Part shown: positions 1-64,000 of the stretch, piece by piece
Numbering within the stretch: position 1 is the stretch's first letter
Layout: each line of letters starts with the position of its first letter
NCBI GenBank assembly: GCA_963832365.1
Contig: CAWHUL010000030.1
Location: forward strand, 85,222-149,221
Direction of reading: 5' to 3'
Source: an uncultured Acidobacteriota bacterium
GTDB taxonomy: Bacteria; Acidobacteriota; Terriglobia; Terriglobales; Acidobacteriaceae
DNA length: 64,000 nucleotides
Translations under genes and position numbers: made by a program
The notes under the pieces: model-generated
What the model was told of the DNA's origin: nothing
The model's input: the letters and a program-made list of their open reading frames with translations, nothing else
The model's database searches: none

Positions 1-639
1 GCCCGTCGTTCCCGTTGTTCCTGACGCGGTTGTTCCCGTCGTGCCTGAGGTGGCGTCGGTCGTATCGGTAGTTGCAGGCGTTCCTGTGCCGGCAGGCACC
101 CCACTCGTTGCAGTCGTACTGCCCGGGGTTGCGGCGGCATTGCCGCCCGCCGCTGCCGTGGCCGCGTTTTGCTGTCCGGATGTGCTGCCGAATTTCATGT
201 TAAAGAGTCCGGATTGCGATCCGGATTGCGAAGGCTGACCCGTGGTGCCAACGCCTGCGGCTGGAGTGCCGATGCCTCCGGCTGGCGAGAGCAACTGAAT
301 TTCACCAAAGCGCACCAGACGCCACGGACCACCCGTAATGGGGTCTTTGTACCGCTTGCGGATAAATTTGATGGTGTTTGTATTCTCGAGATCCTCAATG
401 CGGCCGGGGTAGCGGTTGAATTTTTTGTAATAGCGCTGGATGCCGCGGGCGTATTGTTCACCGCGATGAATCATTTCGATCTCGCGGTCGCGTTGGATCT
501 GTTGCGCCAATCGGGGAGCAGCCGCAGTCAGGGCGATCATCATCATGGTCAGCACGACCAGGAAGATGATCAGCATGTAGCCTTCCTCGGAACCTTGGTT
601 TCGGTCTCGCCGACGTCTTATAGAACTGCTATACCGCAT
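1..639 (-). CDS. pilin-like/pseudopilin-like protein, partial (C-terminus beyond window start)
   Basis: Absent from the ORF track because there is no stop in the window. Reverse translation from ATG at 639-637 gives MRYSSSIRRRRDRNQGSEEGYMLIIFLVVLTMMMIALTAAAPRLAQQIQRDREIEMIHRGEQYARGIQRYYKKFNRYPGRIEDLENT... This is a basic leader, a Gly and a hydrophobic helix like a prepilin N-terminus (no Glu at +5), then a Thr/Gly/Ala-rich low-complexity tail. It lies 16 nt downstream of the PilP-like gene on the same strand. Confidence 0.45.
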   Translation of the reverse strand, partial: MRYSSSIRRRRDRNQGSEEGYMLIIFLVVLTMMMIALTAAAPRLAQQIQRDREIEMIHRGEQYARGIQRYYKKFNRYPGRIEDLENTNTIKFIRKRYKDPITGGPWRLVRFGEIQLLSPAGGIGTPAAGVGTTGQPSQSGSQSGLFNMKFGSTSGQQNAATAAAGGNAAATPGSTTATSGVPAGTGTPATTDTTDATSGTTGTTASGTTGTTG

Positions 640-654
640 GAATGAATCCTGGGA

Positions 655-1215
655 CTAACCCTGCGTCAGGGGCAGCGTCTGGCGTGCATTGCTGATAACG
701 TCCTCAACCTCGACCGAGGCGGGCGTGATGCGCAGAATCTTGTAGCGCCGATTCACAATATCGCCCTGCTTTGCCACGAACACGTCACCGCCCTCTGAAA
801 GAAATATCTTGTTCTCCTCACCTTGCCGCTTGGAATAGCCGAAATATTTGAGATTGATGGGCGGAGGAGCAGGCGGCCCTTTTTTTAAGGCCTCCTGCTG
901 CTTTATCAACGCAGGAGTAATAGGCTTAGGAATCACCGGCTCGGCCCCCGCGCGAAAAATATTCCGGCCGTTCCCTTTGTATTCGACGTCCTCGGCGTTC
1001 TTCAGCAGATCGACTCGCAACCGCGGATCGAGATTATTTTCCGGCAGGAGTTGTGTTGCTGCCTTCTCGCCTGTCACAGGCTGCAAGGTCGGCGGGCCGG
1101 ACACGGTGCTCTCCGACGGCATGTTGTAAAACCCGCGGATCAGGAAGAACACGCCGAGCAGCAGGAGAACGCCCGCAACCGCGATCTTCTTCGGGTTTTC
1201 CGTTCCGAGCTTCAC
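655..1215 (-). CDS. PilP-like pilus assembly protein
   Basis: 186 aa. N-terminal TM anchor (IAVAGVLLLLGVFFLI), Pro-rich linker, and a C-terminal beta-rich domain (KIFLSEGGDVFVAKQGDIVNRRYKILRITPASVEVEDV) resembling the PilP/GspC HR domain. Overlaps the pilO stop by 4 nt. Confidence 0.45.
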   Translation of the reverse strand: MKLGTENPKKIAVAGVLLLLGVFFLIRGFYNMPSESTVSGPPTLQPVTGEKAATQLLPENNLDPRLRVDLLKNAEDVEYKGNGRNIFRAGAEPVIPKPITPALIKQQEALKKGPPAPPPINLKYFGYSKRQGEENKIFLSEGGDVFVAKQGDIVNRRYKILRITPASVEVEDVISNARQTLPLTQG

Positions 1216-1784
1216 AGCTGCGCCGCCCTCTGCCAGGTCTGCATTTTAAGGCTGAGGCGGATGGACCCGCCCTGCGATTCAGCCAGGTTCACGCTTCCAA
1301 TCACCAGGAGCATTTTGCTCCTTTCCAGGGCGTTGATAAACCGGATTTCAGAGTCATAATTGCCCGTCATATCCAGCGACAGATCAATTGCAGTAACTTT
1401 TGTGTTCACCGCGTTCTTTGCTTCGGCGGCAGTGGGTTTCAAGGGGATGTAGGTTATGTTCGTCAACTGGACGTGACTTTCAGCGGCGGCCTTGGCCAGC
1501 ACTTCGGAGATTTCCGAATAACGGCTTACGAAGTCGTGGGTATAGAAATCGGAAATCTGGGTACGCGCCTCCGCCAGCTTCTTGTCCATGTCGAGCGCCG
1601 GAACTGCCTGGATGCGCTTCTGCGCCAACTCCGCCTGCAACGTCTGCAACTCCGCCTGCGTGCTCTTGCTGGAACGTATGGCCGGCGACAGCAGCAGGGC
1701 GAGTGCGGCAACATCGATGAACGCCAAGCAGACGATGACCACGATAAGACCTCGTTGAGCTTGCGCCACATTACGCATCATCAT
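1212..1784 (-). CDS. pilO: type IV pilus assembly protein PilO
   Basis: 190 aa with a single N-terminal TM helix followed by a coiled-coil-like segment. Sits directly after PilN with 4-nt overlaps on both sides. Confidence 0.6.
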   Translation of the reverse strand: MMMRNVAQAQRGLIVVIVCLAFIDVAALALLLSPAIRSSKSTQAELQTLQAELAQKRIQAVPALDMDKKLAEARTQISDFYTHDFVSRYSEISEVLAKAAAESHVQLTNITYIPLKPTAAEAKNAVNTKVTAIDLSLDMTGNYDSEIRFINALERSKMLLVIGSVNLAESQGGSIRLSLKMQTWQRAAQL

Positions 1785-2614
1785 CGAGCCGCCCCCTTGC
1801 CGTTCGCCGCCTTCGGCTTGGCCGCGCTGTCTGTCTGGGCACCGCCGACTTTCTTCTTATCACTCTTGTCGCCGGCTGGCCTGAGCGCCTTATCACCATC
1901 TGTCTTGGCCGTAGCAGGCTTAGCTACCTTGTCGCCATCTTTCTTAGTTGTATCTGGCTTGGCGGCCTTGTCGTCGTTTGTCGTCTGCGGCTGAGGTCCT
2001 TTGTCCGCAGCGGCTCGTTCCGGCGTCGCCTTTGGTACGTACAGCATGGAGATATCGAACTGCACGCGATCACCGCCGGCCAAAATCGGTGCCCCGGGCG
2101 TATTCTGCGCTACCGTCTCCGACCGCAATTCCGGCTGCTGGAATGAAGGCGAGTCTTCGAGGCGGCGCACCAATTCCACCGCCTGCTCCCGCGCGTCGCC
2201 GGCGACCACCATATGAATTTCGATCTGGTTGCGTTTGTTCAGCGATGGAGCGATCGAAGTCACATGCAGCCTGGCCGGCATGATGCGCTCCAGCTCCATA
2301 AACAACAGGGTCCAGGAGAAGCTGCGCCGGGCGATCAGGCCGTTGAGAAATGCCGACTGATTGGCGACCGCACGATTCTGCGGCTGGTTCAGCAGTGCAA
2401 TGCCGGATTCGCGTTGGCGATTCAGCGTGTCAATCTCGTTTTGGACCACCGCAACCTCAGCCCTGGCGCTGCGGGTCTTGCTCCATGCGTGAAATGTGTA
2501 CCAGCACAAGCCCGCGGTCAGCAGCGCAAGCAGAACTGTCCCCGTTCCCCAGGTTCGCAGAAACTGCCGAACATCCCTGTAAGGCCGAGTCGCGAGATTG
2601 ATATCGAGTCTCAT
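1781..2614 (-). CDS. pilN: type IV pilus assembly protein PilN with long charged C-terminal tail
   Basis: 277 aa. N-terminal INLATRPYRD motif plus a TM helix typical of PilN. The last ~85 aa are a Lys/Asp/Ala/Pro-rich low-complexity tail. Confidence 0.65.
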   Translation of the reverse strand: MRLDINLATRPYRDVRQFLRTWGTGTVLLALLTAGLCWYTFHAWSKTRSARAEVAVVQNEIDTLNRQRESGIALLNQPQNRAVANQSAFLNGLIARRSFSWTLLFMELERIMPARLHVTSIAPSLNKRNQIEIHMVVAGDAREQAVELVRRLEDSPSFQQPELRSETVAQNTPGAPILAGGDRVQFDISMLYVPKATPERAAADKGPQPQTTNDDKAAKPDTTKKDGDKVAKPATAKTDGDKALRPAGDKSDKKKVGGAQTDSAAKPKAANGKGAAR

Positions 2615-2623
2615 CGAATGCCC

Positions 2624-3511
2624 TCAGCCGAGAAGCGCTCCGGCCACAGCGGAAAGTTCAGCCTGATTCTGTGTTTCCCCGGGGATGCCGAACGCAATCA
2701 TCTCCTCAACCGGCAATCCTGTGTATTGTTCCAACGGCGGTGCAATGCGAGAAAAGTCGGGCAGCCCGGCGATCACCAAGCGTTCAACGCTCATCTTGAA
2801 ATTGTCCGCGAAGTACACCACGGAAGGATAGATATCCTCAGCCAACTGCTCAGCCGTCAGGCTGCTCTTGCCGGCGTGTTCGAGCGTGCGGTACAGCAAC
2901 AACTGGTTCGCCTGCACGATCGCAAGGCTGCTGCTCAGCGGGTCGACCTTGAGCGCCATCGTAGGCTCCGAGGCGTCAATCAGCGCCAGTGCTGAAATCG
3001 TCGACGGCAGCACAACTCCAGGATTGCAGCCCAGCTCCCGAAACAGCGATTCGTAATCGTTCAGCACCGCATCGAGCATCACCGCGGCGATAACCTTTAT
3101 GCCCTTTGCATCACGCACGGAGTGATAGCTGATCGCAGCCTTTTCGGCATCGAAGGGCAGCGCCTTCTTCAGCCGGAAGCGCACGATGGCATGCGCCTCT
3201 TCCTTGCGCTCGGGAAGCGTGTCGAAGTCGAGCAGGGCGATGCGGCAAGCGGCGTCGGGCACAATCGCGATGATATCGTGCGCCTGGGCGCCAACCGCTT
3301 CCAACACCTTGCCGACGGCTTCTTTCACCACCTCGCGTTGCAGAATGTTCTCCGTCAACAGGGAAGGGACGAGGGCGCCGGCGGGAAGCGAACGCGTGCT
3401 CAGTTGTTCCACCTCGTCGCCGATAGCCGCGGCCCGGGCTGCGATGACTGCCGTTGGCGTAATCTCGCAGGCGTACATCGGTCCGACAGCCGTTCTTTTG
3501 CGTTCCGACAT
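2624..3511 (-). CDS. pilM: type IV pilus assembly ATPase-fold protein PilM
   Basis: 295 aa cytoplasmic protein, first gene of the pilMNO block immediately after pilB. The call rests on the PilM-like length and position. Confidence 0.65.
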   Translation of the reverse strand: MSERKRTAVGPMYACEITPTAVIAARAAAIGDEVEQLSTRSLPAGALVPSLLTENILQREVVKEAVGKVLEAVGAQAHDIIAIVPDAACRIALLDFDTLPERKEEAHAIVRFRLKKALPFDAEKAAISYHSVRDAKGIKVIAAVMLDAVLNDYESLFRELGCNPGVVLPSTISALALIDASEPTMALKVDPLSSSLAIVQANQLLLYRTLEHAGKSSLTAEQLAEDIYPSVVYFADNFKMSVERLVIAGLPDFSRIAPPLEQYTGLPVEEMIAFGIPGETQNQAELSAVAGALLG

Positions 3512-3534
3512 TTATCTTTGTCCGTTGATATCTC

Positions 3535-5172
3535 TTACCGCGTCGTTTCAATGAAGGTGACCTTGTTGATCTCCTTCAGCGTGGTAATGCCGGCCTTGAC
3601 CTTGGCCAGAGCCGACTCCCGGAGAAAATGCATGCTGTCTTCGCGTGCTGCCTTGCGAATCTCCGAGCTCGGCCTCTTCTCCAGAATCATCTCGCGAATG
3701 CGGTCGGTTAACTCCAGCAATTCGTGAATTGCGGTTCGTCCCCGGAAGCCGCTGCCGGAACACTCGATGCAGCCCGCCCCTTCGTAGAACACGATGGTTT
3801 CATTGGCGTCCGGCAAGAGACCGCTGCTTTCAAGCAATTCCGGGGGATAGTGAACGCGACGTTTGCAGTGCTCGCAGATCACGCGAACCAGCCGCTGCGC
3901 CAGAATGCAGTTCAGCGAAGAGACGAAGTTGTAGGCCTCGACTCCCATGTTCAGGAACCGCCCGATCACGTCGACCACGTTGTTGGCGTGGACCGTGGTG
4001 AAAACCAGGTGGCCGGTCAGCGCCGAGTTGATGGCAATCTGCGCGGTTTCAGTGTCGCGGATCTCGCCCACCATGATCTTGTCCGGGTCGTGACGCAGGA
4101 TGGAGCGCAGGCCGCGGGCAAAGGTCAGGCCCTTCTTTTCGTTGACCGGGATCTGCGTGATCCCGCGAATCTGGTACTCGACAGGATCTTCGATGGTGAT
4201 GATCTTGTCTTCATCCGTCTTGATTTCGTTGAGCGCCGCGTACAGAGTCGTGGTCTTGCCGCTGCCCGTGGGGCCCGTCACCAGCACCATGCCGTAGGGC
4301 TCGGCGATATAACGGCGGAACTTCCTCAGATCCTCGTCGCTGAAACCGACCACATCGAGCGAGAGCTTCTTGAATTTCTCGCTCATCGACTCTTTATCGA
4401 GCACGCGCAGCACGGCATCCTCGCCGTGGATGCTCGGCATGATGGAGACGCGAAAGTCGATGGCTCGCCCGTTGTAGCGCACGCGGAAGCGGCCGTCCTG
4501 CGGCACGCGCCGCTCCGAAATATCCAGTTCGCTCATCACCTTCACGCGCGAGATGATGGTCTGGTGATGCTCCTTCGCGATCGGCTTCATCGCTTCCTGA
4601 AGCACACCGTCGATGCGGTACTTGATGATCACGGAATCGTCGCGCGTCTCGATGTGAATGTCGCTGGCTCGCCGCTGCAAGGCCGTGAAGATCGTCGTAT
4701 CCACCAGGCGGATGATCGGACTGATGTCGCTTTCCTGGGTGAGCCGCTCGAACGAGATGGTCTCGTCCTGTCCGTTCTCGTCTTCGCGGATCACGTCCAG
4801 CGTAAAGGTCTCGCCGGCCTCGTCCAACACGCGCTGCGACTGTTCCGTCTTCTTGAGAATGTCGCTGATCTGCGACAGTGTGGCCACGCGCGGAACAATC
4901 CGGCGCCCCAGCAACAAGCTGATCTCGTCGATGATCGGCAACTGGCCAGGATCGGCGATGGCGATTGCCAACCGGCCGTCGGGCAACTCCTCCAGCGGAA
5001 TAAAATTGTCGCGGAACATCAGATCCACCGGAACCTTGCGAAACAGTTCGTGGTGGATGTGATGATTCCTCAGGTCGACAAACTCGCATCGATAGCGGTT
5101 GGCCAGCTCACGTGCCCGGCTTTCTTCGCCGCCTATTTCCGCTATTGGAGCCTGAACAAAAAGTTGAGACAT
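3535..5172 (-). CDS. pilB: type IV pilus assembly ATPase PilB (GspE family)
   Basis: 545 aa. Walker A GPTGSGKTT, conserved MVGEIRD motif, and C-terminal Cys pairs CEHC...CIEC typical of GspE/PilB. Confidence 0.9.
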   Translation of the reverse strand: MSQLFVQAPIAEIGGEESRARELANRYRCEFVDLRNHHIHHELFRKVPVDLMFRDNFIPLEELPDGRLAIAIADPGQLPIIDEISLLLGRRIVPRVATLSQISDILKKTEQSQRVLDEAGETFTLDVIREDENGQDETISFERLTQESDISPIIRLVDTTIFTALQRRASDIHIETRDDSVIIKYRIDGVLQEAMKPIAKEHHQTIISRVKVMSELDISERRVPQDGRFRVRYNGRAIDFRVSIMPSIHGEDAVLRVLDKESMSEKFKKLSLDVVGFSDEDLRKFRRYIAEPYGMVLVTGPTGSGKTTTLYAALNEIKTDEDKIITIEDPVEYQIRGITQIPVNEKKGLTFARGLRSILRHDPDKIMVGEIRDTETAQIAINSALTGHLVFTTVHANNVVDVIGRFLNMGVEAYNFVSSLNCILAQRLVRVICEHCKRRVHYPPELLESSGLLPDANETIVFYEGAGCIECSGSGFRGRTAIHELLELTDRIREMILEKRPSSEIRKAAREDSMHFLRESALAKVKAGITTLKEINKVTFIETTR

Positions 5173-5190
5173 GAAAACCCCACAAAACTT

Positions 5191-6402
5191 CTAATGGCCA
5201 ACGCCCACGCCCATACTGAAGATAGGCAGGTACAGTGAAATCAAGATGAATGCGACGATGATTCCCATGAAAATCATGATCGCCGGCTCGATCAAAGCCA
5301 TCGCCGCCGTCAGCGCGTTCTGAACGTCCTCTTCAAAAAAATCGGCCACCGAATTCAGCATCGCCGACAAAGCCCCGGTGGATTCTCCCACCTCGATCAT
5401 CTCGACCGAAAGCGCCGGGAAAAGCTTTGTCTCTTCCAGACTGTGCGACAAAGTGCGCCCTTCGCGAACGTTCTGCGTGGCGTGCGTGATCGCGTTCTTC
5501 ATCAGCCGGCTCTGCATCGACTGCGATGCCGTATCCAGCCCCGACACCAAGGGTAACCCTCCGCTCAACAAAGTCGAAAGCATACGCGACAGCATGGCCA
5601 CCTGGTACTTGATCCAGATGCCGCCGAATATGGGCAGCCTGAGCTTAACCTTGTCGATCTGTTGGCCGCCCCGGTCGGTGAGCGACCAGCGATGCAGCAA
5701 GATTCCACCCGCCGCCAATGCCAGCACGATGATCGGCAGGTACGTCTTTATATTGTTGGCCATCGTAAGCGTAAACATGGTGATGGCCGGCAGATTCTCT
5801 CCCAAGTCTGCATACAATGCGCCAAACCGCGGAACGACGAACGTAACCAGAAAAGTAATCAAAACGGTGACGCCTACCACCAGCACCGCCGGGTAGATCA
5901 GCGACGTCACCAGCTTCTTCCGGAACGTCAACGTCAGCCGCAGAAAACCCAGGTAGCGCGCAAGCACTTCGTCCAGGTTGCCGCTCTTCTCGCCTGCCAG
6001 CAGCGTGGTCGAGTAAATTTTGGGAAATACCCCTTGTGCATCAAAGGCTTCCGAGAGGGGTTCGCCCCCCTTAACCCGGTCGCGAACGTCTTGCAGCACC
6101 GAGCGAAAGAACTTGTTTTTCTCGCGCTTAGCCAGCAAATCCAGTCCCTGTACGATCGGCAGCCCGGCGCGGAACAGGGTAAGAAACTGCTGGTTGAAAA
6201 TGACGAACTGGCTGAGTTTTACCTTGCGTCGAGACGAAAGCCGCCATCCCCGTTTCCCCAGTAGCGTCCGCGGCTTAATCGAGTAGACAAGGTAACCCTG
6301 CTGGACGTATCGGTTGCGAATCTCGTCTTCCGAGAATCCCTTCTCCGTCTGTTCGGTTACGTGGCCGCGTTCGTCGGCCACTTTGATCAGGTAATCTGCC
6401 AT
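5191..6402 (-). CDS. pilC: type IV pilus platform protein PilC (GspF family)
   Basis: 403 aa polytopic membrane protein with a duplicated T2SS-F-like organisation. Adjacent to pilB. Confidence 0.85.
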   Translation of the reverse strand: MADYLIKVADERGHVTEQTEKGFSEDEIRNRYVQQGYLVYSIKPRTLLGKRGWRLSSRRKVKLSQFVIFNQQFLTLFRAGLPIVQGLDLLAKREKNKFFRSVLQDVRDRVKGGEPLSEAFDAQGVFPKIYSTTLLAGEKSGNLDEVLARYLGFLRLTLTFRKKLVTSLIYPAVLVVGVTVLITFLVTFVVPRFGALYADLGENLPAITMFTLTMANNIKTYLPIIVLALAAGGILLHRWSLTDRGGQQIDKVKLRLPIFGGIWIKYQVAMLSRMLSTLLSGGLPLVSGLDTASQSMQSRLMKNAITHATQNVREGRTLSHSLEETKLFPALSVEMIEVGESTGALSAMLNSVADFFEEDVQNALTAAMALIEPAIMIFMGIIVAFILISLYLPIFSMGVGVGH

Positions 6403-6518
6403 GGCGGTTTCGATACTGGCTACAGGGCGGGCCCAAGCTGCTGAAGCCGATCACCGGGAACGGCGTTCAATCCAGTTTAACACTTGGAGAAGAACTGGAT
6501 TGTAGCCTAAACACCGTC

Positions 6519-7196
6519 TCAAGGCCCAAGTTCCGTCGCTCCAAGCACCTCCAGCCCCGGCGGTGGCTGGAACTGAAAGCGCTCATTGCGGATCGGCACG
6601 TTGTCGCGTTCGTCGCTCGAAGCGAAAGTCGGTAACCGAGCCGTCAAGAGAGTAGATGGAAATTCGGGAGATGCGGCTGTCCGGGGTGATTTCGATTATC
6701 ACTTTGGAAATGCGATCTTCCGTCCCCTTGGGCACGCCCTGAGAGGGCAAGATTCGTTGGCTGATCGAGCCGTTCGCCGGTGAGCAAAGGACAGGGAAGA
6801 GAACTCTTTTTCCAGCTTGGTATGTCCCAGCAGGTAGCGCAACGGCGATTTCAGGTCATCGAGACTCTTGACGGCGGCGCGGCGTGCCTGCCGCTCGCCG
6901 GGAACGTAGAACCATGCGGTCTTGCCATCTGTCACGAAGAGCTTCTTCACCGGAGTGTTGTACTCCCACCGCATTTTGCCCGGTTTTTTCAACCACATCG
7001 TCCCAGACTCGCTGCGCGCCAGCCCACCTCCGTGATAAGTCTCGCTGAAGCTGGCTTCGAGCGAGGCCAAGCCGTTGTAGTGCTTATCGACCCCGTCGGC
7101 AACGCGGTGCAGGTCGGGCGTCTGGGCGTGCAACCCGCCAAAATTAAAGAGACAGGGAAGCAGCGCAAGCAGGCAGACTTTTAACATTCGACTCAT
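6519..7196 (-). pseudogene. LolA-like outer-membrane lipoprotein carrier, reading frame broken twice
   Basis: The tracked ORF 6699..7196 has a signal peptide and LolA-like text (MWLKKPGKMRWEYNTPVKKLFVTDGKTAWFYVP), then degenerates. A second frame continues SPANGSISQRILPSQGVPKGTEDRISKVIIEITPDSRISRISIYSLDGSVTDFRF. After one extra nt near 6618 the original frame gives SDERDNVPIRNERFQFQPPPGLEVLGATELGP, with the stop at 6519-6521. Confidence 0.6.
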
Positions 7197-8098
7197 AAAC
7201 TTCCGGCTTTGGGCTTCGCCAGGAAGGACGGCTTCTGGCCCGGGGGTAGTCCCTTGGTAATAAAGGGCAGAGAATCGGGGCGGGAAACCTGTACTCGGCC
7301 ATCCACCAGCAAGTACGGATTGCCCAGCGGATCCACTGGCAACCGAGGCAGATACCCGGCTTGCACGAGTTGAAGAAAGCTTTCCGGCACGATTGCAGTT
7401 TCGTGCTGGTAACGACTTGCCATTGCCTGCAACCGCTCCACGTCATTGTCGACCTTTAGGGCAAGCAGGCGTTTCGCGGCGTTTTGGCGAATGTCCGGGT
7501 TATCGGAACTGTTGTAGATTTGCGTCCAGAGAAACTGCGCTGTTTCCGCCTCTCCGGCGTGTTGGGCAAGGGCTGCGGCCATCACCTTCATCCACGGCAG
7601 GGCTCCCGGAACCTTCGATCCTTGCAGGAAGGCCTCCGAGGCCGCTTTGCTGTCGTGCAGTTCGTCGAAATAGATGTATCCCAGGTGATACCAGAGGCGC
7701 CAGGCTTCGGGATTCTCTCGAATTCCTTTCTTTACCAAGGCAGCCGCTGCTTCGGGATCGCCGGCTCCTTCGGGTGGATTCTGGGCGAGGAAGATGGAGC
7801 CGAATTCGTAGGCGATCAGCAGGTGCGGATCGAGCGTCGTCGTAATGTCCAGCAGCGGCGCCAGCAACTTGTATTGTTCGGCCCGCAGGTGATGCTTGCC
7901 GCCAAAATACTGCACCACGCGCGTCCAGTACAGGTCCGCCATTAACCCGGTATATCCTAAACTTAATGCCTTGACTGCCTTCGGCGATGGAATATAAAGC
8001 GCTTCTTTCAGACTAACGCGCTCCCGCACGTCATCGCTTTTCCGCAGCGCCAGTACACTCAGGCTCAGGCACGAGAAAATCAGTATCCAGACGCCCAT
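7193..8098 (-). CDS. membrane-anchored helical-repeat (TPR-like) protein, function unknown
   Basis: 301 aa with an N-terminal hydrophobic anchor followed by helical repeat-like sequence. Overlaps the LolA-like start by 4 nt and lies downstream of the ABC-2 permease. Confidence 0.45.
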   Translation of the reverse strand: MGVWILIFSCLSLSVLALRKSDDVRERVSLKEALYIPSPKAVKALSLGYTGLMADLYWTRVVQYFGGKHHLRAEQYKLLAPLLDITTTLDPHLLIAYEFGSIFLAQNPPEGAGDPEAAAALVKKGIRENPEAWRLWYHLGYIYFDELHDSKAASEAFLQGSKVPGALPWMKVMAAALAQHAGEAETAQFLWTQIYNSSDNPDIRQNAAKRLLALKVDNDVERLQAMASRYQHETAIVPESFLQLVQAGYLPRLPVDPLGNPYLLVDGRVQVSRPDSLPFITKGLPPGQKPSFLAKPKAGSL

Positions 8099-8119
8099 GA
8101 CTGGCTTTGGTGCGGCTGC

Positions 8120-8899
8120 TCATTTCAGATTCCGGCGGTCGAAGATCAGCACCGCCACGCTGGTGACAGCCGTCGCATAAAGCAGGGCATAGAGGCTGTT
8201 GAACAGGATCAACTGGCCGGGTACCGGCACGGAATGCGCCACCTCGGAAACTACATTGAAAACGGCGAAATTGGGCAGCACATACGCCAGTCCGGTGGTC
8301 AGCCAGTGGGTCGCTCCCCCGGCCATCGCCCCGAAGCCGCGAAGGTCCTCGGCGAACGTGCCGATCACGAACAACGAGAACGTGAAAATTGTGGAGAGCA
8401 GAGGCGATGAAAAGGTGGAAAACATCAGGGCCAGCGACGTTATGATCACGAACTGCAAAATGATGAAGTAGAGCGCCACCAGCAGAAAGCGGTCAGCCGG
8501 CTCGAACCGGTTCTGCAAGTAGAGCAGGGCCGCGAAAAAGCCGGCGCTCATGAATCCGGCGTTTACGACCAGTGTGCCAATCAGGCCCAATTGCTTGCCG
8601 ACAATGAACTCCCAGCGTCGCACCGGCCGCGCCGCCAGAACCGTGTAGAGAGTGCGGCGCTCGATCTCTTTGCTGACCAAGCCAATTCCCAGAAAGATGG
8701 CGATGACAATGCCGAACAGCGCAATCGCCGTCATCCCCAGGTTTACCAGCACCAGGCGCTCGATGCGGATCGAGATGCGTCCCATCAAAAGCGCTCCGCC
8801 AACCATCAGAATCGCAAAGACGACGAGGTTGTACAGCACGCGGTCGCGAACTGCCTCGCGGAACGTATTGAAGGCGATTACGCGAATTCTGCCGATCAC
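8120..8899 (-). CDS. ABC-2 type transporter permease
   Basis: 259 aa with about 6 hydrophobic helices. Overlaps the upstream ABC ATPase by 4 nt. Confidence 0.7.
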   Translation of the reverse strand: MIGRIRVIAFNTFREAVRDRVLYNLVVFAILMVGGALLMGRISIRIERLVLVNLGMTAIALFGIVIAIFLGIGLVSKEIERRTLYTVLAARPVRRWEFIVGKQLGLIGTLVVNAGFMSAGFFAALLYLQNRFEPADRFLLVALYFIILQFVIITSLALMFSTFSSPLLSTIFTFSLFVIGTFAEDLRGFGAMAGGATHWLTTGLAYVLPNFAVFNVVSEVAHSVPVPGQLILFNSLYALLYATAVTSVAVLIFDRRNLK

Positions 8900-9855
8900 G
8901 ATGCGCCCTCCCCCGAAGCTACCTTCGATCCTGTTTCAACTTCTCCCACGATGCGCTCCAGGAAAAAATCCTCCAGGGTTGCACGCACGGGCGTCAGCGA
9001 GATGAGCCGGGAGCCTTTGTTGCGAATGATATCGACAGCGCGTTCCATCGCTAGCTCCGGCAGCACCGCCCGGAAGAACGCTCCGCTGCGGTGTACTTCG
9101 GCCCCGAGTTCGACGATCGCGTCCTCGGCCGCAACGCCTTCCCAGACTACCTCCACCCTTCCGCTGACTTCGCGCACCAGGTCAGCCACCACCCCTATGC
9201 CGCGTAATTGACCATGGTTCAAAACAGCCACGCGGTCGCAAAGTGTCTCGGCGTCGGAAAGGATGTGGGTTGAAAAAAAGATTGTCTTGCCTTCGTCCTT
9301 CAGCGACTGGATCAGGTCGCGCACTTCACGCCGTCCAATTGGGTCCAACCCAGACATTGGCTCGTCCAGAAAGATCAATTTCGGGTCATGGACGATGGCC
9401 TGAGCGATTCCGACGCGCTGGAGCATGCCCTTGGAGAATTTACGAAGCTGCAGGTCTGCGTGCTTGTGGATGCCACCCCTGCGCAGTGCCGTCTCGACCC
9501 GCCCCTTCCTGTCTCCGGCGGAAACGCCCGAAAGGCTGGCAAGATAGGTGAGCAACTCGCGTGCGCTCAGATGGTCGTAAAAGTAGGGTTGCTCGGGAAG
9601 GAAACCGATCTGCGCCTTCATCGAAGGATCGTCCAGGGGACGCCCCAGAATGGTCGCCGTTCCTGACGTGGGATAGATAAGACCCATCAGCAGCTTAAGG
9701 GTAGTTGTCTTGCCGGCGCCGTTGGGGCCAAGGTACCCGAAAACCTCGCCTTCCTGCACCGAGAGGGTTAGCGGAGACAGCGCCTGTCGTTCGCGCTGCC
9801 GCCAGAAGCCAACCTTGTAAGACTTCGCCAGTCTGAAGGTTTCAATGGCCGCCAT
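8896..9855 (-). CDS. ABC transporter ATP-binding protein
   Basis: 319 aa. Walker [10 protein letters not shown], signature FSKGMLQRV, Walker [12 protein letters not shown]. Confidence 0.9.
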
Positions 9856-9979
9856 GAGCGTAAAAAGTCAATCCCAGCCTGATTATACAAGGCAGCCGAG
9901 TTGCCGGATCTTGATCAAAGAGGTACTGGCCCGAAAATATTGGGTTGACGGCGGGTGAAACCTGGCGGACCTGGCCCGA

Positions 9980-10459
9980 CTACTGGATTGCGGGATCGGT
10001 CGCCACTGCGGTTTGGTTCGTCTGATTGAAGTGGATCACGCCAACTCCATTGGTATAGAAGCGCCGGGTGCCGCTGTGATTCCAATAGGAGGGATCGCCA
10101 AGCAAAGTGTATCCAAGATCGGCATCGAGCGCGTACGTGAAATAATAGCCGGTCTTGGAAGCCGAAGCCGACGTGGCATTCGCCAGCAAGTTGTCAATGA
10201 TGCAGGCTGCGGTTGAAGTCGGAGAGGTGCAACTGGTTCCACCGAGCGAAGCCAAGTCGGCGGAGTAGCCGGCCTTGGGATACGTTGTGAGGTACGTAAG
10301 TTCGGCAGTGTTGATGGTTCGCATCGAACCGATTGCCGACGTCTCGTTGGCATTGATCCTGGCACGAAGCATATTGGGAATAGCTATGGCGGCAATAATC
10401 ATGATGATCGCCACCACGATTAACAACTCGACGAGTGAGAAACCACTTTGTTTACGCAT
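9980..10459 (-). CDS. type IV pilin (prepilin-type N-terminal cleavage/methylation domain), paralog 1
   Basis: Start taken at the internal Met: MRKQSGFSLVELLIVVAIIMIIAAIAIPNMLRARINANETSAIGSMRTINTAE. G/FSLxE cleavage motif with Glu+5. Cys-x9-Cys loop CTSPTSTAAC. Confidence 0.85.
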   Translation of the reverse strand: MRKQSGFSLVELLIVVAIIMIIAAIAIPNMLRARINANETSAIGSMRTINTAELTYLTTYPKAGYSADLASLGGTSCTSPTSTAACIIDNLLANATSASASKTGYYFTYALDADLGYTLLGDPSYWNHSGTRRFYTNGVGVIHFNQTNQTAVATDPAIQ

Positions 10460-10509
10460 TCGATATTTCCCGTCGGCTGACCCTCTGCCGAATGTTCCAA
10501 TGGTAATCA

Positions 10510-10525
10510 AGCACGGTAATTACCA
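10510..10525 (-). promoter_or_regulatory. sigma54-type (-24/-12) promoter candidate for pilin 1
   Basis: The minus strand reads TGGTAATTACCGTGCT. GG and GC have the canonical 10-nt spacing. About 50 nt upstream of the start at 10459. Confidence 0.4.
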
Positions 10526-10614
10526 AACAGTGCATTTACCTAATATTTATGTAAGTCATTTATTTTATGTAATTTGCCAACAAGAAAACAAGATGCTGCA
10601 TTGGATGCCGAATT

Positions 10615-10639
10615 GAGAATACCAGAATCTGTCAGTCGG
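10615..10639 (-). promoter_or_regulatory. conserved upstream element (candidate enhancer-binding-protein site) of pilin 1
   Basis: GAGAATACCAGAATCTGTCAGTCGG is near-identical to the block at 11395-11420 upstream of pilin 2. About 100 nt upstream of the sigma54-like promoter. Confidence 0.35.
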
Positions 10640-10654
10640 AAATACAAAATTTTG

Positions 10655-10692
10655 TCAATAGAAATGAAAGGGGCCAGCGCTTGGCTGGCCCC
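10655..10692 (-). terminator. rho-independent terminator after pilin 2
   Basis: The minus strand reads GGGGCCAGC-caagc-GCTGGCCCC followed by TTTCATTTCTATT. About 35 nt after the pilin 2 stop. Confidence 0.6.
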
Positions 10693-10727
10693 CGGCTGTA
10701 CCCTCCCCAGGTACTTTGCCTCAACTG

Positions 10728-11204
10728 TTACTGAATCGGGTCGCTCGTCACAACGGCGGCGGCGTTCGGGTTAAAGCGAATTACGCCAGTGCCGTCAGAG
10801 TAGAAATTCTTAACTCCGTAGGCGGTGCCTCCGGGCGTTCCCTGCAGGGTGTAGCCCACGGAAGCGCTCGTGCCCAGAGCGAAGTAATAGCCGCTCTTGA
10901 GGTGCGTCGCATCGCTCGCTGCGAGCGTGTCGTCGATCAAGCAGGCGGTAGTCGAAGTCGGAGCGGTGCAATCGCCACCATTGGTGCCCAGGTTCTTGAG
11001 CACGGCGGTGAAGCCGACGGACGGATAAGTTGTGTTGTAGCTGGTTTCAGCGGTGTTGATGGTGCGCATTGAGCCCACGGCAGAGGCTTCGTTGGCGGCA
11101 ATGCGCGAGCGGAGCAGGTTAGGAATGGCGATGGCCGCGATGATCAGGATGATCGCGACAACGATCAACAACTCGATAAGTGAAAAACCTTTTTGTTTCC
11201 GCAT
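10728..11204 (-). CDS. type IV pilin, paralog 2
   Basis: Start at the internal Met: MRKQKGFSLIELLIVVAIILIIAAIAIPNLLRSRIAANEASAVGSMRTINTAE. Cys-x9-Cys loop CTAPTSTTAC. Confidence 0.85.
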   Translation of the reverse strand: MRKQKGFSLIELLIVVAIILIIAAIAIPNLLRSRIAANEASAVGSMRTINTAETSYNTTYPSVGFTAVLKNLGTNGGDCTAPTSTTACLIDDTLAASDATHLKSGYYFALGTSASVGYTLQGTPGGTAYGVKNFYSDGTGVIRFNPNAAAVVTSDPIQ

Positions 11205-11277
11205 TTTGTGACCCTCTCTCCTCAAATGATTCAAGTTGTAGTTAAGACCTTATGTTCAGGTCCATGCTCTAGCCTAT

Positions 11278-11293
11278 TGCACGAAGGCTACCA
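11278..11293 (-). promoter_or_regulatory. sigma54-type promoter candidate for pilin 2
   Basis: The minus strand reads TGGTAGCCTTCGTGCA with correct GG/GC spacing. About 75 nt upstream of the start at 11204. Confidence 0.4.
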
Positions 11294-11394
11294 ATCTTAA
11301 AAGTGGGTCTTATAATTTTATAAGTCTTTTAATTTTCTAATCTTGCGAACTACCGTAGAAATTGGTGGTGATTGGAGCGGGGGCCAGAATACCA

Positions 11395-11437
11395 GGAATT
11401 GTCAGTGTCGATTGTCATAAAGTGTCATGACCGTTCG
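11395..11437 (-). promoter_or_regulatory. upstream element with four TGTC repeats (candidate PilR-like enhancer site) of pilin 2
   Basis: The plus strand reads CAGAATACCAGGAATTGTCAGTGTCGATTGTCATAAAGTGTCATG. About 100-145 nt upstream of the sigma54-like promoter. Confidence 0.4.
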
Positions 11438-11530
11438 GTGCGGGACGGCGGAGCACCCGGGGGACTTCTTGCCCGACCCACGATCCCTATTCACCTAAAG
11501 CGGATTCAGCGTAAGTATATCCAGGGCGAA

Positions 11531-11624
11531 GTGTCATCCTGAGCGAAGCGAAGGATCTGCTTTTGCTCCTGTGCGCCAGAAAGCAGATCCTTCGGCTCCG
11601 CTGCGCTCCGCCTCAGGATGACAC
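11531..11624. repeat. palindromic extragenic repeat, GTCATCCTGAGCGAAGCGAAGGATC family (complete unit)
   Basis: GTGTCATCCTGAGCGAAGCGAAGGATCTGC...GCAGATCCTTCGGCTCCGCTGCGCTCCGCCTCAGGATGACAC. Related copies are at 35241, 42121, 48737, 50895, 51439 and 56239. Confidence 0.8.
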
Positions 11625-11679
11625 TTCGAGAGAGCGGATACACCAAACGTGAAAACGCTCCAGCGGGCGCTGCACGCCC

Positions 11680-11713
11680 GCAAAAGGTAAAGGGGCCAGC
11701 ATTGCTGACCCCT
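11680..11713 (-). terminator. rho-independent terminator after pilin 3
   Basis: The minus strand forms hairpin AGGGGTCAGC-aat-GCTGGCCCCT (one mismatch) followed by TTACCTTTTG. Confidence 0.45.
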
Positions 11714-11746
11714 CTTGGTTATACCTCTCAAGCACATTGCCAAATA

Positions 11747-12223
11747 TTACTGAATGGCGGGACTGGCACCAGTGGCGGCGGCCCCAGAGGCGTAGCGAAT
11801 AACCGCCGTGCCGTCTGTGTAGAACTGCTTAATTCCCGTGGAACCAATATGCGCAGGCGTTCCATTCAGGGTGTAGCCCACGTTGGCGTCGGCAGCGTAC
11901 GTGAAATAGTAGCCGCTCTTACTCGCGGTTGCGGTAGTAGCTGCTCCCAGAGTGGCGTCGATCAGGCAGGCGCCGGCCGATGTCGGGCTGGTGCAAGCGG
12001 TACCGGCCAAAGAAGGCAGGTCTGCCGAATAACCGGTTGACGGATAAGTCGATGCGAACGTGATCTCAGCGGTGTTGATCGTGCGCATCGAGCCCACAGC
12101 GGATGCCTCGTTTGCCGCAATACGAGAGCGGAGTAAGTTCGGAATGGCGATGGCGGCGATAATCAGAATGATCGCCACAACAATCAACAACTCGATCAGT
12201 GAGAAACCTTTTTGTTTACGCAT
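11747..12223 (-). CDS. type IV pilin, paralog 3
   Basis: 158 aa. The N-terminal 53 aa are identical to paralog 2 (MRKQKGFSLIELLIVVAIILIIAAIAIPNLLRSRIAANEASAVGSMRTINTAE) and the C-terminus is divergent. Cys-x9-Cys loop CTSPTSAGAC. SD AAGGAGAG upstream. Confidence 0.85.
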   Translation of the reverse strand: MRKQKGFSLIELLIVVAIILIIAAIAIPNLLRSRIAANEASAVGSMRTINTAEITFASTYPSTGYSADLPSLAGTACTSPTSAGACLIDATLGAATTATASKSGYYFTYAADANVGYTLNGTPAHIGSTGIKQFYTDGTAVIRYASGAAATGASPAIQ

Positions 12224-12273
12224 CTAACTCTCCTTGAATCTAATGCACCCTCAAATTCCCTCAACTAATATCG

Positions 12274-12289
12274 TGCAATTATCATGCCG
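12274..12289 (-). promoter_or_regulatory. sigma54-type promoter candidate for pilin 3
   Basis: The minus strand reads CGGCATGATAATTGCA, compared with the consensus TGGCACG-N4-TTGCA. About 50 nt upstream of the start at 12223. Confidence 0.5.
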
Positions 12290-12347
12290 AAAACGGAGGT
12301 ATTGCGAAAAAGATCAGCTTTCGTAAGTTGTTGAAACTGAAAAGATA

Positions 12348-12368
12348 ACAGTTACAGCCAATAACTGT
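12348..12368. promoter_or_regulatory. inverted repeat ACAGTTA-N7-TAACTGT upstream of the pilin 3 promoter
   Basis: Perfect 7-bp arms, about 60-95 nt upstream of the sigma54-like element. A TTGTCAA motif follows at about 12391. Confidence 0.3.
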
Positions 12369-12493
12369 GTTCACCCTGATCATCGGGAAGATGACAAAAG
12401 TTGTCAAGTGCTGAGCACACATTTTGTTACTTTCGTCATCATGGCCGATGTGTTTCTGACACTAGGTTTTGATGCGTGCTTTCGGCATGTCCT

Positions 12494-13822
12494 TTAGCTC
12501 CAGCAACCGAATAGGCAATCCCATGGCGCATCCAAGTAAGCCATCCGGGGATACCAATAGAGAAAAAAGACAATGGCAGCCGAGAGTGTAATGAATGCCA
12601 ACCGGATGCCAAAGATCCGAGGCCTGGGAGTTCCTTTGAGCGCCACGGCAATTGCCACGCCCAGGAACATTGCTGCTGAAAAGTAATAATAATAGTAAGT
12701 CACGGCACGCGGAGTGACCGCCCATTGCGCCAAGTTGGCGGCATAGAGGAGGACCACGAATGTCTCAGCCGAGGCAAAATGCTTCCATGTCCGCCGCACG
12801 CAGATTCCCAGGGCCAGCAATCCTCCCCACATAACGACAAGATTGCCGATTAAGTCGGATAGCAACTTTTGGGACGACACCTGGAACGGCCAGCTATACC
12901 AAGGCGAATAAAGATACCTGTTCCCCGAAACACCCTTGCTAAGATTCCACATCCGCGCGTGCATCCTTGCCAGCTCCGTTAGCGAAAAAGTCAGATGGCT
13001 GGCGCGAAACGCAGGCAGATAAGTCAAGCTATAGGTGACGATTGGCAGCAGAACGAGGCCAAGGAACAACGTTGGGAACCCGATCTCCCGCAGGTTCCGC
13101 GCCTGCATGGCGAGATTGGCATTCAATATCGCGGGACGAAACTTCCAGCAGGCCAGCAGCGTGAAGCTCGCCGCCAGCACGACCGCGAATATGTCTATGG
13201 CAGTCCACTTACAGGCTCCGGCGAGCCCGAACATCAGACCGGAAAACAAAAGAAAAATCCGTCGTGTGCGCACTCCTACATCCAGCTCGACGGCTGCGCT
13301 GAACCCCGCCAGACCCCACACGCTGAACATGAACATGGGCACATCCAGCATCGTGGTCCGCGCCATGACAAACAGGAAGTTGTTAAACAACGTCAGCCCG
13401 GCGGCGGTGAGCGCAAGGGAGTAGTCGCCCAGCAGCACAATCGTCCAAAGGAAGACTCCGACTATGGTCAGTGCGCCGCAAACCGCACTGGCAAGACGCC
13501 AACCAACTGGATTATCTCCGGCGATTGCTGTTCCGGCGGCAAACAGGTACTTGCCTAAAGGCGGATGTTCCGGCAACGCTGCATGGGCGCCGGACAAAAT
13601 CGAGCGGATTGCTTCAATGTACGTGCCTTCATCAAATATCGGTATTGGTGGCCGGTTGAGGAATGCGGTGAAGAGCGCAAGCGCCGAAAGGCCCAGCAAG
13701 ATACAGGTGATGAGGACTTTCCGGGGTGACGTCTTTTGGGGGGGCAAGTCCGGGTGGCCGCCATTCATGCGCGGAGATTGCTCTTCCGTCCGGAAATCCA
13801 AGCTCATGGTCGGGGCATCCAC
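12494..13822 (-). CDS. GT39-family (PMT-like, phospholipid-carrier-dependent) glycosyltransferase
   Basis: 442 aa polytopic membrane protein. First-loop motif FDEGTY...HPPLGKYL is characteristic of dolichyl/polyprenyl-phosphate-mannose protein mannosyltransferase-like enzymes. Confidence 0.7.
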   Translation of the reverse strand: MDAPTMSLDFRTEEQSPRMNGGHPDLPPQKTSPRKVLITCILLGLSALALFTAFLNRPPIPIFDEGTYIEAIRSILSGAHAALPEHPPLGKYLFAAGTAIAGDNPVGWRLASAVCGALTIVGVFLWTIVLLGDYSLALTAAGLTLFNNFLFVMARTTMLDVPMFMFSVWGLAGFSAAVELDVGVRTRRIFLLFSGLMFGLAGACKWTAIDIFAVVLAASFTLLACWKFRPAILNANLAMQARNLREIGFPTLFLGLVLLPIVTYSLTYLPAFRASHLTFSLTELARMHARMWNLSKGVSGNRYLYSPWYSWPFQVSSQKLLSDLIGNLVVMWGGLLALGICVRRTWKHFASAETFVVLLYAANLAQWAVTPRAVTYYYYYFSAAMFLGVAIAVALKGTPRPRIFGIRLAFITLSAAIVFFLYWYPRMAYLDAPWDCLFGCWS

Positions 13823-13927
13823 AAAGCCGAGTCGTATCCAAGCTGTTGGGCTGCTCCGAGGCTACCATCCGCTCTGTCCTGCCGCAACACAACGTTCTGG
13901 CTTGCGTTTTTGGACCCGAGCCGGTTT

Positions 13928-15217
13928 TCAGCAGACGAGTTGATCGCGCGAGATTTTCAGTCCAGTGAGATTGCCCAGGATCGTGACGGCGATCTGTTCG
14001 GAGCGGAAGAATTCGTTCGCGTTTTCCAGGACGTCATCGACGCTGACGGCCTGGACGCGCTCGATAATCTCGTTCATTCCGAAAAAGCGGTTGTAATACA
14101 TTTCCTGGCGCGCCAGGTTTGACATGCGCGCGGTCGAGGACTCCATGCTCAGCATCAGGCTGCCCTTGAGCTGATTCTTGGCGCGCTGGAGTTCGTCCTC
14201 GGAGACCAGGTTCTGCTTCAGGTCGCGAAATTCGTTGACGATGGAGTTGACCACCTTGGAGGCGGAGGCGCGGGAAGTGCCGGCGTAAACGGCCAGGCAT
14301 CCACTGTCGCGATAGGGATTCAATTCGCTGAATATGGAGTACGCCAAGCCCTGACGCTCACGGATATTCTGGAAAAGCCGCGAACTCATTCCACCGCCGA
14401 GGATGGTGTTGAGGACGAACGAGGCATAGCGCTTTTCGTGCGAAATCGAATACGAAGGCACGCCAATGCAGATTTGCACCTGTTCGAGAGACTTTTTATT
14501 GCGAAGCATGATGCGCGCCTGCGGCTGCGGGGGAACCTGGTGTAAAGGGTCCGGCTGCGGCTGAAGATGCTGGAATGTGTTCGTCACCAGTTCCACGAAG
14601 TTATCGTGGTTAATGCTGCCGGCGGCTGAAATCACCATATTTCCAGGAACGAAGCGGGCTCCGTAGTAGTCGAAGAGCATTGCCTGGTGGAATCCGCGCA
14701 CCGTTTCCTTGGTGCCGAGAATCGGCCGGCCCAGAGGGTGGTCTTTCCAGAAGTTCTGGGTGAAGATTTCATGGACGAGCAAATCGGGATTGTCCTCGTC
14801 CATCTTGATTTCTTCGAGAATGACGCCGCGCTCCTTGGTGATGTCGGATTCGTTGAAAAGCGGATTCAGCACCAGGTCGCTGAGCACGTCCATGGCGATT
14901 GGCAGGTGCTCGTCGAGCACCTTCACGTTGAAACAGACGCATTCCTTGGCGGTGAAGGCGTCGAGGTTTCCACCAATGGAATCGACTTGCCGGGCAATGG
15001 CTTCCGCGTTGCGGCTCTTGGTGCCCTTGAAGACCATGTGTTCGACGAAATGGGAGATGCCGTTGAGGTCTTGCGACTCGTGGCGGGAGCCGGTTCGGAT
15101 CCAGATACCGATCGAGACGGAGCGAATATGCTGCATCTCTTCGGAGATAATCGTCAACCCATTCGGCAGTTCCGTGCGCCGCAAGCTGCGAAGATCGTCG
15201 ACGAACTCTTTTTGCAT
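13928..15217 (-). CDS. M16 family (pitrilysin-like) zinc peptidase
   Basis: 429 aa. Inverted zinc motif HFVEH in ISHFVEHMVFKGT. Confidence 0.85.
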   Translation of the reverse strand: MQKEFVDDLRSLRRTELPNGLTIISEEMQHIRSVSIGIWIRTGSRHESQDLNGISHFVEHMVFKGTKSRNAEAIARQVDSIGGNLDAFTAKECVCFNVKVLDEHLPIAMDVLSDLVLNPLFNESDITKERGVILEEIKMDEDNPDLLVHEIFTQNFWKDHPLGRPILGTKETVRGFHQAMLFDYYGARFVPGNMVISAAGSINHDNFVELVTNTFQHLQPQPDPLHQVPPQPQARIMLRNKKSLEQVQICIGVPSYSISHEKRYASFVLNTILGGGMSSRLFQNIRERQGLAYSIFSELNPYRDSGCLAVYAGTSRASASKVVNSIVNEFRDLKQNLVSEDELQRAKNQLKGSLMLSMESSTARMSNLARQEMYYNRFFGMNEIIERVQAVSVDDVLENANEFFRSEQIAVTILGNLTGLKISRDQLVC

Positions 15218-15432
15218 CTTGGCTCCCTCATACCCGAGTCTGGCAAAGCAGGGTTTTGTCGGTTCGTTACCGCGGCCGTTGAGTTTTCCAGATCAAACTG
15301 CGAAATGAATGCCGCTCCCTGTCGCCCCACCATCTAAGATAATAATATCCTGACGGCTGAGAGGTGGAATCCGGGGCTCTGTGTGACCCATCGTGGGCTC
15401 GGGGCTACGGCTACGTACAATTGATTGGATGC

Positions 15433-16539
15433 ATGACCCAGACTTCTCAATCCGAACTATTAGGTCTTAGTTTGCAAGAGCTTACGGCGCTTGCGGAGTC
15501 TCAGGGGCAGCCACTCTACCGAGGTGCTCAGCTCTTTGAGGCAATTTACCGGCAACGGCGGAGAAGCATAGCCGATATCTCGACCTTGCCGGGGCCGTTT
15601 CGCTCGAGCCTGCTGGAGCAGGGGTTTGAGATCGGCACCCCGACAATCGAGCGGCAGTTCGCTTCCGTGGACGGCACTGAGCGCTACCTGATTCGCTTTG
15701 GCGACTGCGTATCGGTGGAAACCGTGTGGATGCCGGAGGGAGATGGCGGCGAGCAAGGCGACGGCAGCGAGGCTGCCGAAGCGCGTACCCGGGCGACGAT
15801 CTGCATTTCAAGCCAGGCCGGATGCGCCGTGAACTGCCGCTTCTGCATGACGGCGCTTTTGGGGCTGCAACGCAACCTCACAGCAGGGGAGATCGTTGGA
15901 CAGGTTTTGCTGGTGCTGGCCGGCCACGGCGTCGAACCGGAGCGCGACCGCATCAACTTGGTGTTCATGGGACAGGGCGAACCCTTTCTTAACTATGACA
16001 ACTTCATGAAGGCTGTGCGCCTGCTGGTGGAGGGCACGGGAATTGCGGAGTCGCGGATGACAGTTTCCACCTCCGGAATTCTGCCGCGCTTCGCCGACTT
16101 TGCCCGCGAGCCGGTGCGTCCCAAGCTGGCGATTTCACTAAACGGCAGCAACGACGAGAGCCGCTCCCGCGTGATGCCGATCAACCGCAAATGGAATATC
16201 GCCAGCCTGATGGAAGCGGCCAGAAGTTTTCCGCTCCGGCCGCGCGAGCGGATCACCTTCGAGTACGTGCTGCTTGGCGGCGAAAACGATTCGGTCGAGA
16301 ATGCACAAGAATTGGTGGGTCTGCTGCGCGGACTGCCGTCCAAGGTCAACCTGATCGCACTCAACGCCGGCCCCGGCATCGGGTTTTCCACGCCCGCCGA
16401 GGAACAGGTACTCGCCTTTCAAAGGGTGCTGGTTGGCGCCGGCATTCCGGCATTTATCCGGCGTCCACGCGGCCGCGACATTTACGCCGCTTGCGGTCAA
16501 TTGAAACGCACGACCGAGCTCACCGACATTCAATCCTGA
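15433..16539 (+). CDS. rlmN: 23S rRNA/tRNA (adenine-C2)-methyltransferase RlmN (radical SAM)
   Basis: Radical-SAM cluster CAVNCRFC and a C-terminal IYAACGQL-type Cys. Start taken at the internal ATG at 15433. Confidence 0.9.
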   Translation: MTQTSQSELLGLSLQELTALAESQGQPLYRGAQLFEAIYRQRRRSIADISTLPGPFRSSLLEQGFEIGTPTIERQFASVDGTERYLIRFGDCVSVETVWMPEGDGGEQGDGSEAAEARTRATICISSQAGCAVNCRFCMTALLGLQRNLTAGEIVGQVLLVLAGHGVEPERDRINLVFMGQGEPFLNYDNFMKAVRLLVEGTGIAESRMTVSTSGILPRFADFAREPVRPKLAISLNGSNDESRSRVMPINRKWNIASLMEAARSFPLRPRERITFEYVLLGGENDSVENAQELVGLLRGLPSKVNLIALNAGPGIGFSTPAEEQVLAFQRVLVGAGIPAFIRRPRGRDIYAACGQLKRTTELTDIQS

Positions 16540-16576
16540 GAGCGGTCACCCCCGAAGTCCCCAAATTCGACTGGCG

Positions 16577-16619
16577 TTACCCACGTCAGCCCAAAAGATG
16601 GGCGGGACGTGGGGCACCC
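16577..16619. repeat. extragenic palindromic repeat, CCCACGT...ACGTGGGGCACCC family
   Basis: GTTACCCACGTCAGCCCAAAAGATGGGCGGGACGTGGGGCACCC. Related copies are at 27721, 31378 (rc), 37206 and 50837 (rc). Confidence 0.75.
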
Positions 16620-16692
16620 GCCGAAACCGATGGTTGCAACTGCTGTCAGTTCCGCCGCATCAGGATGGCTACGTGCGCGGATCATCCGGTGA

Positions 16693-19081
16693 ATGCGAAG
16701 GAACCTGCTTCGCCAGGAGTTCGGGAGCGTTTTCGCAAGGGGCATTGTCTTCCGCGGATCCGGTCCGATGCGCATCGAGGAACACGTGCGTTGGCGACAT
16801 GGCATCTTCGGGTTTTCGCTGCTGCTGCTTTGTTTCATCGTGGGCGGTTCATGGCAGCAGCGGCAAATGAAAGAAGCGGTACGGTTGCAGTTGCAGGGAA
16901 GGTCCGCCGCTGCGCTCGATCTGTATCAGTCGCTGCTGACGCGCAAGCCTGCTCTCGGCAAGGCCGATCAATCCAGATTATGGTCCCACATAGGCGAATG
17001 TTATTACGCGCTGGATGAGCCCGGCGAGGCATTCAACGCATACAACCGTGCTCTGGAACTCGATTCCGGACAATAGCTCCGCCCGATTGAAGCTGGGAGA
17101 GCTTTATCTGCTGGGTGGCTCCGCCGAGCAGGCGAGCCAAGAGGCAAGGCAGGTGATGGCTTCCGCCGGTCCGAGCGCCGACGCCTTTGAGTTGCTTGGC
17201 GCCGCTGCGGCTGCCGACGAGAATGCGTCCGTGGCCATGGAATCTTACCGCCTCACCCTGCAACTTGATCCTACGCGAATGAAGGTCGCTGTCTCGCTCG
17301 CCCAGCTCTTGAAGCGTGCAGGCAGAGACGAGGAAGCCCGGCAGGTATTGAAAGAAGCTGCCCATGCACAACCGCGGAGCGCGGCGCCTTACATGGAGCT
17401 CGGCCGTCTTGCCGAGCAGGACGCGCGTACCGAAGAGGCCGAGCAGGCCTATCGGAAGGCGGTTGAAATCGAGGACACGGTAGAAACCAAGCTGCACTTG
17501 GCGCTGTTTCTGGAACGCTCGGCGCGCATGGATGAGGCACAGAAGATTCTGGCCGCCGTGGACGTTTCCCGTCCCGAATCGCCGCCTGTTCTGGGAGATT
17601 TCGAGCTGCTGGCGGGCGAGCCCGTGCTCGCGGGCCGCAACTACGCCGGACGTCTACAGCGCGGCCCTGAGCCGGCATCGGCGGCACGAAGGGAGCACAG
17701 GAAGCAATATCGCACGCAGTTGATTTCGCGTCTGATCGAGGCGGATATTCAGGCCTTCCAGCGGAGCGAGCCCTCCCAGGTAACGCTGCTGATGAAATCA
17801 GCCCGTGAGCATCTTGCCGAATTTGGAGCCGAACTCGACCAAGCCACGCGGGCCATCCTGTCGGCAGAGATTGAACTCATCGATGGAGACCTGACGGTAG
17901 CGGCCGAAGAGGCTCGGAAAGCAGTGGGGATAGCGCCGGATTCACCGTCGGCACATTACGTCTTGGGATTGCTGCACCAAAGGATGGGCGACAGTGTGCG
18001 CGCGGTGACGGAGTGGCAGACAGCGTTGCAGACCCGCTCCGATTTTGTGCCGGCCAGCATCGCGCTTGCGGGCGTCGCTCTGCGGGCGGGCGATTTCGGC
18101 TTGGCGGAGCAGCATGTCGTTCCCGTGGTGCGGCGGGAGCCGAGCAATTTGCGGGCTTTAGTTATATTCGGCCGGGTGCTTATGGGCAAGGGACTCTACC
18201 AGGCAGCTCACGTCATTGCAAACCGTGTCGCCGCCCTTGACAAAGCATCGGTGCAAGCCAGCATTTTGCGCGGGGAAATCGCGCTGGCGGAGCATCAGAC
18301 GGCCAACGCCCTGCTCATCTACGAACAAGCCATGGTGCTCGATCCAACCTCGCCCGAAGCCATGCAGGGTCTGATCCGAACCTACGGCGAGGGAGAGGTT
18401 ACGCGCCCCATGCTGCTGCAGATGGAACAGTTCGCAGCCAGCGACAAAGATTTGTCGAGCCTCATGGAACTGACGGGACGCCTGTATGCCGAACGCGGTT
18501 GGACGAAGGATGCGATCCGCTGTCTGCGGCGCGCCTGCGAGATGGATCGGGAGCGCGATTCCGCCGCCGCAGCCGAGGCGAAGCTGCTCGCCCGCCATGG
18601 CCAGATGATCGCAGCCGCCGATTCGGCCATCAGGGTGCGCGAGCTTTCCACACTGCTGGCGGGAGTGAATGCCGAGCGCAAACACGATTCGGATGCGGCC
18701 GTCCGCAACTACGAAGCAGCCGTGCACGGCGGAGACAGCAGCGGAGTTTCGGCCAACAATCTTGCCTGGATTTATGCCCGGCAAGGACGCGAACTTGACC
18801 GGGCGCTGGCGCTGGCTATGCATGCGCGCGAGCTTGCGCCGGACGATCCCGCCGTGCTCGATACACTTGGAGTAGTGCACTTGGCGCGGCACGAGTACTC
18901 CCGTGCCGTCGCCGTGCTGGAACTCGCGCACTCTCTGGCCCAGTCGCTGGCCCAATCCAAAGGGCAGAGCGGGGCAGCCGTACTGGTTGAGGTGAAGCAT
19001 CATTTGTCGGAGGCCTATCTCCGCGCCGGCCAAACCGAGCAGGCTTCGCTACTGGACGGCAGCCATGTGCGCGCTCGCTGA
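16693..19081 (+). pseudogene. large TPR-repeat protein split by a 1-nt frameshift near 17064
   Basis: ORF 16693..17076 ends ...AYNRALELDSGQ*. ORF 17015..19081 continues IPDNSSARLKLGELYLLGG in another frame. Removing one T in GATTCCGGAC restores ALELDPDNSSARLKL. Confidence 0.75.
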
Positions 19082-19199
19082 CCAGAAGCGGGTATATATT
19101 GCTTTGAAGGGGACGGGCTTGAGCCCGTCCGTCACCAGCCAACAAAAATGCGGGCTTTAGCCCCTGAGGAAGCAAAGGCTGAATCTGTCATCAGCGTCC

Positions 19200-19734
19200 T
19201 TGCGCGCATCTCGTCTCTCGCGATACAACCGAAGAGTGTTCCTTTTGAGAGATTACCGGCTCGGCGACTTCGAAGAGCTGTATCGAATCGATACCGACTG
19301 CTTCGAGCCGGGGATTGCCTACTCCCGCGGTGAGTTGCAGAGCTATGTCCAGCGAAAGCAGTCATTCTGCATCATTGCTGAACTTGAACCCGCAAGCGGT
19401 AGCCGCGGAAGCGGCAGTCGATCCCAGCCAGATGAAACAACACCAGCGCATCGCCGGCTTCGTAGTTGTCGAACTGCAACGCCAAGCCATTGGACACGTC
19501 ATTACCCTCGATGTCCGTCGCGATTTTCGCCGCCACAAGCTTGGCAGCTTGCTGATGCAGGCGGCCGAAGAGAGAGTCCGCAAACTTGGCGGCTTCATGA
19601 TGCAGCTGGAGACGGCAGTGAACAATGCCGCGGCACTCGCATTCTATGAGCGGCATCGCTACAAAATCCTGAAGCGGTTGCCACGCTACTACTCCCACAA
19701 TCTGGATGCTTTGTTGCTGACGAAGCGGCTCTAA
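19200..19734 (+). pseudogene. GNAT-family N-acetyltransferase (RimI-like) split by a 1-nt frameshift
   Basis: The N-terminal part (LRDYRLGDFEELYRIDTDCFEPGIAYSRGELQSYVQRKQSFCIIAE) is in the frame of 19200. The acetyl-CoA-binding part (IAGFVVVELQRQAIGHVITLDVRRDFRRHKLGSLLM...AFYERHRYKI) is in the frame of 19315. The switch lies between about 19385 and 19440. Confidence 0.75.
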
Positions 19735-19752
19735 CAGCCAGGCAAAGAATAG

Positions 19753-19774
19753 GGGTACCCGGAATCGGGTACCC
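19753..19774. terminator. perfect 9-bp hairpin between convergent genes (possible bidirectional terminator)
   Basis: GGGTACCCG-gaat-CGGGTACCC. There is no clear U-tract. Confidence 0.35.
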
Positions 19775-19797
19775 ACCGGAGGGACATTCAGAGTTGC

Positions 19798-20043
19798 TTA
19801 TGCAACGTCCTCGTCGTCGCGATCTAACTCCCTGTCAGCAGGCGTTCCGGTTTTCTCTTCGGCCTTATTCATCGCGTCACGGCCAGCGTCTTTGATTTTT
19901 CCGAAGGCGTTCTGCACCTTGCCCTTGATCTGCTCTTTCGTGCCTTCGGCCTCAGCGTCTTTATCTCCGGTCCACTCGCCTACCTGCCGCTCAATACGGC
20001 CCTTGATGTCCTTCAGCTTACCTTCCACTCGATCCTTATCCAT
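19798..20043 (-). CDS. CsbD-family stress-response protein
   Basis: Start at the internal Met: MDKDRVEGKLKDIKGRIERQVGEWTGDKDAEAEGTKEQIKGKVQNAFGKIKD, a typical CsbD repeat pattern. Confidence 0.8.
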   Translation of the reverse strand: MDKDRVEGKLKDIKGRIERQVGEWTGDKDAEAEGTKEQIKGKVQNAFGKIKDAGRDAMNKAEEKTGTPADRELDRDDEDVA

Positions 20044-20155
20044 TTGCTTGTACTCCTTGTAATTCGTTAAGGCCTGGATGCCGGTTTCCATTTCGGGGAG
20101 ACAGGCGACTACCTCAGGCTGTTTGAACTCTGGCGGCGCGGCGACGCCACCGGCT

Positions 20156-20308
20156 TTACAAACTCATTCTTCGTCCTGAAATGAGCTGGAAAACCAAAGC
20201 GATCACCGCCAACACCAGCAGGATGTGAATGAATCCTCCGAACGTGTAGCTGCTGACTACGCCCAACAGCCACAAGACCAGAAGAATCACGAACAAAGTC
20301 CAAAGCAT
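20156..20308 (-). CDS. small membrane protein, lmo0937-like family (50 aa, below the ORF-track cutoff)
   Basis: My translation is MLWTLFVILLVLWLLGVVSSYTFGGFIHILLVLAVIALVFQLISGRRMSL. The tracked ORF 20109..20303 in another frame looks spurious. Confidence 0.6.
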   Translation of the reverse strand: MLWTLFVILLVLWLLGVVSSYTFGGFIHILLVLAVIALVFQLISGRRMSL

Positions 20309-20495
20309 AGTGTTCACCTCCGCCTGTTATGGGTGCTATCGTTTCAAGTTAGAGGGGGCAAGGGTGATCAGGGGTTGTGAGAAATCGAGGGTTCAAGCGC
20401 GATAGCCTAAGGGCTGAATTGTCAAGTTGCCTGGGGCAGGAGTCTGCAATTTTCAGGCCAGGGCAAATCCATGCTGACTAGCGCAATCCCCTGCT

Positions 20496-22067
20496 CTACT
20501 CGAATCCGATTTTTTCGCCGACGATCCGCGAGTGTTTCAGGAATCGTGTGTCGTTGTGAGCAGGGAAGTCCAGCCGATAATGCGCGCCTCGGCTTTCTTC
20601 GCGCGCCAGGGCGGCGCGTGCGATCAATTGGGCGATTGCAGCCAGGTTGTGGGCCTCCCATTCGCGCCGGCAGTGCGCTTCAGGCAGTTGGCCCTGCAAT
20701 TCTTTCAACGCGGCGATTGCTCCACGCAGCCGCTTCGCTTCGCGCACAATTCCGACATCACGCCACATCAAATCCTGAAGCGCGGAGATTTGGCATTCGA
20801 GAACAGGGTTGGAGAGGATCTGGCCGCCGTTGACCGCCTTCTTGCTCTTGGCGGAAGAGCCTTTCCCGTGCTTCACCAGACTTGCTTCGCTGCCCATGTA
20901 GCCGGCGGCCCGTGCGCCGTAAACAAGGCCTTCAAGCAGGGAATTGCTCGCCAGGCGATTGGCGCCGTGGACCCCCGTGCAAGCAGCTTCGCCGGCGGCA
21001 TAAAGTCCCGGAAGCGAGGTGCGGCCACACAGGTCGGTGCGAACGCCTCCCATCGCATAATGCGCCGCGGGGCGGATCGGCACCAGGTCAGTGCCCAGAT
21101 CGATGTTGTATTTCAGACAGGTGCTGTGAATGCGCGGGAATCGCTTCGCCAGGCGTTCGCCATTCATGTGCGTAAGGTCAAGATAGACGACCGGCTCACG
21201 CGCCGCAGAAATCTCAAGCTCATGGGCAATGGCGCGGGCGACGATGTCGCGCGGAGCCAACTCCGCCATGTCGTGGTACTTCGGCATGAAGCGGTCAAGA
21301 TTTGCGTTGCGCAAGTAAGCGCCTTCGCCGCGCAGAGCCTCGGAAAGCAGAAAGCGTGGCGCGTTCTTCAAATAGAGAGCTGTTGGATGGAATTGAATAA
21401 ATTCCATGTCGCTGATTTCGGCGCCCGCCCGGAAGGCCATCGCGACACCATCGCCCGTAGCGACTCCCGGGTTCGTGGTATTGGCGTAGATCTGGCCCAT
21501 GCCGCCAGTGGCCAGCATGACGGCTGCTGCCCTGATCTGTTCCTGCTCACCATTTTCGTTCAGCAGATTGATGCCGACCACGCTGCCGTCTTCCATCCAG
21601 AGGCCGGTGGCAAAACCAAATTCACGAAATGAAATGTGCTTGAGAGAGGCGGCGCGGTGGTAGAGTGCGCGGCCGATTTCGCGTCCCGTGGAGTCGCCGT
21701 TGGCGTGCAGCACGCGGCTGCGGCTGTGCGCGCCCTCGCGCGTGAATGAGAGCTTGGTCCCTTGCTTATCGAAGTGAGTGCCCCACTTGATGAGTTCCTC
21801 GATGCGCATGGGGCCTTCCTCGACCAGAATGCGCGCCGCGTCGCTGTTGCACAGGCCATCGCCGGCGACCAGCGTGTCCTGCAAATGCAGGCATATCTCG
21901 TCCTCATCGCTGAGAGCCACTGCGATGCCGCCCTGGGCATACTGCGTGTTCGATTCGCTGAGATCAAGCTTCGCCAGGCAGAGCACACGCCCGTAGGCCG
22001 ACAGCTCGATTGCAGCCCGCATGCCGGCGATGCCGGCGCCCACGACAATGAAATCCGTTTCCTGCAC
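20496..22067 (-). CDS. nadB: L-aspartate oxidase
   Basis: 523 aa. FAD fold DFIVVGAGIAGMRAA, and NadB/succinate dehydrogenase flavoprotein family text throughout (GGIAVAL, RLASNSLLEG). Confidence 0.9.
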   Translation of the reverse strand: MQETDFIVVGAGIAGMRAAIELSAYGRVLCLAKLDLSESNTQYAQGGIAVALSDEDEICLHLQDTLVAGDGLCNSDAARILVEEGPMRIEELIKWGTHFDKQGTKLSFTREGAHSRSRVLHANGDSTGREIGRALYHRAASLKHISFREFGFATGLWMEDGSVVGINLLNENGEQEQIRAAAVMLATGGMGQIYANTTNPGVATGDGVAMAFRAGAEISDMEFIQFHPTALYLKNAPRFLLSEALRGEGAYLRNANLDRFMPKYHDMAELAPRDIVARAIAHELEISAAREPVVYLDLTHMNGERLAKRFPRIHSTCLKYNIDLGTDLVPIRPAAHYAMGGVRTDLCGRTSLPGLYAAGEAACTGVHGANRLASNSLLEGLVYGARAAGYMGSEASLVKHGKGSSAKSKKAVNGGQILSNPVLECQISALQDLMWRDVGIVREAKRLRGAIAALKELQGQLPEAHCRREWEAHNLAAIAQLIARAALAREESRGAHYRLDFPAHNDTRFLKHSRIVGEKIGFE

Positions 22068-22325
22068 GAGCCCTCACCAGGTCATCGGTGCGATTTGTAC
22101 GATACAGGATATTGCGGCAATCCAGCAGAATTCCTGCATGAGCCTAATGCACCGTTGCAGGCAAATATATCATTGCAGCAGCGCTGCTATCGAACAACTT
22201 CGTGCTTTTGGCGAAGCTGCGCCAGGCCGAATACGCGGATGGTATACCCTGAAAGGAGCCGGGCGTCGCGCCCCGGCAGCATATTAGCCATACACCAACG
22301 CTGAAATTGCTCTAAAATAAATTAC

Positions 22326-23423
22326 TTGGTACGCGTAAGCATCAATACGATTTCGCGCCCGTATGAAGCCCTCATCGAGCAGGCGGTGCTGCGCTCCGCC
22401 GGGACTTATATACGGGAGGTGATGCCGAAGGCAGACAAGGTGTTCACCCTTACCGTGGCTCCTGTCCGCAAGCATTTCGGCAAAATCCTGGCGCAATCTT
22501 TTCAGGCGGCGAAGCTGGAGAATGTCTTCGTCGAGATGCCTAACGGAGAGCGTTACAAAACTCTTTCGACGGTTGAAGAGCTTGGCAGCCGGCTGGTGAA
22601 ACTAGGCGCGGACCGCGGTGCTACGTTGGTGGCGCTGGGCGGAGGCGTTGTGGGCGACGTGGGAGGATTCCTCGCGTCGATCTATATGCGGGGGATAGAG
22701 TTCATTCAGGTTCCGACGACTTTCCTCGCGCAGATCGATTCTTCCGTCGGCGGCAAGACGGGCGTGAACCTGACGCTCGGGAAAAACCTGCTTGGCGCCT
22801 TCAAACAGCCTTCCCTGGTGCTGATCGATCCCGATGTCCTGTTGACGTTGCCCGATCGGGAATACAGTTCAGGGTTGTTCGAGGCGCTGAAAACCGGAAT
22901 TATCCGCAACCCGCGTATTTTCGACTTCATGGTGGAAAACCGGGATCGCATTCTGCGGCGCGATCCGGGCACGATGGAGTGGCTGATCGCCGAGTGCGTG
23001 CGGGTAAAGGCGAGCGTGGTCAGCGAGGACGAGGAAGAGCATGGGCTGCGGAAGATTCTGAATTTCGGCCACACCATCGCGCACGCCCTGGAAGTGGAAA
23101 CGAGCTACCGGCACTTCCTGCACGGAGAGGCCGTGGCGTGGGGGATGATCGCGGCAACCATGATTTCCGCCGGAATGCAGAAAACCGATTCAACGACCGC
23201 GCAGCGGATTATCAGCGCAATTCTGTCATATGCCCCTCTGCCCAAGGTCGACGTGAAGCCGCGCAACGTTCTTCGCTGTTTGAAGCGCGACAAGAAGGTC
23301 ATCGGCGGCAAGATTCAGTGGGTGCTGCCGCTGGAGATTGGCAAGGCGGAGTTTGTGACGGATGCGCCTGAGCGCGCAATTTTGCAATCCATCGAAGAGC
23401 TTCGCTACCTGTCGCAAGCGTGA
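22326..23423 (+). CDS. aroB: 3-dehydroquinate synthase
   Basis: 365 aa. NAD-binding GGGVVGDVGGF, and metal ligands in NFGHTIAHALE...HGEAVAWG. Confidence 0.9.
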   Translation: MVRVSINTISRPYEALIEQAVLRSAGTYIREVMPKADKVFTLTVAPVRKHFGKILAQSFQAAKLENVFVEMPNGERYKTLSTVEELGSRLVKLGADRGATLVALGGGVVGDVGGFLASIYMRGIEFIQVPTTFLAQIDSSVGGKTGVNLTLGKNLLGAFKQPSLVLIDPDVLLTLPDREYSSGLFEALKTGIIRNPRIFDFMVENRDRILRRDPGTMEWLIAECVRVKASVVSEDEEEHGLRKILNFGHTIAHALEVETSYRHFLHGEAVAWGMIAATMISAGMQKTDSTTAQRIISAILSYAPLPKVDVKPRNVLRCLKRDKKVIGGKIQWVLPLEIGKAEFVTDAPERAILQSIEELRYLSQA

Positions 23424-24190
23424 TCGAGCCGGAATCCCTCATGCCGGAGCAAGATAAATCTTTGGGCGCGCGCACGGCTGAGGCACAGGACGAGCAGGCT
23501 GCCGCGCATGCGGTGCGCGACATGTTCACGGCAATCGCGCCGCGCTACGATCTGCTGAATCACGTTCTTTCGCTGAACACGGACCGCTATTGGTGGTGGC
23601 GCGCCTCTCGCAGCTTCCGGCATATTCTGCGGTGTCCGGGCGCGGACGTGCTGGACCTGTGCTGCGGCACCGGAGACATGAGCCTGGCGCTTTATCGGAG
23701 CGCCTCCCCGGAAGTGAAAATCGTAGGCGCGGATTTTTCCCCGGCGATGCTGGAGCGCGCGCGACGCAAGGCCGAGGGCCTGCCCGTGGAGTGGGTCGAG
23801 GCCGACGCGCTGGATATGCCGTTTCCCGCCGGCAGTTTCGCGCTGGTCGTCTCCGCTTTCGGCTTTCGCAACCTCGCCAACTACGATCGCGGACTCGACG
23901 AGATTTGCCGCGTCCTGAAAAGCGGCGGCGAAATCGGAATCCTCGATTTCGGCGAACCGCGAGGCCTGATCGGAAAACTCTACCGCCTTTATTTTCGTTA
24001 TGTCTTGCCTCGACTCGGCACGATGATCTCGGGTGTAAGCGGCCCTTACGCTTATTTGCCGGCATCCGTCGCGCGCTTTCCCGATCCCGAGGAGATGCTG
24101 GCGCGAATGCGGCGGGCAGGGTTTGAGCGGGCGCAATACACTCCCTACACCTTCGGCGTCGCCGGACTCTATCGGGCGGTGAAGCGCTGA
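23420..24190 (+). CDS. ubiE: demethylmenaquinone/ubiquinone C-methyltransferase
   Basis: 256 aa. FTAIAPRYDLLNHVLSLNTDRYWW and SAM motif VLDLCCGTGD. Confidence 0.85.
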   Translation: MIEPESLMPEQDKSLGARTAEAQDEQAAAHAVRDMFTAIAPRYDLLNHVLSLNTDRYWWWRASRSFRHILRCPGADVLDLCCGTGDMSLALYRSASPEVKIVGADFSPAMLERARRKAEGLPVEWVEADALDMPFPAGSFALVVSAFGFRNLANYDRGLDEICRVLKSGGEIGILDFGEPRGLIGKLYRLYFRYVLPRLGTMISGVSGPYAYLPASVARFPDPEEMLARMRRAGFERAQYTPYTFGVAGLYRAVKR

Positions 24191-24263
24191 ACTGCGGGCT
24201 GCGCGGCAGCCGGGATTTGGCAGCTTCGCCTCGTCCGCCATGTCAGAGTAAGCTCACGGCATT

Positions 24264-25700
24264 TTGCTGAATCAAATGGCAGAGCAGACACTCAACGCGG
24301 AAGCGATGCGCGCGGAAAAGCGCGGGGTTGCGCGCAATTCTGTTTTCGCCGCTCTGCTGATTACGGCCTTTAAGTTTGTCGTGGGCTTCTCTACCGGAAG
24401 CCTCGGCATTCTCTCCGAAGCGCTGCACTCCGGCCTCGACCTGGTGGCTGCTATCGTTACGTTGGTGTCGGTGCGGGTAAGCGACAAGCCCGCCGATGCC
24501 GACCACCAGTACGGCCACGGCAAGGTCGAGAGCTTTTCCGCCTTTATCGAGACAGGCCTGCTGCTCATCACGTGCGTCTGGATCGTCTATGAGGCTTTCA
24601 AGCGCCTGTTTCTGCACTCGGTTGAGATTGAGCCGAGCATCGCGGCCGTGCTGGTTATGCTTTTCTCCATCGGCGTCGATTTCTGGCGCTCGCGCGCCTT
24701 GAAGATCGTCGCTGACAAATACGACAGTCAGGCGTTGAGAGCCGACGCACTTCATTTCAGGACCGACATCTGGTCGAGCGCCGTCGTAATCCTCGGGCTT
24801 TTTCTCGTCTGGCTCGCCCGCATGTACAACCAGAATTGGCTCTTCAAGGCCGATCCTATCGCGGCGCTGTTCGTGGCGGTGATCGTCGTCCATGTGAGCT
24901 GGCGGCTGGCGAGGCAGACGATCGATGCATTGCTGGATGGCGCCCCGCACGGCATTCGCACACGGATCATTGATTCTGTCGATCGCTTGCCCGGAGTTCT
25001 GGAGGTTGACCGCGTGCGAATCAGGAGCGCGGGGAGCCGTTACTTTGTCGACCTTGCTATCGGACTCGGCAGAAACGTGACTTTCCAGGCATCGGAACAG
25101 GTCGCGCACAGGGTCACCGAAGCGGTTCGCCAGATGCTGCCGGGGGCCGATGTTGTGGTGAACACTGTCTCGCGGGCCGGGCACTGGGAAAATATCTTCG
25201 ATCGAATCCGCGCAGCCGCTTTGCGCAACAATCTGACGGTGCACGACATCAGCGTGCAGGACCTTGACGGAAAGCAGCACGTCGAACTTCATGTCGAACT
25301 CGATGAGAGGCTCACGCTGGTGGCGGCCCATGATCGCGTGACCGTGCTGGAAAGCGATATACGGGCGTCGGTGCCGGAAAGTTCATCGATTTTGACGCAT
25401 ATCGAAAGCGAGCCGGCGACGATTGAGACCAGCAACGAAATTGTGCGCGACGTGCGCCTCGAGGCGAAACTGAAAGCCATTGGAGGTCAGTTTCCGGAGG
25501 TGGTCGACGTGCATGAGATTCTGCTGAAGCGGGTGCGCGATCACTTGTTTCTTTCCTGTCACGTTACCATGCACGATAAACTGCCGCTCTCTCGCGTCCA
25601 TGACGTGCAGACGGCACTTGAGATCCGGTTCAAGACCGCGGCGCCGCAGTTGTTCAGAGTGCTGATTCATCCCGAGCCGCAGACCGATAACCGCCGTTAG
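24264..25700 (+). CDS. cation diffusion facilitator (CDF) transporter with three tandem C-terminal cytoplasmic domains
   Basis: 478 aa. TM domain with HSGLDLVAA and DHQYGHGK motifs, followed by three consecutive segments of about 85 aa with the CDF C-terminal-domain pattern. Confidence 0.8.
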   Translation: MLNQMAEQTLNAEAMRAEKRGVARNSVFAALLITAFKFVVGFSTGSLGILSEALHSGLDLVAAIVTLVSVRVSDKPADADHQYGHGKVESFSAFIETGLLLITCVWIVYEAFKRLFLHSVEIEPSIAAVLVMLFSIGVDFWRSRALKIVADKYDSQALRADALHFRTDIWSSAVVILGLFLVWLARMYNQNWLFKADPIAALFVAVIVVHVSWRLARQTIDALLDGAPHGIRTRIIDSVDRLPGVLEVDRVRIRSAGSRYFVDLAIGLGRNVTFQASEQVAHRVTEAVRQMLPGADVVVNTVSRAGHWENIFDRIRAAALRNNLTVHDISVQDLDGKQHVELHVELDERLTLVAAHDRVTVLESDIRASVPESSSILTHIESEPATIETSNEIVRDVRLEAKLKAIGGQFPEVVDVHEILLKRVRDHLFLSCHVTMHDKLPLSRVHDVQTALEIRFKTAAPQLFRVLIHPEPQTDNRR

Positions 25701-25727
25701 CCCCGTGGAATTGTTCTAGGAGATTCA

Positions 25728-26916
25728 TTGTCAAAGCAGGAAGACCAAGGCAACTGCAAAGTGAAAGTGATGGAGGAAGGTGTTGGGCGGGCCGCTGCCG
25801 GCACTGAACCGCGAATTCTTGCCAATCGAGTGAAGGGCTACCTGTGCGTCGCCACGGCCGCTCTGTTCTGGGGAATCTCGGCATCGATGGGCAGAGCGGT
25901 ATTCACCGGGCGGCTGAAGGTTGCGGGCCGCACGGTAGGCTACATACCGCCGATCATGCTGGCGCAGGCCCGCGTTACTTTCTCGTTTCTGATCCTGATG
26001 GCAGCGCTGCTGTGGATTCGAGGGCGGCGAGGCGTCGCCATGCAGCCGAGAGAGATCACTGCAGTGCGTGGCACTGGGGATTTTTGGGATCGCAGAATCG
26101 AATTTCTTTTATTACTTTGCCATCTCAAAGTCGACGGTGGCAACGGCCATCATCGTTCAGTACATGGGGGCGCCGGTATTTGTGCTGCTATACATGCTGG
26201 CCCGCGGTCGGCAGAGAGCGACGGTTTCACGCATTATGGGTGTGGTGCTGGCGGTAATAGGAAGCGAACTGGCAATCGGCGTGGTGGCCGGCAGGATTGG
26301 TTTTCCTTGGCTCGGACTGGAAATGCAGCGTTTGAAATTTCAAATTCTGGGAGTGGCATCGGCGCTGCTGGCCGCCGTTGGCTTTGCTTTCTGGAATATC
26401 TACGCCGGAAGTCTCGTCGAGACTGGCGATCGCTGGCGGGTTATGGTGTGGGCGATGTTCGGCGCGGCCATGGGATGGATCGTAATCAATCCGCCGACCC
26501 GGATTATCGCAGCCCACTACGAACCGCAGCAGTGGCTGTTCCTGTTGATCTTCGCTGTGTCCTCTTGCCTGATTCCGTTTTCGCTGTATTTGTGGGGCTT
26601 GGTGCACCTCGACCCGACGCGGGCGATTGTGACCAGTTGCCTGGAGCCTGTTTTCGCCGTAATCATTGCCGCCGTTGCGCTGGGCGAAACCTTAAATCCA
26701 ATTCAGATTTTTGGCATGGTCGTGGTGCTGACGGCAACCATCCTTGTGCAGATTCCGGAGCGGGGGACGCGGCCAATAGTTCCGCCTGCGGCTCCGGGTG
26801 CGCGTCACCACAAGCGGGAACAGATTGTCATTCCTGGAGTAATCTACTTTGCCTTCAGGCTCCGGATGTACTTCACCATCGCGTCCAGACCTTTATCGCC
26901 GAGCGCGGGACCGTAA
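25728..26916 (+). pseudogene. EamA/DMT-family transporter split by a frameshift near 26050-26065
   Basis: Residues up to ...GVAMQPREI (frame of 25728) are EamA-like (KGYLCVATAALFWGIS). The continuation LQCVALGIFGIAESNFFYYFAISK... is in the frame of 26068. The true C-terminus is uncertain and the tail overlaps the convergent cytochrome c gene. Confidence 0.7.
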
Positions 26917-27179
26917 GCCGGCATCTTGCCTTTGCCTTTGGCGATGGCGTTGCGGATCTGAGCATCGCTCTGGCCTTGAACCCCCTGAGCGGTGAGATCG
27001 GCGGCCTGCAACGTCTTGCCCGCGGGCGTTTGCGAGCGGCCGTCGGCTCCATGGCACAAGACACAATTCTTAGCGAAGACCGTCCCCGCATCGGCTAAGT
27101 TCTGCGCACCGGAAATAACCGAGCCGGCAAGCAGGACAGCGGCGAACAACGCTATTTTCTTTCTCATCGATTGCGGCAC
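26844..27179 (-). CDS. small class I c-type cytochrome
   Basis: 111 aa with a signal peptide, haem motif CVLCH and a distal Met in GKMPAYG. Confidence 0.8.
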   Translation of the reverse strand: MPQSMRKKIALFAAVLLAGSVISGAQNLADAGTVFAKNCVLCHGADGRSQTPAGKTLQAADLTAQGVQGQSDAQIRNAIAKGKGKMPAYGPALGDKGLDAMVKYIRSLKAK

Positions 27180-27339
27180 CTCGAGCGGGACACTAGTTCA
27201 GAGAAGCGGGTCAGCCAGTTTCTGAATTTGCAAAAAGCATAACTTTAATAGTAGGCTTCTACAAATTTGTAGGGGTTGCAAAGCTCGGTAGCCTTGCGAT
27301 GCAAATCACAAACACTAAACAATGAGGAGAGTACGTAAG

Positions 27340-27645
27340 ATGAAAAAGGTGCTGTTCTCAATTTTGGCTTTGGCGGTGGTCGTACCGTCTGCCGCCTTCG
27401 GGGCCGACTTGGCCGCCGATGCCACCTATAAGGCCAAATGCGCCGTGTGCCATGGCGCTAATGCTGAAGGAAAAGCTGCAATGAAAGTCGCGCCTCTCAA
27501 GGCTGCGGCTGGCAAGAGCAGCGCGGAGCTGACGTCAACCATCGAGAATGGGACGACTACGACTCCGAAAATGCCAGGGTTCAAGGGTAAGTTGACTGAT
27601 GCCGAGGTCAAGACACTGGTAACGGAAATTAAGGCTCTGAAATAG
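27340..27645 (+). CDS. small class I c-type cytochrome
   Basis: Start at ATG 27340, preceded by GGAGA. Signal peptide, CAVCH, and a distal Met in PKMPGF. Confidence 0.8.
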   Translation: MKKVLFSILALAVVVPSAAFGADLAADATYKAKCAVCHGANAEGKAAMKVAPLKAAAGKSSAELTSTIENGTTTTPKMPGFKGKLTDAEVKTLVTEIKALK

Positions 27646-27720
27646 AGAGCGAGAAGATTCGGGGCGGCCGTGCTGAGATGACAAACGACAGCCCTCAATC
27701 TTCGTACCCCCACGTTAAGA

Positions 27721-27797
27721 GTTACCCCACGCTAGCGAAAGACGGGCGAACGTGGGGCACCTTCACGCCTCGCTGCAAATGGGGCACCCGCCCTACG
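27721..27797. repeat. extragenic palindromic repeats (two units)
   Basis: GTTACCCCACGCTAGCGAAAGACGGGCGAACGTGGGGCACC followed by ...CAAATGGGGCACCCGCC. Confidence 0.7.
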
Positions 27798-27801
27798 CCG
27801 A

Positions 27802-28752
27802 TTATGATGGACTAAAAACCCTGAGCAGCTCAAAGTAGCGGCGCGCGCAGTGTACGTCCCGGCTGATCTGGTCGCGCAGGGCATCCACCGAAGGAAATTT
27901 GATTTCATCCCGAAGGCGCTTGAGAAACGTGAGTTCGACGTTGGTCTCGACGGTCAGCTCGATCGGATGGAAATTCAAAATGTGAGTTTCTATGGCGAAT
28001 GAATCGACGCCGAAGGTCGGACGGTTTCCGATGTTGGTCACGGCGTTGAAGCATTCGCCGGAGAGCGCGATTTGCGTGATGTAAACCCCGTGCTTGGGAA
28101 CCAGTTCATCGTAGCGACTCAGATTGACCGTCGGCACCGTATATTTGTGCCCGTAACCGCGTCCGCGGCCGGGGTTGGAGTAGATGCGGAACGGGCGATC
28201 CAGCAGATGCCGCGCAGGCCCAAGGTTGCCGGCCGCAATCAGGTCCCGCACCTGGGTGGAGGACGCAAGATAGCTCCGCCATTGCAGCGCATCATAGGCA
28301 TGCACCGTGAAGCCGAGACGCGTGCCGTATTCGCGCAACCGGTCAAGGTCGCCTTCGGCGCGGTGTCCGAAGCGGAAGTTGAATCCCTCGTGGACCTCCA
28401 CGGCGTGCAGCGCGGTGGAGATAATCTGCTCGGCGAACTCGAACGGAGGCATCGTCGAAAGGTCGCGCGTGAACGGCAGAATCACCACCGCATCGAGGCC
28501 GGTTTCCTCCAGAAGCCGCAATTTGTAAGGCATGGGGGTAATCAGCGGAGGCGCTTCGCGGGGACGAAGGATGCGGATCGGATGAGGATCGAAGGTGAGC
28601 ACCACCGAGCGGGCCTGTAGCTGCTTCGCCCGCTCGACCATTTGCTTCAGGATCTGCCGATGACCCAGGTGAAGCCCGTCATAGTTGCCGACCGTGAGCA
28701 CGGTCCGCCCAAAATCGCGGGGAATCTGATCGAGTTTGCGAAAGATCTTCAT
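27802..28752 (-). CDS. ribF: bifunctional riboflavin kinase / FMN adenylyltransferase
   Basis: 316 aa. N-terminal GNYDGLHLGHRQIL nucleotidyltransferase motif and a C-terminal riboflavin kinase domain. Confidence 0.9.
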   Translation of the reverse strand: MKIFRKLDQIPRDFGRTVLTVGNYDGLHLGHRQILKQMVERAKQLQARSVVLTFDPHPIRILRPREAPPLITPMPYKLRLLEETGLDAVVILPFTRDLSTMPPFEFAEQIISTALHAVEVHEGFNFRFGHRAEGDLDRLREYGTRLGFTVHAYDALQWRSYLASSTQVRDLIAAGNLGPARHLLDRPFRIYSNPGRGRGYGHKYTVPTVNLSRYDELVPKHGVYITQIALSGECFNAVTNIGNRPTFGVDSFAIETHILNFHPIELTVETNVELTFLKRLRDEIKFPSVDALRDQISRDVHCARRYFELLRVFSPS

Positions 28753-28789
28753 GCGATCGTAATTTCAGCTTTCTCAGCCTTGTGCGCCC

Positions 28790-29569
28790 TCACAGTTGAA
28801 ACTCCAGCCGCAGTCCGTCATAGGAGAGCCGCACGTTGGACGGAAGCTGCTCATTGGTTTCCTGGTGAGCGAGATCGTGCGCAATGTGCGTAAAAAAAGC
28901 GCTCTGTGGCCGCAGCCGCTCCACCAGGCTGAGCGACTGCGCAACCGAGGAGTGAGTGGGATGCGGCTTGTGGCGCAGGGCGTCGAGAAAAAGAATTTCG
29001 AGCCCGCCCAGCAGGGGAAACGAGCTTTCGGGAACTTCGCTGAAGTCGGTCAGGTAGGCGGCTGAACCGAAGCGATATCCGAAGATCGGAGTCTCGCCGT
29101 GAATCACCGTTACCGGACAAAACACCGCGTCGAAGATCTGCACCGGGCCGGTGAACTCGTGCAACTCGACTTGCGCCAGTCCGCCGAACTTATAGTCCTG
29201 GTCGAAGACGTATCGGAAGACTGAGCGCAGCACGCGCGCGGTGTCCGGGCTGGCGTAAAGCGGAACCTTGAGACCGCCGGTGATTCGTGGAAACGTCAGC
29301 GGTCGAAGGTCGTCCAGCCCGAGAATGTGATCTGCGTGTCCGTGGGTGTAGAGCACGGCATCGACGCGGTCTATCTTCTCGCGCAGGGCCTGTTGCCGGA
29401 AGTCAGGCGTAGTGTCGATCACTACCCGGTGGCCGCTCCACTCCACCATGACCGAGGGCCGCGTGCGGTGGTCATGGGGGTCGGTCGAGTGGCAGACATC
29501 GCAGGGACACCCGATGGTCGGCACGCCCATTGAGGTGCCACTTCCGAGGACTGTCAACACAGCCTGCAT
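28790..29569 (-). CDS. MBL-fold metallo-hydrolase (PhnP-like)
   Basis: 259 aa with the YTHGHADH motif and an N-terminal Cys cluster CPCDVCH. Confidence 0.8.
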   Translation of the reverse strand: MQAVLTVLGSGTSMGVPTIGCPCDVCHSTDPHDHRTRPSVMVEWSGHRVVIDTTPDFRQQALREKIDRVDAVLYTHGHADHILGLDDLRPLTFPRITGGLKVPLYASPDTARVLRSVFRYVFDQDYKFGGLAQVELHEFTGPVQIFDAVFCPVTVIHGETPIFGYRFGSAAYLTDFSEVPESSFPLLGGLEILFLDALRHKPHPTHSSVAQSLSLVERLRPQSAFFTHIAHDLAHQETNEQLPSNVRLSYDGLRLEFQL

Positions 29570-30180
29570 TATCGAAGTCTCGGGCCTGGATCGGGTGGCG
29601 CTCCGCCCGCCGGCGGTCGCGACAACGCGTTGGTCACCTCAATGTACGCCATGCGAACCTCATACAAGCAGTTGCTCAGCATGTGATCTTCCTGCTGCGT
29701 GAGATTGCCTCGCGTCTTTTCCGCGATGAGCGACAGCGTATCGATGGTCTGTCGCGCGCCGATCAGGTCGGCTGCCGGCTGCCCGCCCGGTTCGTGAACC
29801 AGGCCTAGCTGCATCAGCGCCGTCATGTAGAGCGAAGCGAGAAACTTCTCGAACGTTATCTCGAAGTCGGAGGCCTTGTGGCCCTGGCCCTGCGAATCGA
29901 GTTCGCGCTGAAGGTGCGAGTCGAACTGGCGCGTCGATTTCTGATATTGATCCGCCTGCTGCTTGCGCTCCTGCGCGCTCGGCGGAGGTGGTTGGGGCGG
30001 CTCCGGCTGCGCGGCGGCGGCAACTGGAGGCGGCGGCGCCGGTTGAGCGGTCGGCCGTGGCTCAGGCTGCGTCTCTTCGTTGTTGGTTTCAGGCGTGCTG
30101 GTTTGAGGCAGAGGCTCACCCTCAACGGTGAACTTGCGCCTATCGGTAACGGTGAATTCAGGCTCTTTTTCTTTTGGCAT
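29569..30180 (-). CDS. DUF1844-like protein
   Basis: 203 aa. N-terminal FTVTDRRKFT, a Pro/Gln-rich linker, and a C-terminal LYMTALMQLGL segment typical of this family. Confidence 0.55.
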   Translation of the reverse strand: MPKEKEPEFTVTDRRKFTVEGEPLPQTSTPETNNEETQPEPRPTAQPAPPPPVAAAAQPEPPQPPPPSAQERKQQADQYQKSTRQFDSHLQRELDSQGQGHKASDFEITFEKFLASLYMTALMQLGLVHEPGGQPAADLIGARQTIDTLSLIAEKTRGNLTQQEDHMLSNCLYEVRMAYIEVTNALSRPPAGGAPPDPGPRLR

Positions 30181-30186
30181 ATCGAA

Positions 30187-31272
30187 TCAAATTGAAAACG
30201 GCAGGGATTCCACCCTTGCCATGTCCGGGCCGATTTTAACTTCGGTTCCCGGCGTCGCAGCCTCACGACGAATATATCCGAGGGCGAGTGTGACGTCGGA
30301 ATCTTTCGATGCGAGCGCCGGAATGGACGCAGCCGACGTAATCTCGCCCACTTCCTTGTCGCTCCAGTGTATCTTCGCGCCCGGCTGGGGCGCTGCTCCT
30401 TGCACCCGGAAGCCGGCCAACACCCTATGAACATTGCCGCGGGACCGTATGCGCTCCACGATCTCCTGACCGACATAGCAGCCTTTGGTAAAGTGCAGCG
30501 CGTGCTGCTGGCCGGTTTCCTGCGGCAGGTCGCGATCTCGGATGTCGATCCGGAAGCGTGGTATGCCGAGCGAAATCAGCAGCCACTCCCATGCTTGCGT
30601 GCCGGCCGGTACAGCGCCGGCCGCGACCAACCCGTCCCATAGGCGTGCGGCGTTGTCGGGATGCGTCCAAAACTCAAAGCCGGCCAGCAGCGCCGGGCCG
30701 CGCGCGGCGGTCAGTCCAATGCCGTTCCAGACGAAATCATGCACCTCGTAAGGCTGCAACTCGGGAAGCGTAATCCCCGCGCGGGTAAGAACCTGGCGCG
30801 AGTCGGGACCGGCGAGGGCGATCGAAACGAGTTTCTCGCTGATATCGGTGACTTCGACGTCATCCATGATGATATGGCGGTCGAAGAATTCGCATATCCC
30901 TTCCACTTGATCGCGGTCGGTCGAAACCAGAAAATAATCGCCCCGGTTGTACGTCACCAGATCGCCCTGAATGCGTCCTTGGGCGTTTAGAACGAAGCTG
31001 TAATTCCCTTGGTTCAGCGGCAGATCCCGGGTATTGTTGGTAACCATCCCATTCAGCCAGCGCGTGCGGTCCTCGCCGGTTAGAACCAGTTTGGCGCGCC
31101 AACTCAGGTCCAGTGCCGCGCAACCGCCGCGCAACGCCCGGAATTCGTCTTGCGGGTTGGCAAAGGCCACGGGAGCTTCCGCGCCCGCGTAAACCGCGAA
31201 TCGCGCTCCCGAACCAGCCGATTTGCCGCTGAATGAGGTAGATGACATAGCCGAACCATCGATTATAACCAA
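30187..31272 (-). CDS. folate-binding YgfZ/GcvT-like protein
   Basis: 361 aa with an aminomethyltransferase-like fold pattern and the FTKGCYVGQE signature. Confidence 0.75.
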   Translation of the reverse strand: MVIIDGSAMSSTSFSGKSAGSGARFAVYAGAEAPVAFANPQDEFRALRGGCAALDLSWRAKLVLTGEDRTRWLNGMVTNNTRDLPLNQGNYSFVLNAQGRIQGDLVTYNRGDYFLVSTDRDQVEGICEFFDRHIIMDDVEVTDISEKLVSIALAGPDSRQVLTRAGITLPELQPYEVHDFVWNGIGLTAARGPALLAGFEFWTHPDNAARLWDGLVAAGAVPAGTQAWEWLLISLGIPRFRIDIRDRDLPQETGQQHALHFTKGCYVGQEIVERIRSRGNVHRVLAGFRVQGAAPQPGAKIHWSDKEVGEITSAASIPALASKDSDVTLALGYIRREAATPGTEVKIGPDMARVESLPFSI

Positions 31273-31377
31273 GCGCCGTGTTCTTTTCTGTTATCTTCTC
31301 CTGCAACGGATGAACATGAGCTGGAAGAGCGCCATTTGGTAGCGGGTCATTTGGAATATTTTGCAAGAACGGGTGCC

Positions 31378-31419
31378 GGGTGCCCCACGTCCCGCCCCGA
31401 TGTTGGGCTGACTTGGGCC
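31378..31419. repeat. extragenic palindromic repeat (reverse orientation copy)
   Basis: GGGTGCCCCACGTCCCGCCCCGATGTTGGGCTGACTTGGGCC is the reverse complement of the 16577 family unit. Confidence 0.75.
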
Positions 31420-31525
31420 ATCAAAATTGACCCACTACTGTCGTTTCGAGAGAAGGCCCGATGCCGCCGGGCGATACGGGTACAATGGATTCACGTTGTT
31501 GGCGGGAAGGCGGGTACGCACTTCG

Positions 31526-33049
31526 ATGACGCGCGCGGGCGATAGGCCGACAAAGCCGTTCTGGTTACTCGTCGTGTTGCTGTTCAGCGGGCTGCTCGCT
31601 TCCGCGCAGATTGCTGCCGCTCTGCCGCAGGCCCAGCAGTCCTCCCAAGGCCGGCAAGCCGAATCCACAAAGCCGCCGGAAACCGCTACCCCCGAAAGCA
31701 AAATTACCCCAAAGCAGGCCGAGGAATTGTTCCGCTCGGTCGATGAAATCCTGGCATTCGTAAGCAAGGACACGGGGTTGCCGATCAAGGAGAAGGTAAA
31801 GCGCAAACTCGCCAATCGCGATGAAGTGGAGCAGTACATCGTGCAGCACATGCAGGAGGACAAAGACACCCAGCGCCTTGAACGCTCCGCCGCGTCGCTG
31901 AAAAAGCTGGGATTGCTGCCGCGCGATTTCGAGTTGCGGCCTTTTCTGCTCAGTCTGCTCAAGGAGCAGGTTGCCGGTTTCTACGATGCCAAGACCAAGA
32001 CCGTTTTCCTGCTCGATTGGGTGGATGCCGACGCGCAAAGACCTGTGCTGGCCCACGAACTGACGCACGCTTTACAGGACCAGAGCTACAACCTCAACCA
32101 GTGGACGGAAGAGTCCAGGCACTCCAAGACTGATCAGGAGGAGATGGCTCTGGAAGAGGCGCAGTCGGCGCGCGAAGCGGTCATCGAGGGTCAGGCGATG
32201 CTTGTGCTGCTCGACTATATGCTGGCCCCAGCCGGGCGGAGCGTGGCCGATTCTCCGGCTGTCGTCGACGCCATGAAAGGCGCAATGCTCGAGGGCGGCC
32301 AGACGCCGATGTTTGGCAAGGCTCCGCTGTTTCTGCGCGAGGCTCTGACCTTTCCTTACACCTTCGGCTTGGACTTCGAGCGGCAGGTGCTGGCGAAAAA
32401 GGGACGCGACGCTGCTTACAAGGGTGTCTTTGAAAAGCCGCCGCGAGATACGCGCCAGGTGATGGAACCGGAAACTTACCTCATGGGCGAGCACATTCCC
32501 GAACTCACGGTTCCCAAACTTGACGCGGTTCTAAAGGGCGAGTACAAGCGCTACGACTTCGGAGGTCTAGGCCAGTTTGATGTGACCATGTTGCTGTGGC
32601 AGTGGTACGGCAAGCAGACCGGCGCCCAGCTTCCGCAGGCATGGCGCGGCGGTTATTACTTCACCTACGAGAAAGCCGGCCAGCCGGGCGCTCCTTACGT
32701 GCTGGTTTCACTGACGCGCTGGGCTACGGAGGCCGCCGCCAAAGAGTTTGCCAGCCTCTACGCCGGTTCGCTCGTCAGACGCTACCGCAGTGTCACCGAA
32801 GTCAAACCCTCTCAGGACGGCTCCGGCGAGTGGAAGACCGAAGAAGGCCCGGTTGAAATTTCGGCCTCGGGTCCGTTTGTGATCGCCATCGAAGGGCTCA
32901 CGGGCGATGAGCGTACCCAGGTGCGACAGACAATAGAGCGCACCTTTATCGCGGAACCCCATCCGGCTCGGACTGCATCGTGGCCCGCGATGCCGTTCCC
33001 GTTGGAGCCCGTCATCACCTCCCGCGAGACATTTCAGGCAGGGCGTTAA
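31526..33049 (+). CDS. secreted HExxH-motif protein (putative zinc metalloprotease), family unknown
   Basis: Start at the internal ATG 31526, giving a signal-like FWLLVVLLFSGLLASAQ. LAHELTHALQD contains HExxH. Confidence 0.5.
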   Translation: MTRAGDRPTKPFWLLVVLLFSGLLASAQIAAALPQAQQSSQGRQAESTKPPETATPESKITPKQAEELFRSVDEILAFVSKDTGLPIKEKVKRKLANRDEVEQYIVQHMQEDKDTQRLERSAASLKKLGLLPRDFELRPFLLSLLKEQVAGFYDAKTKTVFLLDWVDADAQRPVLAHELTHALQDQSYNLNQWTEESRHSKTDQEEMALEEAQSAREAVIEGQAMLVLLDYMLAPAGRSVADSPAVVDAMKGAMLEGGQTPMFGKAPLFLREALTFPYTFGLDFERQVLAKKGRDAAYKGVFEKPPRDTRQVMEPETYLMGEHIPELTVPKLDAVLKGEYKRYDFGGLGQFDVTMLLWQWYGKQTGAQLPQAWRGGYYFTYEKAGQPGAPYVLVSLTRWATEAAAKEFASLYAGSLVRRYRSVTEVKPSQDGSGEWKTEEGPVEISASGPFVIAIEGLTGDERTQVRQTIERTFIAEPHPARTASWPAMPFPLEPVITSRETFQAGR

Positions 33050-33056
33050 ACCGGAA

Positions 33057-33310
33057 GTTTCAAGTTTCGAGTTTCAAGTTTCGAGTTAACGCGGGTGCCC
33101 CATTCAAGCGAAGCTTGGGTGGGGGCTTTCGTTCAATACGAGCTCAGGTGGCCCACATCTGCGCCTGCTGTCGGGCGCAAATGTGGGGCCTGAGGTTCAT
33201 GCGGCCGCCCGACACTCTTGTATAATCGCGAATTCATAGCAAATCGTTCACGGTAAATCCAGGCACCCGCGCTAACTCGAAACGTGAAACTTGAAACTCG
33301 AAACTTGAAA
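33057..33310. repeat. composite repeat: about 29-bp inverted arms of GTTTCAAGTTTCGAG units enclosing palindromic repeat units
   Basis: Left arm 33057-33085 is GTTTCAAGTTTCGAGTTTCAAGTTTCGAG. Right arm 33276-33310 is CTCGAAACGTGAAACTTGAAACTCGAAACTTGAAA. The interior holds GGGTGCCCCATTCAAGCGAAGCTTGGGTGGGG and GGCCCACATCTGCG...CGCAAATGTGGGGCC hairpins. Confidence 0.8.
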
Positions 33311-33330
33311 TTCCAGCAGGAGAGCTAAGT

Positions 33331-34236
33331 TTGGCACAGGCAGAGATCGGCATCATTGGCGGCAGTGGTCTGTATTCCATGAAAGGCCTGACGGAAACGC
33401 GCGAGGTTGCGCTTGACACTCCGTTCGGCAAACCTTCGGACGCTTATGTTTTAGGAACGCTGGCGGGACGCAAAGTCGCATTTCTGGCGCGCCATGGCCG
33501 GGGACATCGCTTGCTGCCGACGGAGTTGAATTTCCGCGCCAACATTCATGGCATGAAGCAGCTTGGCGTCGAGCGCATCCTCTCGATGTCCGCTGTCGGC
33601 TCGCTCAAGCAGGAGCACAAGCCCACCGAGTTCCTCATTCCCGACCAGTTTCTCGACCGCACCAGGCAGCGCATTTCGACCTTCTTCGGCGATGGCATTG
33701 TGGCGCACATTGCGTTTGGCGATCCGGTCTGCATGGACGTCGCCAGGGTCGTGGCGCAGGGCTGCAAGCAGGCGGGCGTCAGCGGCAAGCTCGGCGGAAC
33801 CTACGTCTGCATGGAGGGGCCGCAGTTCTCCACCAAGGCCGAAAGCAATCTTTACCGCAGTTGGGGCATGGACGTGATCGGCATGACGAACCTGCAGGAG
33901 GCCAAGCTGGCGCGCGAAGCCGAGATCTGCTACGCGACCGTCGCCATGGTGACCGACTACGATTGCTGGCATCCCGAGCACGATGCGGTCACCGTCGATC
34001 AGATTATTGCCGTCCTTAACCAGAACGCCGAGAACGCCTGCAACGTGGTGCGTGAAGCCGTGGCGGCGATGCCGCGCGAACGCAGTTGCAAGTGCGGTTC
34101 GGCGCTGGCAATGGCCATCCTCACGGCGCGCGAGGCAATCCCGGCGCAAACCCGCGAGCGCTTGAAGCTGATTATCGGCAAGTATGTCGGCGACACGGAC
34201 CCTGTGGTTGATTACGGCAAGAAAGTGGGCGCATAG
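33331..34236 (+). CDS. mtnP: S-methyl-5-prime-thioadenosine phosphorylase
   Basis: 301 aa with a TTG start. [11 protein letters not shown]-terminus and PNP/MTAP family text throughout. Confidence 0.85.
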
Positions 34237-34238
34237 CC

Positions 34239-35150
34239 ATGTCGATTCTGGTGGTGGGTTCGGTAGCTTTCGATTCGCTCAAGACCGCCTATGGTGAGCG
34301 CGAGAAGATTCTGGGCGGATCGGCGACTTACTTTTCGCTGGCGGCCAGCTATTTCACCGAGGTTCGCGTGGTCGCCGTCGTCGGCGAGGATTTCACGGGA
34401 GAGAACGAGAAGGTGATGAAAGCCCGCGCCATCGACACCACGGGCATCGAGCGCGCCAAGGGCAAGACGTTCCACTGGGGCGGCGAGTACGGCGAAAATC
34501 TCAACGAAGCCAAAACAAATTTCACCGACCTGAACGTCTTCCAGAACTTTCAGCCGCGCATTCCGGAGCAGTACGCCGACACATCGTTCCTGTTTCTGGC
34601 GAACATCGATCCGGCGTTGCAGTTAGAGGTGCGCCGCCAGATGCCGAAGGTCAAGATGGTCGGCGGCGACACCATGAATTTGTGGATCAACATCAGCCGT
34701 CCGCAGTTGACCGAGACGCTGAAGGAAGTCGACATCCTGCTCATTAACGACGGCGAAGCCAAACTGCTGGCCGGCGACAGCAGCCTGCCGAGAGCGGCGC
34801 GCAAGGTCTTGCAGATGGGGCCGCGAGCGCTGGTCATCAAGCACGGCGAGTACGGGGCAACCATCTTTTTCCGCGATGGCGCGCTGCACCCGTTTCGCGC
34901 CCCGGCCTTGCCGATTGATGAAGTACAGGACCCGACGGGTGCGGGCGACTCATTCGCCGGCGGCTTCATGGGCTACATCGCCTCGCAAGCGAAGCTGGAC
35001 CGTTCGGTGCTGACCAAGGCCATGTTTTACGGCGGCGTGATGGGATCGTTTGCGGTCGAGCGCTTCGGAACCGAGCGGCTGCAAAACCTGTCGACCGAGG
35101 AAATCGAGGAGCGCTTCGAGTTGTTCCGCAGCCTCACGCACCTGGAGTAG
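34239..35150 (+). CDS. PfkB-family sugar/nucleoside kinase
   Basis: 303 aa with the C-terminal signature DPTGAGDSFAGGF. Confidence 0.8.
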   Translation: MSILVVGSVAFDSLKTAYGEREKILGGSATYFSLAASYFTEVRVVAVVGEDFTGENEKVMKARAIDTTGIERAKGKTFHWGGEYGENLNEAKTNFTDLNVFQNFQPRIPEQYADTSFLFLANIDPALQLEVRRQMPKVKMVGGDTMNLWINISRPQLTETLKEVDILLINDGEAKLLAGDSSLPRAARKVLQMGPRALVIKHGEYGATIFFRDGALHPFRAPALPIDEVQDPTGAGDSFAGGFMGYIASQAKLDRSVLTKAMFYGGVMGSFAVERFGTERLQNLSTEEIEERFELFRSLTHLE

Positions 35151-35240
35151 GTGCGGAATCGGAGTTGGCGGGTGCCTTGGGTGAAGGTAAGTGGTGAGAA
35201 CGCCTGTTATCGACAGCGATAGCCAAGTATCATTTGCTGC

Positions 35241-35392
35241 TGTCATCCCGAGCGGAGCGAAGCGAAGTCGAGGGACCCCTATGGCCCGGTGCCTCACATT
35301 CGCCAGCTGTTGGCTAACGTGGGTAGTTTGGTTCTTGCATAGAATACTGCCCCACTCAAGCCAACGACGGGCTTGAATGGGCCACCCGCCCT
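35241..35392. repeat. cluster of extragenic repeat units
   Basis: TGTCATCCCGAGCGGAGCGAAGCGAAGTCGAGGGACC is a half unit of the GTCAT family, followed by CTGCCCCACTCAAGCC...GGCTTGAATGGGCCACCCGCC. Confidence 0.7.
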
Positions 35393-35395
35393 CAG

Positions 35396-37171
35396 ATGCG
35401 TGGCATGTCACAGACGAGCCTAGATACGCAGAAACTCACGACAGAATCGAGCGAACCGCATTGCCGAAGCCGCGACCTCGGACTCGTAACGGTGTGTGCG
35501 TGCGTGGCCGCGCTGGCGAGTTTCTTCTGGTTCTTCCGGTATGGTGAGCTGCTGCTTTTCGGCGATGCGGTGGCGCACATCAATATTGCGCGGCGAGTCT
35601 TCGATTCGAGCGCGCCCGGCGCCGTGCAACTCGGTACCGTGTGGCTTCCGTTGCCGCACCTGCTCAGCATTCCATTTCTCATCAACGACTGGATGTGGCG
35701 CAGCGGGGTCGGCGGTTCCATCGCCTCGATGATCGCCTATGTCTTCGCCGTTGTAGGAATCTTCCGGTTAGTCCGGGGCAGGGAATCGCGCTTTGCGGCC
35801 TGGCTGGCGGCTGCACTGCTCGGGCTGAATCCGAATCTCCTCTACATGCAGTCGACGGCTATGACGGAGTCGATTTTTCTGGCCGCCATGATCTGGGCAG
35901 TGGTTTATTTTGATGAATTTGTGCGCGGCTTTGCGGTGGCGGATTCAGAGGCCGGGAAACTACCCCACCCAAGCAAAGGAGGCTTGAGTGGGGCACCGTC
36001 GGAGTTTCCGTTTGGGATCGCTTCGGGTCTGCCCGCAGCCAAATCGCTCGAACGTTGCGGCATGGTGCTGGCCGCTGCCATACTGACGCGCTACGACGGT
36101 TGGGTGCTCGCCTTTGTCATCGGCTGTGCGGCGGTTGTGGTCGTCTGGCGCACAGGTACCTGTGGAGCGGTTCGCGGCGTGAGGCGTTCGCTGGCGGCCT
36201 CTATTCTGCTGTGCGCGCTCACCCCAGCGCTCTGGCTGGCGCACAACTACGCCATCAACTACAAGCCGCTGGATTGGTGGAATGGGCCGTATTCGGCACA
36301 AGCCATTGACCAGCGCAGCGAGCATGACTATCCCTATCCGGGCAAGCACAACCTCGCGCTTGCCGCAAAGCAGTTTCTGAAAGCTGCGCGGCTGAATTTT
36401 TCCAACGGCTTCGCCGAGCAACGGATACAGCCGTCTCTGGCCGAGATGTTGAGCGAGTGGCAAACATGGATGCTGGCTCTGGCCGCGCTGGGAACCCTGA
36501 TCGCAGTGCTATTGCGCGCGCGTCGCGCACCGGCTTGGCTGCTGCTGTGGTTGCCGCTGCCATTCTATACGTACGCGATCGCATATGGCAGCGTGCCGGT
36601 GTTTCTGCCCGTGTGGTGGCCTTTTTCCTACTACAACGTGCGCTACGGACTTGAGTTGCTGCCCGCGTTCGCCGTGTTTGCAGCGGTCGCCGTGGCTTTC
36701 ATCGCCGAGCGGGTTCCGTCCAGTTCCGGTCGGCGAGTGGCGGCGGGAGCCCTGGTTTTGCTGCTGGCGACGAACTACTTGAAAGTGGCGGAGGCGACTC
36801 CAATCTGCCTGCGCGAGGCGCGCACGAACTCCGTCAATCGCATGCGCCTGGAATCGCAACTGGCTTCGGTGCTCGCCGCGCTGCCGCCGCATTCGACGTT
36901 GCTGATGTACACCGGCGAGTACGTGGGCGCATTGCAATCCGCCGATGTGCATCTCAGCCGCGTGGTAACCGAAACCAGAAGAATGATCTGGGATGCGGGG
37001 TTGAGCTGTCCGGCACAGGTGGCGGACTACGTAATCGCGGTGGATGGCGATCCGGTTGCGCAGGCCGTGGCGCGCAATCCGCGCTGGCTGCAAAAAATCG
37101 CGGGGTTCAGTACGCCCGGCAAGCCGGATGCGGCCATCTATCGCAGCACGTTTCCAGGTCGGCAGCGTTAG
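35396..37171 (+). CDS. polytopic membrane protein, GT-C-like (ArnT/PMT_2-like) glycosyltransferase candidate
   Basis: 591 aa with more than 10 hydrophobic helices. The first loop, LLFGDAVAHINIARRVFDS, resembles GT-C enzymes. The family assignment is tentative. Confidence 0.45.
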   Translation: MRGMSQTSLDTQKLTTESSEPHCRSRDLGLVTVCACVAALASFFWFFRYGELLLFGDAVAHINIARRVFDSSAPGAVQLGTVWLPLPHLLSIPFLINDWMWRSGVGGSIASMIAYVFAVVGIFRLVRGRESRFAAWLAAALLGLNPNLLYMQSTAMTESIFLAAMIWAVVYFDEFVRGFAVADSEAGKLPHPSKGGLSGAPSEFPFGIASGLPAAKSLERCGMVLAAAILTRYDGWVLAFVIGCAAVVVVWRTGTCGAVRGVRRSLAASILLCALTPALWLAHNYAINYKPLDWWNGPYSAQAIDQRSEHDYPYPGKHNLALAAKQFLKAARLNFSNGFAEQRIQPSLAEMLSEWQTWMLALAALGTLIAVLLRARRAPAWLLLWLPLPFYTYAIAYGSVPVFLPVWWPFSYYNVRYGLELLPAFAVFAAVAVAFIAERVPSSSGRRVAAGALVLLLATNYLKVAEATPICLREARTNSVNRMRLESQLASVLAALPPHSTLLMYTGEYVGALQSADVHLSRVVTETRRMIWDAGLSCPAQVADYVIAVDGDPVAQAVARNPRWLQKIAGFSTPGKPDAAIYRSTFPGRQR

Positions 37172-37205
37172 GACGATCACTCTCGCCTGCGGTGAGCCGC
37201 CCAAC

Positions 37206-37348
37206 TACCCCACATCAGTCCAAAAGCGGGAAGGGACGTGGGGCACCCGGTCGTACTTTCGTATTGAACGAAAAGCCCCACCCAAGCTTCGCTTGAATGG
37301 GGCACCCGCAAACCTGAATCGTGAAACTCGAAACGTGAAACTTGAAAC
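37206..37348. repeat. repeat cluster immediately after the murA stop
   Basis: Contains three parts: a 16577-family unit at 37206-37248; the reverse complement of the 33091-33150 block (CTTTCGTATTGAACGAAAAGCCCCACCCAAGCTTCGCTTGAATGGGGCACCC); and GAAAC-repeat arm 37320-37348. Confidence 0.8.
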
Positions 37349-37357
37349 TGCTTGCCT

Positions 37358-38647
37358 CTACGCCCCTGCGCGCCTTGGCAGCATTTCGCCGATGCGGCGG
37401 ATTTGCCCTCCGATCGCGCGCAGCTTTTCTTCCAGGCGTTCGTAGCCGCGGTCGATGTGGTAGACGCGATCAATGATGGTTTCGCCATCGGCCACCAGCG
37501 CTGCCAGCACCAGGGAAGCCGAAGCCCTCAGGTCGCTTGCCTGCACGGCGGCGCCGCTCAGAGGACTCTTGCCGCGCACGATGGCGCGGTTGCCTTCGAT
37601 CTTGATGTTGGCTCCCATGCGAACCAGTTCCAGGGCGTGCATGAAGCGGTTTTCAAAGATGTTCTCGGTGATAATCGAGGTGCCTTCCGCTTGCGTCGCC
37701 AGCGCCATGTATTGCGCCTGCACGTCGGTGGCGAAGCCGGGATACTCTTCCGTAGTGATATCGGCGGCCTTCAGCGGATTGTCTCCCATCACGCGAATCG
37801 ATTCGCCATTGACGTGGAAGCGAGCGCCCGCCTGTTCGAGCTTAGCGAGCAGCGCCGTCTGGTGAGCCGGAACCAGGTTCGTGACCAGCAGATCGCCTCC
37901 GGTCAGGGCTCCGGCGATGATGAAAGTTGCGGCCTCGATACGATCGGGAATGATGCGGTGCTTGGCGCCGTGCAGCTTATCAACGCCTTGCACGCGGATG
38001 GTCGATGTCCCTGCGCCTTCGATGTTGGCCCCCATCTTAACGAGCAGCTCCGCCAGATCGACGACCTCGGGCTCGCGCGCGCAATTCTCCATGACGGTTG
38101 CGCCCTCGGCGAGCACGGCGGCCATCAGCAGGTCCTCGGTGCCGGTAACGGTAATCTTGTCGAAGGTGATGCGATTGCCCTTGAGCCGTTCGGCGCGGGC
38201 TTCGATGTAGCCGTGTTCCTGCCGGATGGTGGCGCCGAGCCGCTCCAGTCCCTTGATGTGCAAGTCGATCGGGCGCGCTCCGATGGCACAACCACCGGGT
38301 ATGGAGACGCGCGCGCTTCCGGTGCGCGCCACCAGCGGCCCCAGCACGAGCGTGGAAGCCCTCATGGTTTTCACCAGGTCGTAACCGGCCTCCGGACGGC
38401 TCAGTTCGCGACAGCAGATGATGGTGCGATGCTGCGCGCGCCCGTAGCCCAGTTCGACCTCGGCCCCCATGGCGGCCAGCAACTTGCGCTCGGTCTCGAT
38501 GTCGCGCACTTGGGGAATGTTTTCGAGGATGACCGGCTCTTCGGTAAGAATGGCGGCGGCCATGGCAGGCAACGCGGCATTCTTGGCGCCGCTGATGCGA
38601 ACCGTCCCGAGCAAAGGATTGCCACCCCGAACGACAAATTTATCCAT
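37358..38647 (-). CDS. murA: UDP-N-acetylglucosamine 1-carboxyvinyltransferase
   Basis: 429 aa. MDKFVVRGGNPLLGTVRISGAKNAALP N-terminus and MurA text throughout. Confidence 0.95.
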   Translation of the reverse strand: MDKFVVRGGNPLLGTVRISGAKNAALPAMAAAILTEEPVILENIPQVRDIETERKLLAAMGAEVELGYGRAQHRTIICCRELSRPEAGYDLVKTMRASTLVLGPLVARTGSARVSIPGGCAIGARPIDLHIKGLERLGATIRQEHGYIEARAERLKGNRITFDKITVTGTEDLLMAAVLAEGATVMENCAREPEVVDLAELLVKMGANIEGAGTSTIRVQGVDKLHGAKHRIIPDRIEAATFIIAGALTGGDLLVTNLVPAHQTALLAKLEQAGARFHVNGESIRVMGDNPLKAADITTEEYPGFATDVQAQYMALATQAEGTSIITENIFENRFMHALELVRMGANIKIEGNRAIVRGKSPLSGAAVQASDLRASASLVLAALVADGETIIDRVYHIDRGYERLEEKLRAIGGQIRRIGEMLPRRAGA

Positions 38648-38736
38648 CGATTAAATCCTGGCGGTACAAATGATATTAGTTCTGTGGTCCCTCGTCTCCA
38701 TTGTAAAGCGCAATTGCGCGGCCCGCGACGCGCCAT

Positions 38737-39883
38737 TCATCGGGGCTGTTCTTCGAGTGCTTCACGCACCGCGTCGTGTACCAGCGGACGCACGCGCTTG
38801 ATCTCCTGCGTGCTGCGATCAGGCCAGGTACGGTTGGTCAGCAGAACCACGGCGCACTGGCGTTCGGGGTCGCACCACAGGGAGGTTCCGGTGTAGCCGA
38901 GATGTCCAAAGGAAGCACGAGAGAAATACTTGCCTGATTGCGAAGGCGCGGATGGCGTGTCCCACCCAAGGGCGCGCGACGTGCCCACGGGTGCGGCTTG
39001 GCGTGTGGCGAAGAGGCGAACCGTCTCGGGAGATACCATTGGCGCGCCGCCGGAAAGCATCGAATGCCCGAACATGGCAACGTCAAGCGCATTGGCAAAG
39101 AGTCCGGCATGCCCGGAGACGCCGCCCATGACGGAGGTGTTTTCGTCATGCACTTCGCCTTGAATAACGCGCATGCGGAACTCCCGATCATCCACTGTGG
39201 GTGGGATTTCGCTCTTCCATTCGGCGGGCGGGCAATAGCGAGCGGTGTTCATGCGAAGCGGCACAAAAATCTCGCGTTGGCAGAAGCGGTCAAGCGGTTC
39301 GCCTGCGAGGCGCGCCAGTAATTCGCCGAGCACGATGAAACCTATGTCGCTGTAACACGCGCGCCGCATTGGTGCTTCGGCAAGCGGCGCGGAGCAGGCA
39401 AGCCGGAGGAGTTCACTACGGCTGCCGGCGCGGAGAAAAAACTTCGAGTAGTCCGCCAGCCCCGAGGAGTGGGCGAGCAGCATGCGGACGCTCACCTGGC
39501 GGCGGCGTGGGTCGGGGGAAGGCGAGCCGTCATCATTCTGGGCGAGGCCGAACTCCGGCAGCGTTTCGACGACCGGCTGATCGAGCGACAGCCGTCCGCG
39601 CTCGTAGAGGATCATCGCCATGGCTGGTGGTTGCGACCGCCTTGGTCACCGAAGCCAGATCGAAAACGGTTGTGGGCGTCACAGGCGGAGAGTCGGGTGC
39701 GTAGGTAAAGCGTCCGATGCCGCGCCACGCGGCCAACTCTCCGCGATGGACCACGGCAATTGCCGCGCCGGGGAAGACGCGCTCCTGGACAGCTTGCTTG
39801 AGCAGCGCAAAAGCACGAGCGAAGACGCGCTCCTGTTCGGGGAACGCATTCGACGGAATCAGGCTCGTGCAATGGCTTGCCAT
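38737..39883 (-). pseudogene. serine hydrolase (class C beta-lactamase/PBP family) split by a 1-nt frameshift near 39621
   Basis: ORF 39533..39883 carries FDLASVTKAVATT (the SxxK motif) and then goes out of frame. ORF 38737..39621 begins MAMILYERGRLSLDQPV, which is the expected continuation. Confidence 0.75.
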
Positions 39884-39895
39884 TCGTCCGCCGGT

Positions 39896-40498
39896 CTAGC
39901 GCAGATACGCCAGTATTTGTTTGAACTCGGGGGTTCCGCTGCGACGCATCAGCTCATACATCATCATTTCGGTGCTTGAGATAACGCATCCGGCGGAGCG
40001 CATTCTGTCGAGTCCAACGCGCCAGTTCCACTCGGCGCGCGACCCGATGGCGTCGGAGGCGACGTGCACCAGGTAGCCGTTGTTGAGCGCGGCCAGAGCG
40101 GTTTGCAGCACGCAAATATGAGCTTCCATGCCGCAGAGAAGCATGGTATTGCGCTGCCCGGGGAGCGATTTCACGGCGTTGCAAAAAGCGTCTTTGCCAA
40201 AGCAACTGAACTCCATCTTGTCGATGGGTGCGATCCCTGGGACGAGCGAGGCAATCTCGGCAACGACCGGGCCAAGGCCCTTGGTGTACTGCGTCGTGAG
40301 CAGCACGGGTATGTTGAGAATCTGAGCGAAGCGCACCAAAAGCTGAGAGTTGCTGACCAGCTGCTCCTTATTAAAGATAGGCGGAAGCAGCTTTTCCTGA
40401 ATATCGACGACGACTAGGGCGCACTCATCTGCCTGGAGCGGGCGGCGCGCTATCTCGGTCGCGTCCAGCGTTTCGATTCTGCCGACGGTAGTAACCAT
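39896..40498 (-). CDS. isochorismatase-family cysteine hydrolase
   Basis: 200 aa. ALVVVDIQE N-terminal motif and catalytic Cys context LLCGMEAHICV. Confidence 0.8.
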   Translation of the reverse strand: MVTTVGRIETLDATEIARRPLQADECALVVVDIQEKLLPPIFNKEQLVSNSQLLVRFAQILNIPVLLTTQYTKGLGPVVAEIASLVPGIAPIDKMEFSCFGKDAFCNAVKSLPGQRNTMLLCGMEAHICVLQTALAALNNGYLVHVASDAIGSRAEWNWRVGLDRMRSAGCVISSTEMMMYELMRRSGTPEFKQILAYLR

Positions 40499-40643
40499 GA
40501 TGACCTCGCAAGGGCAAACACGGGGATTAGCCTACGAATTCGATTGTAGCAATTAGAGCGCGATGCGGAGCTCGATACGCCCGTTTCCCGGTGAAAACCT
40601 GGCGGCGGGGTCCGCACATCTCACAGGCCCAGGAGGCTTGTCT

Positions 40644-41390
40644 ATGAAATGTCTTCTGCTCACGCTCGCGATGCTTGTGATCGCCGGTTCCGCCTTTGCC
40701 GCCGGCGGCAAGGAAGTCACCTATAAGAGCGGCGATGAAAACGTCAAGGCCGTGCTGTACATGCCTCAGGGAAAAGGACCGTTTCCCGCGATGGTGGTGA
40801 TTCACGAGTGGTGGGGACTGACGCCTTGGGTAGAAGAGCAGGCGGCGAACCTCGCCGATCAGGGTTACGCGGCGCTGGCCATCGATCTCTATCGCGGCAA
40901 GTCAACCTCGTCGCCCGATGAGGCGCATGAGTTGATGCGCGGCGTGCCCGCGGATCGGGCCAACCGTGATTTGAAGGCTGCGTTCAATTACCTGGCAAGC
41001 CGGAAAGATGTGGACGCCAAGCGCATCGGCGCAATCGGCTGGTGCATGGGAGGCGGCTACGTGTTCGATTTGACGGTCAGTGAGCCGCGGCTTGCGGCGA
41101 GCGTAATCAACTACGGACATCTCGCTACGGAACGTTCCACGCTGGAAAAAATTCAGGCGCCGATTTTAGGCCTCTTCGGTGGACAGGATCGCGGAATTCC
41201 CCCCGACAGCGTTCGCGCCTTTGCGCAACAGGTACGATCACTCGGCAAATCCATCGAGATCAAAATCTACCCCGACGCGGGACACGCGTTTGAAAATCCG
41301 AACAATAAAGCAGGCTACCGGGAAGCGGACGCGAAAGATGCGTGGGATAGAACGATCGCGTTTCTGGCCGCGAAGCTGAAGAACCGATGA
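40644..41390 (+). CDS. dienelactone hydrolase family protein (secreted)
   Basis: Start at ATG 40644 after AGGAGG. Signal peptide and nucleophile elbow GWCMGG. Confidence 0.8.
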   Translation: MKCLLLTLAMLVIAGSAFAAGGKEVTYKSGDENVKAVLYMPQGKGPFPAMVVIHEWWGLTPWVEEQAANLADQGYAALAIDLYRGKSTSSPDEAHELMRGVPADRANRDLKAAFNYLASRKDVDAKRIGAIGWCMGGGYVFDLTVSEPRLAASVINYGHLATERSTLEKIQAPILGLFGGQDRGIPPDSVRAFAQQVRSLGKSIEIKIYPDAGHAFENPNNKAGYREADAKDAWDRTIAFLAAKLKNR

Positions 41391-41544
41391 CGCAATCCCG
41401 TTTTGCGCAACAGACGGTGGACGACGCTCTCGGTAACGCAGGTTGCCTTGAAGGGGAAGGACTTTCTATAATCAACTCAGCAGGGGTGCTTGCAATTACC
41501 CGAAGCGCGACCGTTCCCCTTCTGCATCTTCGGCGGGAGTTGAA

Positions 41545-41910
41545 ATGGAAACAAAGAAAAAGAAAGTTCTTGTGGTCGACGACGAACACGTAATTGCAGA
41601 TACCCTGGCCATCATTCTCAATCAGCATGGATTCGATGCCACGGCGGTTTACACCGGAACTGGAGCGGTCGAGCAGGCCAGGAACCTCCATCCGGATCTG
41701 ATCATCAGCGACGTAATCATGCCTGACATGGATGGCATTGAAGCTGCGATCCGCATTCGCGTCTTTCTTCCCGACTGCAAAATTCTTCTTTTTTCCGGGC
41801 AGGCGGCCACGGCGGACCTGCTGGAGAGCGCACGCGCACGGGGCCACGAATTCGAAATCCTGGCCAAACCCGTTCATCCGCAGGACCTGCTGGCAAAGCT
41901 GAGGGGATAG
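41545..41910 (+). CDS. stand-alone response regulator receiver protein (CheY-like)
   Basis: 121 aa. VLVVDDE, phospho-acceptor context DLIISDVIMPDMDG, and a conserved Lys in ILAKP. Confidence 0.85.
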   Translation: METKKKKVLVVDDEHVIADTLAIILNQHGFDATAVYTGTGAVEQARNLHPDLIISDVIMPDMDGIEAAIRIRVFLPDCKILLFSGQAATADLLESARARGHEFEILAKPVHPQDLLAKLRG

Positions 41911-41928
41911 AGAATTATTTCAGGGTGC

Positions 41929-41960
41929 AAAAGCCTCGCGGGTTGCGAGGCTTTTTGTTT
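41929..41960 (+). terminator. rho-independent terminator after the response regulator
   Basis: AAAAGCCTCGC-gggtt-GCGAGGCTTTT followed by TGTTT. Confidence 0.8.
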
Positions 41961-41990
41961 GGAACAGCAGCCCAGCCTAGGGGCGGCTGA

Positions 41991-42165
41991 GTGCGGGTGC
42001 CCCAGGTTCGGCGCCGTGCTGTTCGGCGCTAACCTGGGGTAGTGCCAAGCTGCGTACCCGACATTTCATTCGATCAGCAAGATGCTATTCGGGCGCGGAG
42101 TGGCCCCCTTATGCTTTCGGCAGCAGAAACAAAAGGTGGCTCGACTTCGCTCGCCATGACACCCC
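41991..42165. repeat. extragenic repeat cluster
   Basis: Hairpin CCCCAGGTT...AACCTGGGG, plus GGCAGCAGAAACAAAAGGTGGCTCGACTTCGCTCGCCATGACA. The latter is the reverse complement of the 50895 copy with 1 mismatch. Confidence 0.75.
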
Positions 42166-42199
42166 GAGTCGGGTGTATTAGGTAACTACCAGCCTACCT

Positions 42200-42799
42200 T
42201 CACAAATCCCGTCTGCCTTCCATTGCCTTCTGCATGGTCACTTCGTCGGCGTACTCGATGTCGCTGCCGACCGGAATGCCGGTGGCGATGCGCGTCACTC
42301 GCACCCCGGACGGCTTGAGCAGGCGCGCCAGATAGGCGGCCGTGGCTTCGCCTTCGAGCGTGGGATTGGTGGCGATGATAACTTCGTCGGCGCCGCCATT
42401 TTCGAGGCGGTGCACGAGGTTGGCAATCCGCAGGTGCTCGGGGCCGACGCCGTGAATGGGCGAAAGCGTGCCGTGCAAAACGTGGTAGACACCGCTGTAG
42501 TTGCGCGTCTTTTCGATGGCGGCGATGTTAGTCGGTTCCTCGACCACGCAGATGAGGCGCTGATTACGCACGGCGCTGCTGCAATAGACGCAGGGATCGA
42601 CGTCGGTGATGTTGTTACAGACCGAGCAGAGGCGGAGTTGAGCTTTTACCTCGCGGACGGCGTTTGCCAGCAGCTCGGCATCCTCGTCGCTGGCGCGCAG
42701 GATGTGGAAGGCAAGCCGTTGCGCGTTCTTGCTCCCCACTCCGGGAAGCTTCTTCAACTCGTCGATGAGTCGAGCCATCGGCTCGGGAAATTTTGACAT
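42200..42799 (-). CDS. recR: recombination protein RecR
   Basis: 199 aa. Zn finger [16 protein letters not shown] and a Toprim domain. Confidence 0.95.
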
Positions 42800-42811
42800 G
42801 ACAATACGAAG

Positions 42812-43123
42812 TTACATCATTCCCGGAGGCAGGCCGAGTCCGCCGAGCATGCCGCCCAGTTGCGACTGCATGGCCTGGTCCACCTTGCGTCCGGCTTCGT
42901 TGACCGCCGCTGTCACCAGGTCTTGAAGCATTTCAAGATCGCCGCTCTTCATCAGTTCGGGCTCAATTTTGCAGGAGAGCATCTGCTTGGAGCCGTTCAT
43001 GCGCACGCTGACGCTGCCACCGCCCGCGGCGGCCTCCACCACGATTTCCTGCATTCGCTGTTGCATCTGGCGCTGCATCTCTTGCGCCTTGGCCATCATG
43101 TCCTGCAACTGTTTCGGATTCAT
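42812..43123 (-). CDS. ybaB: YbaB/EbfC family nucleoid-associated protein
   Basis: Start at the internal Met: MNPKQLQDMMAKAQEMQRQMQ... Classic dnaX-ybaB-recR synteny. Confidence 0.9.
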   Translation of the reverse strand: MNPKQLQDMMAKAQEMQRQMQQRMQEIVVEAAAGGGSVSVRMNGSKQMLSCKIEPELMKSGDLEMLQDLVTAAVNEAGRKVDQAMQSQLGGMLGGLGLPPGMM

Positions 43124-43136
43124 AGTTCTTTCTTTC

Positions 43137-44966
43137 CTATTGATCGCTGTCGCGCACGGTGCGCAGTTCCGCACCAAATTTTTCCATCATTCGCCGCACC
43201 ACCGGATGTTGCACCGCCTTGGCGCGCGCGCCACCCGGAGTGGCTGGCCGCGATACCGCGGGCGGCGCGGCGTTTTTCGTCCCGCCGGATACGACCGAGA
43301 ACCGCAGCGAACGCCCGGCGGAGGCTTCCACCGCTTGCTGCATCAGTTGACGCTGTTCGGGGCCGAAGGTCATGGCAATCAGTTGCTCTCCGCTCGCAAC
43401 CTTGATGGTCAAGCCGTTCGCCGTGATGGCCCATTCTCCCGTTTCCAGACTATCGGCGGCCATGCGGTGTCCCGCTTCTTCCAGAGCGGCGAGCACAGCG
43501 TTGCGAACGGTCTCAAGATCGGCCGTTTGGCCGTCGAGGGGGCAGCCTACCGGCGGCGCTTCCGGCGCGGCGACCGCAACGGCCGCGGCATGCTGCGCGG
43601 CAGGGTAGCGAGCCGATCGGGGTGGCGCTGCTCATCTCCGGTTTGCCGCCGCCGCTTCTGCGTGTGCGGTCGAGTTCGAACGGAGACGGGCGCTGGGACC
43701 TGTCATTGGAAGCAGTACTGGAAGCAGTGCCGGAAGCAGTTCTGGAGACAGTGCTCGAACTCCTCGACGGGGCTGCGGGCGCTCGCGAAGGTGGCGTGGC
43801 CGTGCCGATTCTACTGCCGGTGGGAAGACTCGACTCACTGAGCAATTGCTCCAGCGGCAGCAGGCGCTGTGCGTGCACCAGCTTCAGCAACCCGAGTTCA
43901 AGGTGGAAGCGCTGCTCCTGCTTGTAGCTGACGTCGCCGTGAGTGCGGAGCATGATCTGCAGAAAGCGCGTGAGATCTTCTTCGCCGAACAGGGTGGCAA
44001 TGCGCGCGACGCGCGCCTGCTCATCGGAAGAGATCTGCAATAGCGGCGAGCCCTGCGACCGGCGACCTTGGCAACCAGGGCGTTGCGCAGGAAACGAACC
44101 AACTGGCGCGCGAAATGGACCGGGCTCTGCCCCTCGACCAGCAACTTGTCGATGATGCGCAGCACCTCTTCGCTGTTGTTGTCGTGCACGGCGGTCATCA
44201 CCTGTTCCAGTACGGTGGCATTGACCGTGCCGACTAATTCGCGAACCCCGGCCGAGGTGAGCGTCGTGCCGCAGCAGGCAATTGCCTGGTCCATGATGGA
44301 AAGCGCGTCGCGCATCGAGCCGTCGCCGGCTTCGGCCAGCAGCGCAAGCGCGTCGTCATCGACGCTGAGACCTTCCTGTTGAGCGATACTTCTCAATTGC
44401 TCGACGATGTCCAGAAAACGCACGGCATGAAAGCTGAAGTGCTGGCAGCGCGAACGGATGGTCTGAGGGATGTCCTCGGGCTGCGTTGTGGCCATCATGA
44501 AGACGGCCCAGGGCGGAGGCTCCTCGAGGGTCTTCAGCAGGGCATTGAATGCGGCATCGGTTACCTGGTGGGCTTCGTCGAGGATGAAAATCCGGTAGCG
44601 GTCGCGTGCCGGTTCGGCGGTTGCGGTGGCGATCAGCCCGCGCACTTCGTCGATGCCGCGATTGCTGGCGGCGTCGATTTCGATGACGTCCATTGCGCCG
44701 ACCGAGCCCTCGCGAATCTCGCGGCAGGAGTCACACACGCCGCAGGGTTCCGCCACCGGATGCTCGGCGGAACGGCAGTTCAACGCCATCGCCAGGATGC
44801 GGGCAATCGTGGTTTTTCCAATGCCGCGATGCCCGCTGAAAATGTAGCCGTGAGCAATGCGCTGCTGCTCAAGGGCGTTCTTCAGGGTGCGGGTCACGTG
44901 GTCCTGACCGATCACGTCCGAAAATCGCTGAGGGCGGTATTTGCGCGCCAGAACGGTGTAGCTCAT
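43137..44966 (-). pseudogene. dnaX: DNA polymerase III subunit gamma/tau, reading frame broken twice
   Basis: N-terminal ORF 43884..44966 has RPQRFSDVIGQDH, GHRGIGKTT and ILDEAH. The middle part is in ORF 43513..44040 (SPLLQISSDEQARVARIATLFGEEDL...). The C-terminal tau part is in ORF 43137..43496 plus its upstream extension (AAVAVAAPEAPPVGCPLDGQTADLETVRNAVLAALEEAG...). The switches lie near 44045 and near 43600-43640. Confidence 0.85.
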
Positions 44967-45090
44967 GAAGAATTGATTATACCGTTGACCTGCCTCATCA
45001 CGCGCACCTGCTCCGCGTGCGGGGGCCGGAAGGCCGCCTCACGGCTTGCACGGCACTGGTATGATTACCTGCACCGTGTAAAAGGGGGAT

Positions 45091-45573
45091 TTGATGAGCC
45101 ATACCGAACTGATCGAACGTTATCTGAAGGGATGTGACGTTCTCGCCGATGCAGTGAACAATGTGAACCCCGCGCTACTGGACAAGGTCCCGGCGCCGGG
45201 CAAGTGGACGATCCGGGAATACGTAATCCACACCTTTGACGCAGAAATTGTAAGTGCTGCCAGACTGCGGGCCATGATGGCACAATCGGGCATCAGCATG
45301 ATGGGCATTGACCAGGAGCGCTGGACCGCAACCTTGCATTACGAGAAGCAGCCGATAGAAGACGCGTTGGCGGCTTTCCGAGCACTGCGGCGGATGACGG
45401 CGAACATGTTGCAGGCAGCGAGTGCGGAGACTTGGAACAACAAGGGAATTCATCCGAAGCGGGGTGAAATGAGTGTGCAGATGCTGGTCGAACTCCTGGC
45501 CGGTCACTGCGAGAACCACTCTCGCACCATTCGCGAACTGCGCGAACGCTTCGCCGCCTCAGCCAAAGCCTAA
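45091..45573 (+). CDS. DinB-superfamily protein
   Basis: 160 aa four-helix pattern with His residues (WTIREYVIHTFDAE...LAGHCENH). Confidence 0.7.
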   Translation: MMSHTELIERYLKGCDVLADAVNNVNPALLDKVPAPGKWTIREYVIHTFDAEIVSAARLRAMMAQSGISMMGIDQERWTATLHYEKQPIEDALAAFRALRRMTANMLQAASAETWNNKGIHPKRGEMSVQMLVELLAGHCENHSRTIRELRERFAASAKA

Positions 45574-45662
45574 GGCGGATAAAGGCCAAAGCCTGATGCG
45601 ATAGAGGAATGGACACGGCCTGTCACAAGGCGGGCCGTGTTGCTGCCTTCCGGCATGCGTTC

Positions 45663-46016
45663 TTACGCCGATTTGCTGAATGCCTGGATCGCCGCGGCCT
45701 CGTCGTCCCTGATGTCGAAGACCTTGTGCAGCTTTGTGACCTGAAGCAGGTCGTGAACTTTTCTGGTTAGATTGAGCAGCTTTAGTTCGCCGCCCTGGTT
45801 GCGGATGTTGGTGAACGCGCTGACCAGCTCGCCGATGCCGGAGCTGTCTATGTACTGAATTTCGCTCAAGTTAAGCAGGACTTGCTTTTGCCCCTGGCCG
45901 GCGAGTTGCTTGATGGTGTCGCGCAACTCCGTGCTGCCCTCGTCCAGGGTAATGCGTCCGCTCAGATCGACAATCGTGACTCCGTCCACCTTCCGCGTGC
46001 TCGCTTTCATGGTCAC
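45663..46016 (-). CDS. STAS-domain anti-sigma-factor antagonist
   Basis: 117 aa. DLSGRITLDEG...YIDSSGIGELV, with the conserved phosphorylatable Ser context. Confidence 0.85.
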   Translation of the reverse strand: MTMKASTRKVDGVTIVDLSGRITLDEGSTELRDTIKQLAGQGQKQVLLNLSEIQYIDSSGIGELVSAFTNIRNQGGELKLLNLTRKVHDLLQVTKLHKVFDIRDDEAAAIQAFSKSA

Positions 46017-46450
46017 TTAGAAGCCTCCTGGCCCTTCCGCGTGGCTTCGCGGACATACTTTATCATCGTGAGTTCGGTTCCGGGGTTGATGTTACGGAAG
46101 CGCACCTCGTCCATAAATGCCCGGATCAGGAAAATTCCGCGCCCTGACTCCTTATTCAGGTTCTGCGGCGCCAGCGGGTCGGGAAGGGTAGCGGCGTCCA
46201 GTCCTTTGCCTTCATCCCGCACCCGCACGGTTAGGCTCTCCGGCGCGGCCTCTAGCAGCACGGTGACGTGCTTATCGGTGGCATATTCGTTTCCGTGCAA
46301 CACGGCGTTCACCGTGGCCTCGCGGACTGCCAGGGAAATGTGGCCGGAGTCCTCTTCACGGAATCCGGCCTTCAGCGCCATAGCTCGAGCCGCCTTCTCC
46401 GCCTTGTCCACGCTTTCCAAAGTGGAGTCCAGTGTGTAGGAAACTTTCAT
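46013..46450 (-). CDS. anti-sigma regulatory factor, Ser/Thr kinase (RsbW/SpoIIAB-like)
   Basis: 145 aa HATPase_c protein. N-box EATVNAVLHGN and G-box ESGRGIFLI. Overlaps the STAS gene by 4 nt. Confidence 0.8.
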   Translation of the reverse strand: MKVSYTLDSTLESVDKAEKAARAMALKAGFREEDSGHISLAVREATVNAVLHGNEYATDKHVTVLLEAAPESLTVRVRDEGKGLDAATLPDPLAPQNLNKESGRGIFLIRAFMDEVRFRNINPGTELTMIKYVREATRKGQEASK

Positions 46451-46619
46451 GGCATCCCCAGGTAGAAGAGGGCATCCAAATTTTAAATCAAAAATGAGAC
46501 TTTGGTGGGAAACCGAAAAATTCAGCTTTCCAGAGGTGGTGGCTGTTCTCCTCTATGGAATTGCATCCCGCCTTCGGGAACTGCTGGGGCGCAGGGCGCT
46601 GAACTAAACACCTCAGGAG

Positions 46620-47279
46620 CTACCAGCGCAAAAGAATCCGGCTCTGCCCGCCGCTGTTGTATACGCTGGCCAACTGGAGCTGGTCAAGGCGCTCCAGCAG
46701 CACGTCGGCATCGCTCAGCTCCGGCGGTGAGTAAGTGGTGGGGATGGCAAAGGCTGTCATTCCCGCCCGGTGCGCGGCCTCAACTCCAGAAGGAGCGTCC
46801 TCGATGACGACGCAATCCCGCGGGCGCAGGCCGAGCAACTCGGCGCCACGCAAAAAAGGTGCTGGGTCCGGCTTTCCGAGCCGCACCTCGTCGGCTGAAA
46901 CCAGCTTTTCCGGGACCGGCAAGCCGGCCAGCCGCAGGCGCTTGGTGGCCAGCCTGCGGGTTCCGGAGGTGACCACTGTCCAGGACGCCGAAGGCAGTGC
47001 CGCCAGCAGTCGGGCCGCTCCCTCGAAGACGACCAGCCCGTCGGTATCGTCCAACTCCCGTCGTTCGAGTTCCACCAGCTCTGCCGCGCTGTCCAGATGC
47101 GGAGCAACCAGTTGAACCGTTTCGATGGCGCGCCGTCCGTGGGCAAGTTTGACGATCTCCACCGGATCATAGCCGTGTTCGATGGCCCAGCCACGCCACA
47201 CCCGCGTCACGCCGGGGGTCGAATCCACCAGCACGCCGTCCAGATCAAACAACACCCCGCCGCATTCGATGCTTCCCAT
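46620..47279 (-). CDS. HAD-family hydrolase (beta-phosphoglucomutase-like subfamily)
   Basis: 219 aa. Motif I LFDLDGVLVDS and motif IV VVIEDAPSG. Confidence 0.8.
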   Translation of the reverse strand: MGSIECGGVLFDLDGVLVDSTPGVTRVWRGWAIEHGYDPVEIVKLAHGRRAIETVQLVAPHLDSAAELVELERRELDDTDGLVVFEGAARLLAALPSASWTVVTSGTRRLATKRLRLAGLPVPEKLVSADEVRLGKPDPAPFLRGAELLGLRPRDCVVIEDAPSGVEAAHRAGMTAFAIPTTYSPPELSDADVLLERLDQLQLASVYNSGGQSRILLRW

Positions 47280-47403
47280 GTGGTTAACTCGTTTCCCCGA
47301 TTGCGCCGGAAATCTGCCGCATATCGAAGGCGCAAATTAATTCTAGTTGGTTCCATGCGCTTCTAGCTTGGCGCGGTCGCGTAACCGAGGTATTCTCGCC
47401 TTT

Positions 47404-48651
47404 ATGACATCGCTCGCGTTATCCGAATTGCTCGGGCAGCCCGTTTTCGACGCCGTCGGCGCCAAGGTGGGCCGTGTGCGCGAAGTGGCGATCGTCCCGC
47501 AGGAGGACTCGACCCACGTTGCGCTGCTGGTGGTGCGCACCGGGAGCGGCGACCGCCTGTTGGCAACGCGTCAGGTGCAGTCCATCAATGGCGGGATTCG
47601 CAGCTCGGTCTCTCCGACCGAGTGGGCCGCCTTTAGCGGTTCCGAGGGCATGCTGCTGATGGACCGAGATTTGCTCGATCAGCAGATCATCGACGTGCAC
47701 GGCCGCAAGGTGGTGCGCGTCAACGACGTTGAGCTGCAACCGCAAGCGCGGGACGACGGCGGCATTCAGCTTAGGATCGGCTCGGTCGATGTCGGTGCCC
47801 GCGGTGCCGTCCGGCGGCTGCTGAGTGGCATTGTGCCTTCGGCGGCTCTTCGCACCCTGGTCGAAAAGATTCCGCCCCGGCCTATCCCTTGGGAATTCGT
47901 CAGCCTGATTGAAACCGATCCGGCGCGCCGTGTGCACCTGAAGATCGCTTCCGATCGTTTGGCTAAGCTGCATCCGGCGGATCTGGCCGACATTATTGAA
48001 GAACTTTCCCCATCTGAGCGCGAGGCAGTTTTCCAGTCTCTCCCCGAAGGAGCCGCGGCGGAGATGCTGGAAGAGGTCGATCCCAAACTTCAGGTCTCGC
48101 TCGTCAACTCGCTGGCCTCGGAGCGCGCCGCGGACATCGTCGAGGAGATGGACCCCGATGCGGCTGCCGATCTGCTCGGCGACCTCTCGCCCGAGCGCTC
48201 TGAAGAAATTCTCCACGAGATGCAGCCCGAAGAGCGGCAGGAAGTGGAGGATCTGCTCGAATTCGAGGAGGATACTGCTGCCGGGCGCATGACCACCGAC
48301 TATATGGCGTTGAGTCCGGCCGCCAAGGTCAGCGATGCCATCGAGATGCTGCGCAAATTCGAGGGCGGCCTCGAAAGCATGAGCACCATTTACCTGATTG
48401 GAGATGGCGAAAAGCTGCTGGGCGCGGTTCCGCTGGTCAAACTGGTGCTGGCGCCGCATGATACCGCGCTTTCGTCGCTGACGGTCGATCCGCTCATTTC
48501 GGTCCATCCCGGAGCAGACGAGCACGAGGTCGCCGAAATCTTCGACAAATACAATCTGCTGACCCTGCCCGTGGTGGACGAGGAAAGCGGCGCGCTGACC
48601 GGCGTGATCACCGCTGACGATGTCATCAGCATTCTGCGGGCAAAGCTGTAG
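47404..48651 (+). CDS. soluble PRC-barrel / MgtE N-domain / CBS-pair protein (no transmembrane domain)
   Basis: Start at ATG 47404. N-terminal PRC-barrel-like repeats (LLGQPVFDAVGAKVGRVREVAI; LLDQQIIDVHGRKVVRVNDVEL), acidic MgtE_N helices (LHPADLADIIEELSPSEREAVF...DPDAAADLLGDL...) and a CBS pair (...LLTLPVVDEESGALTGVITADDV). The protein ends directly after the CBS pair. Confidence 0.8.
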   Translation: MTSLALSELLGQPVFDAVGAKVGRVREVAIVPQEDSTHVALLVVRTGSGDRLLATRQVQSINGGIRSSVSPTEWAAFSGSEGMLLMDRDLLDQQIIDVHGRKVVRVNDVELQPQARDDGGIQLRIGSVDVGARGAVRRLLSGIVPSAALRTLVEKIPPRPIPWEFVSLIETDPARRVHLKIASDRLAKLHPADLADIIEELSPSEREAVFQSLPEGAAAEMLEEVDPKLQVSLVNSLASERAADIVEEMDPDAAADLLGDLSPERSEEILHEMQPEERQEVEDLLEFEEDTAAGRMTTDYMALSPAAKVSDAIEMLRKFEGGLESMSTIYLIGDGEKLLGAVPLVKLVLAPHDTALSSLTVDPLISVHPGADEHEVAEIFDKYNLLTLPVVDEESGALTGVITADDVISILRAKL

Positions 48652-48736
48652 GTGGTTCCGATCAAGTGGCGACACGCTCTGGTTGCGTTTTTGCGCCGTT
48701 CCAACAACTTGTCACGGAAATTCGCAATATCGCACT

Positions 48737-48912
48737 GTGTCATTCTGAACGACCGTAGGGAGTGAAGAATCCCTACGCGGCATAGGGCTGATGCGGAGCC
48801 GAAGGATTTTGCCAAGAACCTCAAGCGGCGTGGTGCGGGACAGTCCCCTGGGGATGCTTCGCTACTCCACCCCAACACGCGCAACTACGGCGCCGGCTCG
48901 CTCAGCATGACA
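48737..48912. repeat. MITE-like unit with GTCATTCTGA... / ...TCAGCATGAC inverted termini
   Basis: GTGTCATTCTGAACGACCGTAGGGAGTGAAGAATCCCTACG ... GGCTCGCTCAGCATGACA. Confidence 0.7.
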
Positions 48913-49069
48913 TCCTAAGTGATGTACAAATTTTCGTAGCCCTGAATTGATAACAGCCGAGCGGGATCTTCGCTGAAAACTTATTCTTCGAACTTTCTTC
49001 CCAAAAGTGCAGCGGCACCAGTTATTCTGACCTTGCCCTCTCCGGGCAAATCCCTCAAAGCATGGACTC

Positions 49070-50320
49070 ATGCACGGGCTAAGACGCTGGAAGACACAAC
49101 TGCTGATAATCCTTGCCGTAGTCGGGCCTGGATTCATTACTGCCAACGTCGACAATGATGCCGGCGGCATCTACACCTATTCCGCCGCCGGAGCCCAATT
49201 CGGCTACTCGCTGCTTTGGACCATGATTCCCATGACCGTGGCGCTGGTGGTGGTGCAGGAGATGTGCGCCCGTATGGGAGCGGTCACGGGCAAAGGGCTG
49301 AGCGATCTGATCCGTGAGGAGTTCGGTCTCCGCATCACCTTTCTGATGATGGTGGGGCTCATCATCTGCAACTTCGGCAACGTGGTGGCCGAATTTGCCG
49401 GAATCGCCAGCAGCCTGGAACTGTTTCACGTCTCGCGCTTCGTCAGCGTTCCGCTTGCGGCCCTCTTTGTTTGGTTGCTGGTGGTGAAGGGCGATTACAA
49501 GAGCGTGGAAAAGGTGTTTCTGGCCGCGTCGTTCTTCTATTTTGCGTACATCATTGCCGGCGTGATTGCTGGTCCCGCTTGGCGGGAAGCGCTCGTCGCC
49601 ACCGTGAAACCTCCTCACCCGGCCGACCTGAAGAATTCGAACTACGTGTATATGGTCATCGCCGTGGTGGGAACGACGATTGCTCCCTGGATGCAGTTTT
49701 ACCTGCAAGCGTCGGTGGTGGAGAAAGGAATCGAAGAGCGCCACTACGCGGCATCGCGCATCGACGTAATCGTGGGATGTTTTTTTACCGACATCGTTGC
49801 TTGGTTCATTGTGGTGGCCTGCGCCGCCACGCTGTTCGCGCATGGCTACCGCGACGTCAAGGATGGCGCCGACGCCGCTCAGGCACTGCGGCCGCTGGCG
49901 GGCGATTACGCCTATTTGTTGTTCGCTGCGGGGTTGTTCAACGCATCGCTGTTCGCGGCCTCCATTTTGCCCATCTCGACGGCCTATACCGTGTGCGAAG
50001 CGCTGGGTTTTGAATCGGGCGTGGATAAGAAGTTCAGCGAGGCTCCGGTATTCTACTGGCTTTACACGATCCTGCTTGTGGCGGGCGGCGCGGTGATCCT
50101 GCTGCCGAACATTCCGCTGGTTAAGATCAGCATTCTCTCCCAGGTGGTCAACGGCATTGTGCTCCCGTTTGTTCTGATTGCCATGCTGCTGCTCATCAAC
50201 AAACGGGAGTTAATGGGCAAGCACGTCAATTCGCGCGCCTTCAATATCGTCGCCTGGGCGACAGCCATAATCATGATCGTGCTTACCATCATGCTGCTGG
50301 TAAACACGCTGCGTGGCTGA
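49070..50320 (+). CDS. Nramp (SLC11) family transporter with non-canonical metal-site motifs (NRMT-like)
   Basis: 416 aa, about 11 TM helices. The TM1 motif reads GPGFITANVDNDAGGIYTYS (DAGG where canonical Nramp has DPGN). The TM6 motif reads VGTTIAPWMQFYLQ (T..AP-W where the canonical motif is A..MP-H). Confidence 0.85.
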   Translation: MHGLRRWKTQLLIILAVVGPGFITANVDNDAGGIYTYSAAGAQFGYSLLWTMIPMTVALVVVQEMCARMGAVTGKGLSDLIREEFGLRITFLMMVGLIICNFGNVVAEFAGIASSLELFHVSRFVSVPLAALFVWLLVVKGDYKSVEKVFLAASFFYFAYIIAGVIAGPAWREALVATVKPPHPADLKNSNYVYMVIAVVGTTIAPWMQFYLQASVVEKGIEERHYAASRIDVIVGCFFTDIVAWFIVVACAATLFAHGYRDVKDGADAAQALRPLAGDYAYLLFAAGLFNASLFAASILPISTAYTVCEALGFESGVDKKFSEAPVFYWLYTILLVAGGAVILLPNIPLVKISILSQVVNGIVLPFVLIAMLLLINKRELMGKHVNSRAFNIVAWATAIIMIVLTIMLLVNTLRG

Positions 50321-50324
50321 TGGG

Positions 50325-50786
50325 CTACTCAGGCTTCTGAGAAAGTATCTTGATCTTTCCCGCCGCCAGCTCCTGCACGAAGCGCCGGTCGGCCTCAAGG
50401 AAGTCGTACTGCGGCAGCTTCTCCAGTGCTTCCCATCGGATGTCTTCGAAAATGTTATTGCTCAATTTGCCGGAGTACCGTTCGACCAGAAAGAAGTGCA
50501 GCTCGAACTCGCTGTCCTCGTGATAGCGATGGCACAAGCTCGCCACTCCCCGTCCGATCTCGGCATTGATGCCGAGCTCTTCCTGCAATTCGCGCTTTAG
50601 AGCCGCCTCGCGGGTCTCGCCGGCTTCAATCTTGCCGCCGGGAAACTCCCATTTGAGCGGCTGCGCTTGATCCTTGGTGCGCTGGCAGATCAGCACTTGC
50701 CCGCCGCGGACAAGCAGTGCCGCAACGACCTGCTTCCTGATATTTCGTTGGTTGGATTCCATCATGGGCCGGGAATTCTCTGCCAT
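50325..50786 (-). CDS. Nudix hydrolase (MutT-like)
   Basis: 153 aa with Nudix box GGKIEAGETREAALKRELQEELGI. Confidence 0.85.
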   Translation of the reverse strand: MAENSRPMMESNQRNIRKQVVAALLVRGGQVLICQRTKDQAQPLKWEFPGGKIEAGETREAALKRELQEELGINAEIGRGVASLCHRYHEDSEFELHFFLVERYSGKLSNNIFEDIRWEALEKLPQYDFLEADRRFVQELAAGKIKILSQKPE

Positions 50787-50836
50787 TAAAGTGTTTCAAC
50801 GTCTCCAACAGTATGTCATGGAGACCTATCGCCGAT

Positions 50837-50985
50837 GGTGCCCCACGTTCGCCGTCGCCACGCTAATGGGTTTCCTAACCCAATAGATTAGACTTGTCAT
50901 GGCGAGCGAAGTCGAGCCACCTTTTGTTTCTGCCGCCGTCAGGTGGCCCACATTTGCTGCAGTTAGCTAATGTGGGGCTCGAAGG
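50837..50985. repeat. extragenic repeat cluster (three family units)
   Basis: GGTGCCCCACGTTCGCCGTCGCCACGCTAATGGGTTTCC; TGTCATGGCGAGCGAAGTCGAGCCACCTTTTGTTTCTGCCGCC; GGCCCACATTTGCTGCAGTTAGCTAATGTGGGGC. Confidence 0.75.
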
Positions 50986-51068
50986 GGAGATAGCTTCTAA
51001 GTCCTAACGCCGCGCTGTTAGAATTTCAGCGGTCCTGCACGAGCTCACCAGCAGCCGCAGCCGATCTA

Positions 51069-51437
51069 ATGTACTCAAAGTTAGTGTTGGAACATTTCGA
51101 ACACCCGCGAAACGGCGGCGAGCTACCGGACGCCAATGCCGTCGCACGACTTGACAACCCGATGTGCGGCGACGTGCTGGAGATGAGCCTGCGGCTTGTT
51201 GACGGCGTGATCGCCGAAGCGCGCTTCCGTGCCAAAGGGTGCGTGCCCACCATCGCCTGCGCCTCGCGTCTCACCGAGATGGTGCAGGGCCTCACGGTAG
51301 CCGGCGCGCTCGCCATCCGCCGCGATGCGATCATCGATTCGCTGGATGGCCTGCCCCCTGCTTCGCACCATGCTGCACAGTTGGCAATTGATGCGCTGCG
51401 AGCCTCGATTGCGGACGGCAAGGCAATAATAGTTTGA
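51069..51437 (+). CDS. IscU/NifU-N-like iron-sulfur cluster scaffold protein
   Basis: 122 aa. Conserved NPMCGD, a second Cys in AKGCVP and a third in IACAS-region context. Confidence 0.8.
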   Translation: MYSKLVLEHFEHPRNGGELPDANAVARLDNPMCGDVLEMSLRLVDGVIAEARFRAKGCVPTIACASRLTEMVQGLTVAGALAIRRDAIIDSLDGLPPASHHAAQLAIDALRASIADGKAIIV

Positions 51438-51438
51438 A

Positions 51439-51596
51439 GTGTCATTCTGAGTGAGCGCAGCGAGCGAAGTTGAGGCGACTAGGCGGCGTATGAGCCGCCT
51501 GCCGAAATCCTGAGCGAAGCGAAGGAACTCGGAAGCTCAAAGTGGCGCGGGCTGGAACAGATTACTGGGATGCCTCGCTGCGCTCAGCATGACATC
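51439..51596. repeat. MITE-like unit of the GTCAT(T/C)CTGAG family
   Basis: GTGTCATTCTGAGTGAGCGCAGCGAGCGAAGTTGAGG ... CCTGAGCGAAGCGAAGGAACTCGG ... CTCGCTGCGCTCAGCATGACATC. Confidence 0.75.
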
Positions 51597-51629
51597 CTAA
51601 GTTATGTCAGAAACTCTTGGGACAGGACT

Positions 51630-52340
51630 CTAACTTCGCAGCGGTTGATACACCGTCCAGCCGCGTTCGCGCGCGATCTTCTCCAGGTCGGGGTTGGGAT
51701 TGATGGCGAACGGGTGTGGCGTCATCTCCAGCATGGCAAGGTCGTGCATGGAGTTGCCGAAGACGGCGTCAACTTCGCTTCCGATCAGCTCCTGAATTGC
51801 GGTTGCCTTCAGCTCATCGGTGGGGACCCGCACCAGGCGGCCGGTGGCGCAAAGGTTTTCGATCTCGACGCAAGCGGCAATCACGCGCTCCCGAGGAATG
51901 GCGAAGCTCGGCATCGCTTCTTCAATCGCCCAGTTGTTAGTCGAGGAGACTGCCCACACCTTGCAGCCGGCGGCTGTCAGTCGATGCGTGAGTTCCAGCA
52001 TTTCAGGGAAGATCCGCGGCTCAATCACGGTGCGAAAGAGTTCGGCGGCCAGGGCTCGAATGTCCTTCTCGGCAACCCCTTCGTGAATGGTGACCATTTC
52101 GCCGCAGATCGAGAGCTCGTCGACCGTACCGGCCTTATATTCCTCGTAGCGCGCCAGAATCCGCTTGGCGGCAGCGGGCGAAATCAGGCCGCGCTCAATT
52201 TCGTAGAAGAAAAAGTCCGCTCCCACGTCGCCCGACCAAAGCGTGCCGTCGCAATCAAAGACAGCGTGACGCGGCTTGAGTGCCAGAACATTGTCGACGA
52301 ACTTCCGGGCAGAGTCGGTCAGGGGACGGGCAGACTGCAT
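51630..52340 (-). CDS. HAD-IB family hydrolase (phosphoserine phosphatase-like)
   Basis: 236 aa with motif I FDCDGTLWSGD. Confidence 0.7.
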   Translation of the reverse strand: MQSARPLTDSARKFVDNVLALKPRHAVFDCDGTLWSGDVGADFFFYEIERGLISPAAAKRILARYEEYKAGTVDELSICGEMVTIHEGVAEKDIRALAAELFRTVIEPRIFPEMLELTHRLTAAGCKVWAVSSTNNWAIEEAMPSFAIPRERVIAACVEIENLCATGRLVRVPTDELKATAIQELIGSEVDAVFGNSMHDLAMLEMTPHPFAINPNPDLEKIARERGWTVYQPLRS

Positions 52341-52360
52341 CTTCTCTCCAAAGGTTAGGG

Positions 52361-52999
52361 TCAGGGCTTATCTTTATCCACGGCGAGGCGGTCATAGTCT
52401 TCCTGCGTGTCGATACTCGTAATGACCCGCGCATCTTCCACCGGAACATAGCTGATGTGTGTCGCATTCGCGTGAAGGATATCGCGTGCCGTGGCCGTCA
52501 ATTGGGCGCGCAAAAGCTTCTCAATCATCTCGCGCGCCAGCAGGATCGGGTGTCCGTGGTGTTCGTCGTGCTCTGGTATCACCGCCCAGAAGCTTTGATC
52601 CAGCGCTCCCAGAAAAGCCGAATGAAGATGATTCATTGTCGCGGACTGGACAGGTGGCCGGTCAACCAGCGCGACGATCGCCGAATCGCGTCCGCGCCCC
52701 AGCACTTCCTTCAGGCCGAGCCTTAGTGAGCTGAACTGGCCAAGTTCCGGAGCCCGGTTCTCCACCAGAAACCCGCCGATGGAGTACACGATCGGCTCCA
52801 GGTTATGGCTGTTCGCGCCACCCACCACAATCACCATGTCTGTATGCGGTCGCAACAATTCAATCCAAGCGCCCAGCAAGGTATTGCGCAGGCCGCCGGG
52901 GTGGCCGACCGGCCACGGTAGCAGAGCTTTGTCGCGACCCATCCGCGAAGATGCGCCAGCCGCCAGTATGATGCCGCATAGACTTGGTGAACGCGTCAT
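52361..52999 (-). CDS. MobA/MocA-like nucleotidyltransferase (molybdenum cofactor nucleotidylation)
   Basis: 212 aa with N-terminal GIILAAGASSRMGRDKALLPW. Confidence 0.7.
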   Translation of the reverse strand: MTRSPSLCGIILAAGASSRMGRDKALLPWPVGHPGGLRNTLLGAWIELLRPHTDMVIVVGGANSHNLEPIVYSIGGFLVENRAPELGQFSSLRLGLKEVLGRGRDSAIVALVDRPPVQSATMNHLHSAFLGALDQSFWAVIPEHDEHHGHPILLAREMIEKLLRAQLTATARDILHANATHISYVPVEDARVITSIDTQEDYDRLAVDKDKP

Positions 53000-53074
53000 G
53001 AGCGAACGATAGCAGACGATGAAGGAGTTGTCAGTGTCTAGCTCCGGCTAAACCCGTATGGGCGGCGAGCAAGG

Positions 53075-53908
53075 TCAGGGCCGGCTGTCAGTCGTGGCTT
53101 TCGGAAGCTCCTGAACAGATTTGCTCTTCCCGGCGACAGACACATTGCGGCGCACCGCAATCATCTCGGCGACGATGGCGACCGCGATTTCCTCCGGCGT
53201 GGTTGCGCCAATGTCGAGACCAATCGGCGCGTGCACCCGCTCGAACAGCTCGCGCTCCATGCCTTGTTTTGCCAGCTCATCGTAAATGGTGAGCACCTTG
53301 CGCCGCGAGCCAATCATGCCTACATAACGCGCGGAAGTCTTGACGGCCCAGCCCAACACGCGCATGTCGTCACGGTGTCCGCGGGTGACAATGACCACAA
53401 AGCTCGATTGCGAAGGTCGCAGCGTGGCTGTGGCGGCCTCGAAATCGGCGGCAATCACTTGGCCGGCTTCGGAAAATCGCTCCTGGTTGGCAAAGCTTTC
53501 GCGGTCGTCGATAACCGTGACTTCGAAACCGGCGAGGCGCGCCACTTTGCAGACGCTCAGCGCTATGTGTCCGCCACCGAAGATGAACAGCTCGGCTGGT
53601 GGAATCACCGGTTCGACAAAAACCTCCAGCGTGCCGCCGCAGACCAGGCCGGTGTTGTAGCTGGGGTCGTTATTCAGATCGAACGTCAGCGAACGGGGTT
53701 TTTCCTCTTTCATCACTTCACGGGCCGCCTGCCAGACTTCGGCCTCGACGCAGCCGCCTCCAATCGTGCCCAGAGACGAGCCGTCGTCGCGCACCAGCAT
53801 TTTGGCGGTACGGAACGATGGAATCGAGCCGCGGGCATTGATGATTGTCGCCAGCGCTGCGCGACGTCCCGCCTTTCGCAAGGCCACGATCTCTTCGTAG
53901 ATGTCCAT
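53075..53908 (-). CDS. XdhC/CoxI-family accessory protein
   Basis: 277 aa. An XdhC N-domain pattern (ATIINARGSIPSFRTAKMLV) plus Rossmann-like LFIFGGGHIA. Confidence 0.8.
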   Translation of the reverse strand: MDIYEEIVALRKAGRRAALATIINARGSIPSFRTAKMLVRDDGSSLGTIGGGCVEAEVWQAAREVMKEEKPRSLTFDLNNDPSYNTGLVCGGTLEVFVEPVIPPAELFIFGGGHIALSVCKVARLAGFEVTVIDDRESFANQERFSEAGQVIAADFEAATATLRPSQSSFVVIVTRGHRDDMRVLGWAVKTSARYVGMIGSRRKVLTIYDELAKQGMERELFERVHAPIGLDIGATTPEEIAVAIVAEMIAVRRNVSVAGKSKSVQELPKATTDSRP

Positions 53909-54001
53909 TTCATGGAATTATTGCCTGAGCAGGCGCCGAACACAAGCACCGCTTTCGAAGGCTACCGCAGCGTCTCTGGCCGGTGCGTTGGCATCCAATA
54001 A

Positions 54002-54631
54002 GTGAGCTTGTACAATAGGAGCGCCATGGAAGGCACTGAAGCTAAAGGCGGCCTGACCGGAACCCCAGGCGGCACCGAGCGGTCAGATAATCTGGCCGGC
54101 GATCCGCAGAGCCCACTGCGTATTGAGCGGCTTGCGTTCGGAGGCAGCTCGGAACAGGAAGGCGTGGTGCTCACCACGATGGACAGGGCCGTGAACTGGG
54201 TTCGCAAGAACTCGATTTGGCCCATGACCTTCGGCTTGGCCTGCTGTGCCATCGAGATGATGTCGATGGGAGCATCGCGTTTTGACATCGCGCGCTTTGG
54301 CGCGGAGGTTTTCCGCCCTTCGCCGCGGCAATCGGATCTGATGATCATCGCCGGGCGCGTCTCACAGAAAATGGCGCCGGTCATCCGGCAGCTCTATCTG
54401 CAGATGCCCGAGCCTAAATGGGTAATTTCCATGGGCGCGTGCGCCACCTCCGGCGGAGTGTTCAATAATTACGCGCTGGTGCAGGGCGTCAACCAGTGGA
54501 TACCAGTTGACGTTTACGTACCGGGATGCCCGCCGCGTCCGGAGCAGCTAATCTACGCAATTACTCTGCTGCAAAATAAGATTCAGAACGAAGCCGGATC
54601 CTTCAAGCGGGCGCTGAACCTTGCCGAGTAG
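54002..54631 (+). CDS. nuoB: NADH-quinone oxidoreductase subunit B-like protein (isolated gene)
   Basis: 209 aa. N2-cluster ligand motifs [18 protein letters not shown] and VPGCPPRPE. About 55-aa N-terminal extension. No other nuo genes are adjacent. Confidence 0.8.
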
Positions 54632-54648
54632 GTAACTTGGACGCGCTT

Positions 54649-55209
54649 CTAGTCGACCTTCCGCATTTTTATCCGCAATGGACTGCTTCGGGAGCTGCTG
54701 AAATCTCCCTTCATCATGTTGGGCTCATGCGAGTTAAGCACGAAGGTATACGTGAAACGGCCACTCGAGTTGTCGTGGGCGCGATAGGTTTCGTCAGAGG
54801 ACCCAGTGACTGTGTGGGACTCTCTCAACCAGCCCGGCCTGAGCTTGGGCGTGTAGAACTCCAGTTTCGCTTTTCCAGCCGAATACTTGACCTTGGCGCT
54901 CCGCACCCTTACCCAATTTGGACCACAATGGCAAGTTCCCCGGCTGGTGTTATAGTCCCCCCACGCGAAGATAACCTGGGCGGAATCTTTATCGACTTTT
55001 TCGACATACAGTACAGAGTCCCATCGTGAATTCCACTGGCCGGCCCACTTCCCGACCAGCGATTTGACCTCAGCCGGAAGGGTTGGGTCAGGGGCTTCAA
55101 TACTCACACCGGGAGGCACCGGGGCAGGGGCCTGTGGAGAGGAACTAAAGCAAAGGCATACCGCCGTCAAAAGTGTGCCTAAGGCAAACCAGCGGACTAT
55201 CTTTGACAT
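54649..55209 (-). CDS. hypothetical secreted/lipoprotein
   Basis: Start at the internal ATG 55209 after GGAGGT. Signal peptide MSKIVRWFALGTLLTAVCLCFSS. No recognised domain. Confidence 0.45.
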   Translation of the reverse strand: MSKIVRWFALGTLLTAVCLCFSSSPQAPAPVPPGVSIEAPDPTLPAEVKSLVGKWAGQWNSRWDSVLYVEKVDKDSAQVIFAWGDYNTSRGTCHCGPNWVRVRSAKVKYSAGKAKLEFYTPKLRPGWLRESHTVTGSSDETYRAHDNSSGRFTYTFVLNSHEPNMMKGDFSSSRSSPLRIKMRKVD

Positions 55210-55267
55210 ATCACCTCCAGCAGGACTTACCCCACGGTACCCGAGCATTCACTGCAAAGCCATTTAA

Positions 55268-55330
55268 GTGTCACTCTTGCCATTAACTAACGAGAGTCCA
55301 CGACAGGACTGCAAGATTGCCCATGAATGA
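55268..55330 (+). repeat. direct repeat copy 1 (GTGTCACTCTTGCCATTAAC ... CAAGATTGCCCATGAATGA)
   Basis: The 20-nt and 19-nt blocks are identical to those at 55732-55774. Here they are separated by 24 nt, compared with 4 nt in copy 2. Confidence 0.8.
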
Positions 55331-55401
55331 TAGAGCCTTGAGCCTTCGGGGGTAAAATCATGAGATTAGCCTTCATTGCTAAGCGCCGAAGGGGAACAAC
55401 G

Positions 55402-55715
55402 ATGCGGTGGTACCACTACGTGGCATATTTCTTCGGGGGCGCATTTCTTGCAACACCCTGCCCCATCTCGGTAATGGAATCTCAGGGCATGCCTTCCAGA
55501 GCCCCTTCGCATCACCGCCTGGAGTCGGCTTGTCCTCCTCGATGGTCAATGTCCTGTGGGGATTTTTCAACCTTGCCATTGGCTACCTTCTCGTCTGTCG
55601 TGTCGGCGCCTTTGATCTGCGCAGGACCCGTCACGTGCTCGCCCTGGGTGCGGGCATCCTGATCATATCGCTCATGCTTGCCCACGGATTTGGTCGCTTC
55701 CACGGAGGACTGTGA
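55402..55715 (+). pseudogene. small hydrophobic membrane protein, frame broken near 55452
   Basis: MRWYHYVAYFFGGAFLA (frame of 55360) continues as NTLPHLGNGISGHAFQSPFASPPGVGLSSSMVNVLWGFFNLAIGYLLV... (frame of 55407). One A appears to be missing in GCAACACC. Confidence 0.5.
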
Positions 55716-55731
55716 CTATGCCTTTCCCTCG

Positions 55732-55774
55732 GTGTCACTCTTGCCATTAACGGACCAAGATTGCCCATGAATGA
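55732..55774 (+). repeat. direct repeat copy 2
   Basis: Same two blocks as 55268-55330, followed by hairpin CCCTGACTCGAAAGTCAGGG. Confidence 0.8.
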
Positions 55775-56114
55775 CAAACCCTGACTCGAAAGTCAGGGTT
55801 CAGTAGGTAAGTTAGGCCCGAGTTGATAATGCAGTGTGTTACCAGGTGGAAAGGTATACGTCAGTAGATCCTGTGTCACACTCTGCGCCTTCTGCTTAGG
55901 TTGTGCAAGTTACAGCCGTAACCTGCTCCGCATTGACCGTTAGTACCCGACGTAACTTGCGTGGAGATATCGGCACGCGATACTTTCGGATTGCACAGAG
56001 AATCTGCTGTGTTCGGGCTGGATGGGATTCGCAAAAGGTATACCCCGAGAACAAACTCGGTATCCAGCCCGGCGGTGACTAGCGGGGTATACCAATTACC
56101 GAATTAGGTTAAGA

Positions 56115-56156
56115 GAAGCTGACATCTTTGGGGGAGGATGTCAGCTTCCTTTTTTT
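56115..56156 (+). terminator. strong rho-independent terminator (plus strand)
   Basis: GAAGCTGACATC-tttgggggag-GATGTCAGCTTC followed by C and T7. Confidence 0.85.
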
Positions 56157-56238
56157 GTTCTCCGATTGCAGAGTTATTGATCGCGCAGTCTCAACCGCCG
56201 CAACTTGTTGCCGAGTAGTTGTATCCCACAAGTCAGAT

Positions 56239-56400
56239 TGTCATGGTGAGCGCAGTCGAGCCACCTCTTGTTCCTCACCGCTGAAGAACAAAAGATGGCT
56301 CCACTCCGCGCCCGACCAGCTTCTTGCTGATCGAACACATATCAGGTACGCGGCGTCGCTGCTCCGACCACAGGCGCTCGGCGCTCCGGTCGCCATGACA
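56239..56400. repeat. MITE-like unit of the GTCATGG(C/T)GAGCG family
   Basis: TGTCATGGTGAGCGCAGTCGAGCCACCTCTTGTTCC ... GGCGCTCGGCGCTCCGGTCGCCATGACA. Confidence 0.75.
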
Positions 56401-56466
56401 TCTACCTGGGATCTTGGATACGCCGACAGGGGAACTGGTCTAGTGCCTTCCCAATGCGTTCGTCCC

Positions 56467-56793
56467 TTACTTTCTGCCGATGATCACTCTTTGGGGCGAA
56501 GGGAAAATGTCATGCAATTCGACCGACCGGAATCCTGCGTTGCCAAACATGCGTTCCAGTTCGCTGAACGTATAGGCATCTCCCGAAGGGGTGTTTGCCA
56601 GCATCATCAGCGAGAACTCGGCGGGGATCGGCGTCAGGCGATCCTCGTTAGGCACAAATTCGACCGCAACCGCACTGCCTCCGGGCTTGAGTGCGCGAAG
56701 TACCTTTCGTAACAGTGACTCGTTCGTTTCCGCGTCGAAGTGATGCAGAAAGTTTGTAAGCAGCACGATGTCGTAACCGTTGCCGAATTTCAC
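56467..56793 (-). pseudogene. C-terminal fragment of a class I SAM-dependent methyltransferase
   Basis: The 108-aa ORF has only the post-motif part ([40 protein letters not shown]...). The upstream sequence ([11 protein letters not shown] preceded by an in-frame TGA) shows no intact SAM-binding N-terminus. Confidence 0.55.
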
Positions 56794-57187
56794 GTCGAAG
56801 GCACTGCCCTCAATCGTGCGGTAACGGTTTCAGCGCAGCGCCCCTCTCGTACGCGCGGTCATGGAATCGAAGAACCGTGTCGGGAAGGGCTGCTCCATTG
56901 CCGCTGGTGTTCGCGACTGAGCGCGGACTTGGTTTGTGCGTTTCTGGACATGGGGTTAACCTCCGCAATTCGATGAAGAACAGCGTTACTTTGACTCCGC
57001 TCCTTGAGAAGTCCGTCTCCGCCGCTGGGTTGCGGCAGGTAAGCTGCTCGCCTGAGTCCTTTGAGATCAAACGTATTTGTGATCAAACGCGAAGGCGGTC
57101 GTTCAGGACAGCCGGACACTAAATGCGGGTTCTGGTAAAGTGTCCACTCCGGTAAATTGATATGAGAGAATGAGGTTACGTCGCAAC

Positions 57188-57264
57188 GGCCCTGTAGCTC
57201 AGATGGATAGAGCAGCGGTTTCCTAAACCGAAGGTCGGGTGTTCGACTCACCCCAGGGCTACCA
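57188..57264 (+). tRNA. tRNA-Arg (anticodon CCT)
   Basis: Manual fold: acceptor GGCCCTG/CAGGGCT (G1-U72 wobble), D arm GCTC-AGATGGATA-GAGC, anticodon arm GCGGT-TTCCTAA-ACCGA, variable loop AGGTC, T arm GGGTG-TTCGACT-CACCC, discriminator A, encoded CCA. Confidence 0.9.
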
Positions 57265-57333
57265 TCCCATCTCATTGAAATCGCACTAGATAACGGCAGG
57301 GGATGCCGGGCGATTCCTCAAAAGCGTTGACAG

Positions 57334-58548
57334 TTAGTTGACAGATAAGGTTTCCGGCAACGCATCTTCAAGCCTTCCCATGGCTTGCACGTTCTGTTCA
57401 TCGCTGGTTTTCACGTAGTACGTGACAGTCGTGCTCACGTTGGCGTGTCGCAGGATGCTCTGAATCACCTTCTCAGGCACTCCCAGCGCATACAGGTTGC
57501 TTCCCAGCCCGCGCCGTGCAGCGTGCCAGCCGTGCCACTTCGGAAGGGAATCGTCCAGCTTGAAAACGTGGTCGGCCTCGTCGTGTTCCGATTCGTTCTT
57601 GCGGCACTTCTCGCAACGCTTCAGTGCGGGCAAAATCTCGCGGTTGAGCACGTTGTTCAAATCTTGCGGTGTTTTCTTTGTGTTAGGGAACATCGTTCCA
57701 CTCTGCGGATTGCCGCAGCGCAAACGGTACATTTCGAGTCGCGCCGCCAGTTGCTTGATGACGGGCACAGCGCCTTTGCTCCGTTCCGTCTTGGGGTCGT
57801 TTACGTGACCTTGCCAGATGGCGCGCGTAATACGGAGTGTGCCGTCTTGGTAGTTCTCCCAGAGTAAGCCTTGTATCTCGCTCTTTCGCAGACCCGCGAA
57901 TGCGGCCACAGCGAACACGGCAGCGGCACGCTCCGGGAGTACCGCAAGCATGGATTGAATCTCGTCCAAGCTGTAGGCATAGGTTTCTTGGGGCTGCGGA
58001 GCCTTTGGACTAATCCCGGTGTCTCGGACAGGGTTCTCGTTCAAGTAATAGCCCTGCTGCCTTGCCAGCTTGAACACAGCGCTAATGAAAGTCTTGATGT
58101 GCCGCAGTGTGTTCCGTCCAAGCTTTCCTGGTTTCGCCATCGAATCGAGCCACGATTGAACGTCGAAGGTGCGAACATTTTTGAGCCATTCGCTCCCGCT
58201 GCGGGGCTTCAGGTGGATGTTCCAGATGTCCCGGTAGCCCTTCTGCGTGCTGGCCCGCTTGAACTGTTCCATGTGCGGGAAGTAAACCCGCTCCACAAAG
58301 TCGGTCACGGTCAGAACGCGCTCCGGGGTTTTGTTGGTGACATTGGCATCTTCCACGATAGCCTTTGCCAGTTCCTCTATGGTGAATGGTGGACGTTTGC
58401 CGCGAGTGGTCACCGGCCCTACCTGCTTGGCAATCCTCGCGTGCTTCACTTCGCCGTGCTCGACACGATCCTCAAAATAGCGCACGTACCAGAAGCCGCG
58501 CGCCTGGAAGATCGTTCCTGTTTGTTGGCGTTTCTTTCTCACGGTCAC
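57334..58548 (-). CDS. tyrosine-type site-specific integrase
   Basis: 404 aa. Catalytic region AGLRKSE...WHGWHAARRGLGSNLY...LRHANVSTTVTYY (R, HxxR, Y). Confidence 0.9.
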   Translation of the reverse strand: MTVRKKRQQTGTIFQARGFWYVRYFEDRVEHGEVKHARIAKQVGPVTTRGKRPPFTIEELAKAIVEDANVTNKTPERVLTVTDFVERVYFPHMEQFKRASTQKGYRDIWNIHLKPRSGSEWLKNVRTFDVQSWLDSMAKPGKLGRNTLRHIKTFISAVFKLARQQGYYLNENPVRDTGISPKAPQPQETYAYSLDEIQSMLAVLPERAAAVFAVAAFAGLRKSEIQGLLWENYQDGTLRITRAIWQGHVNDPKTERSKGAVPVIKQLAARLEMYRLRCGNPQSGTMFPNTKKTPQDLNNVLNREILPALKRCEKCRKNESEHDEADHVFKLDDSLPKWHGWHAARRGLGSNLYALGVPEKVIQSILRHANVSTTVTYYVKTSDEQNVQAMGRLEDALPETLSVN

Positions 58549-58763
58549 TTTCCTTTCTCTTGTGCTTGTTTCCGCTTCCGCTCACGCGCTGCGACGGCGA
58601 GCTTTGCTATTCGTTTCCGCTCCGCAGCCGAGAGACTAGCGTTTCTCGCTGCTGCTGCGTTCTTGGCAATCTCGGAGCGTTCGGCGCCGGAAAGACTCTT
58701 GGCCCGTGCCTTCCCGCCCAACTTCCCGAGCGCCACTGCTGCCGGGTTCTTTTTCTCTGTCAT
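58545..58763 (-). CDS. small basic protein with internal duplication
   Basis: 72 aa. Two units of about 20 aa (SLSGAERSEIAKNAAAARN / SLSAAERKRIAKLAVAARE). Overlaps the integrase start by 4 nt. Confidence 0.45.
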   Translation of the reverse strand: MTEKKNPAAVALGKLGGKARAKSLSGAERSEIAKNAAAARNASLSAAERKRIAKLAVAARERKRKQAQEKGK

Positions 58764-58821
58764 GCGGAAACTATCTCGCTTACCGTTAAGCTAGTCAAGA
58801 GGAAAGTGAGATTCGGCGCAA

Positions 58822-59022
58822 CTATTTTCGTCTGCTGGTCCACCACTTCAGCAGGGCAGGGGATTGCCATTCAAAGCGGACGTACCTGCCAAGCCGGACA
58901 GTAGGAATCGGATCGGCCGCACGGTCGCGGGTGTGTTCTCGAACCCAACTCACCGGCACGCGCCAACGCTTCGCCAGTTCACTTGCATCCAGAACCTCGA
59001 AACTCTGGTTATCTGTCAACAT
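58822..59022 (-). CDS. excisionase/AlpA-like helix-turn-helix protein
   Basis: 66 aa. LDASELAKRWRVPVSWVREHTR...IPTVRLGRYVRF is typical of the excisionase-family HTH. Confidence 0.65.
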   Translation of the reverse strand: MLTDNQSFEVLDASELAKRWRVPVSWVREHTRDRAADPIPTVRLGRYVRFEWQSPALLKWWTSRRK

Positions 59023-59254
59023 CGTGTCAACGCTCCAATTTTGTCTTTGCCGCTCAATGCTTTAGAAGTGAGCAGCGGTTACACTAACCAACAGTCCGTG
59101 TCGCTTTGCCTTTGGCGGACCATCCCCGTTGCGAGCGCGTGAGTTTCGCGACCAGTACGCGCGCGCGCGAGGGAAGGCCCGCCCCTTGGGTGTGTGCTGG
59201 AGTGAGCGGTTCACCCTCGACCCCGGCAAGGGCCGAAGCTTCAAGAGCTGACAA

Positions 59255-59770
59255 TCACTCTCTGGAAACCTCTGTATCTGTTCCGTTTAATCGTTGCTGT
59301 CCTTGACTGTGTGACTTGCTGACTGAGTGACCCGGAAAACCCGTTTCCCACTGGACGATTCGCCGCACAACTGAATACGGCACCGGCCCTTCCGTGTCCC
59401 CAATCTCCACGCGCGCCAGGCGCCCAACAAAGACCCTCGGGGAGAGTCGATCTCCGCGCGCTGGCGGCCCGCTGTTGGCCCGTATCCACTCGGGGAGATA
59501 CTTGCCCCGCCGTGAGGCGTGAGGCTTGTCACCGGCGCCCAGCGGGAACCACAGAGGCACGCAAGCAATCACGCGCAACAGGTCATCCGTGAGCACATCC
59601 CAACGCAACAGGCAGAGCCAGCGACGGAAGCCAGGGTCACGGTATTGCTTCCCCCATTTGCAATAGGCCCGGTACTCGCCGGGAGCGATGCGCGGATAGT
59701 TTCTCCACTCGATTGCGTCTGAGTCGGCCCGGCGCTTGCGCGCCGGACCTTCCCGCTGTGTGCCCGTCAT
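59255..59770 (-). CDS. hypothetical protein (island)
   Basis: 171 aa with no recognised motif. Overlaps the upstream ORF by 4 nt, which suggests translational coupling. Confidence 0.4.
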   Translation of the reverse strand: MTGTQREGPARKRRADSDAIEWRNYPRIAPGEYRAYCKWGKQYRDPGFRRWLCLLRWDVLTDDLLRVIACVPLWFPLGAGDKPHASRRGKYLPEWIRANSGPPARGDRLSPRVFVGRLARVEIGDTEGPVPYSVVRRIVQWETGFPGHSVSKSHSQGQQRLNGTDTEVSRE

Positions 59771-60114
59771 TGCGCACCGTCCCGCTCAGGATCGAAGCGG
59801 AGCCAATACCGCGAGAGCACGCGGCCATCGGCGGCACGTTCGATTTCGTTGTGAATAACGAAACCATGCGAGCGAAGTTCATTGAACCGCGCGCCGTGCT
59901 GGGCAATCCCGGCAGCCATGATTGCCGGCAACTCGACTGACCTTCCTTGGAAGCGTGCTTCCCGCAACATCTCGACCAGCAGGTCTGCTTGAGTGGGGGC
60001 TCCGCGTTTTTTCCCCGCCTTGAAAAGTTGCTGCTGTCTCGGTGTCGCTTCGTGGTTTCGCCACAAGCAGCCTTTCGCCGCCGGGCTCTCTAGAGGCGTG
60101 CTTTTCTCCGTCAT
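59767..60114 (-). CDS. putative winged-helix/HTH DNA-binding protein (island)
   Basis: 115 aa. The segment LPAIMAAGIAQHGARFNELRSHGFVIHN resembles HTH proteins of mobile elements. Confidence 0.45.
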   Translation of the reverse strand: MTEKSTPLESPAAKGCLWRNHEATPRQQQLFKAGKKRGAPTQADLLVEMLREARFQGRSVELPAIMAAGIAQHGARFNELRSHGFVIHNEIERAADGRVLSRYWLRFDPERDGAQ

Positions 60115-60617
60115 AGTCCACCTCTATGCTGCTGTACCCCTCCTGAGACAGAGGCGGCGGTCTCTGGCGTCTGAAATGGGCTTGCTGGAGAGATTTGTTT
60201 GGTTCTGGCGCGGAGTCGCATCTGCGCAAGGCGGGTGAGCAGGGCTGGCGTAGTTCTGCGTTTCGTCTTGATCCGCAGAGCCGAGAGAAAGAACGTGCTG
60301 GCCCGGTCATCGGTAGGGTCGAAAGCGAACGTCGCCTCGTCACCGCCCAGACTGCCGGCTATTCGTTCGCCAAACTGTTCGGTGATTGCCTTCCGAATAC
60401 GCGCTGCGCGGGTCCGAGAAAAGCTCCCGTATCCCCAAATGGAGGCGATCAGGCGCTTGCCGTCGCCAAATTCAATAATGTCACCGTGTCGCCCAGAGAC
60501 AATCGCGTCGTTGCAATCGTCCCGTCCGATGCGGAGTCGATGCCGCTGCGCGAAACGCTCGATCAGATTGCCCGACTTGTTTCCCGGCGGGTGATTCCGC
60601 CGAAGCCCGCCGGTCAC
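60111..60617 (-). CDS. hypothetical protein (island)
   Basis: 168 aa with 4-nt overlaps on both sides. No recognised motif. Confidence 0.4.
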   Translation of the reverse strand: MTGGLRRNHPPGNKSGNLIERFAQRHRLRIGRDDCNDAIVSGRHGDIIEFGDGKRLIASIWGYGSFSRTRAARIRKAITEQFGERIAGSLGGDEATFAFDPTDDRASTFFLSALRIKTKRRTTPALLTRLAQMRLRARTKQISPASPFQTPETAASVSGGVQQHRGGL

Positions 60618-60877
60618 CGGGCACCGCCTTTCTCTAGGCGGCTCGCAGTTCTGCAGAGTGGCAGGTAAAGCTCCCGCAGGCCAGAAGCCAGGGAGCGGAA
60701 GTGTTCGCGGTCGAGTTTGTCGTTAGAGGCTTCGCCGGCAGCGTCTAATTGCCGTCCAGCGCGATTGATGTGGGCGAGTGCCCGCTGGAGGCGACGGCTT
60801 GCAAGACGGTTTGAACTTAAGGCAGAATGCTCTTGATTCAAGGCAATCTCCATCGGCGTCTGGCTCGCCCCTTCCAA
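60614..60877 (-). CDS. hypothetical small protein (island)
   Basis: 87 aa helical-looking ORF at the head of the overlapping gene chain. Confidence 0.3.
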   Translation of the reverse strand: MEGASQTPMEIALNQEHSALSSNRLASRRLQRALAHINRAGRQLDAAGEASNDKLDREHFRSLASGLRELYLPLCRTASRLEKGGAR

Positions 60878-61042
60878 GAGCGCCGGGCGCCGATCGTGTG
60901 TTTAGTTCGGCAATGCCGCCGAACTGGAGAGAGTGTGGGCGTGAGCACCTGAATCGTCTAGGGACGGATGGGACAAATGAGAAAATCAAGAATGGGGGAT
61001 TGAGAAGAATTGGGAAGAATTGAGAAAAATTGAGAACTGAGC

Positions 61043-62548
61043 CTAAGTGTCCTCCTCGTTCTCACCCTCGAGAAGCTCAAGGACCAATTTGGTTGGTATC
61101 ATGCCAGATACCGCAGCGGGCCTGAGCTTTCCCTCGTCAAGCCACCTATAGATGGTTGATTTAGACCTTCTACACGCCTCGGCTGCTTCTTGAACCGTGA
61201 GCACTCTAAACCGCTCAGGGTCGCGTAGCTTATCATTCACTGACGCCCACGAAGATCTCCTAGACTCTACAGACTTACGTACCTTTTCTGTCTCGGTCAC
61301 GTTCGCACCGCGAGCAGGTGCTTCTGAACTTTCTGAGGGTGGGGACGACACACCGGCAGGCGCCCTCGAAACAGAGATGCCTTCGCACTCTTCGAGGCCA
61401 ACCGTTGCGCATAGCACTGATTGGGAAAAGCAAGCTGAAGATTCGCAAATACGAGGGATGGAAACCTTGTCGTCCTCTTTCACGAGCTTGTAATAGTCTC
61501 CCCAGCGGTATGGCTCATCAGTGGTTTGGGTCTGCTCAATTCGTCGACATAGCTTCCGAATCCAGAGCTGCAGGCCCGAGATTTCAGGCGGTCGGTCCTC
61601 GAACGCTTCACCTGCAATAGAAGCAAGCGCCATAAACCGTTCACGAAAATCTTCTGGACCGTTCCAACTAACTTCCCACTCTTCGCTCGCGTTCGAACCA
61701 TTCAGGGCGCGCGAGACACGCAGCCAGTTGTCGGGATAAGCAGGTTCGCGACTGATTTCCTCTATAGAGAGCTTAAGAAAGCCAGCATATATCTCCTCCC
61801 ACAGTGCCGTTCGACTAAGAGATTCGAGTGGTTCGGGCACCGCTTTGAACGGAGGAGGCAGCATGGCCTGCTTGGCAAGTTCTGTGTAAGCAGCACCGTA
61901 CTCTTGCAAAACTCTTCTCGCCACGTCTCTCGCAAGTTGCTGGCGATATTCGTCCCGTACTGAACGCGATTTCTGTTCGTCCCACAGCACCCATTGTTCT
62001 TTTTCGTCATATCGATCCCATCCCGCAGGATGCATGCTAAGGAAGCGCGGTATTGGTGAGTTGTAGTCATAACGCGAACCCTGACAAGCCATTCCGATCC
62101 AGAAATACGCGATGCATGACTCGCCAAACAAGGTGTGCAACACAAGCGCTCTAGCCCACTCGAGCGGGTGCATACTGAGCAAGGTGGCGTTTGCCCTTCC
62201 AATATCGTAAAGCTCTCGGAAACAGGATGCTGCCAGCTCACTTGATCCGTAACTGAACGCAGAAAATATTCCTTTGAGCACTGCGGGAGCTGTACCTCTC
62301 GAAAGAGTTTCGTCCACCTCTTGGAGCGCTCTCGAGCTAAGTCCCTGTCGATAGTCTGACCATCGCGCTGCATAAACACGCTTGGTTGGACCATCGATCG
62401 AGTCAGAATGAAGGCTGGCAAAGCAGTAGAGTGCGGTCGCTTTTAGATAATGCTCATCTTTTCCGTACAACGTGCATATTATGTGGTCTACTGCGGGCAT
62501 CAACTGCTGGGGAGTGAGTAGTTCTCGCTCATCAGGTATGCCGGCCAT
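61043..62548 (-). CDS. orphan 501-aa protein with C-terminal excisionase-type HTH
   Basis: No recognisable catalytic motif. The C-terminus, RVLTVQEAAEACRRSKSTIYRWLDEGKLRP, is an HTH_17/excisionase-like motif. GC looks lower than its surroundings. Confidence 0.55.
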   Translation of the reverse strand: MAGIPDERELLTPQQLMPAVDHIICTLYGKDEHYLKATALYCFASLHSDSIDGPTKRVYAARWSDYRQGLSSRALQEVDETLSRGTAPAVLKGIFSAFSYGSSELAASCFRELYDIGRANATLLSMHPLEWARALVLHTLFGESCIAYFWIGMACQGSRYDYNSPIPRFLSMHPAGWDRYDEKEQWVLWDEQKSRSVRDEYRQQLARDVARRVLQEYGAAYTELAKQAMLPPPFKAVPEPLESLSRTALWEEIYAGFLKLSIEEISREPAYPDNWLRVSRALNGSNASEEWEVSWNGPEDFRERFMALASIAGEAFEDRPPEISGLQLWIRKLCRRIEQTQTTDEPYRWGDYYKLVKEDDKVSIPRICESSACFSQSVLCATVGLEECEGISVSRAPAGVSSPPSESSEAPARGANVTETEKVRKSVESRRSSWASVNDKLRDPERFRVLTVQEAAEACRRSKSTIYRWLDEGKLRPAAVSGMIPTKLVLELLEGENEEDT

Positions 62549-62933
62549 GCGTCACCCTTCCGTGACCTTCCCGTTTTGTGGAGTGACCTGGAAGGCGGGG
62601 ACGGGAAGGCGCCCCGCCTTGTCGCCGCCGATGATCAGTCAGCAGCTATCCGGCTCAATGGGATAGTACCGCGAGAGGCGCTACAGCGACAGACATTTGC
62701 GAGCGCGGCAGGTCGGCCGGCACGATTACCGCATTACTTTACGGTAACGATGTCACTACCTACGGCGGACAACTGGCGAAACTCGTTGGCGGGTAACCTC
62801 TTACACGAGCAACAATGCTGGGTCAAGTTGCGACTATAACATTACCGGAAGTAACTAGAATCTGGACAGTGCGCAAGCGTCAGCCATTTAATTGCCTCGG
62901 CGGGCGCAGCGCTGAAGCACCCCGGTTCCGGCA

Positions 62934-63155
62934 TTAAATTTCGCGATGGTTCTTGGCGATGACGATCAATAGTGCGTCATCGGCGCCCAACTTGCGAAGC
63001 CGCTCTTTGGTCCCATCGGTCAGTTCGAAGTTAACGCCGTACCATTGCACAAGCGCGGTGACTCTTTCGGGTGAAACGCTTCCAATAAACACCTTAGCTT
63101 GCGAGCGCAGGGCAATCAGAACACAATAGCAGCATGAAGCAAGAGCGCGCGCCAA
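62934..63155 (-). CDS. hypothetical small ORF (doubtful)
   Basis: 73 aa. Overlaps the 5-prime end of the divergent ORF 63134 by 22 nt. Confidence 0.25.
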   Translation of the reverse strand: MARALASCCYCVLIALRSQAKVFIGSVSPERVTALVQWYGVNFELTDGTKERLRKLGADDALLIVIAKNHREI

Positions 63156-63625
63156 ACGCGACAGTAAGCCTCGGCCGGCATAAGCGGACCTGTTCGGTCT
63201 GTGCCCACCAGCAGCGCGCTGAAATTGAAGGCGCGTTTATCGCATGGCGCAGTCCGGCGGCAATCGCCGAAGAATACGGGCTCGCGGACAGAGCCAGCGT
63301 CTATCGCCACGCTCACGCGCTTGGACTCTTCCAGAAGCGCCAAGGGAATGTGCGGGCGGCGCTGGAGCGCATCATTGAAAAAGCGGGCGAAGTGGATGTG
63401 ACCGCTTCCGCCGTTGTCGCGGCTGTGCAAGCCTACTCGAAAATCAACGCGGCGGGTCGATGGATCGACCGCACGGAAACCGTTTCACTGAACGACCTTT
63501 TCGGAAAGATGACGGACGCCGAGCTCGAGACTTATGCCCGCGATGGCACCTTGCCGGACTGGTTCACCGTCACCGTAGGCGCAACAGCAGGCGGCAGTCG
63601 GGAGGACGAATACGATGGCAAATAA
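63134..63625 (+). CDS. putative Zn-ribbon/HTH DNA-binding protein (island)
   Basis: 163 aa. CSVCAHQQRAEIEGAFIAWRSPAAIAEEYGLADRASVYRHAHALG is a CxxC plus an HTH-like segment. Confidence 0.4.
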   Translation: MKQERAPNATVSLGRHKRTCSVCAHQQRAEIEGAFIAWRSPAAIAEEYGLADRASVYRHAHALGLFQKRQGNVRAALERIIEKAGEVDVTASAVVAAVQAYSKINAAGRWIDRTETVSLNDLFGKMTDAELETYARDGTLPDWFTVTVGATAGGSREDEYDGK

Positions 63626-63914
63626 AGGCGCACAGAGGCGCCTAGGCGCCACAGATTCGGGGCCGAAGCCTGGAAGCTACGCACTTGGCTCTGTGGAATC
63701 GCGGGTGGCTGCCAGAGCGATGCTCGACGCCAGAGAAGCCATAGAGGTGGCAAGAGTGCCAGGCATTCTTGTCCGGTTTATATCCCCCGGAGTGCCCATT
63801 GACGAAAGCAAGTGCACCTGCAAGCGCCTGAAGGCTGGGACGATTGGATTTTGCAGGTGTTTTAGTGGCGAACCGGACGGGGCCGGACGTGGAATCTCGA
63901 CAGTGAGCAGCTAG
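63615..63914 (+). CDS. hypothetical protein (island)
   Basis: 99 aa, overlapping the previous ORF by 11 nt. Cys-rich C-terminus CTCKRLKAGTIGFCRC. Confidence 0.3.
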   Translation: MANKGAQRRLGATDSGPKPGSYALGSVESRVAARAMLDAREAIEVARVPGILVRFISPGVPIDESKCTCKRLKAGTIGFCRCFSGEPDGAGRGISTVSS

Positions 63915-64000
63915 TTGCTCGCCCAGGCAAGAAGAGACATGCTCTGCAAATCTCAGTGGTACAACATCTTAGCCAATTTTTATAGCTCCCCTTCAGGTCG

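Follow-up and report, generated by a model that had tools for sequence, protein, structure and literature searches.

An acidobacterial locus pairing an MgtE-like cytoplasmic fragment with an NRMT-type SLC11 transporter

The NrmT transporters of the SLC11/Nramp family and the genes that accompany them have been described in several bacteria. A gene for an MgtE cytoplasmic domain adjoins most nrmT genes, and its product has been suggested to serve in "cytoplasmic feedback regulation of transport" or as a chaperone (Shin et al., 2014, PMC4072509). An acidobacterial pair, Acp2976/Acp2977 of Acidobacterium capsulatum, has been tested in B. subtilis (PMC4072509, Fig. S6). The A. capsulatum transporter fully rescues a B. 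subtilis mntH mntABCD mutant in Mn2+ uptake, whereas a Mg2+-uptake mutant is rescued only at low-millimolar Mg2+, and co-expression of the partner brings no further gain (PMC4072509). Clostridium NrmT proteins are functional without the partner, and the authors concluded that high-affinity Mg2+ transport is limited to the NrmT subset marked by an M-box (PMC4072509). The literature searched gave no answer on the function of the partner since 2014.

Two further proteins provide the residues against which the present locus can be read. EleNRMT transports Mg2+ and Mn2+, not Ca2+, without H+ coupling, and requires Thr224 for Mg2+ transport. The NRMT signature consists of DxxG in helix 1 and TxxA/T in helix 6, together with replacement of the helix-6b His by Trp; EleNRMT carries Trp and Asn at the helix-6b His positions (PMC8806188). 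When NRMT site residues are put into EcoDMT, Mn2+ is still transported and Mg2+ is not (PMC8806188). In T. thermophilus MgtE (TtMgtE), the cytosolic sites are formed by D91 and D247 (Mg4), D226 and D250 (Mg5), D95 (Mg6) and E59 (Mg7) (PMC5882242), and the D226N/D250A substitutions at the Mg5 positions leave MgtE open. The ATP ligands of MgtE are Y170, R187, D188, N203 and F227 (PMC5529423).

The locus described here lies in a window of 64 kb, which is the whole stretch of DNA analysed, and reproduces, in an acidobacterium, the published arrangement of an MgtE-like cytoplasmic fragment with NrmT. A 415-aa partner gene (47404..48651, + strand, stop codon at 48649-48651) is followed by a 416-aa transporter gene (49070..50320, + strand). 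The first-pass annotation had proposed these two open reading frames and a gap of about 420 nt; both were confirmed, the gap being 418 nt. The partner is soluble and sits beside an nrmT-type gene on the same strand, as in the definition of an NrmT-associated MgtE-like fragment. The same annotation knew of no description of the arrangement, but pairing and regulatory idea were already published in 2014 (Shin et al., 2014, PMC4072509), and the locus adds no new principle.

Sequence comparison places the 416-aa transporter in the NRMT clade of SLC11, as had been proposed. Pfam Nramp matches it at 3.5e-100, and its best solved relative in a PDB sequence search is EleNRMT (PDB 7QIA; E=4.4e-112, 47% identity over 404 columns, full length), whereas MntH, DMT and NRAT structures match with E values of ~1e-29 or weaker. 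Against the NCBIfam MntH model it reaches 155.8 bits, under the cut-off of 430. The helix-1 site motif NVDNDAGGI (aa 26-34; 49145..49171, + strand) shows DxxG, part of the NRMT signature (PMC8806188), in place of the canonical DxxN, and the helix-6 site motif GTTIAPWM (49670..49693, + strand; GTTIAPW being aa 201-207) shows TxxA in place of A/CxxM. Both motifs had been read correctly in the first-pass annotation, and the canonical site residues are absent. The EleNRMT motifs GNDAGGI and GTTIAPWM match column for column, with D-A-G-G at aa 30-33 paired with N-D-A-G-G of EleNRMT, and the first and second helix-6b His positions are occupied by Trp and Leu in this alignment. DxxG is kept in all 54 orthologues with a readable TM1 and TxxA/T in 55 of the 56 sequences aligned at TM6; the helix-1 motif itself differs among acidobacterial orthologues, being DAGG, DANG, DPNG or DPGG. 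The ion site is of the enlarged, all-hard-ligand EleNRMT type, with Asp and Gly contributed by helix 1, Thr and Ala by helix 6, and Trp where canonical transporters have the His of the proton relay. By analogy with EleNRMT, the substrates would most likely be Mg2+, carried in a largely hydrated state, and Mn2+, both moving down the membrane potential and uncoupled from protons.

A less probable but serious alternative is that NRMT-type transporters in Acidobacteriota are mainly Mn2+ importers, with a partner that senses or buffers Mn2+ or another cation and not Mg2+. The full rescue of the Mn2+ mutant by the A. capsulatum pair, set against rescue of the Mg2+ mutant only at millimolar Mg2+ (PMC4072509), points in this direction, and that pair shares its phylum, gene order and absence of a riboswitch with the present locus. 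Complementation in a heterologous B. subtilis host is, however, indirect evidence, and the likeness to Acp2977 is uncertain; the helix-1 motif varies among acidobacterial orthologues. Riboswitch content also favours Mn2+: an Rfam search of positions 46000-51500 returned no M-box (ykoK) or other family, with two chance matches alone at E<=1, and 11 related loci gave no match, M-box included. The M-box marks high-affinity Mg2+ NrmT, and the present locus does not belong to that riboswitch-marked, Mg2+-specific subset. EleNRMT itself transports Mn2+, and the EcoDMT variant with NRMT residues carried Mn2+ and not Mg2+ (PMC8806188), but the site residues found here are identical to those of EleNRMT, in which Thr224 is needed for Mg2+ transport. 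The label "Mg2+ uptake system", used in the first-pass annotation, is doubtful for the riboswitch-less acidobacterial type because the A. capsulatum transporter, the only acidobacterial orthologue tested, acted mainly in Mn2+ import, with full Mn2+ rescue and only partial Mg2+ rescue.

The partner was correctly recognised at first pass as the cytosolic module of MgtE without a pore, and Pfam, 2YVY and Foldseek agree on this. Translation from the ATG yields 415 aa; a TTG at 47347 would yield 434 aa, and nearly all homologues are 412-417 aa long and start at the equivalent Met. Homologues of equal length and architecture number in the thousands. Pfam matches comprise PRC (1e-07, aa 1-40), MgtE_N (1.5e-28, aa 189-290) and CBS (1.6e-12, aa 359-411), and the MgtE cytosolic domain of T. 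thermophilus, 2YVY, is found at E=2.7e-30 in a PDB sequence search. The AF2 model (pLDDT 81) matches MgtE cytosolic domains in Foldseek at E ~1e-19 with a TM-score (target) of ~0.7. The helical MgtE_N domain (47968..48273, + strand), which is very acidic, carries E220, D252 and D256, and the CBS pair (aa 291-415; 48274..48648, + strand), identified by Pfam, PDB match and Foldseek, carries D406. The chain runs no further than the last CBS helix, so that the plug helix is missing, and Pfam finds no MgtE membrane domain in it. TIGR00400 aligns only over profile positions 24-252 of 450, and its 162 bits fall short of the 232.75 cut-off.

The N-terminal part of the partner has no counterpart in the cytosolic part of MgtE. 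PRC barrel 1 (aa 1-82; 47404..47649, + strand) scores 23.9 bits against the Pfam gathering cut-off of 21.2, and its beta strands are modelled with pLDDT 84-95. The following region, comprising PRC barrel 2 and a linker (aa 83-185; 47650..47958, + strand), has a weak Pfam PRC match (E=0.09, 13.2 bits). The plural "PRC barrels" of the first-pass annotation stands outright for barrel 1; barrel 2, weak in Pfam, is backed by hhalign against the barrel-1 profile (E=8.5e-4) and by AF2, which models a beta domain. Barrel 2 also shares the PRC signature L-x-G/D-x-x-V/I-x-D-x-x-G-x-x-V-G/R-x-V. The partner family as a whole shares a predicted tandem PRC module, the two halves of which differ in conservation within an alignment of 61 sequences. 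Barrel 1 is the least conserved domain (7/82 columns invariant), whereas conservation in the family is highest in barrel 2 with its linker (44/103 columns invariant), where the motifs LLDQQIIDVxGRKVVRVND, GxRGAxRRLL and IPW are found. Residues D92, Q94, D97, V104, R105, V106, D108, G131, R137, R138 and W163 stay invariant even among members of 36-60% identity, and the linker at aa 169-183 has pLDDT <50. The placing of the strongest conservation in a PRC barrel points to protein-protein contact. No paper combining PRC-barrel, MgtE and CBS was found in the literature searched.

An ungapped alignment with 2YVY allows the cation and ATP ligands of TtMgtE to be mapped onto the partner. E220 corresponds to E59 (Mg7), D252 and D406 to D91 and D247 (Mg4), and D256 to D95 (Mg6). 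Across 61 homologues D252, D256 and D406 are invariant, and E220 is conserved without being invariant. In four distant members of the partner family the two Mg4 ligands have disappeared jointly, which is what a single shared site would predict. N384 and S409 stand in place of the Mg5 ligands D226 and D250, the plug-helix cation sites are missing, and the ATP ligands Y170, R187, D188, N203 and F227 have become T328, V345, K346, V361 and L385. From its sequence the partner is predicted to bind cations but not ATP. The description of the partner as the "complete" Mg2+-gating part of MgtE was therefore overstated, and with the Mg5 ligands replaced and the plug helix and ATP ligands gone, the gating mechanism of MgtE cannot transfer unchanged to the partner.

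These losses are one argument for seeing the partner as a metal chaperone or buffer, which would accept or hand over cations where the transporter opens to the cytosol and would leave flux unregulated; this is the alternative put forward by Shin et al. (2014, PMC4072509). The strong acidity of MgtE_N and the several cation ligands that are kept would also suit a buffer, but the peak of conservation falls in the PRC barrel and not at the cation ligands. Free Mg2+ in cells is millimolar, and a chaperone is hard to justify for such an ion. A chaperone role is on balance unlikely.

The pairing of partner and transporter is conserved far beyond chance. Among 80 related Acidobacteriota loci, 58 carry an NRMT-type gene within 6 kb of the partner, and in 57 of these it is downstream on the same strand. 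Three of five distant partner members (35-40% identity) are directly followed by an NRMT-type gene, downstream on the same strand, and one of the three shows a 25-nt overlap between the two genes. The partner is encoded in at least 565 GTDB species genomes. The flanking genes (HAD hydrolase, NUDIX, NifU_N, DinB and a STAS/anti-sigma kinase pair) are unrelated to metals and are on the other strand or further off. Two over-long predicted proteins that could have been natural fusions of partner and Nramp, P0239 (603 aa) and P0217 (459 aa), are frame-shifted gene calls.

The partner gene has no NRMT gene within reach in 18 of 76 informative loci and in two of the five distant members, so that its link to the transporter is not a strict one. 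That roughly one partner gene in four stands without an NRMT nearby speaks for a partner that serves another client, either a pore-only MgtE encoded elsewhere (a split channel) or an unrelated PRC-barrel client; adjacency would then reflect co-regulation only. Such a role is improbable, as the tight and sometimes overlapping order with NRMT persists at ~35% identity, and a search with an MgtE membrane-domain query sequence found no such domain in the 64-kb window or within 6 kb of the partner in the 80 loci. The split MgtE channel was rejected on the same search.

Between the two genes lies a spacer (48652..49069) whose alignment with the closest relative, L001, is confined to ~50 nt at its 5' end and ~94 nt at its 3' end. 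A repeat element with imperfect inverted ends, detected by blastn of the spacer against the window, is inserted at 48738..48925; a second copy lies at ~51437-51610, and the end motif of the repeat occurs three times against 0.1 expected. The repeat folds no better than 10 of 200 shuffled sequences (z=-1.9), and a riboswitch or structured RNA in or upstream of the spacer was rejected on this result and the Rfam negatives. A weak 5-bp hairpin at 48669-48686 is the sole terminator-like site in the spacer; shuffled sequence holds more such sites than the region itself, which speaks neither for nor against a terminator between the genes. The region just 5' of the transporter gene (48975..49069, + strand) is 89% identical to L001 and is possibly the transporter's own promoter or leader. 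Given the 418-nt gap and the inserted repeat, co-transcription of the pair is not assured here. Minus-strand open reading frames at 47419-48675, 49079-49843, 48862-49170 and 48390-48884 have no significant Pfam match and mirror well-supported plus-strand genes in a genome of 60% G+C, and were rejected as shadow reading frames.

The best explanation of the whole, to which a probability of roughly 60% is given, is the published pair: a Mg2+/Mn2+ transporter with the partner as a feedback subunit acting in trans. On present sequence evidence the partner probably regulates the transporter as a subunit of it, and a putative action in trans fits the conserved synteny. As in MgtE, the CBS pair would be the means by which the partner dimerises. 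With a rise in divalent cation in the cytosol, the acidic residues of Mg4, Mg6 and Mg7 would become bridged, and the bridged sites would lock the N domain against the CBS domain. PRC barrel 2 would relay the change to the transporter on its cytosolic side, uptake would be reduced, and the outcome would be feedback inhibition in trans. The unchanged rescue on co-expression of the A. capsulatum partner, in the only experiment on such a pair (PMC4072509), counts against this proposal, although a rescue assay could not have shown the protection from metal overload that a gate should give.

Relative to the speculation of 2014, the putative docking role of the PRC barrel and the site-by-site ligand pattern are additions. 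They allow a broader and more tentative proposal, in which a cation sensor that arose within the MgtE channel would be a detachable gating subunit, re-used through an invariant PRC-barrel docking surface to feedback-regulate a transporter of an entirely different fold (LeuT-fold SLC11), with subfamilies tuned differently. Such tuning would be seen in whether the Mg4 site and the ATP site are kept or lost.

Transporters of this kind are annotated as "Mn2+/Fe2+ NRAMP family transporter" or "divalent metal cation transporter", and the partner as "CBS domain-containing protein" or "magnesium transporter". Recognising the pair corrects these labels across a very large group of soil Acidobacteriota. 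The role of the partner, once solved, would tell whether the sensor domain of a channel can regulate an unrelated transporter in trans. Experimental handles are offered by the invariant PRC barrel 2, by D252 and D406, which are kept as a pair, and by the loss of the Mg5 and ATP sites.

Compared with known systems, the 416-aa transporter has the same fold as the NrmT/NRMT proteins CabNRMT of Clostridium acetobutylicum (Shin et al., 2014) and EleNRMT of Eggerthella lenta (Ramanadane et al., 2022). It has in common with NrmT/NRMT proteins DAGG in helix 1, TTIA in helix 6 and Trp for the first helix-6b His, and their helix-10 Gln and helix-3 Glu are conserved in it. Unlike riboswitch-marked NrmT, it has no M-box and belongs to an acidobacterial lineage, and at the second helix-6b His position it has Leu where EleNRMT has Asn. 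The partner is homologous in sequence (E=3e-30) and fold to the cytosolic N and CBS domains of T. thermophilus MgtE (2YVY/2YVX) and appears to retain the acidic Mg4, Mg6 and Mg7 ligands. MgtE has a pore and a plug helix, whereas the partner has neither, has substitutions at the Mg5 and ATP ligands, and bears ~185 extra N-terminal residues that make up the two PRC barrels. PRC-barrel proteins (PF05239) include the RimM C-terminal domain, YlmC/YmxH and the reaction-centre H subunit. The first barrel of the partner passes the Pfam threshold for this family, and the partner differs from its members in having tandem barrels fused to an MgtE sensor module. The A. capsulatum pair, from another species and likened here by gene order and phylum, has the MgtE-like gene upstream of the nrmT-like gene and no riboswitch, as here; the 418-nt gap with its repeat insertion is a feature of the present locus.

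Two same-strand open reading frames (ORFs) lie where the first-pass annotation had located them. The partner gene (47404-48651, plus strand) encodes a soluble protein of 415 aa counted from ATG, and the transporter gene (49070-50320, plus strand), which encodes 416 aa, follows after 418 nt. An alternative TTG start for the partner ORF is found at 47347; homologues are 412-417 aa long and start at the equivalent Met. Pfam identifies MgtE_N (1.5e-28), CBS and PRC domains in the partner and Nramp (3.5e-100) in the transporter. Both genes are overlain by long antisense ORFs, none with a significant family match; in a genome of 60% G+C these were rejected as shadow ORFs. The source genome belongs to the Acidobacteriota (Terriglobia), and a MAG whose proteins are 93% identical is the closest relative. 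The neighbourhood (HAD hydrolase, NUDIX, NifU_N and others) is unrelated, with the directly adjoining genes on the opposite strand, so the two genes form an isolated pair. A STAS anti-sigma-factor antagonist and an anti-sigma kinase (HATPase_c_2) are encoded ~1 kb upstream of the partner gene (45663-46450, minus strand), with no apparent link to the pair. Nearby, dnaX (43513-44966, minus strand) is broken near 44040-44060 into two reading frames, one a 360-aa ORF that holds the ATPase part and has an out-of-frame-looking end, the other an overlapping 175-aa ORF with the remainder. Possible causes are an indel or assembly error, a frameshift, or a pseudogene; inspection of dnaX by eye showed no slippery heptamer.

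The 418-nt spacer is largely lineage-specific, being alignable with the closest relative only over its first ~50 nt and last ~94 nt. Its middle contains, at 48738-48925, one copy of a repeat, ~170-190 nt long, whose inverted ends are imperfect (GTCATTCTGAACGACCG ... reverse complement GTCATGCTGAGCGAGCC); a second copy lies between the NifU_N and HAD genes (~51437-51610). The repeat resembles a small mobile element without coding capacity, and its exact end motif is absent from all 87 fetched loci.

By its sequence, the transporter is a member of the NRMT clade, which is defined by DxxG in helix 1 and TxxA/T in helix 6 (canonically DxxN and A/CxxM) and has its helix-6b histidines replaced (Ramanadane et al. 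2022, PMC8806188). Of all solved structures, it best matches Eggerthella lenta NRMT, EleNRMT (7QIA; E=4.4e-112, 47% identity, 404 columns); MntH/DMT structures all score 1e-29 or worse, and the NCBIfam MntH model gives 155.8 bits, far under the cut-off of 430. The site residues D-A-G-G and T-T-I-A-P-W have the same letters as EleNRMT and match the published signature. The site substitutions named in the first-pass annotation were right. Helix-3 Glu and helix-10 Gln are also retained in the alignment with EleNRMT. EleNRMT transports Mg2+ and Mn2+, not Ca2+, with no proton coupling; by analogy, we infer that the window's transporter takes up hydrated Mg2+, as well as Mn2+, without coupling. Among NRMTs adjoining the partner in loci L001-L080, the helix-1 motif varies (DAGG 28, DANG 18, DPNG 5, DPGG 3), every variant still fitting DxxG, and helix 6 is nearly fixed in acidobacterial orthologues (GTTIAPWM, 51/56). 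Asn at the third helix-1 motif position may be relevant to whether Mn2+ or Mg2+ is the substrate that matters. The NRMT match is split into 2-3 pieces by frameshifts in MAG loci L010, L011, L015, L016 and L034, which could be assembly errors or pseudogenes.

The partner combines an MgtE cytosolic module with an additional N-terminal part. Residues 184-414 align with the cytosolic domain of the T. thermophilus MgtE channel (TtMgtE) at E=2.7e-30, gap-free save two small indels, and the AF2 model (mean pLDDT 81) matches MgtE cytosolic domains in Foldseek (E ~1e-19, target TM-score ~0.7). Residues 1-168 fold as a pair of beta domains, of which the first is above the Pfam PRC threshold, and the second, with a weak Pfam PRC score, is tied to the first barrel by profile comparison (E=8.5e-4). 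Using Mg site definitions from PMC5882242 and ATP ligands from PMC5529423, partner residues were mapped via the TtMgtE alignment. Acidic ligands of the cytosolic sites Mg4 (TtMgtE D91, D247; partner D252, D406), Mg6 (D95; D256) and Mg7 (E59; E220) are kept. Those of Mg5 (D226, D250; N384, S409) and the ATP ligands (Y170, R187, D188, N203, F227; T328, V345, K346, V361, L385) are lost, and the chain stops short of the plug helix. The module is thus not the complete gating part that had been claimed, and these losses count against gating by the partner.

A search with the partner's N-terminal 185 aa returned 1,166 cluster representatives, and all eight intact full-length representatives checked (8/8) have the PRC, MgtE_N and CBS architecture; the tandem PRC module is a feature of the family as a whole. 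Conservation across the family peaks in the second PRC barrel: it and the following segment have 44/103 invariant columns, versus 7/82 in barrel 1. D92, Q94, D97, V104-V106, D108, G131, R137, R138 and W163 are invariant down to 36-60% identity, unlike most cation ligands, which vary there. This pattern suggests a conserved protein-contact surface. In an alignment of distant members (A5), both Mg4 residues are replaced jointly in homologues P0139, P0150, P0151 and P0155 (replacement pairs seen among these four: G/Q, S/H, A/N, A/A), and members retaining one also retain the other, as expected if the D252/D406 equivalents still make one site. The ATP motif differs by subfamily: some distant members retain it, and the window's subfamily has lost it.

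The pairing of partner and NRMT is real. Among the best 80 partner loci, an NRMT-type gene occurs within 6 kb in 58, and 57 of these have it downstream on the same strand; the intergenic gap varies between about 10 nt and several kb. At 35-40% partner identity such a gene is directly downstream in 3/5 members, and in one distant member the genes overlap by 25 nt. The data demonstrate a transporter of the NRMT clade and, conserved beside NRMT, a soluble module of the MgtE type. Transposase genes adjoin the pair in distant lineages (IS110 type in L083, 7165-8403; DDE_Tnp_1 in L086, 273-1640), and in L081 (2929-7397) the pair is located between era and recO, commonly neighbours. These settings hint that the two genes travel together as a cassette. 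Roughly one partner gene in four is without an adjacent NRMT, which argues against gating, and 4 of the 22 surveyed loci concerned are truncated contigs. NRMT is not within reach in L013, L022-L025, L032, L035, L047, L048, L053, L057, L069, L073, L074, L076, L082 and L087. Where NRMT is missing, the genes downstream of the partner are unrelated to one another, and the partner either acts at a distance or has other clients. A different target for the partner, such as a pore-only MgtE, is a rival explanation; pore-only MgtE genes exist elsewhere, but none was found in the 64-kb window or within 6 kb of the partner gene in 80 loci.

In gating modelled on MgtE, and consistent with the conservation pattern, the partner would dimerise, bind cytosolic divalent cations at its retained acidic sites and, via its PRC barrels, act on the transporter so that uptake is limited. 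This trans-gating hypothesis is plausible and not new: Shin et al. (2014, PLoS Genet, PMC4072509) described a gene for the MgtE cytoplasmic domain beside most nrmT genes, speculated that it serves feedback regulation or as a chaperone, and tested an orthologous acidobacterial pair, A. capsulatum Acp2976/Acp2977. In their assays the transporter fully rescued a Mn2+-uptake mutant, rescue of a Mg2+-transport mutant was confined to low-millimolar Mg2+, and co-expressing the partner did not improve rescue (PMC4072509). The negative co-expression result speaks against gating, although a rescue assay cannot reveal an inhibitor. The partner might instead be a chaperone or buffer. The authors concluded that high-affinity Mg2+ transport is limited to an NrmT subset, often M-box-marked (PMC4072509); no M-box riboswitch was found at the window locus or in 11 related loci. 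Given that report and the absent M-box, the pairing cannot be called undescribed, and the proposed Mg2+ uptake label needs a Mn2+ caveat, a Mn2+-centred system as in A. capsulatum being one rival. No later paper characterising the partner was found in the literature searched. What the partner does is a worthwhile question, not made newly testable by this window. Both identifications, NRMT transporter and MgtE-type partner, are correct, and the window locus is an unremarkable example of a known two-gene arrangement.
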